A stretch of DNA of 64,000 bases from Patescibacteria group bacterium (GTDB lineage Bacteria > Patescibacteriota > Microgenomatia > UBA8517): NCBI GenBank assembly GCA_026416845.1, contig JAOAEL010000005.1:229-64228 (forward strand). Direction: 5' to 3'. Shown piece after piece: positions 1 to 64,000 of this stretch. Both the position numbers and the translations under genes were made by a program. Every line of letters starts with the position of its first letter. The first letter of the stretch is position 1. The notes beneath the pieces were generated by a model. That model was not told where the DNA came from and did not search any database. It saw only the letters and a program-made list of their open reading frames with translations.

Positions 1-129
1 TTTGCCATTCACATTATCTATGCGTGTGGCAACGCAGGTATCAGCCTTCACTACAGTAAAAGAAACTCTTTTACCTTCCAAAAAGGTTTGACTCATCTTA
101 TCTTTTATGCCAATTAGAGCATTTAACAT
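1..129 (-). CDS. rplC: 50S ribosomal protein L3, N-terminal part (runs off the window edge)
   Basis: Not in the ORF track. Hand translation from ATG at 129 gives MLNALIGIKDKMSQTFLEGKRVSFTVVKADTCVATRIDNVNGK, which matches the L3 N-terminal pattern (G.K..M.Q.F..G....TV..A.PC.V). It lies downstream of rpsJ on the same strand. Confidence 0.85.
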   Translation of the reverse strand, partial: MLNALIGIKDKMSQTFLEGKRVSFTVVKADTCVATRIDNVNGK

Positions 130-143
130 GTTAGATTAAAAAT

Positions 144-165
144 AAAAAAAGGCGCCCGAAGCGCC
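144..165 (-). terminator. Intrinsic terminator/attenuator-like hairpin in the rplC 5' leader
   Basis: Minus strand GGCGC-TTCGG-GCGCC followed by T7, 14 nt upstream of the rplC ATG. A TATAAT hexamer lies at 241-236. Confidence 0.65.
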
Positions 166-266
166 CACTTAAAAGGCAAATCCGGCTAAAATTACGTGAA
201 GCTTGAGATACGAACCAACATCACGATTGTTAGGAATTATAACAAATTTAAATCATTTCTTGCAAG

Positions 267-1331
267 CTATGCGCGCATAATTCTTCGGCTTGGACTTGTC
301 CAAGTGCCATAAACTTCTGCAAAAAAAGTTAAATACAAAGCTTTGATAGTTGTGTATATGTTTAAATATTGCAACAGCCAAAGAAAAGGGCTTAATAAAA
401 GTATGGCAAATGATCTTGTTGTCAAAAAATGCATAATTCCCATTCCTATAAAAATCCACATATCCAAGAATATAGACAAAAACAAAGGATCTGATAAATT
501 TATCACTCTAAAAAACTTATAATAGGCAATTACTGCTGGGATTATTATTAAAATAAGAAATATATGCAAGATATCCACCAAAATTAACGTAACTACAGAA
601 ATATCAAGGCTCTCTAATCTTGAAGGGACTTTGTGTTTCCTCATAGTTTGATATTGGCCTATCTGCCATCTTGTAAGTTGTTTTATATAATCGCGCAAAT
701 TATCAGGGTCTTGAGTCACAACCTTAGCTTCATAAGCATACAATATTCTTCCTAACTTTTTCCTATGCACTTGATATGTCATATCAAAATCTTCGATAAA
801 TATTTTTGGATCAAGTCTAATTTTCATCAAAACACTTGTCTTATAAACGGTCGCAGTGCCTGGAGCTATGGATATGGCATTAAAATGAGATAATATGTTC
901 TTAAACAAATTTTGCCAAACAAAATAAGCTAAACTCCGATAGTAAACAAATATATTGGCTTCATCTTGAGTTAAAACTTGCCCACAAACACATGCAACAT
1001 TTTTGTTTTTTTTAAATTTTTCAAAAATATAGTTAAAAAAATTATCACAAGGATAAGTGTCCGCATCCAAAATCATCACATATTCATATCTTGCAAAAAT
1101 TTTGAAATGCTTGAGTCCATTTTCTATTCCCAAAGTTTTTCCACTGCGAACCTTATTACGCAAAACATTAACATTAAAAGATCTTGCAATTTCTTCAGTT
1201 GCATCCGTTGATTGATCAGATATAACATAAATATCTGAAAAATGAACTTGTTTGACCAAACAAGCAAGAGTATTAGGAAGAACTTTTTCTTCATTATAGG
1301 CTGGTATCAATACCGCTAATTTTCTTTTCAT
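267..1331 (-). CDS. Processive GT2 glycosyltransferase (PgaC/IcaA/cellulose-synthase-like)
   Basis: Motifs IPAYNEE, SDQSTD, ILDAD, IEDFD and QLTRW (QxxRW), followed by C-terminal TM helices. The ORF track starts at 1352; ATG 1331 (MKRKLAVLIP) is preferred. Confidence 0.88.
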   Translation of the reverse strand: MKRKLAVLIPAYNEEKVLPNTLACLVKQVHFSDIYVISDQSTDATEEIARSFNVNVLRNKVRSGKTLGIENGLKHFKIFARYEYVMILDADTYPCDNFFNYIFEKFKKNKNVACVCGQVLTQDEANIFVYYRSLAYFVWQNLFKNILSHFNAISIAPGTATVYKTSVLMKIRLDPKIFIEDFDMTYQVHRKKLGRILYAYEAKVVTQDPDNLRDYIKQLTRWQIGQYQTMRKHKVPSRLESLDISVVTLILVDILHIFLILIIIPAVIAYYKFFRVINLSDPLFLSIFLDMWIFIGMGIMHFLTTRSFAILLLSPFLWLLQYLNIYTTIKALYLTFFAEVYGTWTSPSRRIMRA

Positions 1332-1403
1332 TGTGTGTAAATTATAAAACATTATAGGATTTTATCACCAACTAACGCTTCTCTTATAACACTAAATCGA
1401 ATC

Positions 1404-1431
1404 TTGAAAATTATCATCCTATAAGTATAAT
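1404..1431 (+). promoter_or_regulatory. Sigma70-type promoter for the deacetylase, probably giving a leaderless mRNA
   Basis: TTGAAA(1404-1409)-16 bp-TATAAT(1426-1431); the ATG follows 7 nt after the -10 box. Confidence 0.55.
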
Positions 1432-1438
1432 CTCCTAA

Positions 1439-2677
1439 ATGAGATATTCTAATGTTAAAACCCGATTAAATATTCTTTTCATCTTTGCTTTTCTTTCACT
1501 AACATTGTTTGCGCTAGCAAAGCCTAGTTCTGCTTATTCATCAGATACACTAATAAACACAAGCTTTGAAGAACAGGGAACAAGTGTTGGAAAAGCGTAC
1601 GATTGGCAAGATTTTATGGGCGGATATACCAGAACAAATAATTCAAAAACAGGATCATGGGGAATCACTTTAAGAAATTCATCTGATACTGGCTTTTCCG
1701 GAGCTTATCAACGTCTTGATCTAAACCAAACTTCAATAAAACCAGTTTTCATAGGTGGTTATGTAAAAGGCGAAAAAATCTCAAATACATCAAGCTGGTA
1801 TGGCGCAAGTATTTATGCTGAAATACACCTTACTTCTGGCAAAGTAGTTTATTGGAATTCACTGAGTAATACAGGAACGTTTGATTGGAGATGGATAGGA
1901 TTTAACACAGGCATTCTTTCTGAAATTGACGCACCAATCTCACACATATTCATAGTGCCAATTTTGGGAAATAGTAAAGGAACTGCACACTTTGATGATC
2001 TAACCGCCATTGAACATACCCCCACAGAAGGAGCTGTCACTTTCATGTTTGATGACGGAGAGGCAACAACTTATTCTGTTGCGTATCCTATACTAAAATC
2101 CAAAAACTGGCCCGGAGTTATAGGAGTTGTCACAAATTTCGTCGGCAATTCAGGTTTTATGAGAAGAGTCCAACTTACTGAACTGCAAAACAATGGTTGG
2201 GAAATAGTGTCACATTCAATTTCTCATAATGACTTAACTACCATGACAAATTCCCGCGCACAAAAAGAAATTGCTCTATCTAAAGAAAGACTTACCTCAT
2301 GGGGTTTTAGAGTAAATAGTTTTGCTTTTCCATATGGAGCCTATAACGCAAATCTTTTAGCTTTTGGTTCGTCTATTTATGCATCCATGAGACCATATGA
2401 AATAGGCGACAATCCCAAGGGTTCTTGGCCTTACCAAATTAGAGTGAGAAGTATAACAAACACTACAACTCCCCAACAAGTCAAGAAATGGGCGGAAGAA
2501 TCTAAAACCAAAGGTACATGGAACATATTTACATTTCATTCTTTAGACACAATTGAGGACGATGAGTACAGAACAGACCCGAATACATTTGCGCAAATGG
2601 TCAATGAAGTTTACAACGTCAATATTCCTGTAGTTACTTATCAGGAAGGATTGAACCGTTTTGCTCAAAAAAGATAA
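1439..2677 (+). CDS. Secreted polysaccharide deacetylase (NodB/CE4) with an N-terminal carbohydrate-binding-like beta-sandwich
   Basis: Signal peptide ending near SSA, Trp/Gly-rich jelly-roll-like region, then CE4 motifs TFMFDDG, HSISH, FAFPYG and FTFH. Confidence 0.85.
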   Translation: MRYSNVKTRLNILFIFAFLSLTLFALAKPSSAYSSDTLINTSFEEQGTSVGKAYDWQDFMGGYTRTNNSKTGSWGITLRNSSDTGFSGAYQRLDLNQTSIKPVFIGGYVKGEKISNTSSWYGASIYAEIHLTSGKVVYWNSLSNTGTFDWRWIGFNTGILSEIDAPISHIFIVPILGNSKGTAHFDDLTAIEHTPTEGAVTFMFDDGEATTYSVAYPILKSKNWPGVIGVVTNFVGNSGFMRRVQLTELQNNGWEIVSHSISHNDLTTMTNSRAQKEIALSKERLTSWGFRVNSFAFPYGAYNANLLAFGSSIYASMRPYEIGDNPKGSWPYQIRVRSITNTTTPQQVKKWAEESKTKGTWNIFTFHSLDTIEDDEYRTDPNTFAQMVNEVYNVNIPVVTYQEGLNRFAQKR

Positions 2678-2787
2678 GAAAAACCTCTGCGTACTGTATA
2701 AATTTTTTTTAAAATAACAACATTCTTTTATTAAACTTTCATTCTTGAACTTCGCAAGTTTCAATGATTAAAATATTGGAGCTTTCA

Positions 2788-3099
2788 TTACATCTTAATC
2801 TCAACAGAAACACCGGCAGGAAGATCAAGATTTGAAAGCGAATCAATAGTGCGTGAGCTTGGATTTAAGATATCAATTAGCCTTTTATGCACCAACAATT
2901 GAAAATGCTCCTGAGCATCTTTATCTGTAAAAGGAGAACTCAAAACACAATAAAGAGATCTTTTTGTAGGAAGTGGAACTGGACCAGAAATTTTAGCACC
3001 TGTTGAGATAGCAGAGTCTATTATTTTTGTAACAGCTTCATCAATTAACCTATAATCATAGCTTTTTAGTTTTACTCTAATTCTATTTAAAACTGCCAT
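2788..3099 (-). CDS. rpsJ: 30S ribosomal protein S10
   Basis: RIRVKLKSYD, GPVPLPT, HKRLIDI, LPAGVSVEIK. Confidence 0.98.
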   Translation of the reverse strand: MAVLNRIRVKLKSYDYRLIDEAVTKIIDSAISTGAKISGPVPLPTKRSLYCVLSSPFTDKDAQEHFQLLVHKRLIDILNPSSRTIDSLSNLDLPAGVSVEIKM

Positions 3100-3154
3100 A
3101 AAGCCAAAAAAAATTTAAAGGTACACCAAAAACAATTCAAAGCAAAATTACAAG

Positions 3155-4354
3155 CTAAACAATAATTTTTGTTACAACACCTGCTCCAACAGTATTTCCA
3201 CCTTCACGAATAGCAAACCTAGACTGCTCTTCTATAGCTATAGGGACTATAAGCTTTACTTTCATTTTTGCATTATCGCCAGGCATAACCATTTCTATAC
3301 CTTCTGGCAAAGTAATTTCACCAGTCACATCTGCTGTACGAATAAAGAATTGAGGCTTGTAACCTGAAAAAAATGGTGTGTGTCTACCTCCTTCTTCTTT
3401 AGAAAGAATATAAACTTCCGCTTCAAATTCAGTATGAGGAGTAATAGTACTTGGAGCAGCTAAAACTTGACCTCTTTCTACTTCATTTTTATCGACTCCT
3501 CTTAACAACACACCTACATTATCTCCAGCCATTGTTTCATCTAAAGTTTTCCTAAACATTTCTAAACCAGTAGCTACAGTTTTTTTTGTTTGACTAATGC
3601 CTACAATTTCTACTTCTTGATTTACACTAAGCTTACCTCTTTCAACTCTACCAGTAACAACAGTACCACGACCTTGTATAGAAAAAACATCTTCAATTGG
3701 CATTAAAAAGGGCTTGTCAACATCTCTAACTGGTTCCGGAATAAACTCATCTACAGCTTTCATCAACTCTAAAATTGCTTCTTCAGCTTTTTTATCGCCT
3801 TCTAAAGCTTTAGTAGCTGAAACTCTAATAATAGGAGTTTTATCTCCAGGATAGCCATATTTAGTTAAAACACTTCTAATTTCTTCTTCTACTAATTGAA
3901 CTAATTCTTCATCTTCTACCAAATCAATCTTGTTAAGTGCAACGACCAAAGACGGAACATTAACTTGACGAGCTAATATAATATGTTCTCTTGTTTGCGG
4001 CATTAATCCATCAGGAGCCGAAACAACTAATATTGCTCCGTCCATTTGAGCAGCACCTGTAATCATATTTTTAATATAATCAGCGTGCCCTGGAGCATCT
4101 ATATGAGCATAATGTCTTTTCTCAGTAAAATACTCTACATGAGTAATATTTATTGTAACTCCTCGCTGCTTTTCTTCAGGAGCGTTATCTATCTCGTCAA
4201 AAGCAATAGGCTTTGTTTCATTACCTGGCTGCCTAGACAAAACCGTAGCTATAGCGGAAGTAAGTGTTGTTTTGCCATGATCAACATGACCAATTGTACC
4301 TATGTTTACATGAGGCTTTTTTCTATCAAATTTTTGTTTTATATCTCCTGCCAT
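3155..4354 (-). CDS. tuf: Elongation factor Tu
   Basis: [26 protein letters not shown]. True start is ATG 4354 ([15 protein letters not shown]); the ORF-track extension to 4468 is not EF-Tu-like. Confidence 0.98.
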
Positions 4355-4454
4355 ACGATTCAAATGTAAAAACCTTAAATATTTTAAGTTGTTTGAAAAC
4401 TTTTGTAAACAAGTAAAATTATTGATCCTAAAAATTAAAAACAAAACTGAACGT

Positions 4455-4483
4455 ATTTTAAAAATCAAGAATTAACTTGTCAA
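4455..4483 (-). promoter_or_regulatory. Internal sigma70-type promoter upstream of tuf
   Basis: TTGACA(4483-4478)-17 bp-TAAAAT(4460-4455). Confidence 0.6.
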
Positions 4484-4510
4484 TATATCAAAATATTAAA
4501 TTAAACCAAA

Positions 4511-6673
4511 CTAGGCTTGATTCCCTTTATTAGCAGAGATTATATTATTTGCAATATGCGCTGGAACTTCATCGTAATGAGATGGCTCCATATAACAAGA
4601 AGCCCTTCCTTGCGATATTGATCTTATCTTGGTAACATAACCTGCCAACTCCGCGAGAGGAGCATAACCATTTATAAATACCAGGTTGCCCTTTTTTTCT
4701 GTTCCGGATATTTGCCCACGTTTACTAGAAATATCACCCATAATATCACCCATAAATTCTTCTGGCGTGCTTACTTCAATGCGCATTATCGGCTCTAGAA
4801 GCACCATATCAGCATTTTTTGCAGCCTCTTCCACAGCTAAAGAGCCTGCTATTTTAAATGCCATCTCTGATGAATCTACTTCATGAAAACTTCCATCATA
4901 AACTGTGACTTTGATATCAGTTACCGGATATCCTGCCAAAATACCACGATCGAGCTTTTCTCTCACGCCTTTCTCGACAGCTGGAATATATTCTTGAGGA
5001 ATTACTCCACCTTTTATTTCAGATGCCCAAGCAAAACCTTCTCCTCGCCCTAGTGGTTCGACACGCACATAACAATGTCCGTATTGCCCACGACCGCCTG
5101 TTTGGCGAATATATTTTCCTTCTCCAGTGGCAACTTTCTTAATTGTCTCTTTATAAGCAACTTGCGGCGCTCCAGTTTTCGCATCTACCCCAAACTCTCG
5201 TTTCATGCGATCCACCAAAATTTCTAATTGCAATTCTCCCATTCCAGAAATAAGAGTTTGCCCTGTTTCAGGATTGGTTTTGATTTTAAATGTTGGATCT
5301 TCATCAGATAACTTTTGAAGAGCCAAACCCATTTTTTCTTGATCAGTTTTGGTGGCTGGTTCAATCGCTAATGATATGACTGGTTCAGGAAAAGAAATAG
5401 ATTCTAAATGAATCGGGTGATTTATATCTGTAACCGAATCTCCAGTAGATGTGTCACGAACTCCAACTACAGCAACTATTTCTCCTGCAAAAGCTTGTTC
5501 TATCAGCTCCCTCTGATCTGCATGCATCAAAACCAGTTTCCCAATACGCTCAGTCTTTTGTTTTGTCACGTTATATACTACATCTCCTACCTTTAAAGTG
5601 CCCGAATAAATACGCACATAAACTAATCTACCAACATGAGGATCGGTAACCACTTTAAATGCCAAGCCGGAAAATGGTTCATTATTGCTTGGGCGCCTTT
5701 CTTCCTCTACACCTGTTTTAGGATTTATTCCTTTTATGGGCGGTAAATCATTCGGAGAAGGCAAATACTCAACAATGGCATCCAAAAGAAGTTGCACAGT
5801 AGCCATTCTGTTATCACCACCCAAGATGGGGAAAAACTTACCCTTTATAGTGCCTGCACGAATCGCTCTTTTGATCTCAGCCTGTGTAGGCTCTTGACCT
5901 TCCAAATATTTTGCCAAAAGATCATCGTCAAACTCAGCAACACGCTCGATTAACTGATTTCTATAGTTTTGCGCCATTTCTAAAAGGTTGTCTGGTATTT
6001 CTTCTTCTGTAAGATATTTGTCTTCTATGCCTTTATACGTAAAAGCCTTCATTTTAATCAAATCCACCGCCCCCCTTAATTCATGTTCTAGCCCTACAGG
6101 TATTTGGATGGGAGCGGCATTTGCTCCTAATCTTTCACGTATTGAGTCAATACTACCCTCGAAATCGGCGCCTATCAAATTAAGCTTGTTTAGGATACAC
6201 ACGCGAGGAACGTTATACTTATCCGCCTGACGCCAAACTGTCTCTGATTGGCTTTCAACTCCTGTTCTACCATCAAAAACCATCACAGCGCCATCCAAAA
6301 CCCTCAATGAACGTTCTACTTCTGCAGTAAAATCAATATGACCAGGAGTATCAATTATATTGATTCGATAACGACCTGAATCTACACAACTTTCATCTTG
6401 CTTAAGCTCCCAAAAAGTGGTAATCGCGGCAGAGACAATTGTAATACCGCGTTCTCTTTCTTGTTCCATCCAATCTGTCACGGTATCACCTTCTGTCACA
6501 TCACCTTTTTTGTAAGTTTTACCAGTTTCATAAAGAATTGTCTCTGTGGTAGTTGTTTTTCCGGCGTCAATATGAGCAATAATTCCTATGTTTCTTATCT
6601 TGTCCATGGGGAGATCTCTGTCCTTTGTGGACGATACAACCAACGCACCTTTTTTCTTTACTGCTTGTGCCAT
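4511..6673 (-). CDS. fusA: Elongation factor G (atypical G4/G5 motifs)
   Basis: AHIDAGKTT, ERGITI, DTPGHIDF, GMGELQLE, GGRGQYGH, SFHEVDSSE; position between rpsG and tuf. Confidence 0.98.
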   Translation of the reverse strand: MAQAVKKKGALVVSSTKDRDLPMDKIRNIGIIAHIDAGKTTTTETILYETGKTYKKGDVTEGDTVTDWMEQERERGITIVSAAITTFWELKQDESCVDSGRYRINIIDTPGHIDFTAEVERSLRVLDGAVMVFDGRTGVESQSETVWRQADKYNVPRVCILNKLNLIGADFEGSIDSIRERLGANAAPIQIPVGLEHELRGAVDLIKMKAFTYKGIEDKYLTEEEIPDNLLEMAQNYRNQLIERVAEFDDDLLAKYLEGQEPTQAEIKRAIRAGTIKGKFFPILGGDNRMATVQLLLDAIVEYLPSPNDLPPIKGINPKTGVEEERRPSNNEPFSGLAFKVVTDPHVGRLVYVRIYSGTLKVGDVVYNVTKQKTERIGKLVLMHADQRELIEQAFAGEIVAVVGVRDTSTGDSVTDINHPIHLESISFPEPVISLAIEPATKTDQEKMGLALQKLSDEDPTFKIKTNPETGQTLISGMGELQLEILVDRMKREFGVDAKTGAPQVAYKETIKKVATGEGKYIRQTGGRGQYGHCYVRVEPLGRGEGFAWASEIKGGVIPQEYIPAVEKGVREKLDRGILAGYPVTDIKVTVYDGSFHEVDSSEMAFKIAGSLAVEEAAKNADMVLLEPIMRIEVSTPEEFMGDIMGDISSKRGQISGTEKKGNLVFINGYAPLAELAGYVTKIRSISQGRASCYMEPSHYDEVPAHIANNIISANKGNQA

Positions 6674-6764
6674 AGCTTAAGATTTTAAAAATAAAACAAC
6701 AAAAAAGATGAGGTATAACCTCAACAAACCAAAGCTTTTTTTATAATATAGATTAGACAAACTT

Positions 6765-7241
6765 TTACCATCTAAAATGAGCAAATGCACGATTTGCTTC
6801 GGCAATTTTTTCAACTTCTTGTTTCTTTTTAACTGCTCCTCCTTCGTTTCTAGCAGCATCTATAATCTCAGCCGCCAACTTTTCTGCAAAAGTGTGGAAT
6901 TCTGAATTAGACCTTGATCTTGCAGCAAGAATTAACCATCTTATTGCAAGCGATTCCTTGCGAGAACCTTTAACCGCAACTGGCACCTGATAGGCAGCAC
7001 CCCCCACTCGACGCGCTCGAACTTCCATTTGTGGTTTTATGTTTTCAATAGCATCGGCAAAAACACGCATCGGTTCCTCTCCTTTTTGTCTAATTAACTC
7101 AAACGCTTTATAAATCTGCTTTTCTGCAACTGATTTTTTGCCATCTTTCATAGCACGATTTATTAGTTTGGTAACTAACCTGTTTTTATAAATCGGATCT
7201 GGTGCCACAAATCTAATTTTGATTACACCTTTTCTTGACAT
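6765..7241 (-). CDS. rpsG: 30S ribosomal protein S7
   Basis: DGKKSVAE, RRVGGAAYQVP, AEANRAFAHFRW. Confidence 0.98.
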   Translation of the reverse strand: MSRKGVIKIRFVAPDPIYKNRLVTKLINRAMKDGKKSVAEKQIYKAFELIRQKGEEPMRVFADAIENIKPQMEVRARRVGGAAYQVPVAVKGSRKESLAIRWLILAARSRSNSEFHTFAEKLAAEIIDAARNEGGAVKKKQEVEKIAEANRAFAHFRW

Positions 7242-7253
7242 AGTTATTTAGTT

Positions 7254-7682
7254 TTAAACTTTGACAATTGGGCTGCTATCTTTTTTAGCTCCATAGATAC
7301 TTCGCGATGTTTTTCTTCCAATTACTCCTTTTGCATCAAATTTAGCTCTTACAATTTTATACTTTACACCTGGAAGATCTTTCACTCTACCGCCACGCAC
7401 TAAAACAATTGAATGCTCTGCTAAATCATGTCCTTCTCCAGGGATATAAGCTGTAACTTCCTGTTTATTAGATAGTCTAACACGAGCAACTTTTCTAAGA
7501 GCTGAATTGGGCTTTCTTGGAGTCATCGTACGAACAAGCAAAACTACACCTCTTTTGAAAGGAGAAGGTATCTCTTTAAAGACACGATCTTTCGCATTAA
7601 ACCATTTTCTCAGACCCGCCTTTTTATACTTACGAACCTGAGCCTTTCTACCTTTTCTAATTAATTGAGATATCGTTGGCAT
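7254..7682 (-). CDS. rpsL: 30S ribosomal protein S12
   Basis: [30 protein letters not shown]. Confidence 0.98.
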
Positions 7683-7736
7683 AAAAGAAAAGTTAATCGA
7701 ACGATTACAAATTAAAATAATTTTGCATAATCAAAC

Positions 7737-10700
7737 TTATTTTTCTGATGTCAAAGATTGTTCAAAAACTTTTTTCTGGTATTTAGCAATTTTCTCAGGC
7801 ACAACAGGAATTAATCTTCCTATAATTACATTTTCTTTAAGACCATACAAAGAATCTTCTTCCGCTGCAAGGGATGCGCTTGTTAATACATCAGTGGTTT
7901 GCTGGAAAGACGCAGCAGATAGCCAAGATCTAGTAAACAAAGACCTTCTTGTAATACCAAGAACTACCTGTTGCGCAGTTGCTGGTTCACCACCAGCAGC
8001 CAAAACTTTTTCATTTTCTTCTTCAAATAATGCTTTATCAACCAATTCTCCGGGAAGTAAAGGAGTGTCTCCCGAGGTTAATACCTTTACCTCATCACTC
8101 ATTTTTCTAATTATCACTTCAAAGTGTTTGTCGTTTATTGGTATACCTTGATTCTCATAAACTTTCTGAATTTCATCAAGTAAGTATTCTTGCGTCGCAC
8201 GCAAGCCTTTTACCGCCAAAATTTCTCGAATATCTAAAGGACCAACAGCTAAAGGTGTTCCAACTTCTACAAACTGTTTATCTTCAACTGCCAGCTGTAT
8301 AGTTTTAGGAATAATATATTCCCTCTCTTCTTTGTGTGCAGTTTTAGATGATGTAATTACAACTTTCCAACCATCATCAGTTTCGCCAACGCTAACACTA
8401 CCTGAGATCTCAGCTAAAGGAGCCATTACTTTAGGAGTTCTAGCCTCTATAAGTTCTTCTACTCTGGGTAAACCTTGAGTAACATCAATTCCAACAATAC
8501 CTGCCGCATGCTTTGTGCGCAAAGTCAATTGTGTGCCAGGTTCTCCTATAGACTGAGCTGCCAAAATACCAACAGGGGTTCCAATATCAACAACTTCACG
8601 CTTTGAAATATCAATTCCATAGCACTTTTGACAAATACCATACCTTAGGTTACAAGTTAAAGGGGACTTGACAACAACTTCTGGTATATTACAACTCTCA
8701 ATTTTTCTGGCAAGCTCTTCAGATATTAATTCATTAGCTTTAACAATCAATTCACCTTCAGCAGAGATGACATTTGCAGCAGCATATCTACCAAAAATAC
8801 GCATAAAGTAAGAATTTGGCCGTTGAGACTTTTTAACAACAATACCCTCATTGGTACCACAATCAGATGACCTGATTATAACATCGTGAGAAACATCTAC
8901 TAATCTTCTGGTCAAATAACCAGCATCAGCAGTTTTTAAAGCTGTATCAGTCAATCCTTTTCTAGATCCTCTTGAAGAAGTAACATATTCAAAAACTGAA
9001 AGTCCCTCATGAAAATTAGACTTGATTGGAAGCTCAACTATTTTTCCTAAAGGATCAACTACCAATCCCCTAATTGCAGCCAACTGTTTTATTTGTTCTT
9101 TAGACAAACGACCAACTTTTGCATCAATAAGAATTTTAATTGGACTACCATCTTCAATTAAAGACCAAGTTTTTTCTGCCAATTCTTCAGTTACTTCTAT
9201 CCAAACTTCTTTAACTTTTCGTCGCTTTTCTTCCAAAGTAATTAAACCTTGTTCAAATGCAGACTCTATTTCAGACACACGCAAATCAGCAGAGTGTAAA
9301 ATGTCACTCTTTTCAGGTAATATCTTTGAATCAAAAATACCAACAGAAAGGCCAGAAAGCGTTCCACCCATAAAACCTAAATCTTTAATATCATCAACCA
9401 TTTTGACAACTTCGTTTCTGGAAAGAATCGAAAACGCTTTTGTAAACAAGTTCTTTATGTGAGTAGAAGTTATTGATTCATTTACAAATCTAAATTGAGG
9501 TGGCAAAACCTCATTGAACATAATTCTGCCTACAGTTGTTTCAACTATATTTCCTTCTATTCTTACACAAATTAACTGCCTTAACCTAATCTTTTTTACC
9601 TGATAAGCTTGAATCGCATCTTGCTCATCTGCAAATAAATTAAAATAGGGTGTAATTTTAGAATCAACACTAGTTAAGTAATAAATTCCAAGCGCCATTT
9701 CTTTACTTGCAGGGTGTGTGATAGGGTTGCCGTTTGCAGGGCTAAGCAGGTTTTCTTCTGGCATCATGAGTTCTTTTGCCTCTTGAATTGCTTTTTGCGA
9801 AAGAGGAACATGCACAGCCATCTGATCTCCATCAAAATCAGCATTAAAACCACCACAAACAGCAGGATGCAATCTAATAGCGGAACCTTCGATTAAAACA
9901 GGATAAAAAGCTTGAATAGAAAGTTTATGCAAAGTAGGAGCACGATTCAAAAGAACAGGATGGTTTTTGGTAATCTCTTCTAAAATATCAAAAACTTCTG
10001 GAGGTCTTCTCTCAAGCATATTTTTTGCAGACTTAACATTTGGTGCAATATTGCGAGATATCATTTCACGAAGAACAAATGGCTTAAACATTTCAAGAGC
10101 CATATCTTTGGGTAAACCACATTGGTTCAATTTTAATTCAGGACCAACTATTATTACTGACCTACCTGAATAATCAACTCTTTTACCCAACAAATTTTGT
10201 CTAAAACGACCTTGCTTGCCTTTTAAAAGATCAGACAAAGATCTTAATGGTTGTTTAGCCCTACCTCTACGTATCGCCTTTCTTTGAGACGCATCGATAA
10301 GAGAATCAACCGCTTCCTGCAACATCCTTTTTTCGTTACGTAAAATTATCTCTGGAGCACCAAGCTCAATAAGATGCTTTAATCGATTGTTTCTGTTGAT
10401 TACTCTTCTGTATAAATCATTCAAATCGCTCGTTGCAAATCTGCCACCTGAAAGCTGAACCATAGGACGAAGGTCAGGCGGTAAAACTGGCAAACATTTA
10501 AAAATCATCCAAGAAGGACTTATTTTAGCTCTACGCATCGTGTCAACTAATTTAAGCCTTTTGGCAACTTTTACATATCTAGCTTCTGTGCCTTTAAGTA
10601 ATGACAATTCTTTCTTTAGTTCAACTGCAATTTTTTCAAGATTTAACATTTGCAATGCTTCAAGAACTGCTTCGGCACCCATTTTTACATCCAAAAAATC

Positions 10701-11489
10701 TGCGGCTCCATAATTTAAAAGTTCGTCATACTCTTCCTCAGAAATGATTGACAAAAACTTTAAAGATTTAACAAGATTTAACAAATCATTAAATAATTGA
10801 TTGCTTCTATCTTTTGCCTGTTTCTCCTCTTCCACAAGCATGGTTTCTTTTTTCCTTAGATTTAAATTTATTTCATCTTGAGCTAGGGCTAATTGTTCTT
10901 CATTTTTGATCTTTTTACTAATTTTTTCTTTATCTTCTAAAGCTTTTTTTTGAAGAGCAGACTTTTTTTCCGCAAAAATCTGAGCAATTTCATTTTCTCT
11001 AAATTCTCGAGCTTTTTCTAACTTTTTAATAGCATCTTTTTTTCTATCTTCTTTAACATTTAAAACTAAATATCTAGCAAAATATATCACTTGTTCAATA
11101 GAACGAGGAGAAACATCTAAAAGCAAAGATATCTTGCTAGGAGCTCCTTTGAAAAACCAAACATGAGCAATTGGGCATGAAAGCTCAATGTGCCCCATTC
11201 TTTCACGTCTAACTCTAGAAAGCGTCACTTCTACCCCACATTTATCGCACACTACACCTCTATATCTAATTTTTTTGTATTTTCCACAATAACACTCCCA
11301 ATCTTTACTAGGACCAAAAATCCTCTCGTCAAAAAGACCATCTTTTTCTGGCTTGAGAGTTCTATAATTAATGGTTTCAGGCTTTGTAACTTCACCTCTA
11401 GACCATTTTCTTATGTCTTCTGGGGAAGCCAACCTCAAAACCAAACTTTTAAAATCTGTTAAGTTTTTTAAATCTGTCAAAGGTTCCAT
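7737..11489 (-). CDS. rpoC: DNA-directed RNA polymerase beta' subunit
   Basis: N-terminal Zn ribbon (CYC...CDKC), NADFDGD catalytic motif, GYLTRRL bridge helix, [11 protein letters not shown]. The ORF-track start at 11498 is GTG; ATG 11489 is preferred. Confidence 0.98.
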
Positions 11490-11527
11490 AAAGTACACAA
11501 TTATAAAATTCTTACGAACAAATCAAA

Positions 11528-14500
11528 TTAATTCTTTAAATCTTTACCCCAATTATTTACATTAGAATTTTTATTTTCAGCAATATCGTTTTCAGAAACA
11601 ACAAGATTTGCATTTTGATCTTTCATACTTTTATCAAAATCTTGATTATTAGAATTAGAATAAATGCCACCTTTTGGTTCCACGCAAAGACCCAAAGCAT
11701 TAAGCTCCCTTACCAAAACCTTAAAACTTTCAGGAACAGTAGCTTCTGGTATATCAACACCTTTAACAATGGCTTCAAAAGCCTTGGCTCTTCCAACAAC
11801 ATCATCAGATTTTACAGTTAACATTTCCTGTAAGGTATATGCTGCTCTATGAGATTCTAAACACCAAACTTCCATCTCTCCAAGACGCTGTCCGCCCATC
11901 TGAGCCTTACCACCAAGCGGCTGCTGAGTTACCAAAGAATAAGGCCCAGTGCTCCGCGCATGTGTTTTATCTTCAACCATATGCTTAAGTTTAAGAATAT
12001 AATTAACACCAACTACAGTATCTTCTTCAAAAGGCTCTCCTGTTCTACCATCATACAAACGAGCTTTCCCATTTACAGGAAGACCTGCAATTTTTAGCTG
12101 CTCTGCAATTACTTTGCTATCAATTTTGTCAAATACAGGAACAGCCCCAAATTTTTTTTGTTTTTGGAGTGCCCACCCTAAATGAGTTTCTAAAAGCTGT
12201 CCCAAATTCATTCTTGCAAGAACAGACAAAGGAGAAATTATAATATCTACAGGAGTGCCATCTTCAAGATAAGGCATATCTGCAATTGGCATTATTTTTG
12301 CTATAACACCTTTGTTTCCGTGTCTACCAGCAACTTTATCTCCAACAGCAATTTTTCTCATTTGAGCTACACGAACAATAACTCTTTCTATTACACCAGG
12401 ACCGAGTTCATCACCTTTATCCCTACTTAATTTTCTTACATCCACAACTATTCCACGTTCACCATGAGGCACACGAAGAGAAGTATCTCTAACATCTCTA
12501 GCTTTTTCACCAAAAATAGCTCTTAGAAGTCTTTCTTCAGCAGTCAATTCCGTTTCCCCTTTAGGAGCAATTTTACCCACTAAAATATCGTTTGGTTTCA
12601 CTTCTGCACCTATAACTACTATCCCATCTGAGGCTAAATTTCTAAGCTCTTGCTCCGGAACATTTGGTATATCTCTAGTAAGTTCTTCAGGACCAAGCTT
12701 TGTATCTACAACATCTACTTCATATTCTTCAATATGGATCGAGGTCAAAAGATCTTCTGTGACAAGCCTTTGAGAAACCAGTATTGCATCTTCAAACCCA
12801 TAACCTTCAAAAGACATGTAAGCAATAATAAGATTTCTACCTAAAGCTAAATCTCCATTCTCAATTGCCGGACCATCTGCCAAAAGGTCTCCTTTTTTGA
12901 CTATTTGACCTGGACGCACTCTTACTACTTGGTTATAACAAGTTGAATTGGCAGTTTTTTTAAATTTAGTTAAATAGTAAACTTCACGCCTACCTTCATC
13001 TGTCAATTCAACATCTTCTTCCACGTTTGCTTTTTGATTTACAGGTTCATCTAAAAACAACTCTATTCTATTTGAATCAGCATAAACAACCTTTCCAGAA
13101 TGCAAAGCTTTAATATGTCTTCGCATGCCATCTGCAACATGTTTTTCCATACCAGTACCAACAATTGGTGCTGAAGGATTAATCAAAGGAACTGCCTGAC
13201 ATTGCATATTGGCTCCCATTAATGCCCTATTGCCTTCATCGTTATTCAAAAACGGTATAAGAGAAGAAGACGCTCCAACAACTTGTCTTGGAGAAATATC
13301 AACAAAATCTACAAGTTCAACTGGACCTTCATTTATAGAATTGCGAAATCTTATAGGTACTCTTGGATCTAAAATATACCCCTCTTTGTCTAAATTTATT
13401 GAAGAATGGGTTATGTGTACATTTTCTTCATCTTCCGCATCAAGGTAAACAATTTCATCAGTAACTTTGACAAAAATTTTATCTCCCTTTTTAACTTTTT
13501 CGACTTTTCTATAAGGAGACTCTATAAACCCATACTCGTTGACCCTTGAATAAAGAGCTAAATAAGTAACTAAACCAATATTTTGCCCTTCTGGGGTTCG
13601 CACAGGATCTATCCTTCCATACTGAGAAGCATTAACATCTCGAATTGAAAAAGAAGCTCTGTCACGACTAATTCCACCCGGGCCCAAAACAGAAACTCGT
13701 CTTAAATTGTCAATTTCAGAAAGAGGATTTGTATCGTCGATTATCGTGGAAAGTTGATTTGATCTGAAAAACTCATTTATCGCTGCTATAAGGGGACGAG
13801 CGTTAATAAGAGTTGCAGGTAAAGGCTTATCTTCAGGTGAAATTAAACTCATTTTTTCTTTGATTGACCTTTCTAGTCTTAGCAAACCAATTCTAAAAGC
13901 ATGAGTAGAAACAAGCTCTCCAACTCTTTTAAGTCTTCTATTTGCTAAATGATCTATATCATCAACTTTCCCTTCTCCATTTTGCAACTTTATTAAATAA
14001 TTAATTGTAAACACAATATCTTGCTTGTTTAAAACCCAATTTTCGGGAACATTAGGGATGTTAAGGGAAAGCTTCTTGTTTATTTTAAACCTGCCAACTT
14101 TACCCAAATTATATCTTCTATTATCAAAGAATAAACTATGAAAAAAATTTTCAGCATTTTCCAATATTACTGGCTCACTTGGCCTCATCTTTCTGTATAT
14201 TTCCAAAAGAGCATCTTCCTTGGAAAAGGTAGTATCCTTAGCCAAAGTAGAATCTATATAACTTAAATAAACATATTGACTATCTTTGCCATAAAATTCA
14301 AACAAAGATTTGATTTCTTCTTTGTTTTCAATTCCCATAGCACGAAGAATTGTAGTTGCAAACACTTTCCTTTTTTTATCTATACGAGCAACTATTACAT
14401 TATTTCTAGTTACTTCAAACTCCAACCAAGACCCATGCATAGGGCGAATTTCAGCTTTATAAAGCATTCTGCCACTGGCAGCATCTAATTCTCCTGAAAA

Positions 14501-14926
14501 GTAAACACCAGGACTCCTAACAATTTGATTTATGACAACTCTTTCAATACCGTTTATTATAAAAGTTCCTCTAGAAGTCATTTGTGGAATTTCTCCCAAA
14601 AAAACCTCTTGTACTTTTTTATCTCCTGTTCTTTTGTTAACCAATGTCGCAGTAACACGAAGAGGAATAGAATAGTTTAATCCTTTTTCTTGAGCTTTTT
14701 TTGGAGTAATTTTTGGTTCTCCAAAAATAGGATTCTCCAAAATTATTTGCCAGTTTTTACCCGTAAAATCATCAATAGGAGAGATTTCACGCAAATCTTC
14801 AGATACTCCAAAACTTATAAAATCTTTCCAAGACTCACGCTGCACAAGAGACAAATCCAAAGGGGGTAGATCTTTTTCTTCTTTCCCAAAGTTTACCCTA
14901 CTAATGGTATTAAAAACTAAACTCAT
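11528..14926 (-). CDS. rpoB: DNA-directed RNA polymerase beta subunit
   Basis: GTFIINGIERV, DDIDHLANRR, GDKVAGRHGNKG, GGQRLGEMEVW. Confidence 0.98.
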   Translation of the reverse strand: MSLVFNTISRVNFGKEEKDLPPLDLSLVQRESWKDFISFGVSEDLREISPIDDFTGKNWQIILENPIFGEPKITPKKAQEKGLNYSIPLRVTATLVNKRTGDKKVQEVFLGEIPQMTSRGTFIINGIERVVINQIVRSPGVYFSGELDAASGRMLYKAEIRPMHGSWLEFEVTRNNVIVARIDKKRKVFATTILRAMGIENKEEIKSLFEFYGKDSQYVYLSYIDSTLAKDTTFSKEDALLEIYRKMRPSEPVILENAENFFHSLFFDNRRYNLGKVGRFKINKKLSLNIPNVPENWVLNKQDIVFTINYLIKLQNGEGKVDDIDHLANRRLKRVGELVSTHAFRIGLLRLERSIKEKMSLISPEDKPLPATLINARPLIAAINEFFRSNQLSTIIDDTNPLSEIDNLRRVSVLGPGGISRDRASFSIRDVNASQYGRIDPVRTPEGQNIGLVTYLALYSRVNEYGFIESPYRKVEKVKKGDKIFVKVTDEIVYLDAEDEENVHITHSSINLDKEGYILDPRVPIRFRNSINEGPVELVDFVDISPRQVVGASSSLIPFLNNDEGNRALMGANMQCQAVPLINPSAPIVGTGMEKHVADGMRRHIKALHSGKVVYADSNRIELFLDEPVNQKANVEEDVELTDEGRREVYYLTKFKKTANSTCYNQVVRVRPGQIVKKGDLLADGPAIENGDLALGRNLIIAYMSFEGYGFEDAILVSQRLVTEDLLTSIHIEEYEVDVVDTKLGPEELTRDIPNVPEQELRNLASDGIVVIGAEVKPNDILVGKIAPKGETELTAEERLLRAIFGEKARDVRDTSLRVPHGERGIVVDVRKLSRDKGDELGPGVIERVIVRVAQMRKIAVGDKVAGRHGNKGVIAKIMPIADMPYLEDGTPVDIIISPLSVLARMNLGQLLETHLGWALQKQKKFGAVPVFDKIDSKVIAEQLKIAGLPVNGKARLYDGRTGEPFEEDTVVGVNYILKLKHMVEDKTHARSTGPYSLVTQQPLGGKAQMGGQRLGEMEVWCLESHRAAYTLQEMLTVKSDDVVGRAKAFEAIVKGVDIPEATVPESFKVLVRELNALGLCVEPKGGIYSNSNNQDFDKSMKDQNANLVVSENDIAENKNSNVNNWGKDLKN

Positions 14927-14987
14927 TGGAATTTATTATTTTAGTATGAAGTTTTATCAAAAAAAGATATTAAATACACTTCTCAGA

Positions 14988-15015
14988 ATTATAGATAAAT
15001 AAAATTTAATGTCAA
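14988..15015 (-). promoter_or_regulatory. Consensus sigma70-type promoter for rpoB
   Basis: TTGACA(15015-15010)-16 bp-TATAAT(14993-14988). Confidence 0.7.
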
Positions 15016-15059
15016 TATACAATTTATCTTGTTATCTTTATATCTTATTTCAAAATATC

Positions 15060-16070
15060 TTATTTCAAATAAAGTTTTATATTTTCGTTGTGTTCTTTTA
15101 ATGTTTTGGCAAAATAAACTTTGCCATTCAAATCATGGATATAATACCTATACTCAGTTTGTTGAGGATAGATAACAGCTTTTATAGAAGATAATCCTGG
15201 ATTGCAAATCGGGGTAGGAGGTAATCCTTGATATTTATAAACATTATAAGGACTATCTAGATTAGTATAGTCATTCTTTGTTATCTTGGGCCACCAATTA
15301 GTACAAACTCCAACATTTTTGCATTGCAAATTCGCAAGGCCATATTGTAATGCTGCATCTGTTTGAAGCAAAAATCCTTCCTTAAGTCTGGCTAGTAATA
15401 AACCCGCAATAATTGGTCTTTCTTGCTCTGTTTTTGTCTCCCTTTCAATAATTGAAGCTAATACAATAACTTGACTTAGAGTCTTACCTTGTTTTGCAAT
15501 ATCAGCCCGCATTTGCTGATCAACCCGTTTCTCAAAATTATCTAACATTATATCAACAATTTTTTGAGGAGAAACGTTTTTAGGCATAAGATATGTATCT
15601 GGGAAAAGATACCCTTCTTTATCCAGTGTTAATCGTAAAAATTCATCACGAAAATCATCAGCTTCAACATCAGAAATCTCAAGTGCTTCAACTAAACGCT
15701 GAACAATTTCCTCACGCCTAAGTCCTTCAGGAATAGAAATCCAAACCTCTGTGGGACCTTTCAACAAAATCGAAATCACTTCCGAAAGAGTGTAAGATGA
15801 TGAAAGCAAGTATTCACCTGAAGGAATTTTATCTGATAATCCCTTTAATTGAACATAAATCTTAAAAGCAAGCGGACTTTTTATAAAACCTTGTCTATAC
15901 AACTCCGTCCCAATACTTTCAGCACTTTGACCTTTTTTAATTAAAAACTTTTTTTCTTCACCTACATTTGAAACAGCAGAAGAAGAGCTCTTCCACCACA
16001 AATAGCTAACCAATAACAACACAAAAAAAATTGCAAAAAAGAAAATTATTGTTTTTGAAAATCTTTTCAT
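15060..16070 (-). CDS. mltG: Endolytic transglycosylase MltG (YceG family)
   Basis: N-terminal TM, IPEG, EGYLFPDTY, LASIIERE, SPYNVYKYQGLPPTPICNPG. Confidence 0.95.
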   Translation of the reverse strand: MKRFSKTIIFFFAIFFVLLLVSYLWWKSSSSAVSNVGEEKKFLIKKGQSAESIGTELYRQGFIKSPLAFKIYVQLKGLSDKIPSGEYLLSSSYTLSEVISILLKGPTEVWISIPEGLRREEIVQRLVEALEISDVEADDFRDEFLRLTLDKEGYLFPDTYLMPKNVSPQKIVDIMLDNFEKRVDQQMRADIAKQGKTLSQVIVLASIIERETKTEQERPIIAGLLLARLKEGFLLQTDAALQYGLANLQCKNVGVCTNWWPKITKNDYTNLDSPYNVYKYQGLPPTPICNPGLSSIKAVIYPQQTEYRYYIHDLNGKVYFAKTLKEHNENIKLYLK

Positions 16071-16238
16071 GCCAAAAGCATTAATTAAGTGTAAGTTAAG
16101 TTAAGTTTAGAAATTTTATTAAAAACTATTTACAATGCCTACTTTACTAAACTATAAATCCAAAAACCAAATATTTCACAAAATTTACACAAAACAGATT
16201 ATTTAAGCATACTATGAAATAAATAGCATACAACACCA

Positions 16239-16631
16239 TCATTTGATTTGTGCATCTAAATAATTCTGCAAAATGATTGCCGCTGCATAAGCGTCTTTCA
16301 TTGCGCGTCTTTTTTTTTGTTTTTTACCACTTTCAATAGAAAGTTTCTGCGCTTCATATGTTGAAAGCGTTTCGTCTCGGAATTTAACTTTGGAAGATGT
16401 ACCATGCTGAAGCCTTCTAGCAAATTTTCTAATTCGACTAGCCATCTCTCCTTCCGAAATGCCTATTACTATTTCATTAACATTACCAAACGATTTAATA
16501 AGATTAGTTAATTTGTTTATCGCATCATCTTCATCTTTAACATTCATAACCATAAGCGGTTCCGCTAAATTACCTTCTGAAACCGCAATGCCAATTTTCT
16601 TTAATCCATAATCTATGCCTACAAACTTCAT
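16239..16631 (-). CDS. ruvX: YqgF/RuvX RNase-H-fold protein (pre-16S rRNA nuclease / resolvase-like)
   Basis: GIDYGLKKIGIAVS, DETLST, DAYAAAIILQNYLD; alaS-ruvX-mltG context. Confidence 0.92.
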   Translation of the reverse strand: MKFVGIDYGLKKIGIAVSEGNLAEPLMVMNVKDEDDAINKLTNLIKSFGNVNEIVIGISEGEMASRIRKFARRLQHGTSSKVKFRDETLSTYEAQKLSIESGKKQKKRRAMKDAYAAAIILQNYLDAQIK

Positions 16632-16683
16632 AAGTAAGTTTCAAAAAAAAGACTAAATTTTTTTCACAATACGATTGTTAAAA

Positions 16684-17367
16684 CTACATATCAAAAGGCG
16701 CCAACCTAGCTCTCACTATCAATCTCCTCGGCTTAAGTGGATGTCCTGGTGGAGTACACGTAACCAAAGTTAAATATGATCCAGATTTAGACTGTTCTAA
16801 TATTTGAATATCTGTAGGTCTTACTTCAAACATCGACTCTACTTGATACTTATAAGTAACACTATCATAAAACACATAAACTTCATCACCTTTACTTAGG
16901 CGAGGGAGTGTAGAAAATATCGAAAGATAATTTTTGGGATCAAAGTATTGTGGCAAAATTGAATGCCCAAAAATAACCGTATTCCCAATTTTACCAGGAA
17001 GAGCTGTGCCAGGATATTGGATTAATGAATCTGATAAATCTTCTGACCCTATTGCAACCCTTGCGTTTGCAATACCTAATTTCGGTATAGAAAGCGAGAA
17101 ATAAGTTTGTACCTTAGCGTTAAATTGTATATTATCATCATTTTGGATCCAATTACTAGCTTTAGTTAAATCTTTCGCAACAAAATCTAAGTCATTTGAT
17201 TCTTTAACCTCGACAGCCACAATCGGATATAAAAGGCTCGGATATTTATTGGCATATTCCCACTCATAAGCCAAAATAGGAAACACTGTAGAGAATATAA
17301 TAATTAAACCAGACACACCAACTACTAAAGCACAAAATCGAATCAAACGATTATGATTATATATCAT
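16684..17367 (-). CDS. Sortase (class D/E-like)
   Basis: N-terminal TM, LSIPKLG, GNTVIFGHS (His), LTLVTC (catalytic Cys), RRLIVRA (Arg). The ORF-track start at 17376 is TTG; ATG 17367 used. Confidence 0.92.
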   Translation of the reverse strand: MIYNHNRLIRFCALVVGVSGLIIIFSTVFPILAYEWEYANKYPSLLYPIVAVEVKESNDLDFVAKDLTKASNWIQNDDNIQFNAKVQTYFSLSIPKLGIANARVAIGSEDLSDSLIQYPGTALPGKIGNTVIFGHSILPQYFDPKNYLSIFSTLPRLSKGDEVYVFYDSVTYKYQVESMFEVRPTDIQILEQSKSGSYLTLVTCTPPGHPLKPRRLIVRARLAPFDM

Positions 17368-17450
17368 ATGAATCAAAACTGAATTTTAAAAATGTTAATC
17401 TGAATTATTGGTTTTGCTAAAAAAAACAAAAATATTCTAAAATCATTATT

Positions 17451-19769
17451 TTACTTTTCAGAAGCAATTTGAACATCAATATTTTTTACAACCTGCGGCA
17501 AAGTCCCTAACTTGACAGGCAATTTGGGTTTAAGTTTAATCTCAGCTCGAACATATCCAGGCACCTCATTTTGCAAAATTTCCTCCGCAATTTCAGGATA
17601 TTTTCCTCTTATTTTTTGACTAATTAAATCTGGATTTACTTGAGGAAGTAAATTTACAGAAACAAAGATGTCAAAAAAATAAAAATTGTCATCTTTTTTA
17701 ATTAAACTGAAATAAAAGTCAATTTGATCTTGACGTAAAACAAAACCTTCAGGAATTTTGGAGTTTACAATTGATTCAACAAAATCCAAAATTTTGGATT
17801 TATCAAGAGTCAAAGCCTTAACTGTTACATCAAGAAAAAGTTCGACACTATTAGCTTCTGCGCCAACATTATGCGAAAATCGACTTTCATTGGTAATTAC
17901 TTCAAATGAATCATTTATAAGAACTTCATCTAAAGATAATAACTCTTCAAACTCAGACTTGGCTATCAAAACAAGTTCTTCTTTTAAGCTATTTGTCAAC
18001 TCTTTGTGATCATTAACAGTAACAGCAGCAACTTCCCGACTTGTACCTCCTGAAAAGGCATTTTGATTTTTACCTTCAATATCACTAACTGAATAATTAG
18101 AAACTAAAAAAGATGCCCCAGCTGCCAAATTATAATCTGCACCAATTTGCATAGCAGTAACAGATACCTTTGACTCTGAAGGAGAGCTTGCAGAACCACT
18201 AGCAACAACAACATCATCATCTAAAGTAAATTTTAGACCTCCCGGACCAGCTAAAATTGTTCCTGCTTTTAACACTATTTGAGAACCAACTCTATATAAA
18301 GTAACTTCGCCTTTTGCTTTCTCCCCAATAATTTTTGTTCCGGAAGTTTCCTTTGTCTTCCTACCAGAAACATTAGTCTTTATAATGTTCCCATATAAAA
18401 TTCCAGAATTTATATCTTCTTCTTTTGCGTTTTCAACAACTTTTAGTTGAAACTTTTCTTCCAACTTTCTTGGGGAAACATAAATTACAACTTCTGCAGT
18501 TGGATAATTCCACCAAAAAATAAAGAATCCCAAAAAAACAAGCAAAAAAACAAAAAAAGCAGCAACAAATTTTATTTTCACAATTGAAATTAAACGGTTA
18601 AAAAAAGAGGTCAAAAAGTAAGGTTTAAAAAGTGTAAAACTTTTGATAATTTTCTGATCTTTAGAATTATCATGCATATGCTCTTGATTTTGGAATTTTT
18701 GAACAGAACTTTGATCGTTCTGAGATACAGCAACTTTTTCGTCTTGATAGTGTTCAATTACACCCAAATTTTCAAAATCATTAACTTCACCGCTTAAATT
18801 GTTGCCTAGATTAGTTAAGTTTTTATGCATTTCTTCAAAAAAACTATTATCAAAAGACTTGGTTTCAAATCCAAAATACTTCGGTGGCAAATCTTCTTGA
18901 TTTTGATTTTGTAAAAAATTAGCATCCTCTTTAAAAACTATTTCGTCAACTTTAGAAGAAAAACTATTGTCAGTGTTTGCTAATCCCGATAACGACAATC
19001 CTTTAGCGTGTGCAATTTCAACCCCACCACCAAGGGAAACCGCTCGCACTTTCTCGTCACACGTAAAAACTTCCACTTTGGGTTGATGGGTAAACCGTAA
19101 ATTTACAAATTCTTTCCAATTAAATGCTAACAAATCTTGTCTTAAATCTTCCAACTCAGATTCTTTTCCTCCATACAAAACAAAACGATTGGGAATTCCG
19201 TCCGAAATGGAAAATCTTACTAACCCTTCAATAACATCCTCAACTAAAGAAACGCTTTTTAAAACTGATGTAACACCAACCAAATTTCCCAGTTTAAATA
19301 CAGATATTTCAACAAATTTTTTATAACATCCAATAAAAACAGCAGAAACAGAAGAATGTTCTTGGTATTTCAAATAAAGAGCAATTGCCTCTGGCAAGAC
19401 AACAAAACCAATAGGCTTTAAGCCAAGTTGCTCACACAAACTTTTTATTTCTGATAAATAATTAGGCTTTATAGCTCCATCCGCCAACCAGCTATTAGTA
19501 ACTCCAAAAACCGTTTTTGCAGGATCTTTAGCATTTGAAGGTAATTCTGAAACAACAGAAGATAACGCAGAGTCCGTAGCATCAACTAAATCTTGAAAAG
19601 ACTCCCAAGCTATAGCTGGACTAATGTGAGTTACTTGCACTATGCCCTCTACAACACGCCAAGCACCAACTTGAACAAAATTCGGTTCTATCAAAAGTGC
19701 CCAAAAATATTCTTCATTATTTTTTACAAGATTTCTATTCTGAATGGGCAGGAATTTTTTTAGGTCCAT
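17451..19769 (-). CDS. Single-pass membrane protein: degenerate actin-like (FtsA/PilM-like) N-domain, low-complexity linker, TM, baseplate-J-like extracellular domain
   Basis: N-domain has ASKHA-like remnants (GFVVLPEAIA, AVFIG..KKFVEISVF); TM is FVAAFFVFLLVFLGFFIFWW; the C-terminal part has KAKGEVTL, LKAGTIL, KFTLDDDV, VTAMQIGADYN and NQNAFSGG, resembling the Baseplate_J/gp47 pattern. Confidence 0.6.
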   Translation of the reverse strand: MDLKKFLPIQNRNLVKNNEEYFWALLIEPNFVQVGAWRVVEGIVQVTHISPAIAWESFQDLVDATDSALSSVVSELPSNAKDPAKTVFGVTNSWLADGAIKPNYLSEIKSLCEQLGLKPIGFVVLPEAIALYLKYQEHSSVSAVFIGCYKKFVEISVFKLGNLVGVTSVLKSVSLVEDVIEGLVRFSISDGIPNRFVLYGGKESELEDLRQDLLAFNWKEFVNLRFTHQPKVEVFTCDEKVRAVSLGGGVEIAHAKGLSLSGLANTDNSFSSKVDEIVFKEDANFLQNQNQEDLPPKYFGFETKSFDNSFFEEMHKNLTNLGNNLSGEVNDFENLGVIEHYQDEKVAVSQNDQSSVQKFQNQEHMHDNSKDQKIIKSFTLFKPYFLTSFFNRLISIVKIKFVAAFFVFLLVFLGFFIFWWNYPTAEVVIYVSPRKLEEKFQLKVVENAKEEDINSGILYGNIIKTNVSGRKTKETSGTKIIGEKAKGEVTLYRVGSQIVLKAGTILAGPGGLKFTLDDDVVVASGSASSPSESKVSVTAMQIGADYNLAAGASFLVSNYSVSDIEGKNQNAFSGGTSREVAAVTVNDHKELTNSLKEELVLIAKSEFEELLSLDEVLINDSFEVITNESRFSHNVGAEANSVELFLDVTVKALTLDKSKILDFVESIVNSKIPEGFVLRQDQIDFYFSLIKKDDNFYFFDIFVSVNLLPQVNPDLISQKIRGKYPEIAEEILQNEVPGYVRAEIKLKPKLPVKLGTLPQVVKNIDVQIASEK

Positions 19770-19797
19770 TTTTATTTCTTTGTTTTAATGCTTACTG

Positions 19798-21717
19798 CTA
19801 CAAGGTGACATAAAGTCTAATAACACCATCGCCAATTTTCTCTTGCTTTTTTATCCTAACATGACCTATTTCTGAAGTGCGAGCAACATGCGGGCCATTG
19901 CATATTTCTTTGGAAAACCACCCATCAGAATTAAAAGCGCTCAAATTGGCACTTGTATTAGCATCTCCACCAATAGTGTAAACAGACACAATCTCAGGAT
20001 ACCGCTCCAAGAAAAAACCCAAAGCGCCCTGCTTTATAGCCTCATGTTTAGGCATCTCCTGCTTTGTCACAACCAAATCTTGATTTATCGCTTCATTTAT
20101 CATGTCTTCAACTTCTTTTAGTTGATCCTCAGTTAGTTTGGATTGATGGGAAAAATCAAATCTTAGTCTTTCACCGGTAATATGCTGACCTTTTTGAGAA
20201 ACATGTTTACCAAGCACATGCCTCAGAGAAGATTGCAACAAATGTGCAACTGTATGAAGTCTGATAGTCCTTTCTTCTTGATCCGCAAGTCCTCCTTTAA
20301 ACATACCGGCGACAGACGTCCTTGAAATTTCTCTGTGTTTTTTAAATTCTTTTTGAAAAACCAATAACGCGTCTTTTGCAATAACTCCAGATTCACTTTT
20401 TGCTATTTCCTCTGTCAACTCAAAAGGAAAACCGTCGCTTTGATACAAATCAAAAGCAAATTTCCCATCTATTATCTGTTTGTTATAAATTCTTTTTCTT
20501 AGTTTGACTAAACCTGTAGCCAATGTTTTTTCAAACTTCCCAACCTCATTTTCCAAGACTTCCTTTATTTCATTCCAAGGTTTAAGTTGAATTGGGTAAT
20601 CGTCCAATTCCAAATTGGCAATATCAGGTAAAATGCCTCTTTCCACATGCCCTCCATGCAGAAGGGATGCATGAAAAACAGCTCTTCTTATAAGCCTTCG
20701 CAAAACATAGCCTGCCTCTTTATTTGAAGGAGTTACACCACTTGAGATAATCATGGCAGATGCCCTTAAATGATCTGCAACTATTCTTATGCTTGTATCA
20801 ACTTTCGGTGATGATAAATAAGTTACATTGTATTTTGCTTCTATTGGCCTAACAAAGCGTTGCATCAAATCAAGCATAAAAACATCTTGCTGATTGTTTA
20901 CAACCATAGACAAACGCTCTAACCCTCCTCCAAAATCAACATTCTTTTGAGGCAGTTCGGACAACCCACCAACTTCGTTTTTTTTATACTGTATAAAAAC
21001 CGAGTTTCCTATTTCTATAAACCGCCCGCAATCACAATTAATATGACAAGGCTTATCTTTAAATTTGGAATTTTCATGCAATTTAAACTCCGCCCCAAAA
21101 TCGTAAAAGATTTCCGAGTCTGGCCCGCCAATTTCTCCAATTGGCATTTGTTCTGGTGGACCTGACCTGCTCCACCAATTTTTAGAAGCCGGATATGCAA
21201 AGATTCTGGCATTTCTGTTGGCACTTCCAATATCCAAAGTCAAAGATTCCTCAGCAGGGATATCGTAAGAATTGAATATCTCTTTCCAAATTCCTATAGA
21301 AGCGTAATCTTTCTCAACTTCTTCGTTGCCTTCAAAAACGCTAACATATAATCTTCGTGGATCTAAACCCAAACCATATTCTTGATTCACTAAAAATTCA
21401 AAAATAAATGGCAATTGTTGAGACTTGAAATAATCCCCCAAAGACCAATTGCCAAGCATTTCAAAAAAAGTCAAATGCCTGTTATCTCCAACTTCGTTTA
21501 TATCTTGAGTCCGAATGCATGGTTGCGAATTAGTAAGTCTTTTGCCATCTGGATGAGGACTACCCAATAAATAAGGAACCAAAGGTTGCATTCCAGAAGA
21601 AGTAAATAAGGTAGTTGAGTCATTTTCCAATACCAAAGATGCTGGTGATATCTTTTTATGCCCTCTTAAATTTGTAAAATAATTCAGATATCTTTTTCTT
21701 ATCTCGCATGTATTCAT
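19798..21717 (-). CDS. alaS: Alanine--tRNA ligase, short form without C-Ala domain
   Basis: TLFTSSGMQP, HLTFFEMLGNWS, DFGGGLERL, GYVLRRLIRRA; editing motifs HTVAH and EICNGPH. Confidence 0.95.
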   Translation of the reverse strand: MNTCEIRKRYLNYFTNLRGHKKISPASLVLENDSTTLFTSSGMQPLVPYLLGSPHPDGKRLTNSQPCIRTQDINEVGDNRHLTFFEMLGNWSLGDYFKSQQLPFIFEFLVNQEYGLGLDPRRLYVSVFEGNEEVEKDYASIGIWKEIFNSYDIPAEESLTLDIGSANRNARIFAYPASKNWWSRSGPPEQMPIGEIGGPDSEIFYDFGAEFKLHENSKFKDKPCHINCDCGRFIEIGNSVFIQYKKNEVGGLSELPQKNVDFGGGLERLSMVVNNQQDVFMLDLMQRFVRPIEAKYNVTYLSSPKVDTSIRIVADHLRASAMIISSGVTPSNKEAGYVLRRLIRRAVFHASLLHGGHVERGILPDIANLELDDYPIQLKPWNEIKEVLENEVGKFEKTLATGLVKLRKRIYNKQIIDGKFAFDLYQSDGFPFELTEEIAKSESGVIAKDALLVFQKEFKKHREISRTSVAGMFKGGLADQEERTIRLHTVAHLLQSSLRHVLGKHVSQKGQHITGERLRFDFSHQSKLTEDQLKEVEDMINEAINQDLVVTKQEMPKHEAIKQGALGFFLERYPEIVSVYTIGGDANTSANLSAFNSDGWFSKEICNGPHVARTSEIGHVRIKKQEKIGDGVIRLYVTL

Positions 21718-21781
21718 AATTAAGATTATACCTGAATTAAAATTTCTAAAAAAGGGAATGACCTGTTATTGAATTTTTACT

Positions 21782-22045
21782 TTAAAACTTTTGTTCTGGC
21801 CCAAAAACTTCTTTTATTTCGTGCAAATTCTTATCTTTTTTATTCTTCAACAAACTAAAAACATTCATTAATTTTTCTGAATTTATAAGTCCTCCACCCA
21901 CTAACAAATCGCTTAACATAATATCTATTTTCTTCAGAATTGATCTTACCTCCAAAATCATTAAAAAAACCTGCAATCCAACAATCATAACTAAAATTGT
22001 TAATGTAACAATTACAATAACCAAAAATAATTGAACATTATCCAT
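21782..22045 (-). CDS. Small membrane protein (N-terminal TM, unknown function)
   Basis: 87 aa, ATG start 9 nt after the upstream stop, long hydrophobic N-terminus. Confidence 0.7.
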   Translation of the reverse strand: MDNVQLFLVIVIVTLTILVMIVGLQVFLMILEVRSILKKIDIMLSDLLVGGGLINSEKLMNVFSLLKNKKDKNLHEIKEVFGPEQKF

Positions 22046-22054
22046 ATTTAAGAT

Positions 22055-22678
22055 CTACTCTTGCACATTAATTATAACCTTTTTTGTTGTTTCTTTTCCT
22101 GCCCTAGAAACTGACTTGATTATAACTTCCTTAGTTTCAGTGCTAACCTCGATCTCAGTAAAAAACCTGCCATCCTTTTCAACATAAGCAGTTTGATTAT
22201 TCACTCTAACAGTCGAATCCGGAGTTGTTTTCCCCTCTACCACAAAATAGCGCGATTTAATTACTTCATTTTCAACAGGTTTGTAAATAACAAGGAACGG
22301 TGGAGAGTTGAAAGATATATATTGAAAAATAATATACGCTACAAAAATCGCAAGCGTCATTGCCATAAGCACAAAAAATGTATATTTCGGTTGCCAAATA
22401 AAACCTGTAGCTATCTCTTTTTGAGGGACAAGGTTTTTTTGATCAAGAGAGTAGTCTCTTCTTAAGGTTAAAACGAGTCTATCTTCACTTAATTCCAAAC
22501 ATTGGGCAATGCGTTTAACAAATCCAGCAACAGTAGTATACTCTGGTAATTCTCTCCATTTTTCTTGCTCAATTTTTGCTATAAAATCTTGTTTTATCTT
22601 GGTGAGCTTGGACAAATCGGCTAACGTCATTTTCTTTGACAATCTCGCTTCACGAATAATTACTCCAATGGTGCGCAT
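22055..22678 (-). CDS. RodZ-like protein: HTH, TM, Ig-like C-terminal domain
   Basis: XRE-type HTH (GVIIREARL...LSKLTKIK..FIAKIE...LPE...GFVKRIA), one TM, beta-rich C-terminus; follows ftsK. Confidence 0.75.
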   Translation of the reverse strand: MRTIGVIIREARLSKKMTLADLSKLTKIKQDFIAKIEQEKWRELPEYTTVAGFVKRIAQCLELSEDRLVLTLRRDYSLDQKNLVPQKEIATGFIWQPKYTFFVLMAMTLAIFVAYIIFQYISFNSPPFLVIYKPVENEVIKSRYFVVEGKTTPDSTVRVNNQTAYVEKDGRFFTEIEVSTETKEVIIKSVSRAGKETTKKVIINVQE

Positions 22679-22700
22679 AACTATAACTTATGTAATATTT

Positions 22701-24860
22701 TCAATCTCTTTTAGAAGACGCAGGCGATAGCACTTCATCAGGATTTTTGATTAATACTTCCCTTGGTTTTGATGACCCATCTGATGGGCTTACAACACCA
22801 GCAGCTTCAAGTTGGTCCATAATCTTGGCGGCGCGAGCATAGCCTATTGACAATCTTCTTTGGAAAAGTGACGCTGAAGCGCGACCAAATTGACATGCTA
22901 TTTTCACCGCTTCAGCAAAGTACTCATCAGTCTCTCCTTCAACTCCTGGGATAGAAGATTGTCCATGCTTGGACATATTTAAGACCTCTTCCGTATACCT
23001 AGGCGGAATACCTTGACTTTTGACAAAAGAAATTAAAGCTGCATTATCTTTGTCAGAAATCCACGCACCTTGTATACGAATTGGTTTGGCGACATCTGAG
23101 GGCAAATATAACATATCTCCTTTGCCTAACAACTTCTCTGCCCCCGGCCCATCCAGTATTACTCTTGAATCAATTTGAGACGCAACAGCAAAAGCAATTC
23201 TTGATGGAATGTTTGCTTTTATCAATCCGGTTATAACATCAACAGATGGCCTTTGCGTGGCAAGGACCATGTGGATACCTGTAGCACGACTCATTTGAGC
23301 TATTTTTGTAATGCAATCTTCAACCTCAACAGGAGAAAAAAGCATAATATCTGCAAGCTCGTCTATAATTACAACTATGTATGGAAGCGCTTGGAATCCA
23401 GACATTTCATTATAGCTTGCAATGTTTCTAACTCCCGCCTCCGCAAACAATTTGTAGCGAGAATTCATCTCAGATATTATCCAACGCAAGGCAGATATAA
23501 CTTTTTCTGGTTCAACTATGACAGGCGACAAAAGATAAGGAATACCATTGTAACCTGTTAATTCAACTCTTTTGGGGTCAACCATTATAAACTTTACCTC
23601 CGAAGGAGAAGCGCGAAAAAGAATCGTTGATATAAATGTGTTAATACAAATGCTCTTACCGGAACCTGTTTGACCCGCTATTAATAAGTGTGGCATTTTA
23701 CCCAAATCAGCAACAACTGGTTTGCCGGAAACATCTAGCCCAAGCGCCACAGCTATTTTTGATGGATTAGACCTAAGAACATCAGATTCCATCATTTGTT
23801 TCAAAGTTACAAACTCTGGAGACCTATTTGGAAGCTCAATCCCAACAAGAGATCTTCCTGGGATCGGGGCCTCAATACGGATTGTGCCGGTAGGAGCGGC
23901 AAGAGCCAGTGCCAAATCCCGCTCAAGACTCGTGATTTTTGAAAGTTTTGTGCCCAAAGCAACCTCGATTGCATACTGGGTAACAGCAGGTCCGGGATTT
24001 ACTTCTACAACCCTTGCTGTAATACCAAAAGATTCAAGTGTTTGTTCAATGGTAGATGCGTTTCTTTTAACATCTCCACGATCCGCTTTTTTAACAAGCT
24101 CATCGTTCAACAGGTCAACAGGTGGATATTTCCATATTTTTTCTTCGCCAGGAATGTTTGAAGCTATAGCTTGGGCTACAGAAAGTGAAAGATTAGGATC
24201 TTTTTTTACTGGTTCTTCTGCTTCTTTGTCATTTAGACCAACATTAATTGAAAGATTAGGCTGAGTTTTATTTAAAGACAAATCATTTAGCTTACTTCCC
24301 AAAACCTTTAATTCTTTCTTGGGTAACAAAGAATCCTTGGTCGTGTTTGATGTAAACACAGGAAATTTTCTTATTACATATTGATTAAACATTTTTGCAA
24401 AGAACAAAAATACTTGATCCACCGAAGTGTTTAACAAAATCACCAAACTCATAAAGAGTAAAGCAATAAAAACAAAAAAAGCACCAATAGAGGTCGCCAA
24501 CGAAGCTATTCCCTCCCAGGAAGAACTTCCTACAATTCCAGACCTGGTAATCCCGCACAAAGACAAAAACATCAAAACCGAACCGACAACAACATTGGGC
24601 TGCCCAATAACAGTTTTTGTCTTGGATACAAGAAAAGCAAAACTTACAAAAATAAATGGCAAAAATATAGAGACCCAAGAAAATAAAAAAATAAAAAAAT
24701 CATTTACTTTTTGAAGCAATAGCCCCTGACGCAAAAAAGAAACGATCACCAAAACAGCCAACAGAAAAAATGAAATTTGAACAATAGAGAAAATTGTTTG
24801 CGGTTTTAGTTTTAACCGCATTGCTTTTGTAGACTTTGTTCTTTTACGTTTTTTTGCCAT
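22701..24860 (-). CDS. ftsK: DNA translocase FtsK/SpoIIIE
   Basis: 4-TM N-terminus, RIEAPIPG, PHLLIAGQTGSGKS, IIDELAD, ATQRPS, gamma domain QRRLSIGYARAA. Confidence 0.97.
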   Translation of the reverse strand: MAKKRKRTKSTKAMRLKLKPQTIFSIVQISFFLLAVLVIVSFLRQGLLLQKVNDFFIFLFSWVSIFLPFIFVSFAFLVSKTKTVIGQPNVVVGSVLMFLSLCGITRSGIVGSSSWEGIASLATSIGAFFVFIALLFMSLVILLNTSVDQVFLFFAKMFNQYVIRKFPVFTSNTTKDSLLPKKELKVLGSKLNDLSLNKTQPNLSINVGLNDKEAEEPVKKDPNLSLSVAQAIASNIPGEEKIWKYPPVDLLNDELVKKADRGDVKRNASTIEQTLESFGITARVVEVNPGPAVTQYAIEVALGTKLSKITSLERDLALALAAPTGTIRIEAPIPGRSLVGIELPNRSPEFVTLKQMMESDVLRSNPSKIAVALGLDVSGKPVVADLGKMPHLLIAGQTGSGKSICINTFISTILFRASPSEVKFIMVDPKRVELTGYNGIPYLLSPVIVEPEKVISALRWIISEMNSRYKLFAEAGVRNIASYNEMSGFQALPYIVVIIDELADIMLFSPVEVEDCITKIAQMSRATGIHMVLATQRPSVDVITGLIKANIPSRIAFAVASQIDSRVILDGPGAEKLLGKGDMLYLPSDVAKPIRIQGAWISDKDNAALISFVKSQGIPPRYTEEVLNMSKHGQSSIPGVEGETDEYFAEAVKIACQFGRASASLFQRRLSIGYARAAKIMDQLEAAGVVSPSDGSSKPREVLIKNPDEVLSPASSKRD

Positions 24861-24986
24861 GGCAGGTAGAAGCTTATATTATTATAATTACCCAATCAAT
24901 AAAAAGGCATAAACTTAATATGACCATATTTTTTTAGGTAAAATATAGTTATTAGTTAAACAACTATCAAAAATCTCTGAAAAAAC

Positions 24987-25199
24987 ATGACTGAAGCTGG
25001 AAAAATTTTAATCACAATAGGAATTGTTTTAGTGCTGGCGGGAATTCTAATTTCTTCCACCGACAAACTGCCTTTTATTGGTAAACTACCAGGAGATTTT
25101 TTGATTAAAAAAGAAGGCTTTACCTTTTATTTCCCTTTAACAACTTCCATTATTGTCAGTATAATTCTCTCGTTGCTTTTCAAGCTTTTTAATAAATGA
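24987..25199 (+). CDS. DUF2905-family small membrane protein
   Basis: GKILI..G...G(K/R)LPGD.....FYFPLTTSIIVSIILS signature. Confidence 0.8.
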   Translation: MTEAGKILITIGIVLVLAGILISSTDKLPFIGKLPGDFLIKKEGFTFYFPLTTSIIVSIILSLLFKLFNK

Positions 25200-25257
25200 A
25201 AATTCAGAAAATCTAAAAAACCCAAAGTCAATATAAACACTCAAAATTAGACTTAAA

Positions 25258-26910
25258 TCAAATCTCCACAACAAGAGGCAATATCATTGGCCTTCTGCCT
25301 GTTTGAGAAAAGAAAAATTTTTCCAGATAATCTGTGGCGCTTGATTTTATTATGTAATTGTTTCTATATTCTTTTTTTTCAAGATAGGCTTTTAATCTCT
25401 TTGCAGCTTTGTCTAAAATTTTTTTCATTTTCACCTCAAAAACAAATCCCCGACTAATAATCTCTGGCACCTCAACTAACTTTCCACTTGTTGAATCAAT
25501 CTTAAGTAAAATAATTGCAATTCCATCTGTTGCCATAGTTTGACGATCTCTTAAAACCACATTGCCAACATCACCAATACCTAATCCATCCACTAATATC
25601 TTTTTTGTATTGATTGACTCTTTCTGATGACCAATTCCGTTAGAAAATTCAATAACTCCACCTTCACCCAGTTCAAAAACATTGCTTTCAGCAATACCCA
25701 TTCTCACAGCAATATCTTTTGCAGCATGCATTTGTCTTATCGTGCCACCAATAGGAATGTAATATTTTGGCTTCACTAAACCAAAAAGCATCTCAATATC
25801 TTTCACACAACCATGCCCCGAAACATGCAAATCTTCCTGCATATCGTAATAATGAACATCTGCGGACAGCTCTATCAACCTATCCACAACAAAATCAATG
25901 CTATCTTTTGAACCTGGAGGGCCAGGATCGGAGGAAAAAATAACCACATCGTCCTTTCCAACAATAATTGTTTTGTGTTCCCCAAGAGCTACTTTATAAA
26001 GCGCGCTAGTAGGTTGTCCATAGCTTCCCGAGATAATATACATCCTTTTCTTTTCGGGAAGTTTAATGATTTCATGCAATGGAATTATCAAATTTTTTGG
26101 AGAATTAACATAACCAAGTTTTTGGGCAATTTTAAATTTGCTATCTATCGATCTGCCAATCAACGAAATTTTGCGATCCGTTAGAATCGCAACATTAATA
26201 GCTTGCTGAATACGAGAGATATTAGAAGAAATAGTCGTAAAAAGAACTTGTCTCTTAGCACCTTCTACAATAGATAGTATTTGTTTTTCTATTTCTCTCT
26301 CGCTCTTTGTATAACCTGGATTTGTAGATCCCAGACAATCTGATGCAAGAGCAAGAACTCCACTAGATGCCAAAGTGGCCACCTTGGCAACATCAAATGG
26401 TTTGCCATCAACAGGCGACCAATCAAATTTAAAATCGGCAATATGAAATATGTTGCCATCTGGAGTTTCTATACAAAAACCAACGGTATCAGGAACAGAA
26501 TGAGAAATTCTAAATGGAACTATACGAAAAATTCCCAGATCTATTTCATCCTTATCAGGGTCAAAAACATTTACATAATTACTCTTAATGCCCGCTTCCT
26601 CGAATTTATTTTGCAAAAATCCCGCAACTAATCTAGTGCAGTATATTGGAATTTCTCCAATCTCACGAACTAAAAAAGGTACAGCTCCCATATGATCTTC
26701 ATGTCCATGTGTAATAACAATTGCCCTAAGTTTGCTTCTCCTTTCTTTTATGTAAGTAAAATCTGGAATAACCAAATCAACCCCATACATATCACTCTCG
26801 GGGAAACCAACACCACAATCGACAACAATCATGTCATCTTCGTATTCATAAACATACATGTTTTCCGCTACATTTGTCGTGCCTGACAATGCCACAAACC
26901 TAAGAGACAT
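25258..26910 (-). CDS. rnj: Ribonuclease J
   Basis: DCGVGFP, THGHEDH, HSVPD, HVSGH, GRRPMILP. Confidence 0.96.
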   Translation of the reverse strand: MSLRFVALSGTTNVAENMYVYEYEDDMIVVDCGVGFPESDMYGVDLVIPDFTYIKERRSKLRAIVITHGHEDHMGAVPFLVREIGEIPIYCTRLVAGFLQNKFEEAGIKSNYVNVFDPDKDEIDLGIFRIVPFRISHSVPDTVGFCIETPDGNIFHIADFKFDWSPVDGKPFDVAKVATLASSGVLALASDCLGSTNPGYTKSEREIEKQILSIVEGAKRQVLFTTISSNISRIQQAINVAILTDRKISLIGRSIDSKFKIAQKLGYVNSPKNLIIPLHEIIKLPEKKRMYIISGSYGQPTSALYKVALGEHKTIIVGKDDVVIFSSDPGPPGSKDSIDFVVDRLIELSADVHYYDMQEDLHVSGHGCVKDIEMLFGLVKPKYYIPIGGTIRQMHAAKDIAVRMGIAESNVFELGEGGVIEFSNGIGHQKESINTKKILVDGLGIGDVGNVVLRDRQTMATDGIAIILLKIDSTSGKLVEVPEIISRGFVFEVKMKKILDKAAKRLKAYLEKKEYRNNYIIKSSATDYLEKFFFSQTGRRPMILPLVVEI

Positions 26911-26945
26911 AATTTAATTTTATTCAATTAGTAAAAACAAAGAGA

Positions 26946-27581
26946 TTATATTAACCTTTCTTGCAGTATATTTTGTTTGCCATTGCTTGAATTTTTGTTA
27001 AGCACGTCTTTTAAAACCAAAGCAATGACTTTAAAATCTTCAAACAACTTTTTCTTAATTTCGCTGTTTCTTAGCCCAGCGGCAGGATGATACATGGGAA
27101 TAACAATTATCTCTCTGCCATTAAAAAAAGCCTTTTTTATCTTTCCATGCACTTGTGTTATTGTTACCCCTTCCAAAAACTTTGCCATAGAAAATCTGCC
27201 CAAAGTCACAATAATTTTCGGATTGATAACTTCAATAATCTTATCTAAATAAGGTTGATATGCCTTAATCTCAAATTGTTCAGGATCTCGATTGTTGGGC
27301 GGCCTATGATGCACGACATTTGTAATAAAAACTTCTTTTCTAGACAAGCCAATAGTCTCTAATAATTCGTTTAAGAGTCTGCCGGCATTTCCGACAAAAG
27401 GCAATCCCTTTTGATCTTCCCAATATCCAGGTCCTTCACCTATAAACAAAACCTTTGCATCCACATCTCCTTCGCCAAAAACTAAATTGTTCGCACTTTT
27501 TTTTAGAGGCAAATTATCATCAGCTTTCATTTTTTTAATAAGACCTATTAAAATTCGTCTTTTTTCTTCCCGTTTCATCAT
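26946..27581 (-). CDS. Uracil-DNA glycosylase, family 4-like, cysteine-free
   Basis: VFGEG, GEGPG..ED..G.PFVG.AG, RPPNNRDP, YHPAA. Confidence 0.92.
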   Translation of the reverse strand: MMKREEKRRILIGLIKKMKADDNLPLKKSANNLVFGEGDVDAKVLFIGEGPGYWEDQKGLPFVGNAGRLLNELLETIGLSRKEVFITNVVHHRPPNNRDPEQFEIKAYQPYLDKIIEVINPKIIVTLGRFSMAKFLEGVTITQVHGKIKKAFFNGREIIVIPMYHPAAGLRNSEIKKKLFEDFKVIALVLKDVLNKNSSNGKQNILQERLI

Positions 27582-27600
27582 TGACTATCTAAAAAAATAA

Positions 27601-28644
27601 TTAATCAACAAATTCTTTAAAATTTTCTTTTGTCAAAGTTACATTCGTTATACTTCCCTCTACCAACATTCTTGCAACTTTTCTAGCAACTCCTTGCAAT
27701 GTACGTTCAATAGTTCTCATACCAGCATCAAAACCAAAAGGACGAACCAAAAGAGGCCATACATCATCATTTATAACAAGCATTTTTTCATCTATTCCTG
27801 CCTCTTTTCTAACACGAGGCATCATATAATTTTTGGCAATTGCAATCTTTTCATTATCTGAATAGGATGGCATCGAAATTGGCTCTAAACGATCCATAAC
27901 AGCCGTCGAAATTGTTTGAGTATTATTAGAAGTGGCTATAAACAAAACTTCAGATAAATCAAAAGGATAATCAATATAGTGATCTACATACTCTTTATTT
28001 TGATTAGGATCCAGAAGTTCAACCAAAACACCCATAATTGAAGACCTGCCTTGCTCGGTAACCCGATCTATTTCGTCAAGCAAAACAACGCAATTTTTTG
28101 ATCCTGCCGATCTAAGGGCTTTTATAACTTTCCCTGGTTCAGCTTCAGCATGCATCCGAGATTGTCCTCGAAGTTCTAAAGCATCTCCCATACCACCAAA
28201 GGGAATACGCACGAATTTTCTTCCCATAGCTTCTGCTATAGAAATTGCTATTGTGGTCTTGCCAGTTCCCGCAAGTCCAACAAAGCATAAAATTGGAGCA
28301 CGATAAACTTCTGCACCTTCTCCTTTGTCTCGTTTTAATTTCATTACAGATAAATACTCTAAAACTCTATCTTTAATTTCGCTAAGCCCGTGATGATTTT
28401 TATCAAGTATTTCTTTTGCTCTATTAATATCTAAATTATCTTCCGTTCTAACATTCCAAGGCAAGGCCAAAATCCACTCTACATACCTTGTCATACTATC
28501 ATATTCAGGCAAAAAAGTTGGAGAATCTTTAAGATTGAGCAATTGATGTATTCTTGTTGTAATTTTATTTTTTAGATCAATAGGAATACCGGAAGCAGAA
28601 ACTCTCTCCAAAGTTAGTTTTAAATCTTGATCTATTGTACTCAT
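27601..28644 (-). CDS. Lon-type AAA+ ATPase module lacking the N-domain and the protease domain
   Basis: LPW, LDKNHHGL.EIKDRVLEYL, Walker A GLAGTGKTT, Walker B LLDEID, LLDPNQN...DHY.D.PFDLSEVLFIAT. It stops right after the helical AAA subdomain. Confidence 0.88.
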   Translation of the reverse strand: MSTIDQDLKLTLERVSASGIPIDLKNKITTRIHQLLNLKDSPTFLPEYDSMTRYVEWILALPWNVRTEDNLDINRAKEILDKNHHGLSEIKDRVLEYLSVMKLKRDKGEGAEVYRAPILCFVGLAGTGKTTIAISIAEAMGRKFVRIPFGGMGDALELRGQSRMHAEAEPGKVIKALRSAGSKNCVVLLDEIDRVTEQGRSSIMGVLVELLDPNQNKEYVDHYIDYPFDLSEVLFIATSNNTQTISTAVMDRLEPISMPSYSDNEKIAIAKNYMMPRVRKEAGIDEKMLVINDDVWPLLVRPFGFDAGMRTIERTLQGVARKVARMLVEGSITNVTLTKENFKEFVD

Positions 28645-28715
28645 TGTTTCGAAATTTTAAATAATATTAAACCTAATCAAAAAAGAGGAAAAGAGTATAA
28701 ATAAAATTAATCAAT

Positions 28716-30977
28716 TTACAAATCACCTTTATTATCTAAAAGCCTACTTGCAGGGAAATGAGGACCAGACGATTTACTACTTCGACCCCTTGTTTTATGG
28801 TCTGTGCTTAAACGTCTATGAACACTTTTACCTTTTGCTCCATAAGATAAACCATAGCTGCCACGACTACCTCTAATTCCTCCTTCGCTTTTAATTTTAT
28901 CTATCAAAGGATCCAAAAGCATTGATAAATTTAACCTGCCTTTATCATCTACTTCTTTAACTCGCACTTGAATTTTTTGGCCAACTCTTAAAATATCTGC
29001 AGGATCATTAATATAATCTTCGCTCATATCAGAAACATGAACCAAGCCTTCTTTACCAGGAAAGACCTCAACAAAAGCCCCAAAATTAGTCAATCGCTTT
29101 ACTTCACCTTCGTATATCTCACCTGCGTTAAATTCACGGACCAAACCTTCAATTATTTTTATTGCCTGATCAACAGCAACTTGATCGGAACCATAAACAC
29201 TAACACGACCATCATCTTCTATATCAATTTGCACACCCATACCAGCACTTATTTTCTTGATAGTTTTACCCCCAGAACCAATAATCTCGCCTATTTTTTC
29301 TGGATCAATTCGAATCATTTTAATTTTGGGAGCATACCTAGAAACACTTGTTCTGGGCACTGCAATAGCCTTTTCCATCACATCAAGAATTTCTTCACGC
29401 GCCTTTTTTGCTTGCTTGAATGCATCTTTCAAAATTGATAATGTCAAATTCAAGGTTTTAACATCTAGTTGCAATGCTGTTATTCCCAATCTAGTACCTG
29501 CAACTTTAAAATCCATATCTCCATTGGCATCTTCTAAACCAACAATATCCGCAAGCACTGTAAAATTTTTTTCATCTTCAACAACAAGCCCCATGGCAAT
29601 ACCCGCAACCATAGCTTTTATTGGAACACCAGCATCCATCAAAGACAATGTGGAACCGCACACAGAAGCCATAGATGTCGATCCATTTGAACTTAAGATT
29701 TCCGTTACAACGCGAATTGTATAAGGGAACTCATCTTCAGAAGGTATCACAGGCAAAAGCGCTCTTTCGGCTAAAGCTCCATGTCCAATCTCTCGCTTGC
29801 TAGGCGCTCCAACCTTTCCCACTTCGCCAACCGAAAATGGTGGAAAAACATAATGGTGCATGTAACGTTTTGATTCTTCTCCTTCCGCAGATTCTATCAA
29901 CATCTCAAGAGAAGAGGCGCCAAGTGTGGTTATAGAAAGAGCCTGAGTCTGTCCCCTTTGAAAAAGTGCTGATCCATGTGTCCTTGGGAGAACAGAAACT
30001 TCCGCAGAAAGCCGCCTTAGTTCATCAGTTTTCCTACCATCAGGACGATTTCCAGCAAGAATCATATTTCTAATTTCATTTTTAAATAGATTTTCAAAAC
30101 ATTTTACAGAAAGCGCTTTTTCATCCGTATTTTCAAACAAATCAGCAACCGCAAGTTTGAGATCTTCATACTCTGAAGATGATGCTTCTTTGGTTGCCAT
30201 TGATTTTACGAGAGAGGATAGCTTTTCTTTCAGTAAATCTTTTACTTTCTTTTCAATAGAAGAGGGAATACTAGTTTCTTCAACTAACTCTTTTTTGACA
30301 GGAATCTCTTTTGCAAAATCATTTATGAAATCAATTATTTGAGTATTTTGCTTTTGAGCAAATTCAATGGCTTCTATCATTTTATCCTCTGGCACTTGAT
30401 TGCTACCTGCTTCTATCATCACAATAGCATCTGATAAAGAAGCGACATACAACTCCATATCCGAAGATTCACTCTCTAAAAGAGTTGGATTTACTATAAA
30501 ATTACTATCCTTGAGTCCTACCTTGGTAAATCCAACTGGACCTTTCCATGGCAAAGAAGATATAGCTAAAGCCGCGGATACAGCTATTCCGGCCACAACA
30601 TTAGGACTATTTTCCAAATCCACAGATAAAACAGTGACAATAACTTGGACTTCTTTTTTATAGTTTTTTGGGAAAAGGGGTCTGATAGATCTATCTATCA
30701 ACCTTGAAGTTAAAATCTCTTCATCTGACGGCCTGCCTTCTCTTTTTACCCAACGGCTTCCCTTAATCCTTCCGCCAGCATACAAACGCTCTTGATATTC
30801 TACGGAAAGTGGGAAATAATCAATTTCTCGAGATAATGGAGCAGTTACAACTGTTGCTAAAACTACCGTTTCACCATATGTGGCTAAAACTGCGCTTGTT
30901 GCTTGTTGCGCAACATGCCCAGTCGACAAAGTTAATTTTCTGCCACCAATTTCAATACTTTTTTCTAACCTTTCCAT
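28716..30977 (-). CDS. pnp: Polyribonucleotide nucleotidyltransferase
   Basis: FPLSVEYQE, RLIDRSIRPLF, REIGHG, SNGSTSMAS, GDMDFKVAGT, KH and S1 domains. ATG 30977 (30980 is TTG). Confidence 0.97.
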   Translation of the reverse strand: MERLEKSIEIGGRKLTLSTGHVAQQATSAVLATYGETVVLATVVTAPLSREIDYFPLSVEYQERLYAGGRIKGSRWVKREGRPSDEEILTSRLIDRSIRPLFPKNYKKEVQVIVTVLSVDLENSPNVVAGIAVSAALAISSLPWKGPVGFTKVGLKDSNFIVNPTLLESESSDMELYVASLSDAIVMIEAGSNQVPEDKMIEAIEFAQKQNTQIIDFINDFAKEIPVKKELVEETSIPSSIEKKVKDLLKEKLSSLVKSMATKEASSSEYEDLKLAVADLFENTDEKALSVKCFENLFKNEIRNMILAGNRPDGRKTDELRRLSAEVSVLPRTHGSALFQRGQTQALSITTLGASSLEMLIESAEGEESKRYMHHYVFPPFSVGEVGKVGAPSKREIGHGALAERALLPVIPSEDEFPYTIRVVTEILSSNGSTSMASVCGSTLSLMDAGVPIKAMVAGIAMGLVVEDEKNFTVLADIVGLEDANGDMDFKVAGTRLGITALQLDVKTLNLTLSILKDAFKQAKKAREEILDVMEKAIAVPRTSVSRYAPKIKMIRIDPEKIGEIIGSGGKTIKKISAGMGVQIDIEDDGRVSVYGSDQVAVDQAIKIIEGLVREFNAGEIYEGEVKRLTNFGAFVEVFPGKEGLVHVSDMSEDYINDPADILRVGQKIQVRVKEVDDKGRLNLSMLLDPLIDKIKSEGGIRGSRGSYGLSYGAKGKSVHRRLSTDHKTRGRSSKSSGPHFPASRLLDNKGDL

Positions 30978-31090
30978 CAATAAATAGTTACTATAACTTT
31001 CAAATTAACTTGCAAAACAAAAGCTTGTTTTTGTAAACAATATGAAGTTATACCAAGTTTTCACTTGAACACTTTATGTAACTTAAATTT

Positions 31091-31360
31091 TTACTTCTCT
31101 AATTTTAGCTCCTTAACAAGCTTCTTATATCTTTCAGTGTTTTTCATTCTTAAATAATTAATTAATCTCCTTCGCTTGGCAACCATTCCCAAAAGACCTC
31201 TCCTGGAATGATTATCTCCTTTATGCTGATTTAGATGATTTGTAAGTTTTGTAATTTGAGCAGTCAAAAGAGCAACTTGCACTTCAGGAGAGCCAGTATC
31301 TCTTTTGTCTTGTGCATGCTTTTTTATAATTTTAATTTTTTCTTCTTTGGTAAGTGCCAT
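31091..31360 (-). CDS. rpsO: 30S ribosomal protein S15
   Basis: [22 protein letters not shown]. Confidence 0.98.
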
Positions 31361-31437
31361 ACAAAGAAAATTTTAGCCAAGCAAATCAATTGGTATTAAA
31401 AACAAATAATTAATTCAAACAGCATTTTTACCCTGTT

Positions 31438-31466
31438 ATCTTAGCACGAATAATTAAGCTTATCAA
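31438..31466 (-). promoter_or_regulatory. Sigma70-type promoter for rpsO-pnp
   Basis: TTGATA(31466-31461)-17 bp-TAAGAT(31443-31438) with an extended TGn element. Confidence 0.55.
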
Positions 31467-31501
31467 TACAAATCTCTTTACAAACAAAAAAATTGAAAAA
31501 A

Positions 31502-33898
31502 CTAATCAGCAAACAAATTCAATTCATTTAAAGGTTGTTTGGTCATAAACTGTGAATTTACACTTTGAAACATGGAAAAATCAACACTTCCACTATCCGC
31601 TTCAAAGCTTAAAGAAGGATTGCTAGTAAAAACTTTATAAATCATTGCGCCACAAACCGAGCTTGGTTGGCCACAAATATTTTTAAACTGAGCACAAACT
31701 TTCTTATTGCCATCGCCACTATCAAGCTTCCAATATTTATAATCAGAATAATCTTCCCATATACTCCACTTAGGATCATCACTTGAAACAGTATTGCACT
31801 GAACACTAGGATCAACATTTATATATCTCATCATTGTTGCATTGGAAACTGAATTTTTAACAAAAGCAATATCAGGAAAAGCTTTCACAGCAGATCTAAC
31901 TAAAGTACATTTGGAAGGTTTCGGATTCTTTTGCCAATCATTCAAACTACAATCGCCAATCCTAACAGTCTCCCAAGAATTACACTGCACAGGTTGACAT
32001 TGCATCGATGTCGGAGTTGGAGAAACTCTAACTAAAGGATTATCACCCAAAACATACTTGGCACCAATCTGGGGCAAAAACATCCATGGAAAAACAGGGA
32101 TAGAAGAATATTTGGGAACACTAAAAGTAATTCTAATATCGGGATGAGAATTTTTCACTTCAACCAAAGAAGAAATTCCACGAACTTCCCAATCGCTATG
32201 ATTAGGAGCAGAAAAAATTCTAAACCCGCTAGCATAATTATTAATACTGGAAAATATTCTTGTTGGACACTGATAATCAAGATTATTAACAGGTCTACCA
32301 CCAAAATTTTTAACATACAAGAAGGTTCCAATACCTATTCTATGTTCAGCATTCATAAGGGCACAAATATCTCCAACATTGTCTAATCTAACCTCATCCC
32401 AACCTTTACCATTCCACGTTCTCCTGTAAACATAACTAATACCATCATAGTAAAATTCAGGCTCACTAGGACGTCTATTTGTAACCCAATCATTATAAAA
32501 CACAGTAGGTATTCTGGAAGACTGATTCTCTATTACCAATTCTGCAGGCCTAAAAATTCTAAAAAACTTGTTAGTTGGATCTTTAAATTGATGAGGAGTA
32601 TTCAAAGGCACTCTCATCTTGACGATAGTACAACATTCCAAACCTTGATTGTTATTTAAATCTTTTTCCAAAAATTCACTTCTTTTAACAGTTTTTCCTA
32701 AATCTTGACCAGAAACAGACTTTATAGTATCTGTGGAAAAGTCGAAAAAAATTAAGTATGGATTGGTAAATTGGTGGGCCGAACCTCCAGCTCCATGCCA
32801 CCTGCTTATTACAAAACCCATCCAAAGTCTGTTGGTAATTTCATCATGACTATAACTTGATATATAAGTCGTCTGATAACCAGTAGTATTAACATGCTCA
32901 GGTCTACCTTCCGGAAATTCAATAGAAGAGTGATCAATAACCCTACAATCAGGGTTTAAAACGTTTCTTGGTCTAGATGGAACACCAGGATCTATTAAAA
33001 CTTTGCGTGGAGACCAAGTATTTCCACGATCAGAAGATTTCATATAAACTTGAGGCTCGTAAAACATACACCACTCTTCAGCTTTCTCCGGAGTATCAGC
33101 AAGAACACACTTAGAAAGCCAATTGTCATCATCAATTTCTGCCCATCTACCATCTTTATCCAAGTCACACTGATAATTAGGATGCGACCTAAAAAAGATA
33201 TATATTTCCCCTTCATTATCAACAAAAGGGGAAACATAGGAATTGGGGGAATCTGCAATTGTTTTTATTTTCCATTTACTGATATCCCTAGGTCTTTCTG
33301 AAATAAAATGATAAATATCATTGCCAGAGTGAAGAGCGTAAAAAACATGAATATAACCCAAATTATCCATAACTATTGAAGGATAATTGTGCATATCTTT
33401 AGAATCACCCATAGATCCAAGTCTAACTGGCCCTTCCCATCGTTTTAAACTGTGATCATAAGCAACTATGTATGGGTCTGTAGCCGTCATATCATAAGTA
33501 ATAGTCCCGCGATACCAAGGAAAAGCACTAGGATTTCTTCTTTGCTCAGCAGGATAATCCATGGGCGTTTTACCATCATACTGGCCACCACCATAAACTA
33601 TATAAGTCTTGTTAGAAACACTGTCGTAAAGTCCAAAAGGAGTATCTCCGGAACGCGCATAATGACTTTGCTGTTCCGTGGCAAAATTAGTCCGATAAAA
33701 ATTAACATTTCCTATTCTACCCGAATGATAAGATTCGCGTTCGTAATTAAACCCAGCTTCAGAATAATACAAATTATAAAAACCCTTTTTGAACAAATAA
33801 ACACCTACAATCAAAGAAACAGAAAAAATCACCAAGGTGAAAATATGAAAAACTTGAACATTTTTGTTTTTAACTCCTTTAGACTTAATTTTAACCAT
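31502..33898 (-). CDS. Membrane-anchored BNR-4/Asp-box beta-propeller protein with Cys-rich C-terminal modules
   Basis: N-terminal TM, DMHNYPSIVMDNLGYIHVFYALH (BNR-4-type motif), Asp-box SSDRGNTW, SPTPT linker, many paired Cys. Confidence 0.7.
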   Translation of the reverse strand: MVKIKSKGVKNKNVQVFHIFTLVIFSVSLIVGVYLFKKGFYNLYYSEAGFNYERESYHSGRIGNVNFYRTNFATEQQSHYARSGDTPFGLYDSVSNKTYIVYGGGQYDGKTPMDYPAEQRRNPSAFPWYRGTITYDMTATDPYIVAYDHSLKRWEGPVRLGSMGDSKDMHNYPSIVMDNLGYIHVFYALHSGNDIYHFISERPRDISKWKIKTIADSPNSYVSPFVDNEGEIYIFFRSHPNYQCDLDKDGRWAEIDDDNWLSKCVLADTPEKAEEWCMFYEPQVYMKSSDRGNTWSPRKVLIDPGVPSRPRNVLNPDCRVIDHSSIEFPEGRPEHVNTTGYQTTYISSYSHDEITNRLWMGFVISRWHGAGGSAHQFTNPYLIFFDFSTDTIKSVSGQDLGKTVKRSEFLEKDLNNNQGLECCTIVKMRVPLNTPHQFKDPTNKFFRIFRPAELVIENQSSRIPTVFYNDWVTNRRPSEPEFYYDGISYVYRRTWNGKGWDEVRLDNVGDICALMNAEHRIGIGTFLYVKNFGGRPVNNLDYQCPTRIFSSINNYASGFRIFSAPNHSDWEVRGISSLVEVKNSHPDIRITFSVPKYSSIPVFPWMFLPQIGAKYVLGDNPLVRVSPTPTSMQCQPVQCNSWETVRIGDCSLNDWQKNPKPSKCTLVRSAVKAFPDIAFVKNSVSNATMMRYINVDPSVQCNTVSSDDPKWSIWEDYSDYKYWKLDSGDGNKKVCAQFKNICGQPSSVCGAMIYKVFTSNPSLSFEADSGSVDFSMFQSVNSQFMTKQPLNELNLFAD

Positions 33899-34102
33899 TT
33901 AATCTAAAAATCTAATATATATTAATCTAAAGATATAAGAACTAAACTAATTAGTCAAATACATAACTAATCTAAATCAGGTTTGGATCATATTAATTGT
34001 TTTGTCAATAAATTTTCTGAACATGCAAACATACATTTATGAGACAAGTATCACAGATAAAAAAACATTAACAACAAGATAAAGAAAAAAAGGTTTAGTC
34101 AA

Positions 34103-35089
34103 TCAAATATCAGATTTTCCTTTATAAATTTTAGGACGAAGCCAATCTTCAGGAGTTGCTTCTTGTTGTAAATCATCTTCTTTTTCTTTAGTTTTGGTCA
34201 AATCAAACTGAGAAAAATTGGTCAAGAGTTTATCAGCAAAAACAGCTTGCGGATAAAAACCTTTTTTAGATAAATGAGCCTGTAAATATGTAGAAGGTGT
34301 AGAAGGTGTAGAAAGAGAATTAAAATCAAAATTTGAGGTTTTTGTACCTGCATTAAAATTTTGATAATTTTTATGCAATCTTTTCCCTCCCTTTTGCATC
34401 AACTCTCCTACAACAAAAAATGTTTCACCGTTCAGGGATGCGATAGAAAGATAATTTGTCGCATTTTCTATGCCAGCTAAAAGATTAGTTGCAATATCAG
34501 GATTAATTTTCAGATTGGAATCTTTCATCATCAAAAAAACCAATTCTGAAATGGAAGACTTCGGTTGAGCAAAAGAAATCACTTGTCTTCCACCTGTTAG
34601 AAGAATATCTTTAATTCCAATATGCATTACACTTTTGTCAACAAAATCTTTTTTTTCAAGATCTGGAAAACTTGCATCCGATTCCCCTCCTATAAGAATA
34701 ACACAATCAGCAAATATACCTTCATAAGACAATTCTACTTGATCCTTTAATGGTGGAGGAACTTTAGTTCTTGGAACAATAGTCAATTTAAATTGTGAAT
34801 TTTCGATATCGTAACTAACCTTTTCAACATCTGCGGGATTATAACTTTTTAAACTAATTACAAGATTTTTACCTTCTAAATCTTGAGTAATTTTGCTTAC
34901 ACCAACAAGATCATCAAAATCATTAGACAAGATTGGAGTAGGGCAAGATATGCTCACATTTTTGTTTTCAAATTCGGACAAAGATAAATACAAAGAAACG
35001 CCTGCGGCAACTTGATCATAACTAGGGTGCAAAGGTAACAAAACTAAAATTGATTTTGCTTGTAAAACTAATTCTGAAAACGAACTCAT
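34103..35089 (-). CDS. Degenerate DHH-phosphoesterase-like protein
   Basis: DHH-fold-like order (ILVLLP.HPSYDQVAAG.SLY; SSISELV; IATNLLAGI..AT) but no DHH triad and no DHHA1 domain; follows infB. ATG 35089 (35092 is GTG). Confidence 0.7.
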   Translation of the reverse strand: MSSFSELVLQAKSILVLLPLHPSYDQVAAGVSLYLSLSEFENKNVSISCPTPILSNDFDDLVGVSKITQDLEGKNLVISLKSYNPADVEKVSYDIENSQFKLTIVPRTKVPPPLKDQVELSYEGIFADCVILIGGESDASFPDLEKKDFVDKSVMHIGIKDILLTGGRQVISFAQPKSSISELVFLMMKDSNLKINPDIATNLLAGIENATNYLSIASLNGETFFVVGELMQKGGKRLHKNYQNFNAGTKTSNFDFNSLSTPSTPSTYLQAHLSKKGFYPQAVFADKLLTNFSQFDLTKTKEKEDDLQQEATPEDWLRPKIYKGKSDI

Positions 35090-35147
35090 CACTAACTTTT
35101 AAGTTTAAAAAAATAATTTCAGGATTTAACTTTAACTTAAATAATTA

Positions 35148-36566
35148 TTATTTACGTATAGATACTATCATGTCCCCTGTGGAAAAATCAAGTTGAGGCA
35201 TGCATAAAATTCCACATTCTTCTCCTTGCTTTGCTTCATTTATGTCTTCTTTGCCACGTTTCATCGATACAATTTTAAGTTCTCCTTTTGATATGCCTTG
35301 CGACATTAAAACCACCCTATCTGATTTAGTTAATTTTCCACTCATAACTTTCACTCCACAAACTTTTTTGTTATCAAAGGGGAAAATTGCCAAAATTTTA
35401 GCTTTGCCTAATTCTTCAACATTACCCTTACTAATTAGTTCCTCAAGTCTATCAATGAGCTTATATATAACATCGAAGCATTCAATTTCCACACCTTCTG
35501 TCTTGGCTAAAAGGGAAACAGAGACAGGAACTTTAACTTCAAACGCGATAATTCTGGCAGTCGAGGATTTTGCCGTAAAAACATCCGATTCTGTAACATC
35601 TCCCACTCCAGAATCAACAACTATCACATTTTTAGGCAAACCTGCCAATATTGATTCTCTGGTGCCTTCATTATGGACCTTGACAAGAATGGCTAATTTT
35701 CCTGTAATATCCGACAAAGCAGGATTGTTTTTCTTGATTTCAATTGCAGGCAAGTTTACATTGATACCTTTTTGCAATATTTTTGATCCAACTTGAGGCA
35801 ATCCTGATAAACCAAGGATACAGGCCGGATATCCAGTAGACACTTTTTGTACTTGTTGATTTAAATCGTTATAAATTGCTCTAACTCTACCACTAACTGT
35901 ATCCGAAAAAACTTCTTGACCAACACAAAGAGTGCCATTTCTTACAATTACAGACGCTTTTGGGCCAGCTTTGTCTTTGAATGTTTCTATTACAACAGCC
36001 TCCAGTTGCCCAGAATCATCTCCTGACAATCCTTTGATCTGTGCAACTAAATTAATAATTTCCAAAAGCTCATTTATACCTGCACCCGTAACACTTGACA
36101 CACCCACACAAGGCACTTCTCCACCTCTTCCCTCAAAAACCACACCTTCAGCCTCTAATTGAGATTGAACAAATGGTATAGAACTTGTGGCAAGATCAAT
36201 TTTTGTTACAGCAACCACAAAAGGCAATCCTTCTGAACGAATAATTTCCAATGCCTCTTTTGTCTGCGTTTTTACGCCATCATCTCCTGCAACTACCAAA
36301 ACCGCAACATCTGCAACTTTGGCTCCGCGACTACGCATATTGGCAAATGCTGCATGACCAGGAGTATCTATGAATGTGATTTTGCCACCATCTTTTAGTG
36401 ATACAACCGAAGCACCAATACTCTGAGTAATACCTCCCTTCTCACGAGCAACAACAGATGTTTTTCTTAAATAATCTAAAAGCGAGGTTTTACCATGATC
36501 AACATGTCCTAATACAACAACAACAGGAGGTCGCATTGGTTGAACTTTTGTAGCTGTCACATTCAT
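35148..36566 (-). CDS. infB: Translation initiation factor IF-2, minimal form without N-terminal domain
   Basis: [43 protein letters not shown]. Confidence 0.96.
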   Translation of the reverse strand: MNVTATKVQPMRPPVVVVLGHVDHGKTSLLDYLRKTSVVAREKGGITQSIGASVVSLKDGGKITFIDTPGHAAFANMRSRGAKVADVAVLVVAGDDGVKTQTKEALEIIRSEGLPFVVAVTKIDLATSSIPFVQSQLEAEGVVFEGRGGEVPCVGVSSVTGAGINELLEIINLVAQIKGLSGDDSGQLEAVVIETFKDKAGPKASVIVRNGTLCVGQEVFSDTVSGRVRAIYNDLNQQVQKVSTGYPACILGLSGLPQVGSKILQKGINVNLPAIEIKKNNPALSDITGKLAILVKVHNEGTRESILAGLPKNVIVVDSGVGDVTESDVFTAKSSTARIIAFEVKVPVSVSLLAKTEGVEIECFDVIYKLIDRLEELISKGNVEELGKAKILAIFPFDNKKVCGVKVMSGKLTKSDRVVLMSQGISKGELKIVSMKRGKEDINEAKQGEECGILCMPQLDFSTGDMIVSIRK

Positions 36567-36670
36567 ATTCTAAAAAAATTTTTAGCACACATTCTTTCAT
36601 GTTAAATTAACTTGCATTAACATCTCCTTTGCTACCTTTGATTTCAATACAACTATTATTCAGAATTGCC

Positions 36671-37786
36671 TTATTTAGGATTCTTTTTCTGATTCGGCTG
36701 AAAATCAGTTGTCATACTAGACAATTCTGCATCTTCTGTGTCATAAACATCAGCCATTTTAACGTTTTGATCTGCATCCTTTTTCGTACTACCATCTTGA
36801 CCACCAGAATTATAACTTACAATTTTAATCTTCCATCCTGAAAGCTTTGCCACCAATCTGGCATTTTGTCCATCTTTGCCAATCGCCAAAGACAGCTGGT
36901 CTTCAGGAACTTTAATATATGCTATCTTCTCTACTTCGTCCAAACTAACCATTACATTAGTAGCAGGAGCAATAGCCGATTCAATCAATTCGGCAACATT
37001 GTCCGTATATTGAATTATATCTATTCTTTCTCCACTAAGTTCATTAGTAACCGCCTGAACTCTAATACCTTTTTGCCCTACACAGCTTCCAACAGGATCA
37101 ACTCCAGACTGTGTTGACATTACGCACATTTTCGTTCTCACTCCGGGTTCCCGCGCTATACTATTAATAACAACACTACCTGCAGCAATTTCTGGAACTT
37201 CACGCTGGAACAACTTCTTAACAAATTCCGGATCAGCCCTAGAAAGAACAATTTGTTTGCCAAAACTTTCATCGCGTATTTCTTTTATCAAAAATGTGAG
37301 TTTCTGAGAAATATTAAGTTTTTCATTAGGAATTCGCTCGTTAGCAGGCATTATTCCTTCGGCACGACCAAGATCAACCCTCACATCCGGACCATCAAAA
37401 CGAATGATCATTCCCGAAATTAGAGTATTGACACGACTAGAGAATTCATCAATTATAGCTCCTTTCTCAGCCTCGCGAATTTTTTGATGAATCACTTGCT
37501 TGGCAGTCTGAGCCGCAATTCTACCAAATCCCGGAGGTGTAACATCCTTCTTTCCTTCGGGGTCATTTTCTGGCCAAGCAAAAATTTTTGTTTCACCACT
37601 AACAGGATCAATCTCCACATCAAATTCCAAACCTTCTACATCTTTGCCTTGCTCATATGCATCTTTTTTATAAGCGGCAATTATTGCCTGCTTAATGGTG
37701 CTTAATATAACTTCTACGTCAAGCTTTCTGGCTGACGCTACTGCTTTTAACGCTTGAGCAAATTCTGTTCTTGGTCCTTGTTGCAT
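36671..37786 (-). CDS. nusA: Transcription termination/antitermination factor NusA
   Basis: FGRIAAQTAKQVI.QKIREAE, REPGVRTK, DPVGSCVG, QLSLAIGKDGQNARL. ATG 37786 preferred over TTG 37798. Confidence 0.97.
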   Translation of the reverse strand: MQQGPRTEFAQALKAVASARKLDVEVILSTIKQAIIAAYKKDAYEQGKDVEGLEFDVEIDPVSGETKIFAWPENDPEGKKDVTPPGFGRIAAQTAKQVIHQKIREAEKGAIIDEFSSRVNTLISGMIIRFDGPDVRVDLGRAEGIMPANERIPNEKLNISQKLTFLIKEIRDESFGKQIVLSRADPEFVKKLFQREVPEIAAGSVVINSIAREPGVRTKMCVMSTQSGVDPVGSCVGQKGIRVQAVTNELSGERIDIIQYTDNVAELIESAIAPATNVMVSLDEVEKIAYIKVPEDQLSLAIGKDGQNARLVAKLSGWKIKIVSYNSGGQDGSTKKDADQNVKMADVYDTEDAELSSMTTDFQPNQKKNPK

Positions 37787-37809
37787 AATTTTTGTCAAAA
37801 AAATTAAAC

Positions 37810-37835
37810 AAAAAAATAGTGGGCATACTCCCCAC
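37810..37835 (-). terminator. nusA leader attenuator-like hairpin (GTGGG...CCCAC plus U-tract)
   Basis: Minus strand GTGGG-GAGTATG-CCCAC-TATTTTTTT between the promoter and nusA; resembles the hairpin usually found before rimP-nusA-infB operons. Confidence 0.7.
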
Positions 37836-37860
37836 CGAAAAATTCACATTAACCTTTACA

Positions 37861-37889
37861 AGTCTACTAGAGTTAGAGTTTAAAGTCAA
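37861..37889 (-). promoter_or_regulatory. Sigma70-type promoter for nusA-infB
   Basis: TTGACT(37889-37884)-17 bp-TAGACT(37866-37861). Confidence 0.65.
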
Positions 37890-37901
37890 TTTAATTAAAG
37901 C

Positions 37902-38691
37902 TTACCTAAACACCCTCACCACATAACTTGTGCCTTGCGACACAAAATCCGAAGTTAAAAATGCGCCGTGAGTACTAAACAGGTTTCCCAATTAGTTGAA
38001 TTTAAGGATTGCATAGTCTTAAGCAATAAACCGATCGCGGAAGGGGAATCAAGATGATCGTCTTTCAAACCGTACAATTTTTGATAATTAAACTCAGAAA
38101 TAATTTTAATTGACTCTTCATTTTTTGTCATTCCTTCTTCAAAACTAGTCCCATGAGAAAAGTCAACCGCTGCAATGTAAACAGTATCATAAGGAAAAAT
38201 ATTGGCGAAACACTTGGCATATTTGTCGATATCAGGCTTTCTAAAATTCGCCGAAACAATCAAGGGAATTATTCTTGCGTTAGGAAAATATTCTCTTAGA
38301 TAAATTACAGGAACCGTGATACTATGCTCTATTTCAATTATCCTTGAATTCACTAAAACTTCAGGAAACCTTCTAATAAAATCACTCAAATCTCTTTTTC
38401 TATGGGATAATCATAGACATCTAAAGCAGTAGTTAAAGTCGATCCATCAGGATAGTAATGATTTGTGCCTAATATTACAAAAATCGAAGGATTGTTTGTT
38501 TCGCGCAATTTTTCCAGTGAAGCGACAAACAACTCTTTCGCCAAATCATGATGTGGCAAGATTATACCTTTAACCTTATCTTCTTTTGTATTTAAGCTAG
38601 CAACTTCTCCTTTTTTGTTGAAATGAAAACTGCCAAACCCAACTACAAACAAAACTAAAAGAATAACAAAGAAAGAAATTTTTGGTCTCAT
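37902..38691 (-). pseudogene. Membrane-anchored Memo/AmmeMemoRadiSam-B-like protein broken by two -1 frameshifts
   Basis: Fragment 1 has a TM, GIILPHH and LGTNH. Fragment 2 has EHSI, AVDFSH and HLDSP. A third frame gives FSTHGAFLTSDFVSQGTSYVVRVFR, stopping at 37902. Frameshifts lie near 38389 and near 37980. Confidence 0.75.
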
Positions 38692-41600
38692 ATTTTGGCA
38701 TCCACCTTTATAGTGCTTTTATCAGTTTTTTGGAAAATAGACTTTTCTTCTTCGTGTTGCATGAATGCAGGTTCTAAGACATATTCTCCAACAGCGCTTG
38801 CCTTGGCATAGTAAACAGCTTTATATTGTCTTTCGGAAAACCAATGCGAATTAGGAACACAAGCTCGAACCACATTTGATCTAATCTGTTGCATAAAAAT
38901 TTTATTTACTGAAACAACATTAAAGAATGTGGGATTTTCTAAATAAGTAAAACCTGACGGAAGATGATCTGTAATACAGTAAAAACCAGCGGGGGCAACT
39001 TCTTTATCAAAACTAAAATCCAGTTTAAACTCCACTATTTCACCTATACTTATTCTATCGTCCGAGTCACCAACTACTTGATTATAACTTCTTGAAAGCC
39101 CCAATCTTTTGTCTGATTCTAACATTTCCACATTTTCAATATGCGAATTGACAGAAACTAAAGCTTTCCCCGTATCAACCTTTAACTCAAATTTACTAGC
39201 GTCATCTTTGTCAATCACAATTACTTCGCCTCTACCTTTATTTAGTGTAAGTCTTCTAGATCTGTCTTTCATTTTTAAACTAATGTTAGTATCTTCATCG
39301 GGAAACAAAGAAATTTGATGATCTATAAAGGAAATATCTGCTAAATCCAGAATAACGTCTTCGACTACTGTACGATAATCCCTTATATATAAACCTAAAC
39401 CGACGTTATATTTTTGATCAACCATGGTACCTAATAAAAGAGCGTAAGAAGAATCCAACAGGTAGCTATCCATATTTTTTTGATCTGACTGTATGCGAAC
39501 ATATGGCTTGTTGGTATAAGCGAAGTTCGCCAATAAATCATAATACAATTGACGAGCTTTTTCGGTTTGACCGCTTGCGAAAAAAGCGTAAGCAAGAACA
39601 ACTTTTTCCCGGTAAGAAAAAAGATTTTTCTCCAAACGGTTCATTTCATTCACTCTTGATTCACCCAAAACGGCAAGTCCCCACAAAGCATAAACTTTTG
39701 ATAGAGTAGGGGATGTTGAATCTTTCAAAACATCATTAAAATATTTCTTCAATCTCTCTTTATCAAAAAAATCAGCCCCAACATATGCGGACCAAGCCGA
39801 TGTTTCGACATCACTGCTTCCCCACAACACTTGTTTAATGCCACCATCATTTGATTGAAAACCGGAAAATTCCTGCTTCACCATTTGGCAATCAGTTTCA
39901 TTAAACCAATTTTTCAAACTCTTGTTTGCCAAAACATTAGCAAGTTTTTTTTCAATTCTATTGCTATAAGAGTTGCAATACTTATACAAAGCATTATAAA
40001 ATCTCCCCTTACCCTGATCGGTAATTACCAATTTGATGTTTTCCTCTTTTGTCAGTTCATCTATCGGCAAAGAATTAATTGACTGTCCTTGATCTAAACT
40101 TATATCGTTTCGCTTTTCAAACATCACCCTTGAAGATTTCACTATTAATGGAAGCATGATTGAATCTTCATGTTCCTTATATTTGCCACCAGCTTTGACT
40201 TTGTAATTGCCGACTTCAAGATTTGGAAAAGGAATGTGGATATCTCTGAAAGGAAACTCTGAAAATTCTTTTTTATTAATTGCTTTTTCTCCGTTTTGAT
40301 CCAAAAAAGCGTAATTGTAAGAAACTTCTTTGTTTTTTTCTAAAACTTTTCCATAGGCATTAATTGCAAGATACGCCTTATCGCCCTTTATAATAGTTGA
40401 TGGAAATTGGTTAGTAACAAAAAACTCCTTTGTTGCAATAACCGATGCTTTCTCTTGACCAAAATTAAGATCACTATCTATACCTTGAGCATAAATTAGC
40501 CAATTAGTAATATTGTCCAATAGCTTGAATTCAAAAACTGCTTCTCCATTTTGATCTGTAATTGCAGAACCAAAATAAGCTGTGTCCCCAAATTCACTTC
40601 TGTCAACACCTCCATTCCCTCCACCCCTGTTTCCGTCATACAACAACAAGCGATGTGTATAATATGTGTAATACACCCAGTCACCAGTTGTTTTATAAAT
40701 TGATTTTCTTATAGAAGGTTCGTTCGCTCCTCCAATAGCCGCCAGAGATTCATCTACTACTGCAAGCGCTACAGTTACACCAGATTTGGGCTGACCATTT
40801 TTGGATACTTTAACAGTTATTCTCGATTGCTCGCCTGGAGAGTATTTTAACTTGCCAGTTTTTATATCAAAATCCAATTCACTATCTTTAGTTTGATAGA
40901 AAATCTGTAAACCATTAAAGCCAGCTTGGTATCTATATCTATAAGATGGATAATAATCGCAATCACAAGAAGCTTCCACTTCTTCGTAACGTTCACCAGT
41001 AAAGACAATTGCACCAACATATATGTTTGGCTTGTGCGATTTGTCAAAAACAAAACTGAAAGATGGTTCATCCTTCAAAGAAAAAGACAAATTTCCTCTA
41101 TTAGCCTTAATGAAAAGAAACTTATTTTTCTCGTTATCAGGATAATCTTTACTATCTTTATAAATCTTAATGTCAACATTTTCACCAACAGAAAAAGCAC
41201 TAAAACCTTTCTCAATCTTCAGATAAGGATAAGAAAAACTCCCGTTACTAACACCAATTTCATCATAGTAATAGTATAGGTACTCTCTACTAATCGCAGA
41301 GCGTCCATCTTTATCTTTAGCAATAATCTCAAATGTATAAGAACTACCTTTGGAAAGTGACATTTCATAGTCTATCTGACCATCATTATTAGTCAAAAGT
41401 TCTTTGTCCGGTAAATTTTCTTGGTGCGTGCTATACCTATACTTGGTGCGGGTAACTTTTTCGACAAAGTCATAATAAGTACCATCTTCAATTCTTTCGT
41501 ACCATGTTCTTTTTGAACGAACAACAACTTTCTGCCCTCTCGCAACATCCGCATTCACTTCAGAAGTAACACCTTCATTAAAAGGACCTAAATCAATGTT

Positions 41601-43883
41601 AAAAACAGTAGCTTTTATCCTTGCATTCCCATTATCAATATCGGCTTTGCTTTCAACCTTAAACTTAGAACCATACACCAAAACTGCAACATTTTGATAA
41701 ATTCCGGCAAATTCTGATTTGTCTAAACTAATCTTTAATGTTTCATAACTCGGATAGTATTTATTCTCAGAATAAGAAGGAACATATTTGTAAATAAACT
41801 CTCCATCTTTCCCTGTTTCAAGTTTAGCGACAATATTAGAACCTTTAATTACCGACAAAGGAACATAACTTGCAGCAGTTCCGTCAAAAAAACTAACTCT
41901 GCCAAAAAACTCAACTTCCTCTCCAGCAAAAATTACCTTTTTGTTGGATGCAACATCAATTTTCATCTTTGGTTTTACATATTCTTTTACCAAAACATTA
42001 CTAGCAGCTATTTCAATTCCATCCATAAATAGCGACAGTTCACAACATTGGTTTGTTAAATTATCAATTTTAAAACTACCTATAAAGGTACCATTAGAGG
42101 AAACAGGAATCTTTTTAGAGGCTTCAATCTTGTTATAGCCATAAGAAATACTGTCATACGAAGCAAGTTTTATTTCAACTTCAGAAGCTGAAGAATTAGT
42201 GTTGCGATTTTTTGCAACTCCCCAAAAATGCAAAGTGTCACCAAGTTTATACATATACCTATCTGTGTAAATGTACGACCAGTAATCATCTTCTGTTAAT
42301 TTGCCCGGCTTTTCCAAATCGTTTAACGATTCAATAGGCAAAATTAGCTTTTTATTATTTTTGCTTGTAATTTCAAAATACTTCTTATCTCCTTCAAAAA
42401 GACTTTCGGGAGTAGCAAATAACGCGATTCCTTCTTCATTAGTTGAATAACTAATCGATGAATTCATAACACCAACACTTGCACTCGCAACAGATGATCC
42501 GTCCACTGAATTTAACCAAAATAAAGTATTTTCCTTTGCAACAGAAACATACCCTATCAAAGGGGTAACTTGAAGCCATAGCTGTTCAAGTTTTTTGTTA
42601 TTGTCATAATAAAATTTAACTAAATAAAAACCTTCACTTAACTTGCTTGGAACTTTTAAATAGCTAACACGATCAATTTTTTCTATTTTTGTCTCACCTT
42701 CGGACACTTTTGTAAAATCTTTAGTGTTTATATTGTATTGTTCTGGAAAATAACGCCACCAACCCTCAATTATGTCAATTTGTTTTCTGGAACTCACAAA
42801 AACATCTGCGTTAGGCAATTTATAAATTTCAAATTTTATCTTCTCGTCATTATTCCAATTCTCTAAATACACCTCGGATATCACATCGCCATCGGGAATA
42901 ACTTGTTGCAAGTTTTCCTCCAAATAAAACCGATAATCATTTGCGATTTCGTCCGCAGTTTGAAAAGAAAAAATTAAATCTTTGTCCAAGGAGTCGACAC
43001 CATTAACTAGTTTTAAACCCTTTTTGAGAGTAATAGTATAAACTGTTCTAGGAGAGAATTTCTTGAGCGGCACAATTGACAAAACATTGCCTAGCCTTTC
43101 CAGCCGAAAATCAATTTTGGGATTCACTGTAAGATAACTGGCAGGATCTTCATAACTATCAAGATTAAATGTTATCTCTATACCAGAATTCAAAGGAACA
43201 TTCCTGGTTTTGTCTCTAGGCAAAGTGCTATTCACAGCAAATTTTGGCTGAGCTTGATATGCCCAACTATAATCCCGATCAAAATAATACCCATCTTTTT
43301 CTTTATCTTTTAGATCAAAGGAGAATGTAATTACCTCGCCAGGCAAAAGTTTTCTTTTTGGAATTAATTTAAATTCTGTGTCTTTCACTGGAACAACATT
43401 TACCGGAACAGAAGTTGAAATATGTTCATTTATGAAATTAACATCTACAGGCTTTTGTGTTTTTAGAACAAACTTTGCTAATGGCACAACACCATAACTT
43501 GTTTCGTCTTCTGAATTTGGGTTCAAATTAAAAAAAGATTGGCCTTTTTCAGAAATCGTCATCTTCTGCCAAACTCCAGAGTCAAGATCGTTAGAATTGG
43601 TAGTTATAAATGGAGATAACGAAAATTTCTTTTGATTTTGGAAACTTAAAACAACAAATAAAACCAATAGAACAAAAGATAGACTAATTATTGAAATGTA
43701 AACCTTCGCCTTTTTCGGACTTGTCTGATACCAATACCTTAATTTTTGAAAAAGAGGCAACACTTTTAATTTGGCAAATAAACCTTTAACAAAGTAAAAG
43801 ATGTCAAGGAAACTTTTTTTATTTTCACCAAAGTTACCCACAAAATAAGTATAAAGCCAGTAAAAAATTGATTTCAACAACAA
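38688..43883 (-). CDS. Membrane-anchored bacterial alpha-2-macroglobulin-like protein with N-terminal Ig-like domains
   Basis: YIYTDRYMYKLGD (MG2), YSPGE, ALAVVDES, RSEFGDTAYF...TDQNGEA...LLDNITNW, FQSNDGG, ITDHLPSG, GEYVLEPA. Start codon uncertain (TTG). Confidence 0.85.
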   Translation of the reverse strand: MLLKSIFYWLYTYFVGNFGENKKSFLDIFYFVKGLFAKLKVLPLFQKLRYWYQTSPKKAKVYISIISLSFVLLVLFVVLSFQNQKKFSLSPFITTNSNDLDSGVWQKMTISEKGQSFFNLNPNSEDETSYGVVPLAKFVLKTQKPVDVNFINEHISTSVPVNVVPVKDTEFKLIPKRKLLPGEVITFSFDLKDKEKDGYYFDRDYSWAYQAQPKFAVNSTLPRDKTRNVPLNSGIEITFNLDSYEDPASYLTVNPKIDFRLERLGNVLSIVPLKKFSPRTVYTITLKKGLKLVNGVDSLDKDLIFSFQTADEIANDYRFYLEENLQQVIPDGDVISEVYLENWNNDEKIKFEIYKLPNADVFVSSRKQIDIIEGWWRYFPEQYNINTKDFTKVSEGETKIEKIDRVSYLKVPSKLSEGFYLVKFYYDNNKKLEQLWLQVTPLIGYVSVAKENTLFWLNSVDGSSVASASVGVMNSSISYSTNEEGIALFATPESLFEGDKKYFEITSKNNKKLILPIESLNDLEKPGKLTEDDYWSYIYTDRYMYKLGDTLHFWGVAKNRNTNSSASEVEIKLASYDSISYGYNKIEASKKIPVSSNGTFIGSFKIDNLTNQCCELSLFMDGIEIAASNVLVKEYVKPKMKIDVASNKKVIFAGEEVEFFGRVSFFDGTAASYVPLSVIKGSNIVAKLETGKDGEFIYKYVPSYSENKYYPSYETLKISLDKSEFAGIYQNVAVLVYGSKFKVESKADIDNGNARIKATVFNIDLGPFNEGVTSEVNADVARGQKVVVRSKRTWYERIEDGTYYDFVEKVTRTKYRYSTHQENLPDKELLTNNDGQIDYEMSLSKGSSYTFEIIAKDKDGRSAISREYLYYYYDEIGVSNGSFSYPYLKIEKGFSAFSVGENVDIKIYKDSKDYPDNEKNKFLFIKANRGNLSFSLKDEPSFSFVFDKSHKPNIYVGAIVFTGERYEEVEASCDCDYYPSYRYRYQAGFNGLQIFYQTKDSELDFDIKTGKLKYSPGEQSRITVKVSKNGQPKSGVTVALAVVDESLAAIGGANEPSIRKSIYKTTGDWVYYTYYTHRLLLYDGNRGGGNGGVDRSEFGDTAYFGSAITDQNGEAVFEFKLLDNITNWLIYAQGIDSDLNFGQEKASVIATKEFFVTNQFPSTIIKGDKAYLAINAYGKVLEKNKEVSYNYAFLDQNGEKAINKKEFSEFPFRDIHIPFPNLEVGNYKVKAGGKYKEHEDSIMLPLIVKSSRVMFEKRNDISLDQGQSINSLPIDELTKEENIKLVITDQGKGRFYNALYKYCNSYSNRIEKKLANVLANKSLKNWFNETDCQMVKQEFSGFQSNDGGIKQVLWGSSDVETSAWSAYVGADFFDKERLKKYFNDVLKDSTSPTLSKVYALWGLAVLGESRVNEMNRLEKNLFSYREKVVLAYAFFASGQTEKARQLYYDLLANFAYTNKPYVRIQSDQKNMDSYLLDSSYALLLGTMVDQKYNVGLGLYIRDYRTVVEDVILDLADISFIDHQISLFPDEDTNISLKMKDRSRRLTLNKGRGEVIVIDKDDASKFELKVDTGKALVSVNSHIENVEMLESDKRLGLSRSYNQVVGDSDDRISIGEIVEFKLDFSFDKEVAPAGFYCITDHLPSGFTYLENPTFFNVVSVNKIFMQQIRSNVVRACVPNSHWFSERQYKAVYYAKASAVGEYVLEPAFMQHEEEKSIFQKTDKSTIKVDAKI

Positions 43884-43904
43884 AAATCATTAAAAATAAT
43901 CAAA

Positions 43905-44786
43905 CTACAACCCTTTAAGCCTAAGTTGATTGACCAAATTTCTTTGTTCACTAGTTAACTTTTCAGGTATTGCAACATGAATTCTCACATATTGATCTCC
44001 ACGCCTCTGGTGCCTTAACCCTGGTACCCCGCGTTCACGAAGTCTTATCATACTATTAGATTGAGTTCCCGGTCGAATTTTTAGCTTTACATCACCGTCG
44101 ATAGTTGGCACTTTTATCTCTCCACCAAGAATAGCCATCGAAATAGGAATAACTTCTGTGATATATAAATCTTGTCCGTCGCGCTCGTAAATATTGCTTG
44201 GCTTAACGTTAATTGATAAAACAAAATCGTCAAATTGAATTCTTGTGCCATCGTCAACCCCTGCTGGAATTTTTACCTTTCTTTTCTTTCCATTAACTAC
44301 AATTTCCTTTTCAGCTCCTTTCATCGCTTCCATAAAATCAATCGTTATGGAGTATCTAGGGAGTCTATTTCTTCTAAAAGGGGAAGCGCTTCCAAAAAAT
44401 TGTTCAAAAATATCAAAAGGATCACCAAAATCAGTGCCACCAAAAGGGTTTTCAGAAGTATAAGTGTACGTATAAGTAAAAGGTCCAAAACTACCAAACC
44501 CACCAAAAGGGTTTCCTGCTCTTCCAGCGCTTCCCATCCCACCACCGGGCGCAAAAGCTTGATGCCCAAACTGATCATATGCCTGTCTTTTCTGTGGGTC
44601 GGAAAGCACTTGATACGCTTCATTTATTTCTTTAAAACGCTTCTCTGCCATTTCCTTGTCTGCTCCTTGGTGACGGTCAGGATGCCACTTAAGAGCTTGT
44701 TTGCGGTAAGCATTTTTGATCTCTTCAAGGGAAGCGTTTTTGCTTACACCCAGTAAATCATAGTAATCAGATTTTGCAACAGACAT
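43905..44786 (-). CDS. dnaJ: DnaJ-class chaperone, type II (no Zn finger)
   Basis: J-domain DYYDLLGV...WHPDR...FKEINEAYQVLSD, G/F-rich region, DIFEQFFG, C-terminal domain; no CxxCxGxG repeats. ATG 44786. Confidence 0.93.
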   Translation of the reverse strand: MSVAKSDYYDLLGVSKNASLEEIKNAYRKQALKWHPDRHQGADKEMAEKRFKEINEAYQVLSDPQKRQAYDQFGHQAFAPGGGMGSAGRAGNPFGGFGSFGPFTYTYTYTSENPFGGTDFGDPFDIFEQFFGSASPFRRNRLPRYSITIDFMEAMKGAEKEIVVNGKKRKVKIPAGVDDGTRIQFDDFVLSINVKPSNIYERDGQDLYITEVIPISMAILGGEIKVPTIDGDVKLKIRPGTQSNSMIRLRERGVPGLRHQRRGDQYVRIHVAIPEKLTSEQRNLVNQLRLKGL

Positions 44787-44803
44787 AACGAATTGTCTTA
44801 ATA

Positions 44804-44830
44804 TTAGCAAACAAATTGTTTTAGTGCCAG
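44804..44830 (-). promoter_or_regulatory. Degenerate CIRCE operator upstream of dnaJ
   Basis: Minus strand CTGGCACTA-N9-GTTTGCTAA versus consensus TTAGCACTC-N9-GAGTGCTAA; exact 9 bp spacer. Confidence 0.6.
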
Positions 44831-45010
44831 CTGTATTAAATAAATCACTTTAGTAAATATATCTAGTAAATATAAAATAAATAGGGGAATAAAAATTTGT
44901 TGGTAAGTACATCAGTATTTCTCTAACTATTTTCCTCGTTTCCTTAAAATAAAAAAATTTAAAACACAAAAAGGATGAAACCAGAACCAAATTATCAAAA
45001 AATCAATCTC

Positions 45011-46933
45011 TTAGCCTACAACTTCTCCTTCTTCTACATCACCATTTTTATTTTTCTTAGACTTTGATGAATTGTCAGCACTATCTCCATTAGATTTATC
45101 ACCTTCAAAACTAGCATCTGCCCCAGATTGTTGATTTTTATACATTGTTTCACCAATCTTGGACAAGGTTTCCGACAAATCTTTAGTCGCAGATTCTATT
45201 TGCTCTTTAGTTGAATTTTCATTTGCTAACAAATCTTTTACTGATTTAATTTTCTCTTCTACTTGAGACTTGATATCAGAAGGAACTTTTTCTCCAGCGT
45301 CTTTTAGTGCTTTTTCTGCTGCAATTACCATAGAATCAGCTTGGTTTTTTGCCATAATCAATTCCGCCTTTTTTTCATCTTCAGCTTTATGCCTTTCAGC
45401 CTCTTCTTGCATCTTTTTAACTTCCTCGTCAGACAATCCAACAGCACCCGAAATAGTAATTTGTTGCTCTTTTCCACTTGCTTTGTCTTTAGCGCTTACT
45501 TTTAGTATTCCTGAGGCGTCAATATCAAAAGTAACTTCAATCTGAGGAACACCACGCGGAGCCGGTGGTATGCCATCAAGAATAAATCTTCCCAAGGATT
45601 TATTATCAGCCGAAAGCGGCCTTTCTCCCTGAGTGATATGAATTTCAACCTGAGTTTGATTATCTGCCGCAGTTGAAAATATTTCAGTCTTAGAAGCCGG
45701 AATTGTAGTATTTCTTGCAATCATTGGAGTTGCAACACCTCCCAAAGTTTCAATAGCAAGAGTAAGAGGTGTTACATCTAAAAGCAAAATGTCCTTTACT
45801 TCTCCCCCTAAAACTCCACCTTGAATAGCCGCTCCAATCGCGACAACTTCGTCAGGATTCACAGACTTATTTGGTTCTTTGCCAAAAAATTCTTTTACAG
45901 TTTCTATAACTTTAGGCATACGGGTCATACCACCAACCATAATCACCTCATCAATATCCGAAGCTTTCAGTTTTGCATCTTTTAATGCCGCCTCTACTGG
46001 TTTCATCGTACGCGCGATCAAATCCGCAACTAAACCTTCAAACTTTGCCCTAGTGATTTTCATTGTCAAATGAAGCGGTTGCCCATTGTGCTGAGTAATA
46101 TACGGCTGATTGATTTCCACTTCTGCTGCGGCAGAGAGCTCTATCTTTGCTTTTTCTGCGGCATCTCGCACTCTTTGTAAAGCTTGCTTGTCTTGCCTTA
46201 AATCTACTCCGTTATCTTTTTTGAATTCATCACAAATATAATCCACTAGTTTTTCATCAAAATCGTCTCCTCCAAGATGCGTATCGCCATTTGTTGCCTT
46301 TACCTCAAAAACACCATCTCCTAACTCAAGAATTGAAATATCAAAAGTTCCTCCGCCAAGGTCATAAACAGCAATTTTTTGAGCGTTTTTCTTATCCAAA
46401 CCATAAGCCAAAGCCGCAGCCGTCGGCTCGTTTATAATACGCTCCACTTTAAGTCCAGCAATCTCGCCAGCCTGTTTTGTAGCTTGACGTTGAGCATCAT
46501 CAAAGTAAGCCGGAACTGTGATGACTGCTTGCGTCACTGGTTCCCCCAAATAGGCCTCTGCGTCTTTTTTCAACTTCATTAGAACTCTTGCACCAATTTC
46601 CTGAGGAGTATAATCTTTACTTTCTACCCGAATCACAGCCATTCTATCTTTGCCTGCTCTAATTTCAAAAGGAACCATTTTTTGCGTGCGTTTTACTTCT
46701 TCATCGTCTATTCTTCTACCCATTAGCCGCTTAGCGGAATAAATAGTATTTTTAGGATTTAAAATCATTTGGCGCTTTGCAACATCACCAACAAGATTTT
46801 TCACCGGCTCAACAACAGAAGGGGTCACATTTCTGCCGGTATCTGAAGCAGGTATCACCTTAGGTTGCCCACCTTCCATCACGGCTACAACACTATTGGT
46901 AGTTCCAAGATCTATGCCTACAATTTTTCCCAT
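45011..46933 (-). CDS. dnaK: Chaperone DnaK
   Basis: [38 protein letters not shown] 46933. Confidence 0.98.
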
Positions 46934-46961
46934 AAGCGATATTCTAAATTTAGCTAAATCA

Positions 46962-47015
46962 CTAAAGACATTAATCAATGCAAAAACCAAAATTTGCACT
47001 GATTAAAATCTTTAG
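46962..47015 (-). other. Long RNA hairpin in the grpE-dnaK spacer
   Basis: Sense strand CTAAAGA-TT-TTAATCA-G-TGCAAA / 8 nt loop / TTTGCA-T-TGATTAA-TG-TCTTTAG: 20 Watson-Crick pairs plus two G-U pairs that form only on the sense strand. Confidence 0.6.
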
Positions 47016-47029
47016 CAATTGTTAATTTG

Positions 47030-47527
47030 TTAATTAGACTGCTTTTTACTTACTTTTACTCTCGCATGTCTTATAACAGCGCCCTCTTTAAACTTCCAAC
47101 CGCTTTGCAAAACTTCAACAACTTTTCCATCTTCCCCATCTACAACTTCTACCGCTTCATGCAAATTATGATCAAAGTCTTCACCTGCTTTTGGTATTAT
47201 CTCAATCAAATCTTGATCAATCAATACCTTCTTAAACTCATTCAAGGCTATACCCAAACCTTGATCATTTAAATGCTTTTGCGTTGCTTCAAACATATCT
47301 AAAACAGGCAAAAGCCTAACAATCACCTCTTGAGTAGCGAATTTTAACCAAACGCTTTTTTCTTGCTCCATACGCTTTTTTAAATTGTCATAATCTGCCC
47401 AAGCCCTTGCAAGTTGAGCTTTAGGGACCATTTCAACATCGTCTAAAATTTCCTTTTTAGACTTCTTGACTGCACTTTTTTGTTCATCTTTTTCTTTTTT
47501 TACTTTTACTTGCTTATTATCTTTCAT
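47030..47527 (-). CDS. grpE: Nucleotide exchange factor GrpE
   Basis: RAWADYDNLKKR, LLPVLD, FDHNLHEAV, VIRHARVKV. Confidence 0.96.
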   Translation of the reverse strand: MKDNKQVKVKKEKDEQKSAVKKSKKEILDDVEMVPKAQLARAWADYDNLKKRMEQEKSVWLKFATQEVIVRLLPVLDMFEATQKHLNDQGLGIALNEFKKVLIDQDLIEIIPKAGEDFDHNLHEAVEVVDGEDGKVVEVLQSGWKFKEGAVIRHARVKVSKKQSN

Positions 47528-48257
47528 ATTCTAAAATTTCACCAAGCAAATTTTGAACATACTTTACTTTTGGAATAACTTCTTGATACTCCAGTCTTAC
47601 TGGACCTATAACACCAAATCCTACTTGCTTGTCCTCAAAAACAAGTCTAGTTCCGACAACAGCAACACGATTAAAATCTGGCCGACCTAAATCTTCGCCA
47701 AAGACAACTTCTACAGGAGTGCTTCCGGTCATATGCTCAAAGAAAAGCTCTTGCAAAAACTCTACTTGTTCAACACATGAAAACAAAGAAGCTGTGAGGC
47801 TAATATCATCAAACTCAGGATTTTGTAAAACACTTGAATGGCCCCAACACCACAATTTTTTATTAGGAAAAGCAGTAGCAACAGCAAGATTTTTTGTAAT
47901 AACCGAAAGCATGTAAGTTACTTTTTCTAAAACCTCATTAAAATCTTCTCTTACGCTCCAAACATTTTCTTTAACTTTAACTTCCTCTGCTATAGACATT
48001 TGTTTCTCTTCCATTAATTGACTAATATAAAACTTGATAGCTGGAGGCAAAGGAATTCTACCTGCTGAAGCATGAGGTTGTTGTAAGTATCCAATTCTTG
48101 TGAGATAAGCCATTTCATTTCTTATAGTTGCCGGAGACACACCAAGATTATACTTTCTTTCCAAACTTTCAGATCCTACCGGCTCAGCTGTCTGGATGTA
48201 CTCATCGATTAATGCCTTTAAAATATTTGTTTGCCTTGCAGATAAACCTCCAAACAT
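47517..48257 (-). CDS. hrcA: Heat-inducible transcription repressor HrcA (compact form)
   Basis: RQTNILKALIDEYIQTAEPVGS, SPATIRNEM, QPHASAGRIP, GVIGPVRLEY. Confidence 0.95.
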   Translation of the reverse strand: MFGGLSARQTNILKALIDEYIQTAEPVGSESLERKYNLGVSPATIRNEMAYLTRIGYLQQPHASAGRIPLPPAIKFYISQLMEEKQMSIAEEVKVKENVWSVREDFNEVLEKVTYMLSVITKNLAVATAFPNKKLWCWGHSSVLQNPEFDDISLTASLFSCVEQVEFLQELFFEHMTGSTPVEVVFGEDLGRPDFNRVAVVGTRLVFEDKQVGFGVIGPVRLEYQEVIPKVKYVQNLLGEILEYER

Positions 48258-48279
48258 ATATCAAAAATATTATTAATTT

Positions 48280-48317
48280 TTAGCAGAAGTATATTGCAAG
48301 TGCTAAAAATTTGTCAA
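48280..48317 (-). promoter_or_regulatory. hrcA promoter with overlapping CIRCE operator
   Basis: TTGACA(48317-48312)-18 bp-TATACT(48293-48288); CIRCE TTAGCACTT-N9-TTCTGCTAA at 48306-48280. Confidence 0.8.
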
Positions 48318-48329
48318 GTAGATATTCTC

Positions 48330-50072
48330 CTAAATGGATATAGTCGTTTCGTTAGACGAAACAGAAACCACATTTGTATTGTTACTACTGCTATTTTTCT
48401 TTTTATCATTTCTAAAAATTTGCTTTAAATAATAAAAAAAAGAAACAACTTCTCTTGAGCCAACCAAAAAACAAAATAATAAATAAAAAATTATTCCAAA
48501 CAAACCAACCAAAAAAGTTAATACTAACAAACTATTTGCATACCTAGTATCTAAAACAAAAATCTCAAAAGGTATATTTTGTGCAATCTCAATTTTGCCC
48601 AAAAAAGACATCTTTTTAATCCACACTGACTTATCAAAAAATTTGAGCAGAAAAAACATTACAACACCAGAAAAAACACCTGCAATCAAAAGACGCAAAA
48701 TAGGAATGATATCAGAGAATTTGATCCCGCCAATTTTCTCAAACAAAAAAAAATAAAGAATAATAAACTGAAAGGTTATACAAAACGAATAAGAAGCAGC
48801 TAATCCCCAAATGCCCACACCTAAAATTTTAATTAAAAAGAAATTTACAAAAATAATGCCACAAATAGTAAAAATTGCAACAATAACAGGAGTTTTTGTA
48901 TCATGTAACGCATAAAATGCCCTAGACAAAAGAGCAATCCCTACTTGAGCCAAAATTCCCATGGCAAAAGCTGATAACACCAAACTTGTTTGATAAGTAG
49001 ATTGCCAATCAAAAAGCTCTCGTCCATAAACAATTCTTACAATTGGAACTCGAAGAACTATGATCATTACAACAAAAGGCAAAACCATAAATATAGAATG
49101 AACAAGTAATTGATTTACCGCTCTTCTAAACTTAAACAAATCATCCGAAAAATCTGATAGTACAGGCAAAGCAGCTTTTGCGATAGACAGACCAAATAAA
49201 CTAACTGGAATAGATTGCAATGTGTTTGCTAAATAAAAATGGGCATATGAAGAAACGGAAATAATCGAAGCTAAAAACAGCTCAATCATTTTTGAAGCTT
49301 GAATAAAAATTATTTCCAACAATCTAGGTATTGCAAGTTTGCCAATTTTTTTAACATCTTCATCAAAACAAATATTAAACCTAATCCTAAAACCCAAACT
49401 GATAGCAAGCGGTAGCTGAATTGCAAAATGTATCATTGCGCCGAACAAAGCCCCACAAGAAGAGGCGATTAGCCCATAATCCTGACCAAAAAAATAAGTA
49501 ATCAAAATAATACCTAAATTGTAAAAAACAGGCGCCAAAGCAGGTATCAAAAACTTTTTTAATGATTCTAATATTCCCGTTAAAACATAACTTGCGACAA
49601 AAAAAATCTGAGCAACCAACAATATTCGTGTTTGTTCAATAATAATTTGCCTCTGAACATCATCGTATCCAGGAGCAACAAATTTATATATGTTATCAGC
49701 AAAAATCATAATAAAAATTCCAATGAAAATTATTGCTGCCACTCCCAAATTCATAACTGTTGACGCAATGTTCCAAGCACGGTTCCTATCTTTTTTTACA
49801 GCTTTTGAAAAAACAGGTATAAAAGAAGAAGAAAAAGTACCAAAAACCAGAATTTCAAATAAAGTATCCGGTAATCTAAAAGCCGCAAAAAATAAAGAAA
49901 TTTCATCTGCTGTGAAAACTTGCAACAGGATGTTGTTTCTAAAAAGTCCAAGAATCTTTGAAAGAATTATTGTAAATATTATTATTCCAGCTGCAGAAAA
50001 AACTGTTTCTTGGGAAGAAAATAAAAAATCCTTAAATTCACAAAATAATTTACGCATTTTATAAATACACAT
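48330..50072 (-). CDS. murJ: Lipid II flippase MurJ (MviN)
   Basis: SKILGLFR, AAFRLPD, SSSFIPVF, APVFYNLGII, RAFYALHDTKTP; multi-TM. Confidence 0.93.
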   Translation of the reverse strand: MCIYKMRKLFCEFKDFLFSSQETVFSAAGIIIFTIILSKILGLFRNNILLQVFTADEISLFFAAFRLPDTLFEILVFGTFSSSFIPVFSKAVKKDRNRAWNIASTVMNLGVAAIIFIGIFIMIFADNIYKFVAPGYDDVQRQIIIEQTRILLVAQIFFVASYVLTGILESLKKFLIPALAPVFYNLGIILITYFFGQDYGLIASSCGALFGAMIHFAIQLPLAISLGFRIRFNICFDEDVKKIGKLAIPRLLEIIFIQASKMIELFLASIISVSSYAHFYLANTLQSIPVSLFGLSIAKAALPVLSDFSDDLFKFRRAVNQLLVHSIFMVLPFVVMIIVLRVPIVRIVYGRELFDWQSTYQTSLVLSAFAMGILAQVGIALLSRAFYALHDTKTPVIVAIFTICGIIFVNFFLIKILGVGIWGLAASYSFCITFQFIILYFFLFEKIGGIKFSDIIPILRLLIAGVFSGVVMFFLLKFFDKSVWIKKMSFLGKIEIAQNIPFEIFVLDTRYANSLLVLTFLVGLFGIIFYLLFCFLVGSREVVSFFYYLKQIFRNDKKKNSSSNNTNVVSVSSNETTISI

Positions 50073-50080
50073 AAATTTTG

Positions 50081-50131
50081 TTGATATTTTTACTTCTTTG
50101 AAATATACTTAGCATAATAGGCTATGCTAAG
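50081..50131 (+). promoter_or_regulatory. rpsT promoter overlapped by a 9 bp inverted repeat
   Basis: TTGATA(50081-50086)-17 bp-TATACT(50104-50109); CTTAGCATA-N6-TATGCTAAG at 50108-50131. Confidence 0.5.
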
Positions 50132-50274
50132 CTCTTTTAGGCTTGTTTAGCTTTAAGCAAGGCTTGAAAGTTTATATTCAAAAAAATTTGATTATTTTTT
50201 TTAATTTTAATGCAAAAAATTGTAAATCGCACCAAACCTAAGCATTATTAAAAGATAAAATAAAGTATCTATTT

Positions 50275-50508
50275 ATGCCAGTAACAAAAACAGCAAAACG
50301 AGCCCTTAGATCATCAAAAAGAAAAGCGAACCAAAATAAAAAAGCAATTGCCAAGCTAGAAATCGCAATTCGAGAAGCAAAAAAAACAAAAAAGCAAAAA
50401 GCTATATCATTGGTCTATTCATTAGCAGACAAAGCTGCTAAAAAACATATAATTAAAGTTAAAAAAGCAAACAGAATAAAATTCAAAATAGCAAAATATT
50501 TACAATAA
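50275..50508 (+). CDS. rpsT: 30S ribosomal protein S20
   Basis: MPVTKTAKRALRSS.R...N, SLADKAAKKHII..KKANR.K. Confidence 0.92.
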   Translation: MPVTKTAKRALRSSKRKANQNKKAIAKLEIAIREAKKTKKQKAISLVYSLADKAAKKHIIKVKKANRIKFKIAKYLQ

Positions 50509-50686
50509 ACCATTTTTGCACGCTCCATCAATTTGCTATTTAATTTAAATTAAAACAAAATTCAGTCTGAGCCACTTACTTTTGTTTCTTTCTTTTGGTA
50601 TATTGTTTTTTAAGATAAATTTAAAGTTAACATAACAAAAATAAGCAAATTCTATAACAAAATTTTTCTACGTTTACAAGGTTCAT

Positions 50687-51271
50687 ATGAATATAAATCC
50701 AACAAAAAAAAGAAAAAAGGGCGCTCAAATAAACCTTTTACCGAGTCAAGAATTTTCTCAAACAACCCTTGGAAGATTTTTAAATTGGATAACTTCAACT
50801 TTTAGGTTGATTGTTATTGTCACAGAACTCTTTGTCATGATAGCTTTTCTTTCTAGGTTCTGGCTAGATGCAAAAATAAACGATCAAAAAGATGAAATAA
50901 CAAACAAACAAGCTGCAATAAATCTGACAATGGATTTTGAAAGAGAGTTTAGAAATTTACAATACAAGCTAAAGCTTTACAAAGAAATAGAAAGTTCACT
51001 TCCTCCAATTTCAAATTGGCTAAATAACCTAACAACTAGTTTACCAACAGATGTATATCTAACATCTATTAACTATACAGAAAAAAACGGCCTTTCAATT
51101 CAAGGAATATCTGGCAACGAAATAAGCATTCAACAAACTTTGGCTAACATTAAAGCAAAAGACAATTTTGCCGGAGCATTCTTGTCAGAAATAAAAACAG
51201 GTGAAGAAAATTTTTCAGTTTTAAATTTTAAGATTTGGGCAATATCGCGATCAAACATAACAACAAACTAA
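50687..51271 (+). CDS. pilN: PilN-like type IV pilus alignment protein
   Basis: QINLLP motif, TM, coiled coil, LPTDVYLTSI...LSIQGIS. Confidence 0.8.
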   Translation: MNINPTKKRKKGAQINLLPSQEFSQTTLGRFLNWITSTFRLIVIVTELFVMIAFLSRFWLDAKINDQKDEITNKQAAINLTMDFEREFRNLQYKLKLYKEIESSLPPISNWLNNLTTSLPTDVYLTSINYTEKNGLSIQGISGNEISIQQTLANIKAKDNFAGAFLSEIKTGEENFSVLNFKIWAISRSNITTN

Positions 51272-51273
51272 AA

Positions 51274-51957
51274 ATGATACCTGTTTGGAAAAAAAACTAC
51301 CAAAGATACAAAGCCTATTTTTCGCACATTGTTGCACAATATAAAAACAGCGAAAGCTTTGCAAGCTATTTTGAAATAACACTGTCTTTAATCACAATCT
51401 GCATATTTGCAATTTTCGCGCTAAAACCAACTTTGTATACAATAGCAGAACTAATTAAACAAATAGATCAAAATACACAAACAATAAAAATGATGAACCA
51501 AAAAATTCAAGATATAACAAAAGCCCAAATTTTGTACGATAAAGAAAGATCTAAAATCACAATTTTTAATCAACTAATTCCAAACGGAGCACATCCGGAA
51601 ATCATAATTAGGCAAATTGAAAATTTATCAAGTAAAAACAATATACCTGTCAAAGTGAACATGGGACAAGCAAGCATTCTTGGAAAAATGATAAACCAGC
51701 CCAATAAAACAGATCTTATAAACATCAATCATGAAAATAAAGAAAGAAATTTATCATATATTGAAGTAACATTAACAGCATCAACACCTACAACAAACTA
51801 TCAGCAATTGTACAATTTTTTATCTGATCTTGAAAAGCAAAGATTGCCAATCATAATAAAACAATTTGATTTGACAATAACAAAAACAAAAGATAACAAT
51901 AATCTCTTACTGTTCATAAAAATGCAAGTTCCTTACTTACCTTTTTATGTAGAATAA
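51274..51957 (+). CDS. pilO: PilO-like type IV pilus alignment protein
   Basis: TM ending FALKP, coiled coil, LIP, YQQLYNFLSDLEKQRLPIII; directly after pilN. ATG 51274. Confidence 0.72.
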   Translation: MIPVWKKNYQRYKAYFSHIVAQYKNSESFASYFEITLSLITICIFAIFALKPTLYTIAELIKQIDQNTQTIKMMNQKIQDITKAQILYDKERSKITIFNQLIPNGAHPEIIIRQIENLSSKNNIPVKVNMGQASILGKMINQPNKTDLININHENKERNLSYIEVTLTASTPTTNYQQLYNFLSDLEKQRLPIIIKQFDLTITKTKDNNNLLLFIKMQVPYLPFYVE

Positions 51958-51964
51958 TTTAAAT

Positions 51965-52186
51965 ATGCTCAAACCTAAACCACCAAAAGTTGTTGTACTA
52001 ATCTTTCTAACCACAATAACAACCATATTTTGGGTATTTTATACAGTATATTCGATCATGACAAAAAATTTACCAATAAATATTCCACAAGAAATGTTAA
52101 ACACGGTAAATCCAAACTTAGACTTAGAAACACTAAATTCAATACAAGAAAAAATCTTTTACGATAAAGAACAACTTTCTTCTTAA
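51965..52186 (+). CDS. Small membrane-anchored protein at the pilP position
   Basis: 73 aa, one TM, 7 nt after pilO. Confidence 0.7.
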   Translation: MLKPKPPKVVVLIFLTTITTIFWVFYTVYSIMTKNLPINIPQEMLNTVNPNLDLETLNSIQEKIFYDKEQLSS

Positions 52187-52253
52187 AATAATATAATTGC
52201 TAGTAACAAAAACTTTTAAATATTGTATAAAATAATGTTAACAGTAAAAAACA

Positions 52254-52952
52254 ATGACAAAAAATAACCAACTAATCACTTTTCTAAGTGTCTTTTTGTT
52301 GTTATTTGGGATTGCATCAGGAATAACTCTTCTGCAACAAAAAACAATCTTCAGGCTTCGCGCAGATTCCAAAACTGAAATATCTGATTTTTGGATTACA
52401 AACGTAAAAAGTAATTCAGCGACTATAACTTGGCGAACAACAAATGTGTCAACTGGATTTGTAAAATGGAAGGAAAAAAATTCTAATTTCACAAAAATTG
52501 CTGTGCCAAAATCCAATCAACCCAAGCTTATAAATTCAGTTGAATTAGAACAGCTCAATCCTTCAACTTTGTATGAATTCTCAATATCAGTAAATAAAGA
52601 AAATTTTTTAAAAGAAAGTGCAACCTTAAACTTCAAAACTGCACAAGAAATTTCAGAAAAAGTTAAAAGCAAATTTATCAAAGGAAAAATTCTTTCAAAA
52701 CAAGGCGAACCAATCAAAGACGCGTTTATATTAGTAAAAGTATCTGGCAGCAATCCTTTATCCACAGTATCAGATAATCAAGGAATGTGGAGTATAGACA
52801 TTTCTCAAGCTTTGGCACAAAGCTTATCTAACTATATAAAAATCGATGATCAAAAAACTTTATTGGATATCCAAGTATACTTTAAAAATTTTTCAAAAAA
52901 CATTCAAACAACACCAAGCCAAGCACAAAACCTTAGCATTTTTTTAGATTAG
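52254..52952 (+). CDS. Membrane-anchored fibronectin type III plus carboxypeptidase-regulatory-like beta-sandwich protein
   Basis: TM, ITNVKSNSATITWRT...LNPSTLYEF (FN3), IKGKILSKQGEPIKDA...SDNQGMWSI. Confidence 0.75.
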   Translation: MTKNNQLITFLSVFLLLFGIASGITLLQQKTIFRLRADSKTEISDFWITNVKSNSATITWRTTNVSTGFVKWKEKNSNFTKIAVPKSNQPKLINSVELEQLNPSTLYEFSISVNKENFLKESATLNFKTAQEISEKVKSKFIKGKILSKQGEPIKDAFILVKVSGSNPLSTVSDNQGMWSIDISQALAQSLSNYIKIDDQKTLLDIQVYFKNFSKNIQTTPSQAQNLSIFLD

Positions 52953-53105
52953 TTGGATATTGACTTAAACCTAAACAAATAATTAATATGAACATGATAA
53001 ATAAGATTAATGCCTCTTTTAAATTTTATTACCTAAACAATAGTTAGTATGGCTAGCATATGTTAACAAATCATAAATAATAAAAAGCATTCTCATCTTG
53101 TTGTT

Positions 53106-53993
53106 ATGCAAAATAATCCTGTCCAAAATTCGAGCAAAAACAATGATAATTTAGATTTATCAGGTTCAGTATCAGTAAAAGATAACACCACAATTGATAA
53201 AATTAACAATTTTGAATTAAATACAAGCAACATAACTGCAAACACAAGTCCCCCACCATCACATTCAATAAACTTTCAAAGTATAACAAACTCTCCTCAC
53301 ACACCTCAAAAGTATGGAGGCAAGAAAGTAATTGCAACAATACTTGGACTGATAATTATGCTAGGATCAATAGGAACAATAGCTTTTTTAGTACAAAACC
53401 AACAGCTAAAAGTAGGAAGCGCATGGGATTGCTCCAAATACAATTTTCACGTTTCTCGTACAGGAGTTGTAACTGTGCAAAACGGCTCTAGATATAACGA
53501 AAGCGTACAAGATGCACAAGTTTATATAAATAACACTTTAGTATCAACATTTTCTGTGCCAGCTTTGACATCTGGACAAGGAGCAACTCTTGGTACTGTT
53601 AGTGTACCATCAAGACAGGGTTTTACATGGAAAGTGCATGGAACCATCGACTGCGAAGATGAGGGAAGCTATCATGCTGAAACCACACCATCTATTACAA
53701 TATCAGCATCTTGTAATAATGTTATCGCTTATGACAAAAATTGGCAGCAATTAAACAATCAACAGCTTTCGCAACTTAAAGCAGGAGACATTGTTAGATT
53801 TACTATAGGAGGAACAACAACATCTGGATCTTTTGATAAAGCAAGGTTCATAATAAACGGTGTCCAAAAACCAGAGACAACTAGCTTGAGACCTAACACG
53901 TCTGAATTTTACTACGAATATATAATCCCATCCGAAACAACAACTTTTGAGGTAAAAGCTGAAATTCATCATAGTCAATTAGGATGGTTATGA
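53106..53993 (+). CDS. Single-pass surface protein with a disordered N-terminus and Cys-paired beta-rich ectodomains
   Basis: Asn/Ser-rich N-terminus, TM VIATILGLIIMLGSIGTIAFLV, Thr/Gly-rich beta domains. Confidence 0.75.
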   Translation: MQNNPVQNSSKNNDNLDLSGSVSVKDNTTIDKINNFELNTSNITANTSPPPSHSINFQSITNSPHTPQKYGGKKVIATILGLIIMLGSIGTIAFLVQNQQLKVGSAWDCSKYNFHVSRTGVVTVQNGSRYNESVQDAQVYINNTLVSTFSVPALTSGQGATLGTVSVPSRQGFTWKVHGTIDCEDEGSYHAETTPSITISASCNNVIAYDKNWQQLNNQQLSQLKAGDIVRFTIGGTTTSGSFDKARFIINGVQKPETTSLRPNTSEFYYEYIIPSETTTFEVKAEIHHSQLGWL

Positions 53994-54838
53994 AAAGTGT
54001 TTTAATAAATAAGATTGTTACAATTCTCGTTGTATCAGCAACTATAATTTTATCGATTATAGCAATTTTTACTGCTATAAAATTGTATCAGTCAAGAAAT
54101 ACAGCTATTACTCCAACAACACCCGAAAAATCAAGTGCTCATACCGGACCGCTTGAGATAAAACCAAAATCAGGGAATTGGAATTATCCCGAAAGTTTTA
54201 TCGTTAAAAACAAGTCCGATAAGCTGGTTGATTTAGAGTGGTTTTTGGATTGTTGGGATGAATCTGTTTGTCAAGATAGCTCAGGAACGGAAAAACTTAA
54301 TCCAGGAGCAAGTATTGAAAAAGGATTGGGTTTGATTTGCGCAAAATGGCAGTTAGATTTAGAAATAAAAAGTTTAGGTGTATCATGGGGGGGAATTTCT
54401 GAGAAGAAAGAAGATTGCAACAATAACGTAGTTCGAAGGCAATGCGAAAAGCTAGTGTTTACAATCAGTACCATCACACTAACTCCAACACATACAAAGA
54501 CTCCAACATTAACACCAACTAAAACTAAGACTCCAACTCCGACACATACTGTAACTCCGACATTAACATTAACTAATACTCCAACTCCAACACATACAAC
54601 AACTGTTACAATTACTAACTCTCCAACTGCAACTCCCACTAACACCACTAGTCCAACACAAACTGTAACAGTTACATCCACTGCAACTCCAACAAACACA
54701 ATCGTTCAAAATACCACAACTGCCACACCAACTCCAACAAAAGCAGCTTTACCTGATGCCGGAACTCCAACGCTAACTTTGCTCATTGTTTCACTTGGTG
54801 TTTTCGTGCTTCTGTTTGCATTTATTTTAGCTTTATAA
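53990..54838 (+). CDS. Thr/Pro-rich surface protein with C-terminal LPDAG sorting signal
   Basis: N-terminal TM, Cys-containing domain, (TPT)n stalk, LPDAG (54749-54763) plus a C-terminal hydrophobic helix. ATG 53990 overlaps the upstream TGA. Confidence 0.8.
   Translation: MKSVLINKIVTILVVSATIILSIIAIFTAIKLYQSRNTAITPTTPEKSSAHTGPLEIKPKSGNWNYPESFIVKNKSDKLVDLEWFLDCWDESVCQDSSGTEKLNPGASIEKGLGLICAKWQLDLEIKSLGVSWGGISEKKEDCNNNVVRRQCEKLVFTISTITLTPTHTKTPTLTPTKTKTPTPTHTVTPTLTLTNTPTPTHTTTVTITNSPTATPTNTTSPTQTVTVTSTATPTNTIVQNTTTATPTPTKAALPDAGTPTLTLLIVSLGVFVLLFAFILAL
54470..54740 (+). repeat. Coding Thr/Pro low-complexity repeat (ACTCCAAC-type units)
   Basis: Repeated actccaac/acaccaac units encoding TPT.T.T. 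Confidence 0.85.
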
Positions 54839-54915
54839 TTTAATACAATTTTTTTCTCAAGAATAAATAATTTCGTGCAATACGTACTAAGTATTAATTC
54901 CTTGCTTCCAAAAGA

Positions 54916-56550
54916 ATGAGAGAAAAATTAATTAGCCATTTCAAAAGTAGAAAATTAGATTTGTTGGTTATTTTTTTCGCCTTTATTTTCTCCACCTTTT
55001 TGTATTGGAAAACTTTATACATCAAAGATAATCAAATGTTTATAGCAACAAAAGTTTGGAGCGATTTTGGAGCAACACTTCCTGTTGCCAGATCTTTTTC
55101 ATACGGCTTTAATTTCCCGCCACAATATCCACATTTCGCACACGAACCAATACGCTATCATTTTTTGTTTTATCTCTTTGTTGGATTATTGGAAAAATAT
55201 GGAATAAGATTAGATTATGCTCTCAACACCTTAAGCGCTATAGGGATGACTTTGTTAATATATTTTATTTACAAAGGCGGAGAAGTCTTATTTAAAAATA
55301 AAGTTATTGGGATTTTATCTTTGCTTTTTTTTATTTTCAACGGATCTTTTGGTTTTTTGGAATACTTCAAAGCCAATGGAATAAACATAAGCTCAATACT
55401 TCAAATTCCATCAAATCAAAATTTCACATCATTTGGCCCTTATGATGAGAAGATAGTTTCGGCTTTTTGGAGTCTAAACATCTACACAAATCAACGACAT
55501 CTGGCGCTTGGCTACGCAATATTTCTAGGAATATTTTTATATCTTTATCATCGAATAGTTAAACACAAATCAATCTCTTACAATGCGGCTTTAATAATCG
55601 GAATACTAGTTGGATTTATACCTTTTTTACATCTTGCTGTATATGCAATGATTGGAGTGGCAGTACTTTTATTTTTCCTCATTTTCAGTCACACAAGAAA
55701 ACAACTTTTTCTAATGGGTTTTGTAGCAATAATTTTGGCTCTGCCACAATTTATTTATATGGGAAGCTCCAGAGTAGAATCTGAATTGATAAAAATCGGT
55801 TATTTGGCAAAAAACATATCCGAAATACCTTACTATTGGTTACTCAATCTTGGACTTTTAATAGTTTTTATACCAATTGGATTTTTACTTGCAAACAAAA
55901 ATCAGAAAAAAGCATTTTTAGTTTTTCTGACCTTTTTTATAATTGCAAACACATTCAGATTGTCTCCTGAAATCGCCGCAAATCATAAGTTTATAAATAT
56001 GTTTGTAATCGGAATGAACTGGTTTCTAGCATTTTCAATAATTACACTATGGGGAAAATTTCTAATGTCTAAGCTAATCTTAACCATTTCAATACTTTTT
56101 TTAACATTAACAGGAATCATAGACTTATTCCCAATAATAAATGACAAATATGTAACTATCGACGATATACCCAAAAACAAAATCGCCAATTTCATAGACA
56201 AAAACACCACCAAAGATGCTATTTTTTTAAATTCTTCTTTCACTTTTCATCCCGCATTAATAGCAGGCAGGAAAATCTTTTTAGGTTGGCCATATTACGC
56301 ATGGTCAGCAGGATATGACACTGATCATAGGAACAAAATATTTACAAAAATGTACACTTCCACAAACAAGTTTGATTTTTGTAAAATGGCTATAGAAAAC
56401 AATATAGATTATGTAACAGTTGAAGATACAAAAGGAGATACAAATTTGCCCACCATAAACACAGAATTTTTTAAAAACAACTTCAAATTAATGTATGAAG
56501 ACATTAAAGAAAATTATTTTATCTTTTCCATAAAAGACAATTGTGCATAA
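54916..56550 (+). CDS. Multi-pass GT-C-like membrane glycosyltransferase
   Basis: TM, then a loop with WSD and YHFLF, about a dozen hydrophobic segments, and a C-terminal domain (ALIAGRKIFLGW...W.AG) resembling that of the next gene. Confidence 0.6.
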   Translation: MREKLISHFKSRKLDLLVIFFAFIFSTFLYWKTLYIKDNQMFIATKVWSDFGATLPVARSFSYGFNFPPQYPHFAHEPIRYHFLFYLFVGLLEKYGIRLDYALNTLSAIGMTLLIYFIYKGGEVLFKNKVIGILSLLFFIFNGSFGFLEYFKANGINISSILQIPSNQNFTSFGPYDEKIVSAFWSLNIYTNQRHLALGYAIFLGIFLYLYHRIVKHKSISYNAALIIGILVGFIPFLHLAVYAMIGVAVLLFFLIFSHTRKQLFLMGFVAIILALPQFIYMGSSRVESELIKIGYLAKNISEIPYYWLLNLGLLIVFIPIGFLLANKNQKKAFLVFLTFFIIANTFRLSPEIAANHKFINMFVIGMNWFLAFSIITLWGKFLMSKLILTISILFLTLTGIIDLFPIINDKYVTIDDIPKNKIANFIDKNTTKDAIFLNSSFTFHPALIAGRKIFLGWPYYAWSAGYDTDHRNKIFTKMYTSTNKFDFCKMAIENNIDYVTVEDTKGDTNLPTINTEFFKNNFKLMYEDIKENYFIFSIKDNCA

Positions 56551-56552
56551 AT

Positions 56553-58589
56553 ATGAACACGCAAGAAACATTATCTATTTTTTATTGGTATCTAACACTT
56601 CTTGGTATTGGCTTGATAAGTCTGCCTTTTACTTTTTTATTGTTTAATAAATTCACTTCAAAAGGATATGCGTTTACCAAAACAGTTGGAATAATATTAA
56701 CAAGTTACATATGCTTTTTGCTAACAAGTTATAAATTGCTGTCCTTTGATAAACTGTCAGCTTTTTTTGCAATATTTCTATGGATTTTGATAAATGTATT
56801 CATTTTTTATAAAGCACACAAAAATATTAAGAAAACGATTCAAAGTTCTATTTTTTCAATTTTTTTAATTGAACTTTTGTTTCTTGCAAGTTTTATATCT
56901 TGGACAATTGTTAGATCTTATCAACCATCCATTGAGGGACTAGAAAAATTCATGGATTTTGGTTTCGTAAACAGCACACTGCGATCCGAATACTTGCCAC
57001 CAAAAGATATGTGGCTCTCTGGGCATACAATAAACTACTACTGGTATGGTCATTATGTTACTGCATTTTTGATCAAAATCTCGGGAATCAATTCCGGCAT
57101 TGGATATAACTTAATGCTTGCGACAATATTTGGTCTTTCACTTACGGGAATTTTTAACATTGTATCAACACTCATAAAAAAAACAGGAATTGCAACTAAA
57201 AGAAAAATTTTCCTAGGAGGCATAATATCCGCGCTTGGAGTAGTCTTAGCAGGAAATTTTCACACTCCATATATTCTTTGGAAAAATAACTTTGAAAATT
57301 ATTGGTATCCGGACGCCACAAGATTTATAGGTTACAATCCTGAAACAAATGATAAAACCATTCACGAATTTCCACTTTATTCATTTGTAGTGTCAGACCT
57401 GCATGCTCATTTGATAAATCTTCCTTTTGCAATTTTATACATCGCTCTATTGGCTCGTTTTTTGTTAGAAAAAGATTCTTATTCCAATATCAAAATTTTT
57501 GTGCCACTGGGATTTGTTTTGGGAATTATGTTTATGACAAATTCATGGGATTTTGGCAATTATGCTATTACAACAGCCTGCGTAATTGGACTTGTCAGTT
57601 TGTTTAAAGAAGGTATAAATCTAAAATTGATTTCAAAGATAGTCATGAATGCTGTGATAACAATAATAACAGCACTGATTGTAACCTTTCCATTTTTGAC
57701 AAATTTTGAATCAATTGCGCAAGGTGTAGATTTTGTTAAAGCACAAACACCCCTCTGGCAACTTTTGATTCTATGGGGATACCCGCTTTGTATTACTTTA
57801 ATATTTTTAACCACATTAATCCTTAAACAAGAAAAAACAAACAAAGTAGATGTATTTGTAATTGCTCTACTTACCGCGGGTTGGATTTTGATACTTCTGC
57901 CAGAAATCATATATGTAAAAGATATATATGGGCCTGATCATCATCGAGCAAATACTATGTTTAAACTAACCTATCAAGCATTTGTGCTTTTTTATTTATC
58001 CTCTGGATATGTGTTTATAAGAGTAATTGCTCTTCAGAAATCATTATTAGTCAAGTTAACTCTTAGCTTTCTAATTACAATTCTTATTGCTTTAGTATTT
58101 ATATACCCTTACCATGCAATCAAAACATATTACAATGACTTCAAAAAACAATCTTCATTACGCGGAGACAACTGGCTAAAGGAGGAAGATCCAGAGTCTT
58201 ACTACTTAATTGAGTGGATAAACAAAAATTTAAAAGATAAGAATGCTATCCTATTGGAAGCATCAGGCGATAGCTACACTAAATACAATGTTGTTTCAGC
58301 ATATACAGGAATACCAACAGTTTTGGGATGGTTCGTACATCAATGGCTCTGGCGTGGATCACCTCTTATTCCGCAACAAAGAGCAAACGACATCCGAGAA
58401 ATATACGTAACATCTGACACACAAAAAGCAAAAACACTTCTGAACAAATACGCAGTCACACACGTAATTGTCAGCATTAAAGAAAGAGAAAGATACATAA
58501 ATGTAATGGAAGAAAAATTTGAAATTTTGGGAGAAAAAATATACGAAAACGGCAATACTTCTTTATATAAAATAACCAAAAGCCTGTAA
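56553..58589 (+). CDS. DUF2298 / Chlor_Arch_YYY-type GT-C-like membrane protein
   Basis: EKFMDFGF, PPKDMWLSG..INYYWYG, IHEFP.YSF..SDLHAH, RANTMFK, SAYTGIPTVLGW..HQWLWR. ATG 56553. Confidence 0.8.
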   Translation: MNTQETLSIFYWYLTLLGIGLISLPFTFLLFNKFTSKGYAFTKTVGIILTSYICFLLTSYKLLSFDKLSAFFAIFLWILINVFIFYKAHKNIKKTIQSSIFSIFLIELLFLASFISWTIVRSYQPSIEGLEKFMDFGFVNSTLRSEYLPPKDMWLSGHTINYYWYGHYVTAFLIKISGINSGIGYNLMLATIFGLSLTGIFNIVSTLIKKTGIATKRKIFLGGIISALGVVLAGNFHTPYILWKNNFENYWYPDATRFIGYNPETNDKTIHEFPLYSFVVSDLHAHLINLPFAILYIALLARFLLEKDSYSNIKIFVPLGFVLGIMFMTNSWDFGNYAITTACVIGLVSLFKEGINLKLISKIVMNAVITIITALIVTFPFLTNFESIAQGVDFVKAQTPLWQLLILWGYPLCITLIFLTTLILKQEKTNKVDVFVIALLTAGWILILLPEIIYVKDIYGPDHHRANTMFKLTYQAFVLFYLSSGYVFIRVIALQKSLLVKLTLSFLITILIALVFIYPYHAIKTYYNDFKKQSSLRGDNWLKEEDPESYYLIEWINKNLKDKNAILLEASGDSYTKYNVVSAYTGIPTVLGWFVHQWLWRGSPLIPQQRANDIREIYVTSDTQKAKTLLNKYAVTHVIVSIKERERYINVMEEKFEILGEKIYENGNTSLYKITKSL

Positions 58590-58591
58590 CT

Positions 58592-59764
58592 TTAATTTTT
58601 TGAATACAAAATAGAATCAACCCATTCTTGAACTTTCTGCCAGTTGCCACCAACAGGCAAGATAACATATAAGTTGTCATATTTAGGCGAGTAATTTGGA
58701 ACAAATAGAAAATCTTGCGGAATTACATAACTTTTAGATATGCCTTTGTTGTCATACAAACGTCTTGCGACAATAGCCAGCCCAGACAAAGGAATATCCG
58801 TCTGCACCACAGATAAAACTGTTTCTTTTATTTCAATTAATTTATTTTTGGAAAAGAGAATTTCTTTGGTAAGAATTTTTTTTATAAACGCATCTATCAC
58901 TAATTGTTGACGAGCGCCTCTTGCAAAGTCAGTTCCTTCTTCTCCTTTGGCATATCTAGACCTTGCAAACTTTAAAGCCATTTCCCCATCCATGTGTGTT
59001 AAACCCTTTTCAAATTTAATTGTCTCATGTCTGCATGACAAAGTAGGATCTCCCCCGCACAAGTCGTTTTCACGGCCCGGAATCGGGAAATGATTATCAG
59101 TAAATGAATTTGCCACCTCAACTTCTATGCCACCAACCACATCTATCAATTTCTTAAAACCTGAAAAATCCACCAAAGCATAGTATTGTATTTTCTCTCC
59201 AACTATTCCTGAAACCACTGATTTGACCAAATATATTCCACCTCCTTGCTCTTTATCATTTCCTTGCATATAAACGCTATTGATTTTCCCTCTAAGATCA
59301 GTAATCCAGATATCACGAGGTATCGATATTAATACAATGGAAGAATCAGAATGATTTATAGACATAAAAATAATTGTGTCTGTTAATTCAGGGGCATCAT
59401 GGCCTTCGCCACCTTTTCCTAAAATCAAAACATTTGTCCTACCTTCGGTGGACAGTATCTTATGAGGAGGTGTCGTTAGAAAATCTACAAACAGGGAAGA
59501 ATAAAATGGAATTTGAAAACGTACCAAAGTTTTTTGAACAAAAATAAATGAAAAATATAAAACCAAAATAAAAGTGCTAACAAACAAAATTTTAATCCAA
59601 ATTATGTTTTTCAAAAAAACTTTTTTCAATCGTAAAATAAAAAATGATTTATCCTTAAATACAAAATTCTGTTTTTTGTTTTTATCTTTAGAAAAACCTA
59701 AATCTTTATTTAATCCAATGCGAGATTTGCTATGAACAATCAGTTTATCTTTTTTCTTTGACAT
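58592..59764 (-). CDS. LytR-CpsA-Psr (LCP) family wall-glycopolymer ligase
   Basis: TM, NVLILG, LTDTIIF, SIPRD, KINS, VDFSGF, ARSR, DFARGARQQ. Confidence 0.93.
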   Translation of the reverse strand: MSKKKDKLIVHSKSRIGLNKDLGFSKDKNKKQNFVFKDKSFFILRLKKVFLKNIIWIKILFVSTFILVLYFSFIFVQKTLVRFQIPFYSSLFVDFLTTPPHKILSTEGRTNVLILGKGGEGHDAPELTDTIIFMSINHSDSSIVLISIPRDIWITDLRGKINSVYMQGNDKEQGGGIYLVKSVVSGIVGEKIQYYALVDFSGFKKLIDVVGGIEVEVANSFTDNHFPIPGRENDLCGGDPTLSCRHETIKFEKGLTHMDGEMALKFARSRYAKGEEGTDFARGARQQLVIDAFIKKILTKEILFSKNKLIEIKETVLSVVQTDIPLSGLAIVARRLYDNKGISKSYVIPQDFLFVPNYSPKYDNLYVILPVGGNWQKVQEWVDSILYSKN

Positions 59765-59793
59765 AGTAATCTAGATTGTACTTGATTTAAATA

Positions 59794-61656
59794 ATGACAA
59801 ACAACTTAATCCAAAATCTAAACAATGAACAAATTCAAGCAGTAACATACGAAGGACAACATCTTCTGGTCCTGGCAGGAGCGGGTAGTGGGAAAACCAA
59901 AGTTCTTACACACCGAGCAGCATGGTTTGTGAGCGAAAAAAAAGTCAATCCAAATAACATCCTCTTGCTTACTTTCACCAACAAAGCCGCTGATGAAATG
60001 AAACAAAGAATTGTCTCAATAGTTGGAACATATCCTTTTTTTGCTGGAACATTCCACTCGTTTTGCGCAAAAGTGCTAAGGAAAAACGGCAGGTTAATTG
60101 GAATATCGCCTAATTTTCTAATCTATGACGAAGACGATCAAAAAGATGCAATAAAAGAAATTTTGGAAAACCTAAAAATTTTAAACGATTCTTACAAACC
60201 AAGTTCAATTGCGACAGCTATATCCGACGCCAAGAATCAAATGATTAAGCCTATTGAATATGCAGAGTTTGCTTATGGAGACTGGCAAGAAACAATCTCC
60301 AAAGTATATTTGGCATATGAAAACTATCTCAAAAACGCAATGGCTTTAGATTTTGACGATCTTTTAATAAAAACTGTTGAACTTTTTGAAAACTACCCTA
60401 ACATATTATCCAAGTGGCAGGAACAATTGACAAACATTTTGATCGATGAATGGCAAGACACAAATAAAATTCAATACAAAATAGTTAAAATTTTGGCAGG
60501 AAATCAAACTAATTTGACAGCAGTAGGCGATCCAAGCCAATCAATTTATAGTTGGAGAGGAGCCGATTATCGCAATATCAACTATCTTATCAAAGATTTT
60601 CCAAGTATAAATATTATCAATCTAGAACAAAACTATAGATCAACAGAAACAATTCTAAAAGCGGCAAACAAAATCATTAAAAAAAACACATCTCACAGGG
60701 TGCTTGAACTCTGGACAAACAAAGGCAAAGGAGAAAAAATAAAAGTTTACTGCGCGACAAATGAACTGGATGAAGCAAAATATATTACAAATCAAATCAG
60801 ACAACTTTCAAAAGAAGGTATAAAATATGGAGAAATTGCAATCCTGTATAGAACAAATGCGCAATCGCGAGTTTTAGAAGAAGCCTTTTTGCACGCTAAT
60901 TTACCATACACTCTAATTGGCGGAATAAGATTTTACTCAAGAAAAGAAATAAAAGATATTCTTTCTTATCTAAGAATTCTGGCAAACGATCAAGATAGCG
61001 TGTCTCAGAAAAGAGTGGAAAAATTAGGCAAAAGAGCTTATCAAAAATTTTTAGCTTACAAAAACCAAAATTTTGAAAAGATAAATCAACTAACAACAAT
61101 ACAACTCCTAGACGATGTTATTTACACAACTAACTATTTATCAAAATTTGCTCGCGACACACAAGAAAACATCCAAAGACTGGAAAACATTAAGGAACTT
61201 AGATCAGTGGCAACAGAGTTTCCAAATCTATTTGATTTCCTCGAAAGTGTTTCTTTAATTGAAGCGCAACAGGAAGCAACAAATTTCGATGAACATCTTT
61301 TGAAAAACAAAGTTAATTTAATGACGCTCCACGCGGCAAAAGGACTTGAATTTGAAGTTGTTTTTATTGTTGGGATGGAAGAAGGAATATTTCCACACTC
61401 AAAATCTATCTTTGACTCAGGAGAGATTGAAGAAGAAAGACGACTTGCGTACGTTGGGATAACACGAGCCAAAAGCAAACTTTATTTATCTTACGCTTTA
61501 AAAAGACTTTTCTTTGGACAAAAGCAATCTAATCCGCCTTCAAGATTTCTTACGGACATCCCCGAAAATCTGCTGGAAAGCATAAATATTACAAACACTA
61601 ACAATTATCAGAATCTAACTAAAACAGAGGACTATTGGGACAGTAATGAATTTTAA
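59794..61656 (+). CDS. pcrA: UvrD/PcrA SF1 helicase (shortened 2B subdomain, no C-terminal domain)
   Basis: AGAGSGKT, TFTNKAA, DEWQDTN, VGDPSQSIYSWRGA, MTLHAAKGLEF, EEERRLAYVGITRA. Confidence 0.95.
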   Translation: MTNNLIQNLNNEQIQAVTYEGQHLLVLAGAGSGKTKVLTHRAAWFVSEKKVNPNNILLLTFTNKAADEMKQRIVSIVGTYPFFAGTFHSFCAKVLRKNGRLIGISPNFLIYDEDDQKDAIKEILENLKILNDSYKPSSIATAISDAKNQMIKPIEYAEFAYGDWQETISKVYLAYENYLKNAMALDFDDLLIKTVELFENYPNILSKWQEQLTNILIDEWQDTNKIQYKIVKILAGNQTNLTAVGDPSQSIYSWRGADYRNINYLIKDFPSINIINLEQNYRSTETILKAANKIIKKNTSHRVLELWTNKGKGEKIKVYCATNELDEAKYITNQIRQLSKEGIKYGEIAILYRTNAQSRVLEEAFLHANLPYTLIGGIRFYSRKEIKDILSYLRILANDQDSVSQKRVEKLGKRAYQKFLAYKNQNFEKINQLTTIQLLDDVIYTTNYLSKFARDTQENIQRLENIKELRSVATEFPNLFDFLESVSLIEAQQEATNFDEHLLKNKVNLMTLHAAKGLEFEVVFIVGMEEGIFPHSKSIFDSGEIEEERRLAYVGITRAKSKLYLSYALKRLFFGQKQSNPPSRFLTDIPENLLESINITNTNNYQNLTKTEDYWDSNEF

Positions 61657-61719
61657 TTAAAAATAAATATCTAAATAAAATAACCAATAAAAAAATAACT
61701 AAAATTAAAAATTGATTAA

Positions 61720-62700
61720 ATGAAAAATCTAAAAAATTTAAACAAAAACAAATTTAACAAAATTGCAACTCACCCGGTACAATCTTGGGAATGGGGAGAA
61801 TTTAGAAAAAAATGGGGGAATGAAGTAATAAGATTTTCTTTTGGACAAATCACTTTGCACAAAATCCCCTTTACACCATATAAAATCGCAGTTTTTAGCA
61901 AAGGACCAAAACCCACATTAACAATGCTTAGAGAATTAAAAGACTACGCTGTCAAAAACAATGTCATATTTGTAAAACTTGAACCAAATGTAATAAAAAA
62001 TAAAAGCGATATAAAACTTCTAAAAAATTTTGAAGCAGTTCACGGAAAAACACTTTTCACTCCAAGCACTTTTTGGATTGATTTAACTAAATCAGAAGAA
62101 GAATTGCTAAAAAGTTTCCATCCGAAAACTAGATATAACATCAGACTTGCACAAAAAAAAGGAGTACTAGTAAAAGAAGACTCAAGTCAAGATGCCTTCG
62201 AAAAATACTGGGAATTAATGGAGGAAACAACCAAACGGCAAGGATTTTATGCGCACACAAAAAGGTATCACCAACTAATGTGGCAAACACTTAGTCAAGC
62301 AGGCATTGCTCATTTGCTAACTGCTACTTATAAAAAAGAAATAATAGCCGCTTGGATTTTGTTTGTTTGGAAAGATTTTCTATACTATCCATACGGCGCA
62401 TCAAGCGAAAAGCACAAAAACGCAATGGCATCAAATCTGATGATGTGGGAAGCAATCAGATACGGTAAAAAATTGGGTCTAAAAAAATTTGATCTTTGGG
62501 GAAAAGAAGAAGGTAAAGGATTTACAAAATTTAAAGAAGGTTACAATCCACAAGTGGTAGAATTCATAGGAACATGGGACTTGCCAACATCTTGGCTTTA
62601 CATGCCATATACGATTGCAGAAAAGATAAGATGGTGGATATTAAAGATATTAAAGAAAAGTAGTTTTAAAAAATCAATTTTCCAGCAAGTTAAAATTTGA
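61720..62700 (+). CDS. FemABX-family peptidoglycan-bridge aminoacyltransferase
   Basis: QSWEWG, KTRYNIRLA.KKGV, YYPYGAS, FDLWG, GFTKFKEGY. Confidence 0.9.
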   Translation: MKNLKNLNKNKFNKIATHPVQSWEWGEFRKKWGNEVIRFSFGQITLHKIPFTPYKIAVFSKGPKPTLTMLRELKDYAVKNNVIFVKLEPNVIKNKSDIKLLKNFEAVHGKTLFTPSTFWIDLTKSEEELLKSFHPKTRYNIRLAQKKGVLVKEDSSQDAFEKYWELMEETTKRQGFYAHTKRYHQLMWQTLSQAGIAHLLTATYKKEIIAAWILFVWKDFLYYPYGASSEKHKNAMASNLMMWEAIRYGKKLGLKKFDLWGKEEGKGFTKFKEGYNPQVVEFIGTWDLPTSWLYMPYTIAEKIRWWILKILKKSSFKKSIFQQVKI

Positions 62701-62707
62701 AAATAGA

Positions 62708-63565
62708 ATGTTGCAAATGGATCTTAGACAAACAAAAGAATACGCACAATATATTAAAGCACTTGGTTGGGAAATCAAAAAAATAAACAAAATTAAAATC
62801 TACCTACGTAAAATTTTAATTGCAAAGATAATGAAAATACAAAGACCAAAAAAAATTAAACAAAAAGATATTAAATTAATTGAATCCATTGCAAAAAAAG
62901 AAAAAGCATTCCAAATAATCATAGAGCCTTCAGAATTTTCCGATGTGCCAATTCTAATGAAACATGGTTATAAACAAACACATCCTTTTGTGCCATCTAA
63001 AACCATAGAAATTGATGTCAAAAAATCGGAACAAGAACTCCTAAAAGAAATGTCCCAAAAAACACGCTATAACATAAAAATTGCAATAAGAAATGGAGTC
63101 AAAGTAGAAAATTCAAAGAACATCAAAGATTTTGTGAGTTTTTGGAACAAATGCTCAATAGCAAGAAAAAATTTCCCACAAACTAAAGAAATAAACGCAT
63201 TGTATAATTCTTTTAGAAACAATGCCACTATACTTTTCGCTTATCAAAATTCAATTAATAAAAATACTGACGAAAAAACAAAAATAATTGCGGCGGTATT
63301 GTTAATTCACAGCAAAAACATTTCATATTACATGTATGCGGCTTCCTCTAAAAAAGGGAAAAAACTATTTGCTCCAACTCTTTTGGTTTGGGAGGCGATA
63401 AAAATATCTAAAAAGAGAGGTTGCGAACTTTTTGATTTTGAAGGAATATATGATGAAAGATTTCCATTGCCTGCTTGGCGTGGATTTACAAAATTTAAAT
63501 TGGGATTTGGAGGCAAAATAAAAGAATACCCCGGAGCATTTACCAAACTGAGGATACCTTTATAA
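62708..63565 (+). CDS. Second FemABX-family aminoacyltransferase
   Basis: KTRYNIKIA, YYMYAAS, APTLLVWEAI, FDFEG, GFTKFKLGFGG. Confidence 0.88.
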   Translation: MLQMDLRQTKEYAQYIKALGWEIKKINKIKIYLRKILIAKIMKIQRPKKIKQKDIKLIESIAKKEKAFQIIIEPSEFSDVPILMKHGYKQTHPFVPSKTIEIDVKKSEQELLKEMSQKTRYNIKIAIRNGVKVENSKNIKDFVSFWNKCSIARKNFPQTKEINALYNSFRNNATILFAYQNSINKNTDEKTKIIAAVLLIHSKNISYYMYAASSKKGKKLFAPTLLVWEAIKISKKRGCELFDFEGIYDERFPLPAWRGFTKFKLGFGGKIKEYPGAFTKLRIPL

Positions 63566-63652
63566 TTATAATATAAAATAAAATTAACTAATTTTCGTAT
63601 AACAATTTATAATTGTAATCGAGCAATAATAATTTACAAAACGATAAAAAAC

Positions 63653-64000
63653 ATGAAAAGCAAAGCACAGTTAATAAAAGTTATCTTAATTTTGATCGTA
63701 TTGATTTTCATCATTGCTTTTTGTTATTACTTATACTCCAATTCAAAAGCAACACAAAAATATTCAGAAACAAAAAACCTATCACAAGAAAACCAATTCG
63801 GGAAAATAGAAGGCTCTTTAATTCCACCTAAAGATGTTCCTATTATAGAAATGTTAGTATGCGCAAAGGAAATTACAAAACAAACTAGTTACTGCACAGC
63901 GGAATTTATTGAAGATCAAAAGTATAAGAATGGAATTGGGTATGTATTAGAACTTCCAATCGGTAAGTATCATGTTTACTCAATTTATTCTTTAGACAAT
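63653..64000 (+). CDS. Membrane-anchored hypothetical protein (runs off the window edge)
   Basis: Not in the ORF track. Open from ATG 63653: MKSKAQLIKVILILIVLIFIIAFLLLLILNSK...GKIEGSLIPP...VCAKEI...YCT...LELPIGKYHVY. Confidence 0.75.
   Translation, partial: MKSKAQLIKVILILIVLIFIIAFCYYLYSNSKATQKYSETKNLSQENQFGKIEGSLIPPKDVPIIEMLVCAKEITKQTSYCTAEFIEDQKYKNGIGYVLELPIGKYHVYSIYSLDN

Follow-up and report, generated by a model that had tools for sequence, protein, structure and literature searches.

An elongation factor G of Patescibacteria with linked changes in the G4 and G5 motifs, likely exchanged as a segment of fusA

Introduction

Translation factors are taught as strict GTPases, with the Asp of the NKxD (G4) motif as the guanine determinant. 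In canonical G domains one oxygen of this Asp, that on the N1/O6 side of the base, is hydrogen-bonded to the G5 Ser. The engineered Asp to Asn change at G4 of EF-Tu, D138N, is said to make the factor xanthine-specific. The nucleotide site of EF-G includes Asp140 and Lys138 (PMC3045518), and Ypt1 with the Asp to Asn change alone fails to bind either GDP or GTP and is inhibitory to growth (PMC2120555). Natural and constructed departures from guanine reading have also been described: the ATPase SpoIVA, which descends from a GTPase, no longer has the G4 Asp and carries Asn, Asp or Ser at the G5 Ser position, and an Era with disrupted NKxD plus SxE preferred ATP (both PMC7952092); YchF, whose G4 is altered, works with both nucleotides (PMC10144078); and in models of V. 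cholerae FeoB with an adenine nucleotide the G5 Ser bonds the G4 Asp (PMC11406355).

Here we analyze the EF-G of a Patescibacteria group bacterium (assembly GCA_026416845.1), encoded in a stretch of 64,000 nucleotides of contig JAOAEL010000005.1, referred to as the window, in which both motifs are rewritten. Proteins and genes with NKxN at G4 are called Asn-type and those with NKxD Asp-type.

Results and Discussion

The fusA gene and its context

The str operon order rpsL-rpsG-fusA-tuf is kept in the window, with a single fusA between rpsG and tuf (Table 1), and no ORF of at least 60 aa is inserted in the operon on the operon's strand. An earlier note on this DNA had raised the possibility that a canonical EF-G elsewhere performs translocation; tblastn finds no second canonical fusA in the genome (1.08 Mb, 96.8% complete). 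With TIGR00484, the EFG I equivalog model, the protein reaches 991 bits (cut-off 659), and it falls below the cut-off of all the EF-G2 models (532 vs 890, 483 vs 1000 and 582 vs 597 bits). It has the EFG I Pfam domain set and, in a predicted model, the full five-domain fold. Prediction from the single sequence reaches a pLDDT of only 35; the model built from 129 Asn-type-only sequences has a mean of 83, with 87 over G4 and 91 over G5, and all 50 structural matches listed for it are EF-G or EF-G-ribosome entries. Named homologues belong to Woesebacteria, Microgenomates and Patescibacteria. As the only EF-G found in the genome, it is supported as the housekeeping translocase.

Table 1. Features of the fusA region, in positions of the window.
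Feature	Positions	Strand	Remarks
tuf	3155..4354	-	EF-Tu, canonical NKID and SAT
fusA	4511..6673	-	EF-G, 720 aa; sole copy found in genome (ORF list, tblastn, TIGR00484)
Approximate mosaic segment	5759..6283	-	residues ~131-305, holding DG[KR], G4, G' insert and G5; tree conflict with rest of gene; ends uncertain by tens of codons
G5, GGDNR	5807..5821	-	residues 285-289; Asp287 in place of Ser, Arg289 invariant, loop shortened by one residue
G4, NKLN	6179..6190	-	residues 162-165; Asn165 (codon AAT, 6181-6179) replaces the guanine-reading Asp
Third linked site, DGR	6266..6274	-	residues 134-136; DG[KR] in all Asn-type
G3, DTPGH	6338..6352	-	residues 108-112; catalytic His, canonical
G2/switch I, ERGITI	6437..6454	-	residues 74-79; canonical
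G1 P-loop, AHIDAGKT	6554..6577	-	residues 33-40; canonical
rpsL and rpsG	6765..7682	-	upstream of fusA; presumed identities, named from sequence (rpsL 7254-7682, rpsG 6765-7241)

Motifs of the nucleotide pocket

The earlier note had described canonical G1, switch I and DTPGH together with NKLN at G4 and GGDNR at G5, all of which are confirmed, G4 and G5 at the positions it gave. Its alignment of GSA with GGD, which would put the new Asp in place of Ala, is off by one. The register comes from aligning the profile of 58 Asn-type G domains to that of 83 Asp-type ones, in which [C/A]-G-[S/T]-[A/S]-L of the Asp-type faces G-G-D-[G/S/N]-R of the Asn-type, so that Asp287 occupies the Ser position; the stretch 282-298 has 17 residues in 58/58 Asn-type and 18 in 83/83 Asp-type domains. 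Two further linked features, DG[KR] at 134-136 and the invariant Arg289, had escaped that first inspection. K163, the G4 Lys, is invariant in the 129 Asn-type sequences. EFG I is characterized by NKxD at G4 and gSAx at G5, where this protein reads NKLN and GGDNR, and given its departure from NKxD we file it as a variant, not as an ordinary EFG I member. In the same genome EF-Tu (NKID and SAT), IF2 (TKID) and BipA (NKID) keep the G4 Asp, in agreement with what had been noted for the first two.

Sequencing error, the other doubt raised at the outset, is ruled out by the relatives: Asn at G4 and Asp at G5 are found in 151/151 sequences, made up of 121 proteins and 30 loci and including this gene three times. 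A contig from a second study has unchanged G5 codons and stops short of G4, and run X1 matches fully but may be the source of the assembly.

Residue 45 (6539-6541), a conserved Arg after the start of the P-loop helix (TER), is Thr in this EF-G; the site, which lies outside the mosaic segment, is Gly, Ala or Ser in most Asn-type and Arg in 82/83 Asp-type proteins. A family search of the own genome (G000) returned a small GTPase set composed of a YchF-like protein, IF2, BipA, EF-G, EF-Tu and one weak match, the first being C22, which we take to be YchF-like; LepA, Era, Der and Obg were not found by this search in the 96.8% complete assembly.

Distribution across Patescibacteria

Among 40 relatives, the genome's own family (f1) is Asn-type in 24/24 and a second family (f2) in 11/11 cases; f3, of the same order, is canonical in 3/3, as are two further families. 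An even sample of the class contains 12 Asn-type among 150 typed genomes (of 151 searched, one gave no match; the unpublished genome G100 is among the canonical rows), and an even sample of the phylum 58 among 134 typed, Saccharibacteria included (149 searched, 15 missed by the pattern). The 73 families of the phylum sample divide into 27 with Asn only, 43 with Asp only and 3 mixed. A pattern scan with one genome per species gives about 2200 matching stretches, as extrapolated from 4 of 64 parts; EF-G accounts for 118 of the 119 stretches returned, mostly with Saccharibacteria titles, the other titles being WWE3, Berkelbacteria, Doudnabacteria, Dojkabacteria and Woesebacteria. The organism of one Saccharibacteria locus (L135) has been grown in co-culture. 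A search of open PubMed Central and bioRxiv listings and abstracts found no description of the variant, which is real, widespread and apparently undescribed.

Six Asn-type loci are titled Gammaproteobacteria or Bordetella; the five of them that hold the full gene are 73-85% identical to other Asn-type loci in the sample, so the six are treated as likely mislabelled and no occurrence outside Patescibacteria is claimed. One 'Clostridia' match is a chance match. A phage carrier was rejected, the viral scan having returned two loci, both with a canonical pocket; these (L107, L108) lie on two large viral contigs, and their EF-G is about 43% identical in the G domain. Other unusual fusA genes were met along the way: family f24 (L098-L104) has a P-loop AHIDGGKT, switch I TDSM and G5 GAAW, and the fusA matches L105 and L106 (G076:C9) lie in two frames, which reflects a frameshift or an assembly error.

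Linkage of the sites

The earlier note had proposed aligning relatives to see whether NKxN co-varies with an Asp at G5, and it does. Across 140 genes, 57 carry NKxN, GDxR and DG[KR] at 134-136 together, 78 carry NKxD with G[STA][AS] and lack DG[KR], and five carry NKxD, a canonical G5 and DGK. Mixed G4/G5 states are absent (0/140), with G5 Ser, Thr or Ala in 83/83 NKxD proteins, and DG[KR] occurs in 57/57 Asn-type vs 5/83 Asp-type genes. GDxR is also present in all 78 readable G5 motifs of the all-species pattern sample. The 40 columns that best separate the two types all lie between residues 45 and 295. When metagenomes were scanned for Asn-type genes that lack the G5 Asp, 26 matches came back, of which 25 are GDxR and one is broken.

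The sole exception seen to the pairing is an EF-G of genome G327 (L458/L497, G327:C1:727983-728014) with NKLN and GGNAR, hence with no acid at either base-reading site. It is one of nine typed in its family and, as a singleton, could be an error; a metagenome pattern search for further GGNxR variants gave 0 matches.

Asp-type EF-G with DGK, NKLDA[IT]G and a canonical G5 is found at L084, L087, L089, L091, L092, L094, L096, L278, L279, L463, L464, L475 and L476. These loci are possibly reverted hybrids, possibly a precursor state. Where such genes stand beside Asn-type sisters (f59, f112, f97) they may be reversions, with a direction that could be either way.

A mosaic segment in fusA

Trees of different parts of the gene disagree on how often the type has changed (state changes counted on FastTree trees, motif columns removed where in range). 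The tree of domains II-V (138 rows) takes 18 changes, at least 10 of them forced by strongly supported branches, that of residues 24-130 takes 16, and four later windows along the gene take 15-20. Residues 131-200, 171-282 and 196-282, by comparison, take one change each and residues 222-282 three, and the tree of the whole G domain unites the 58 Asn rows with support 97. The operon neighbours behave as the flanks: a tree of rpsL, rpsG and tuf, for 94 genomes with at least two neighbours, takes 12 changes, at least 5 forced, vs one for the middle segment. The drop from 18 changes to one or two over residues ~131-305 makes it likely, from sequence comparison, that a segment of about 500 bases of fusA has been exchanged repeatedly between distant lineages by recombination.

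AU tests on 30 taxa, hand-picked after the earlier trees were seen, reject a single Asn clade on the flanks (p 2e-62) and keep it on the middle (p 0.59); on the middle, the arrangements for f59 (p 0.023) and for f1 with f3 (p 0.006) are rejected. Pairs with flanks at least 80% identical, which are not independent of each other, have middle identities of 61-99% when of the same state (93/93 pairs) and of 48-56% when of opposite state (13/13). In the flank tree, f1 and f2 fall within a clade of their class that comprises 19 Asp and 12 Asn rows. In the middle tree these 19 Asp rows remain together and the 12 Asn rows group with Asn types from other classes, hence the simpler reading for the lineage of this genome is that the Asn segment was imported.

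Alternatively, transfer played no part: the pocket and G' changes would have arisen convergently many times, or two old paralogous alleles would have been sorted with their flanks homogenised. Fourfold-degenerate synonymous sites are saturated and leave transfer and convergence inseparable, family f67 falls among the Asp types, outside the Asn group, in two IQ-TREE quick trees (two changes, without strong support), and within the Asn types the middle partly tracks the flanks (Spearman 0.69), all of which would fit such a history. We consider it improbable nonetheless, given that the grouping persists on residues 196-282, which are free of motif columns, that the one-residue deletion is common to the Asn types, that no searched genome (own, relatives, class and phylum samples) had both types, and that the Asp and Asn middles of the class part as described.

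EF-Tu variants

EF-Tu has also departed from NKxD in part of the phylum. In another class, the one that holds f67, 18 of the 35 EF-Tu genes read lack NKxD and 14 lack the Asp itself, several having no acid at the G4 Asp or the G5 Ser position. Among the loci concerned (L413-L417, L453-L467 and L483-L486, from f67, f126, f127, f132, f133 and f136), the degraded G4 reads NKFG, NTFG, NDFG, NKFP, NVFG, NVYP, NIFE, NVFD or NIFD, and the G5 Ser is often replaced by Asp or Asn. IF2, LepA and BipA retain NKxD in five f67 genomes despite their degraded EF-Tu G4. As f132 and f136 have an Asp-type EF-G, the degradation of EF-Tu does not track the EF-G state; EF-Tu encoded beside an Asn-type fusA keeps the G4 Asp in 27/29 cases.

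Nucleotide specificity

The explanation we prefer, tentatively and with a little less than even confidence, is that the coupled changes carried on the probably mobile segment of about 500 bases (Asn165, Asp287, Arg289, Arg136 and the shorter G5 loop) would let the sole EF-G accept ATP, either in addition to GTP or in its place. SpoIVA and the rebuilt Era are precedents for such a shift, and the EF-Tu variants of the other class and the G327 EF-G offer a parallel. With an Asp at the Ser position, the amide NH2 of Asn165 would be pulled toward the N1/O6 side of the base, so that a donor would face N1 and a carboxylate acceptor would lie beside position 6, which is what adenine needs, and not guanine or xanthine. 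N1 acts as a donor in guanine and as an acceptor in adenine (PMC11594714), hence the rebuilt pattern would fit adenine. Since a lone Asp to Asn change abolishes GDP and GTP binding in Ypt1, the G5 changes would have to restore the use of an abundant triphosphate, which argues against XTP. Single changes should be harmful, and G4 and G5 must then travel together, on a tract that spans both and takes G' along. That exchange recurred suggests a functional difference between the two pockets. A possible benefit would be to evade low GTP or (p)ppGpp; genomic correlates lend it no support.

Several points speak against acceptance of ATP. The hydrogen-bond argument presupposes the canonical geometry, in a loop that is one residue short; the G4 Lys, replaced in SpoIVA and YchF, is kept; and Asp287 is almost invariant, its SpoIVA equivalents being loosely constrained. 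In one survey, an acid (Asp/Glu) outside NKxD reads guanine in 20.5% of 298 GTP complexes (PMC11594714), and the shortened loop may bring Asp287 onto the guanine edge.

In a second explanation, which we hold to be only slightly less likely, the pocket is compensated and still GTP-selective: Asp287, or the Asn165 carbonyl held by Asp287, would read guanine N1/N2, and Arg289 would stack on the base. The near-invariance of Asp287 and Arg289, the retention of the G4 Asn and Lys, the persistence of GDxR in 25 of the 26 metagenome matches (the remaining one broken), and the NKxD Asp kept in the cell's other translation GTPases are all consistent with it, and the small residue (G/S/N) after Asp287 could hold a backbone NH on O6 (PMC11594714). 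Against it, Asn165 has the same size as Asp and would still fill the Watson-Crick edge, some EF-Tu variants and the G327 EF-G lack an acid at both sites, and a purely neutral swap fails to explain repeated exchange confined to cases that differ in state. With a GTP pocket the spread would be due to an effect of the segment on GDP or (p)ppGpp affinity, on L7/L12 contact via G', or on inhibitor sensitivity.

The lack of a metabolic correlate of the state is also consistent with GTP selectivity. Ndk is present in 52/58 Asn-type vs 70/76 Asp-type genomes, RdgB family matches in 22/58 vs 38/76 and the GuaA domain in 6/58 vs 14/76, with no difference or association in any of them (the RdgB and GuaA family searches pick up distant relatives as well). 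RelA/SpoT occurs somewhat more often in Asn-type genomes (48/58 vs 48/76, naive p 0.02), which would fit a GTP-selective pocket as well, but the trend is lost on 8 independent pairs (median p 0.5). Among the readings offered by the earlier note, ATP use, base reading by the G5 Asp and altered (p)ppGpp sensitivity are not told apart by these correlates. Loss of Ndk as a driver is ruled out: this genome carries Ndk, together with Gmk and RelA/SpoT, and the types do not differ. With the Asp kept in EF-Tu, IF2 and BipA, and Ndk and Gmk present, the GTP supply is not visibly cut. The Ndk match (G000:C2:13671-14189) comes in two pieces within one 215-residue frame, that is, with an insert, as in most Patescibacteria Ndk matches.

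An XTP or ITP specialist fed by deaminated purines, a reading that the earlier note had drawn from engineered Asp to Asn GTPases, is very improbable: RdgB-family and GuaA genes were not found in this 96.8% complete genome, as such a factor might favour, but an RdgB-family match is present in 22/58 Asn-type genomes, XTP pools are normally very low and would not sustain a factor that acts at each codon, and Asp287 would be expected to repel the amide carbonyl orientation that xanthine needs. The analogy itself lacks support, for although the G4 substitution equals Ras D119N (PMC7952092) and Ypt1 D124N (PMC2120555), those mutants alter the G4 Asp alone, with neither GDP nor GTP bound by the lone Ypt1 mutant, and here the G5 Ser has become Asp as well.

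Returning to acceptance of ATP, its broadest form, which we regard as unlikely, would have much of Patescibacteria carry an ATP-preferring EF-G whose pocket spread as a recombining cassette and, with the EF-Tu of one class separately deprived of guanine read-out, elongation there run largely on ATP.

Implications

A natural, essential EF-G without the G4 Asp, estimated to occur in roughly two thousand species-level genomes that include Saccharibacteria, makes it possible to ask directly whether GTP itself is required for translocation. If ATP is accepted, translocation would no longer be tied to GTP pools, nor probably to (p)ppGpp, and the protein would provide an orthogonal factor for in vitro translation; if the pocket is GTP-selective, it would represent a second natural solution to guanine reading. 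Either way, the likely recurrent swapping of part of fusA between classes calls for caution in the use of EF-G as a phylogenetic marker in Patescibacteria.

Comparison with known systems

With canonical EF-G (EFG I, TIGR00484; T. thermophilus 1DAR, S. aureus 2XEX) the protein shares operon position, length, Pfam set, G1-G3, HMM score and predicted fold; it differs in that 1DAR reads NKMD and GSAL, in place of which it has NKxN, GDxR, a one-residue deletion and DG[KR] at 134-136. The G4 Asp to Asn change is common to it and to the engineered, xanthine-specific Ras D119N and Ypt1 D124N, whereas the present variant is natural, fixed in families and the sole copy, and its G5 is always rebuilt (Ser to Asp in 57/57). 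SpoIVA and YchF/OLA1, ATP-using descendants of GTPases, share the loss of the G4 Asp, with N, D or S at the G5 Ser position in SpoIVA (PMC7952092); however, the G4 Lys has become S/T in SpoIVA (PMC7952092) and M/L/V in YchF (PMC10144078), while this EF-G keeps it. In the promiscuous V. cholerae FeoB, G4 and G5 jointly set base choice, as they would here, but FeoB keeps the G4 Asp and the G5 Ser (PMC11406355). EFG II (EF-G2) also has a diverged G domain, and its members are extra copies with a relaxed G2 and conserved NKxD at G4 and gSAx at G5 (PMC3150367); the present EF-G, in contrast, is the sole copy, with RGITI intact and with G4 and G5 changed.
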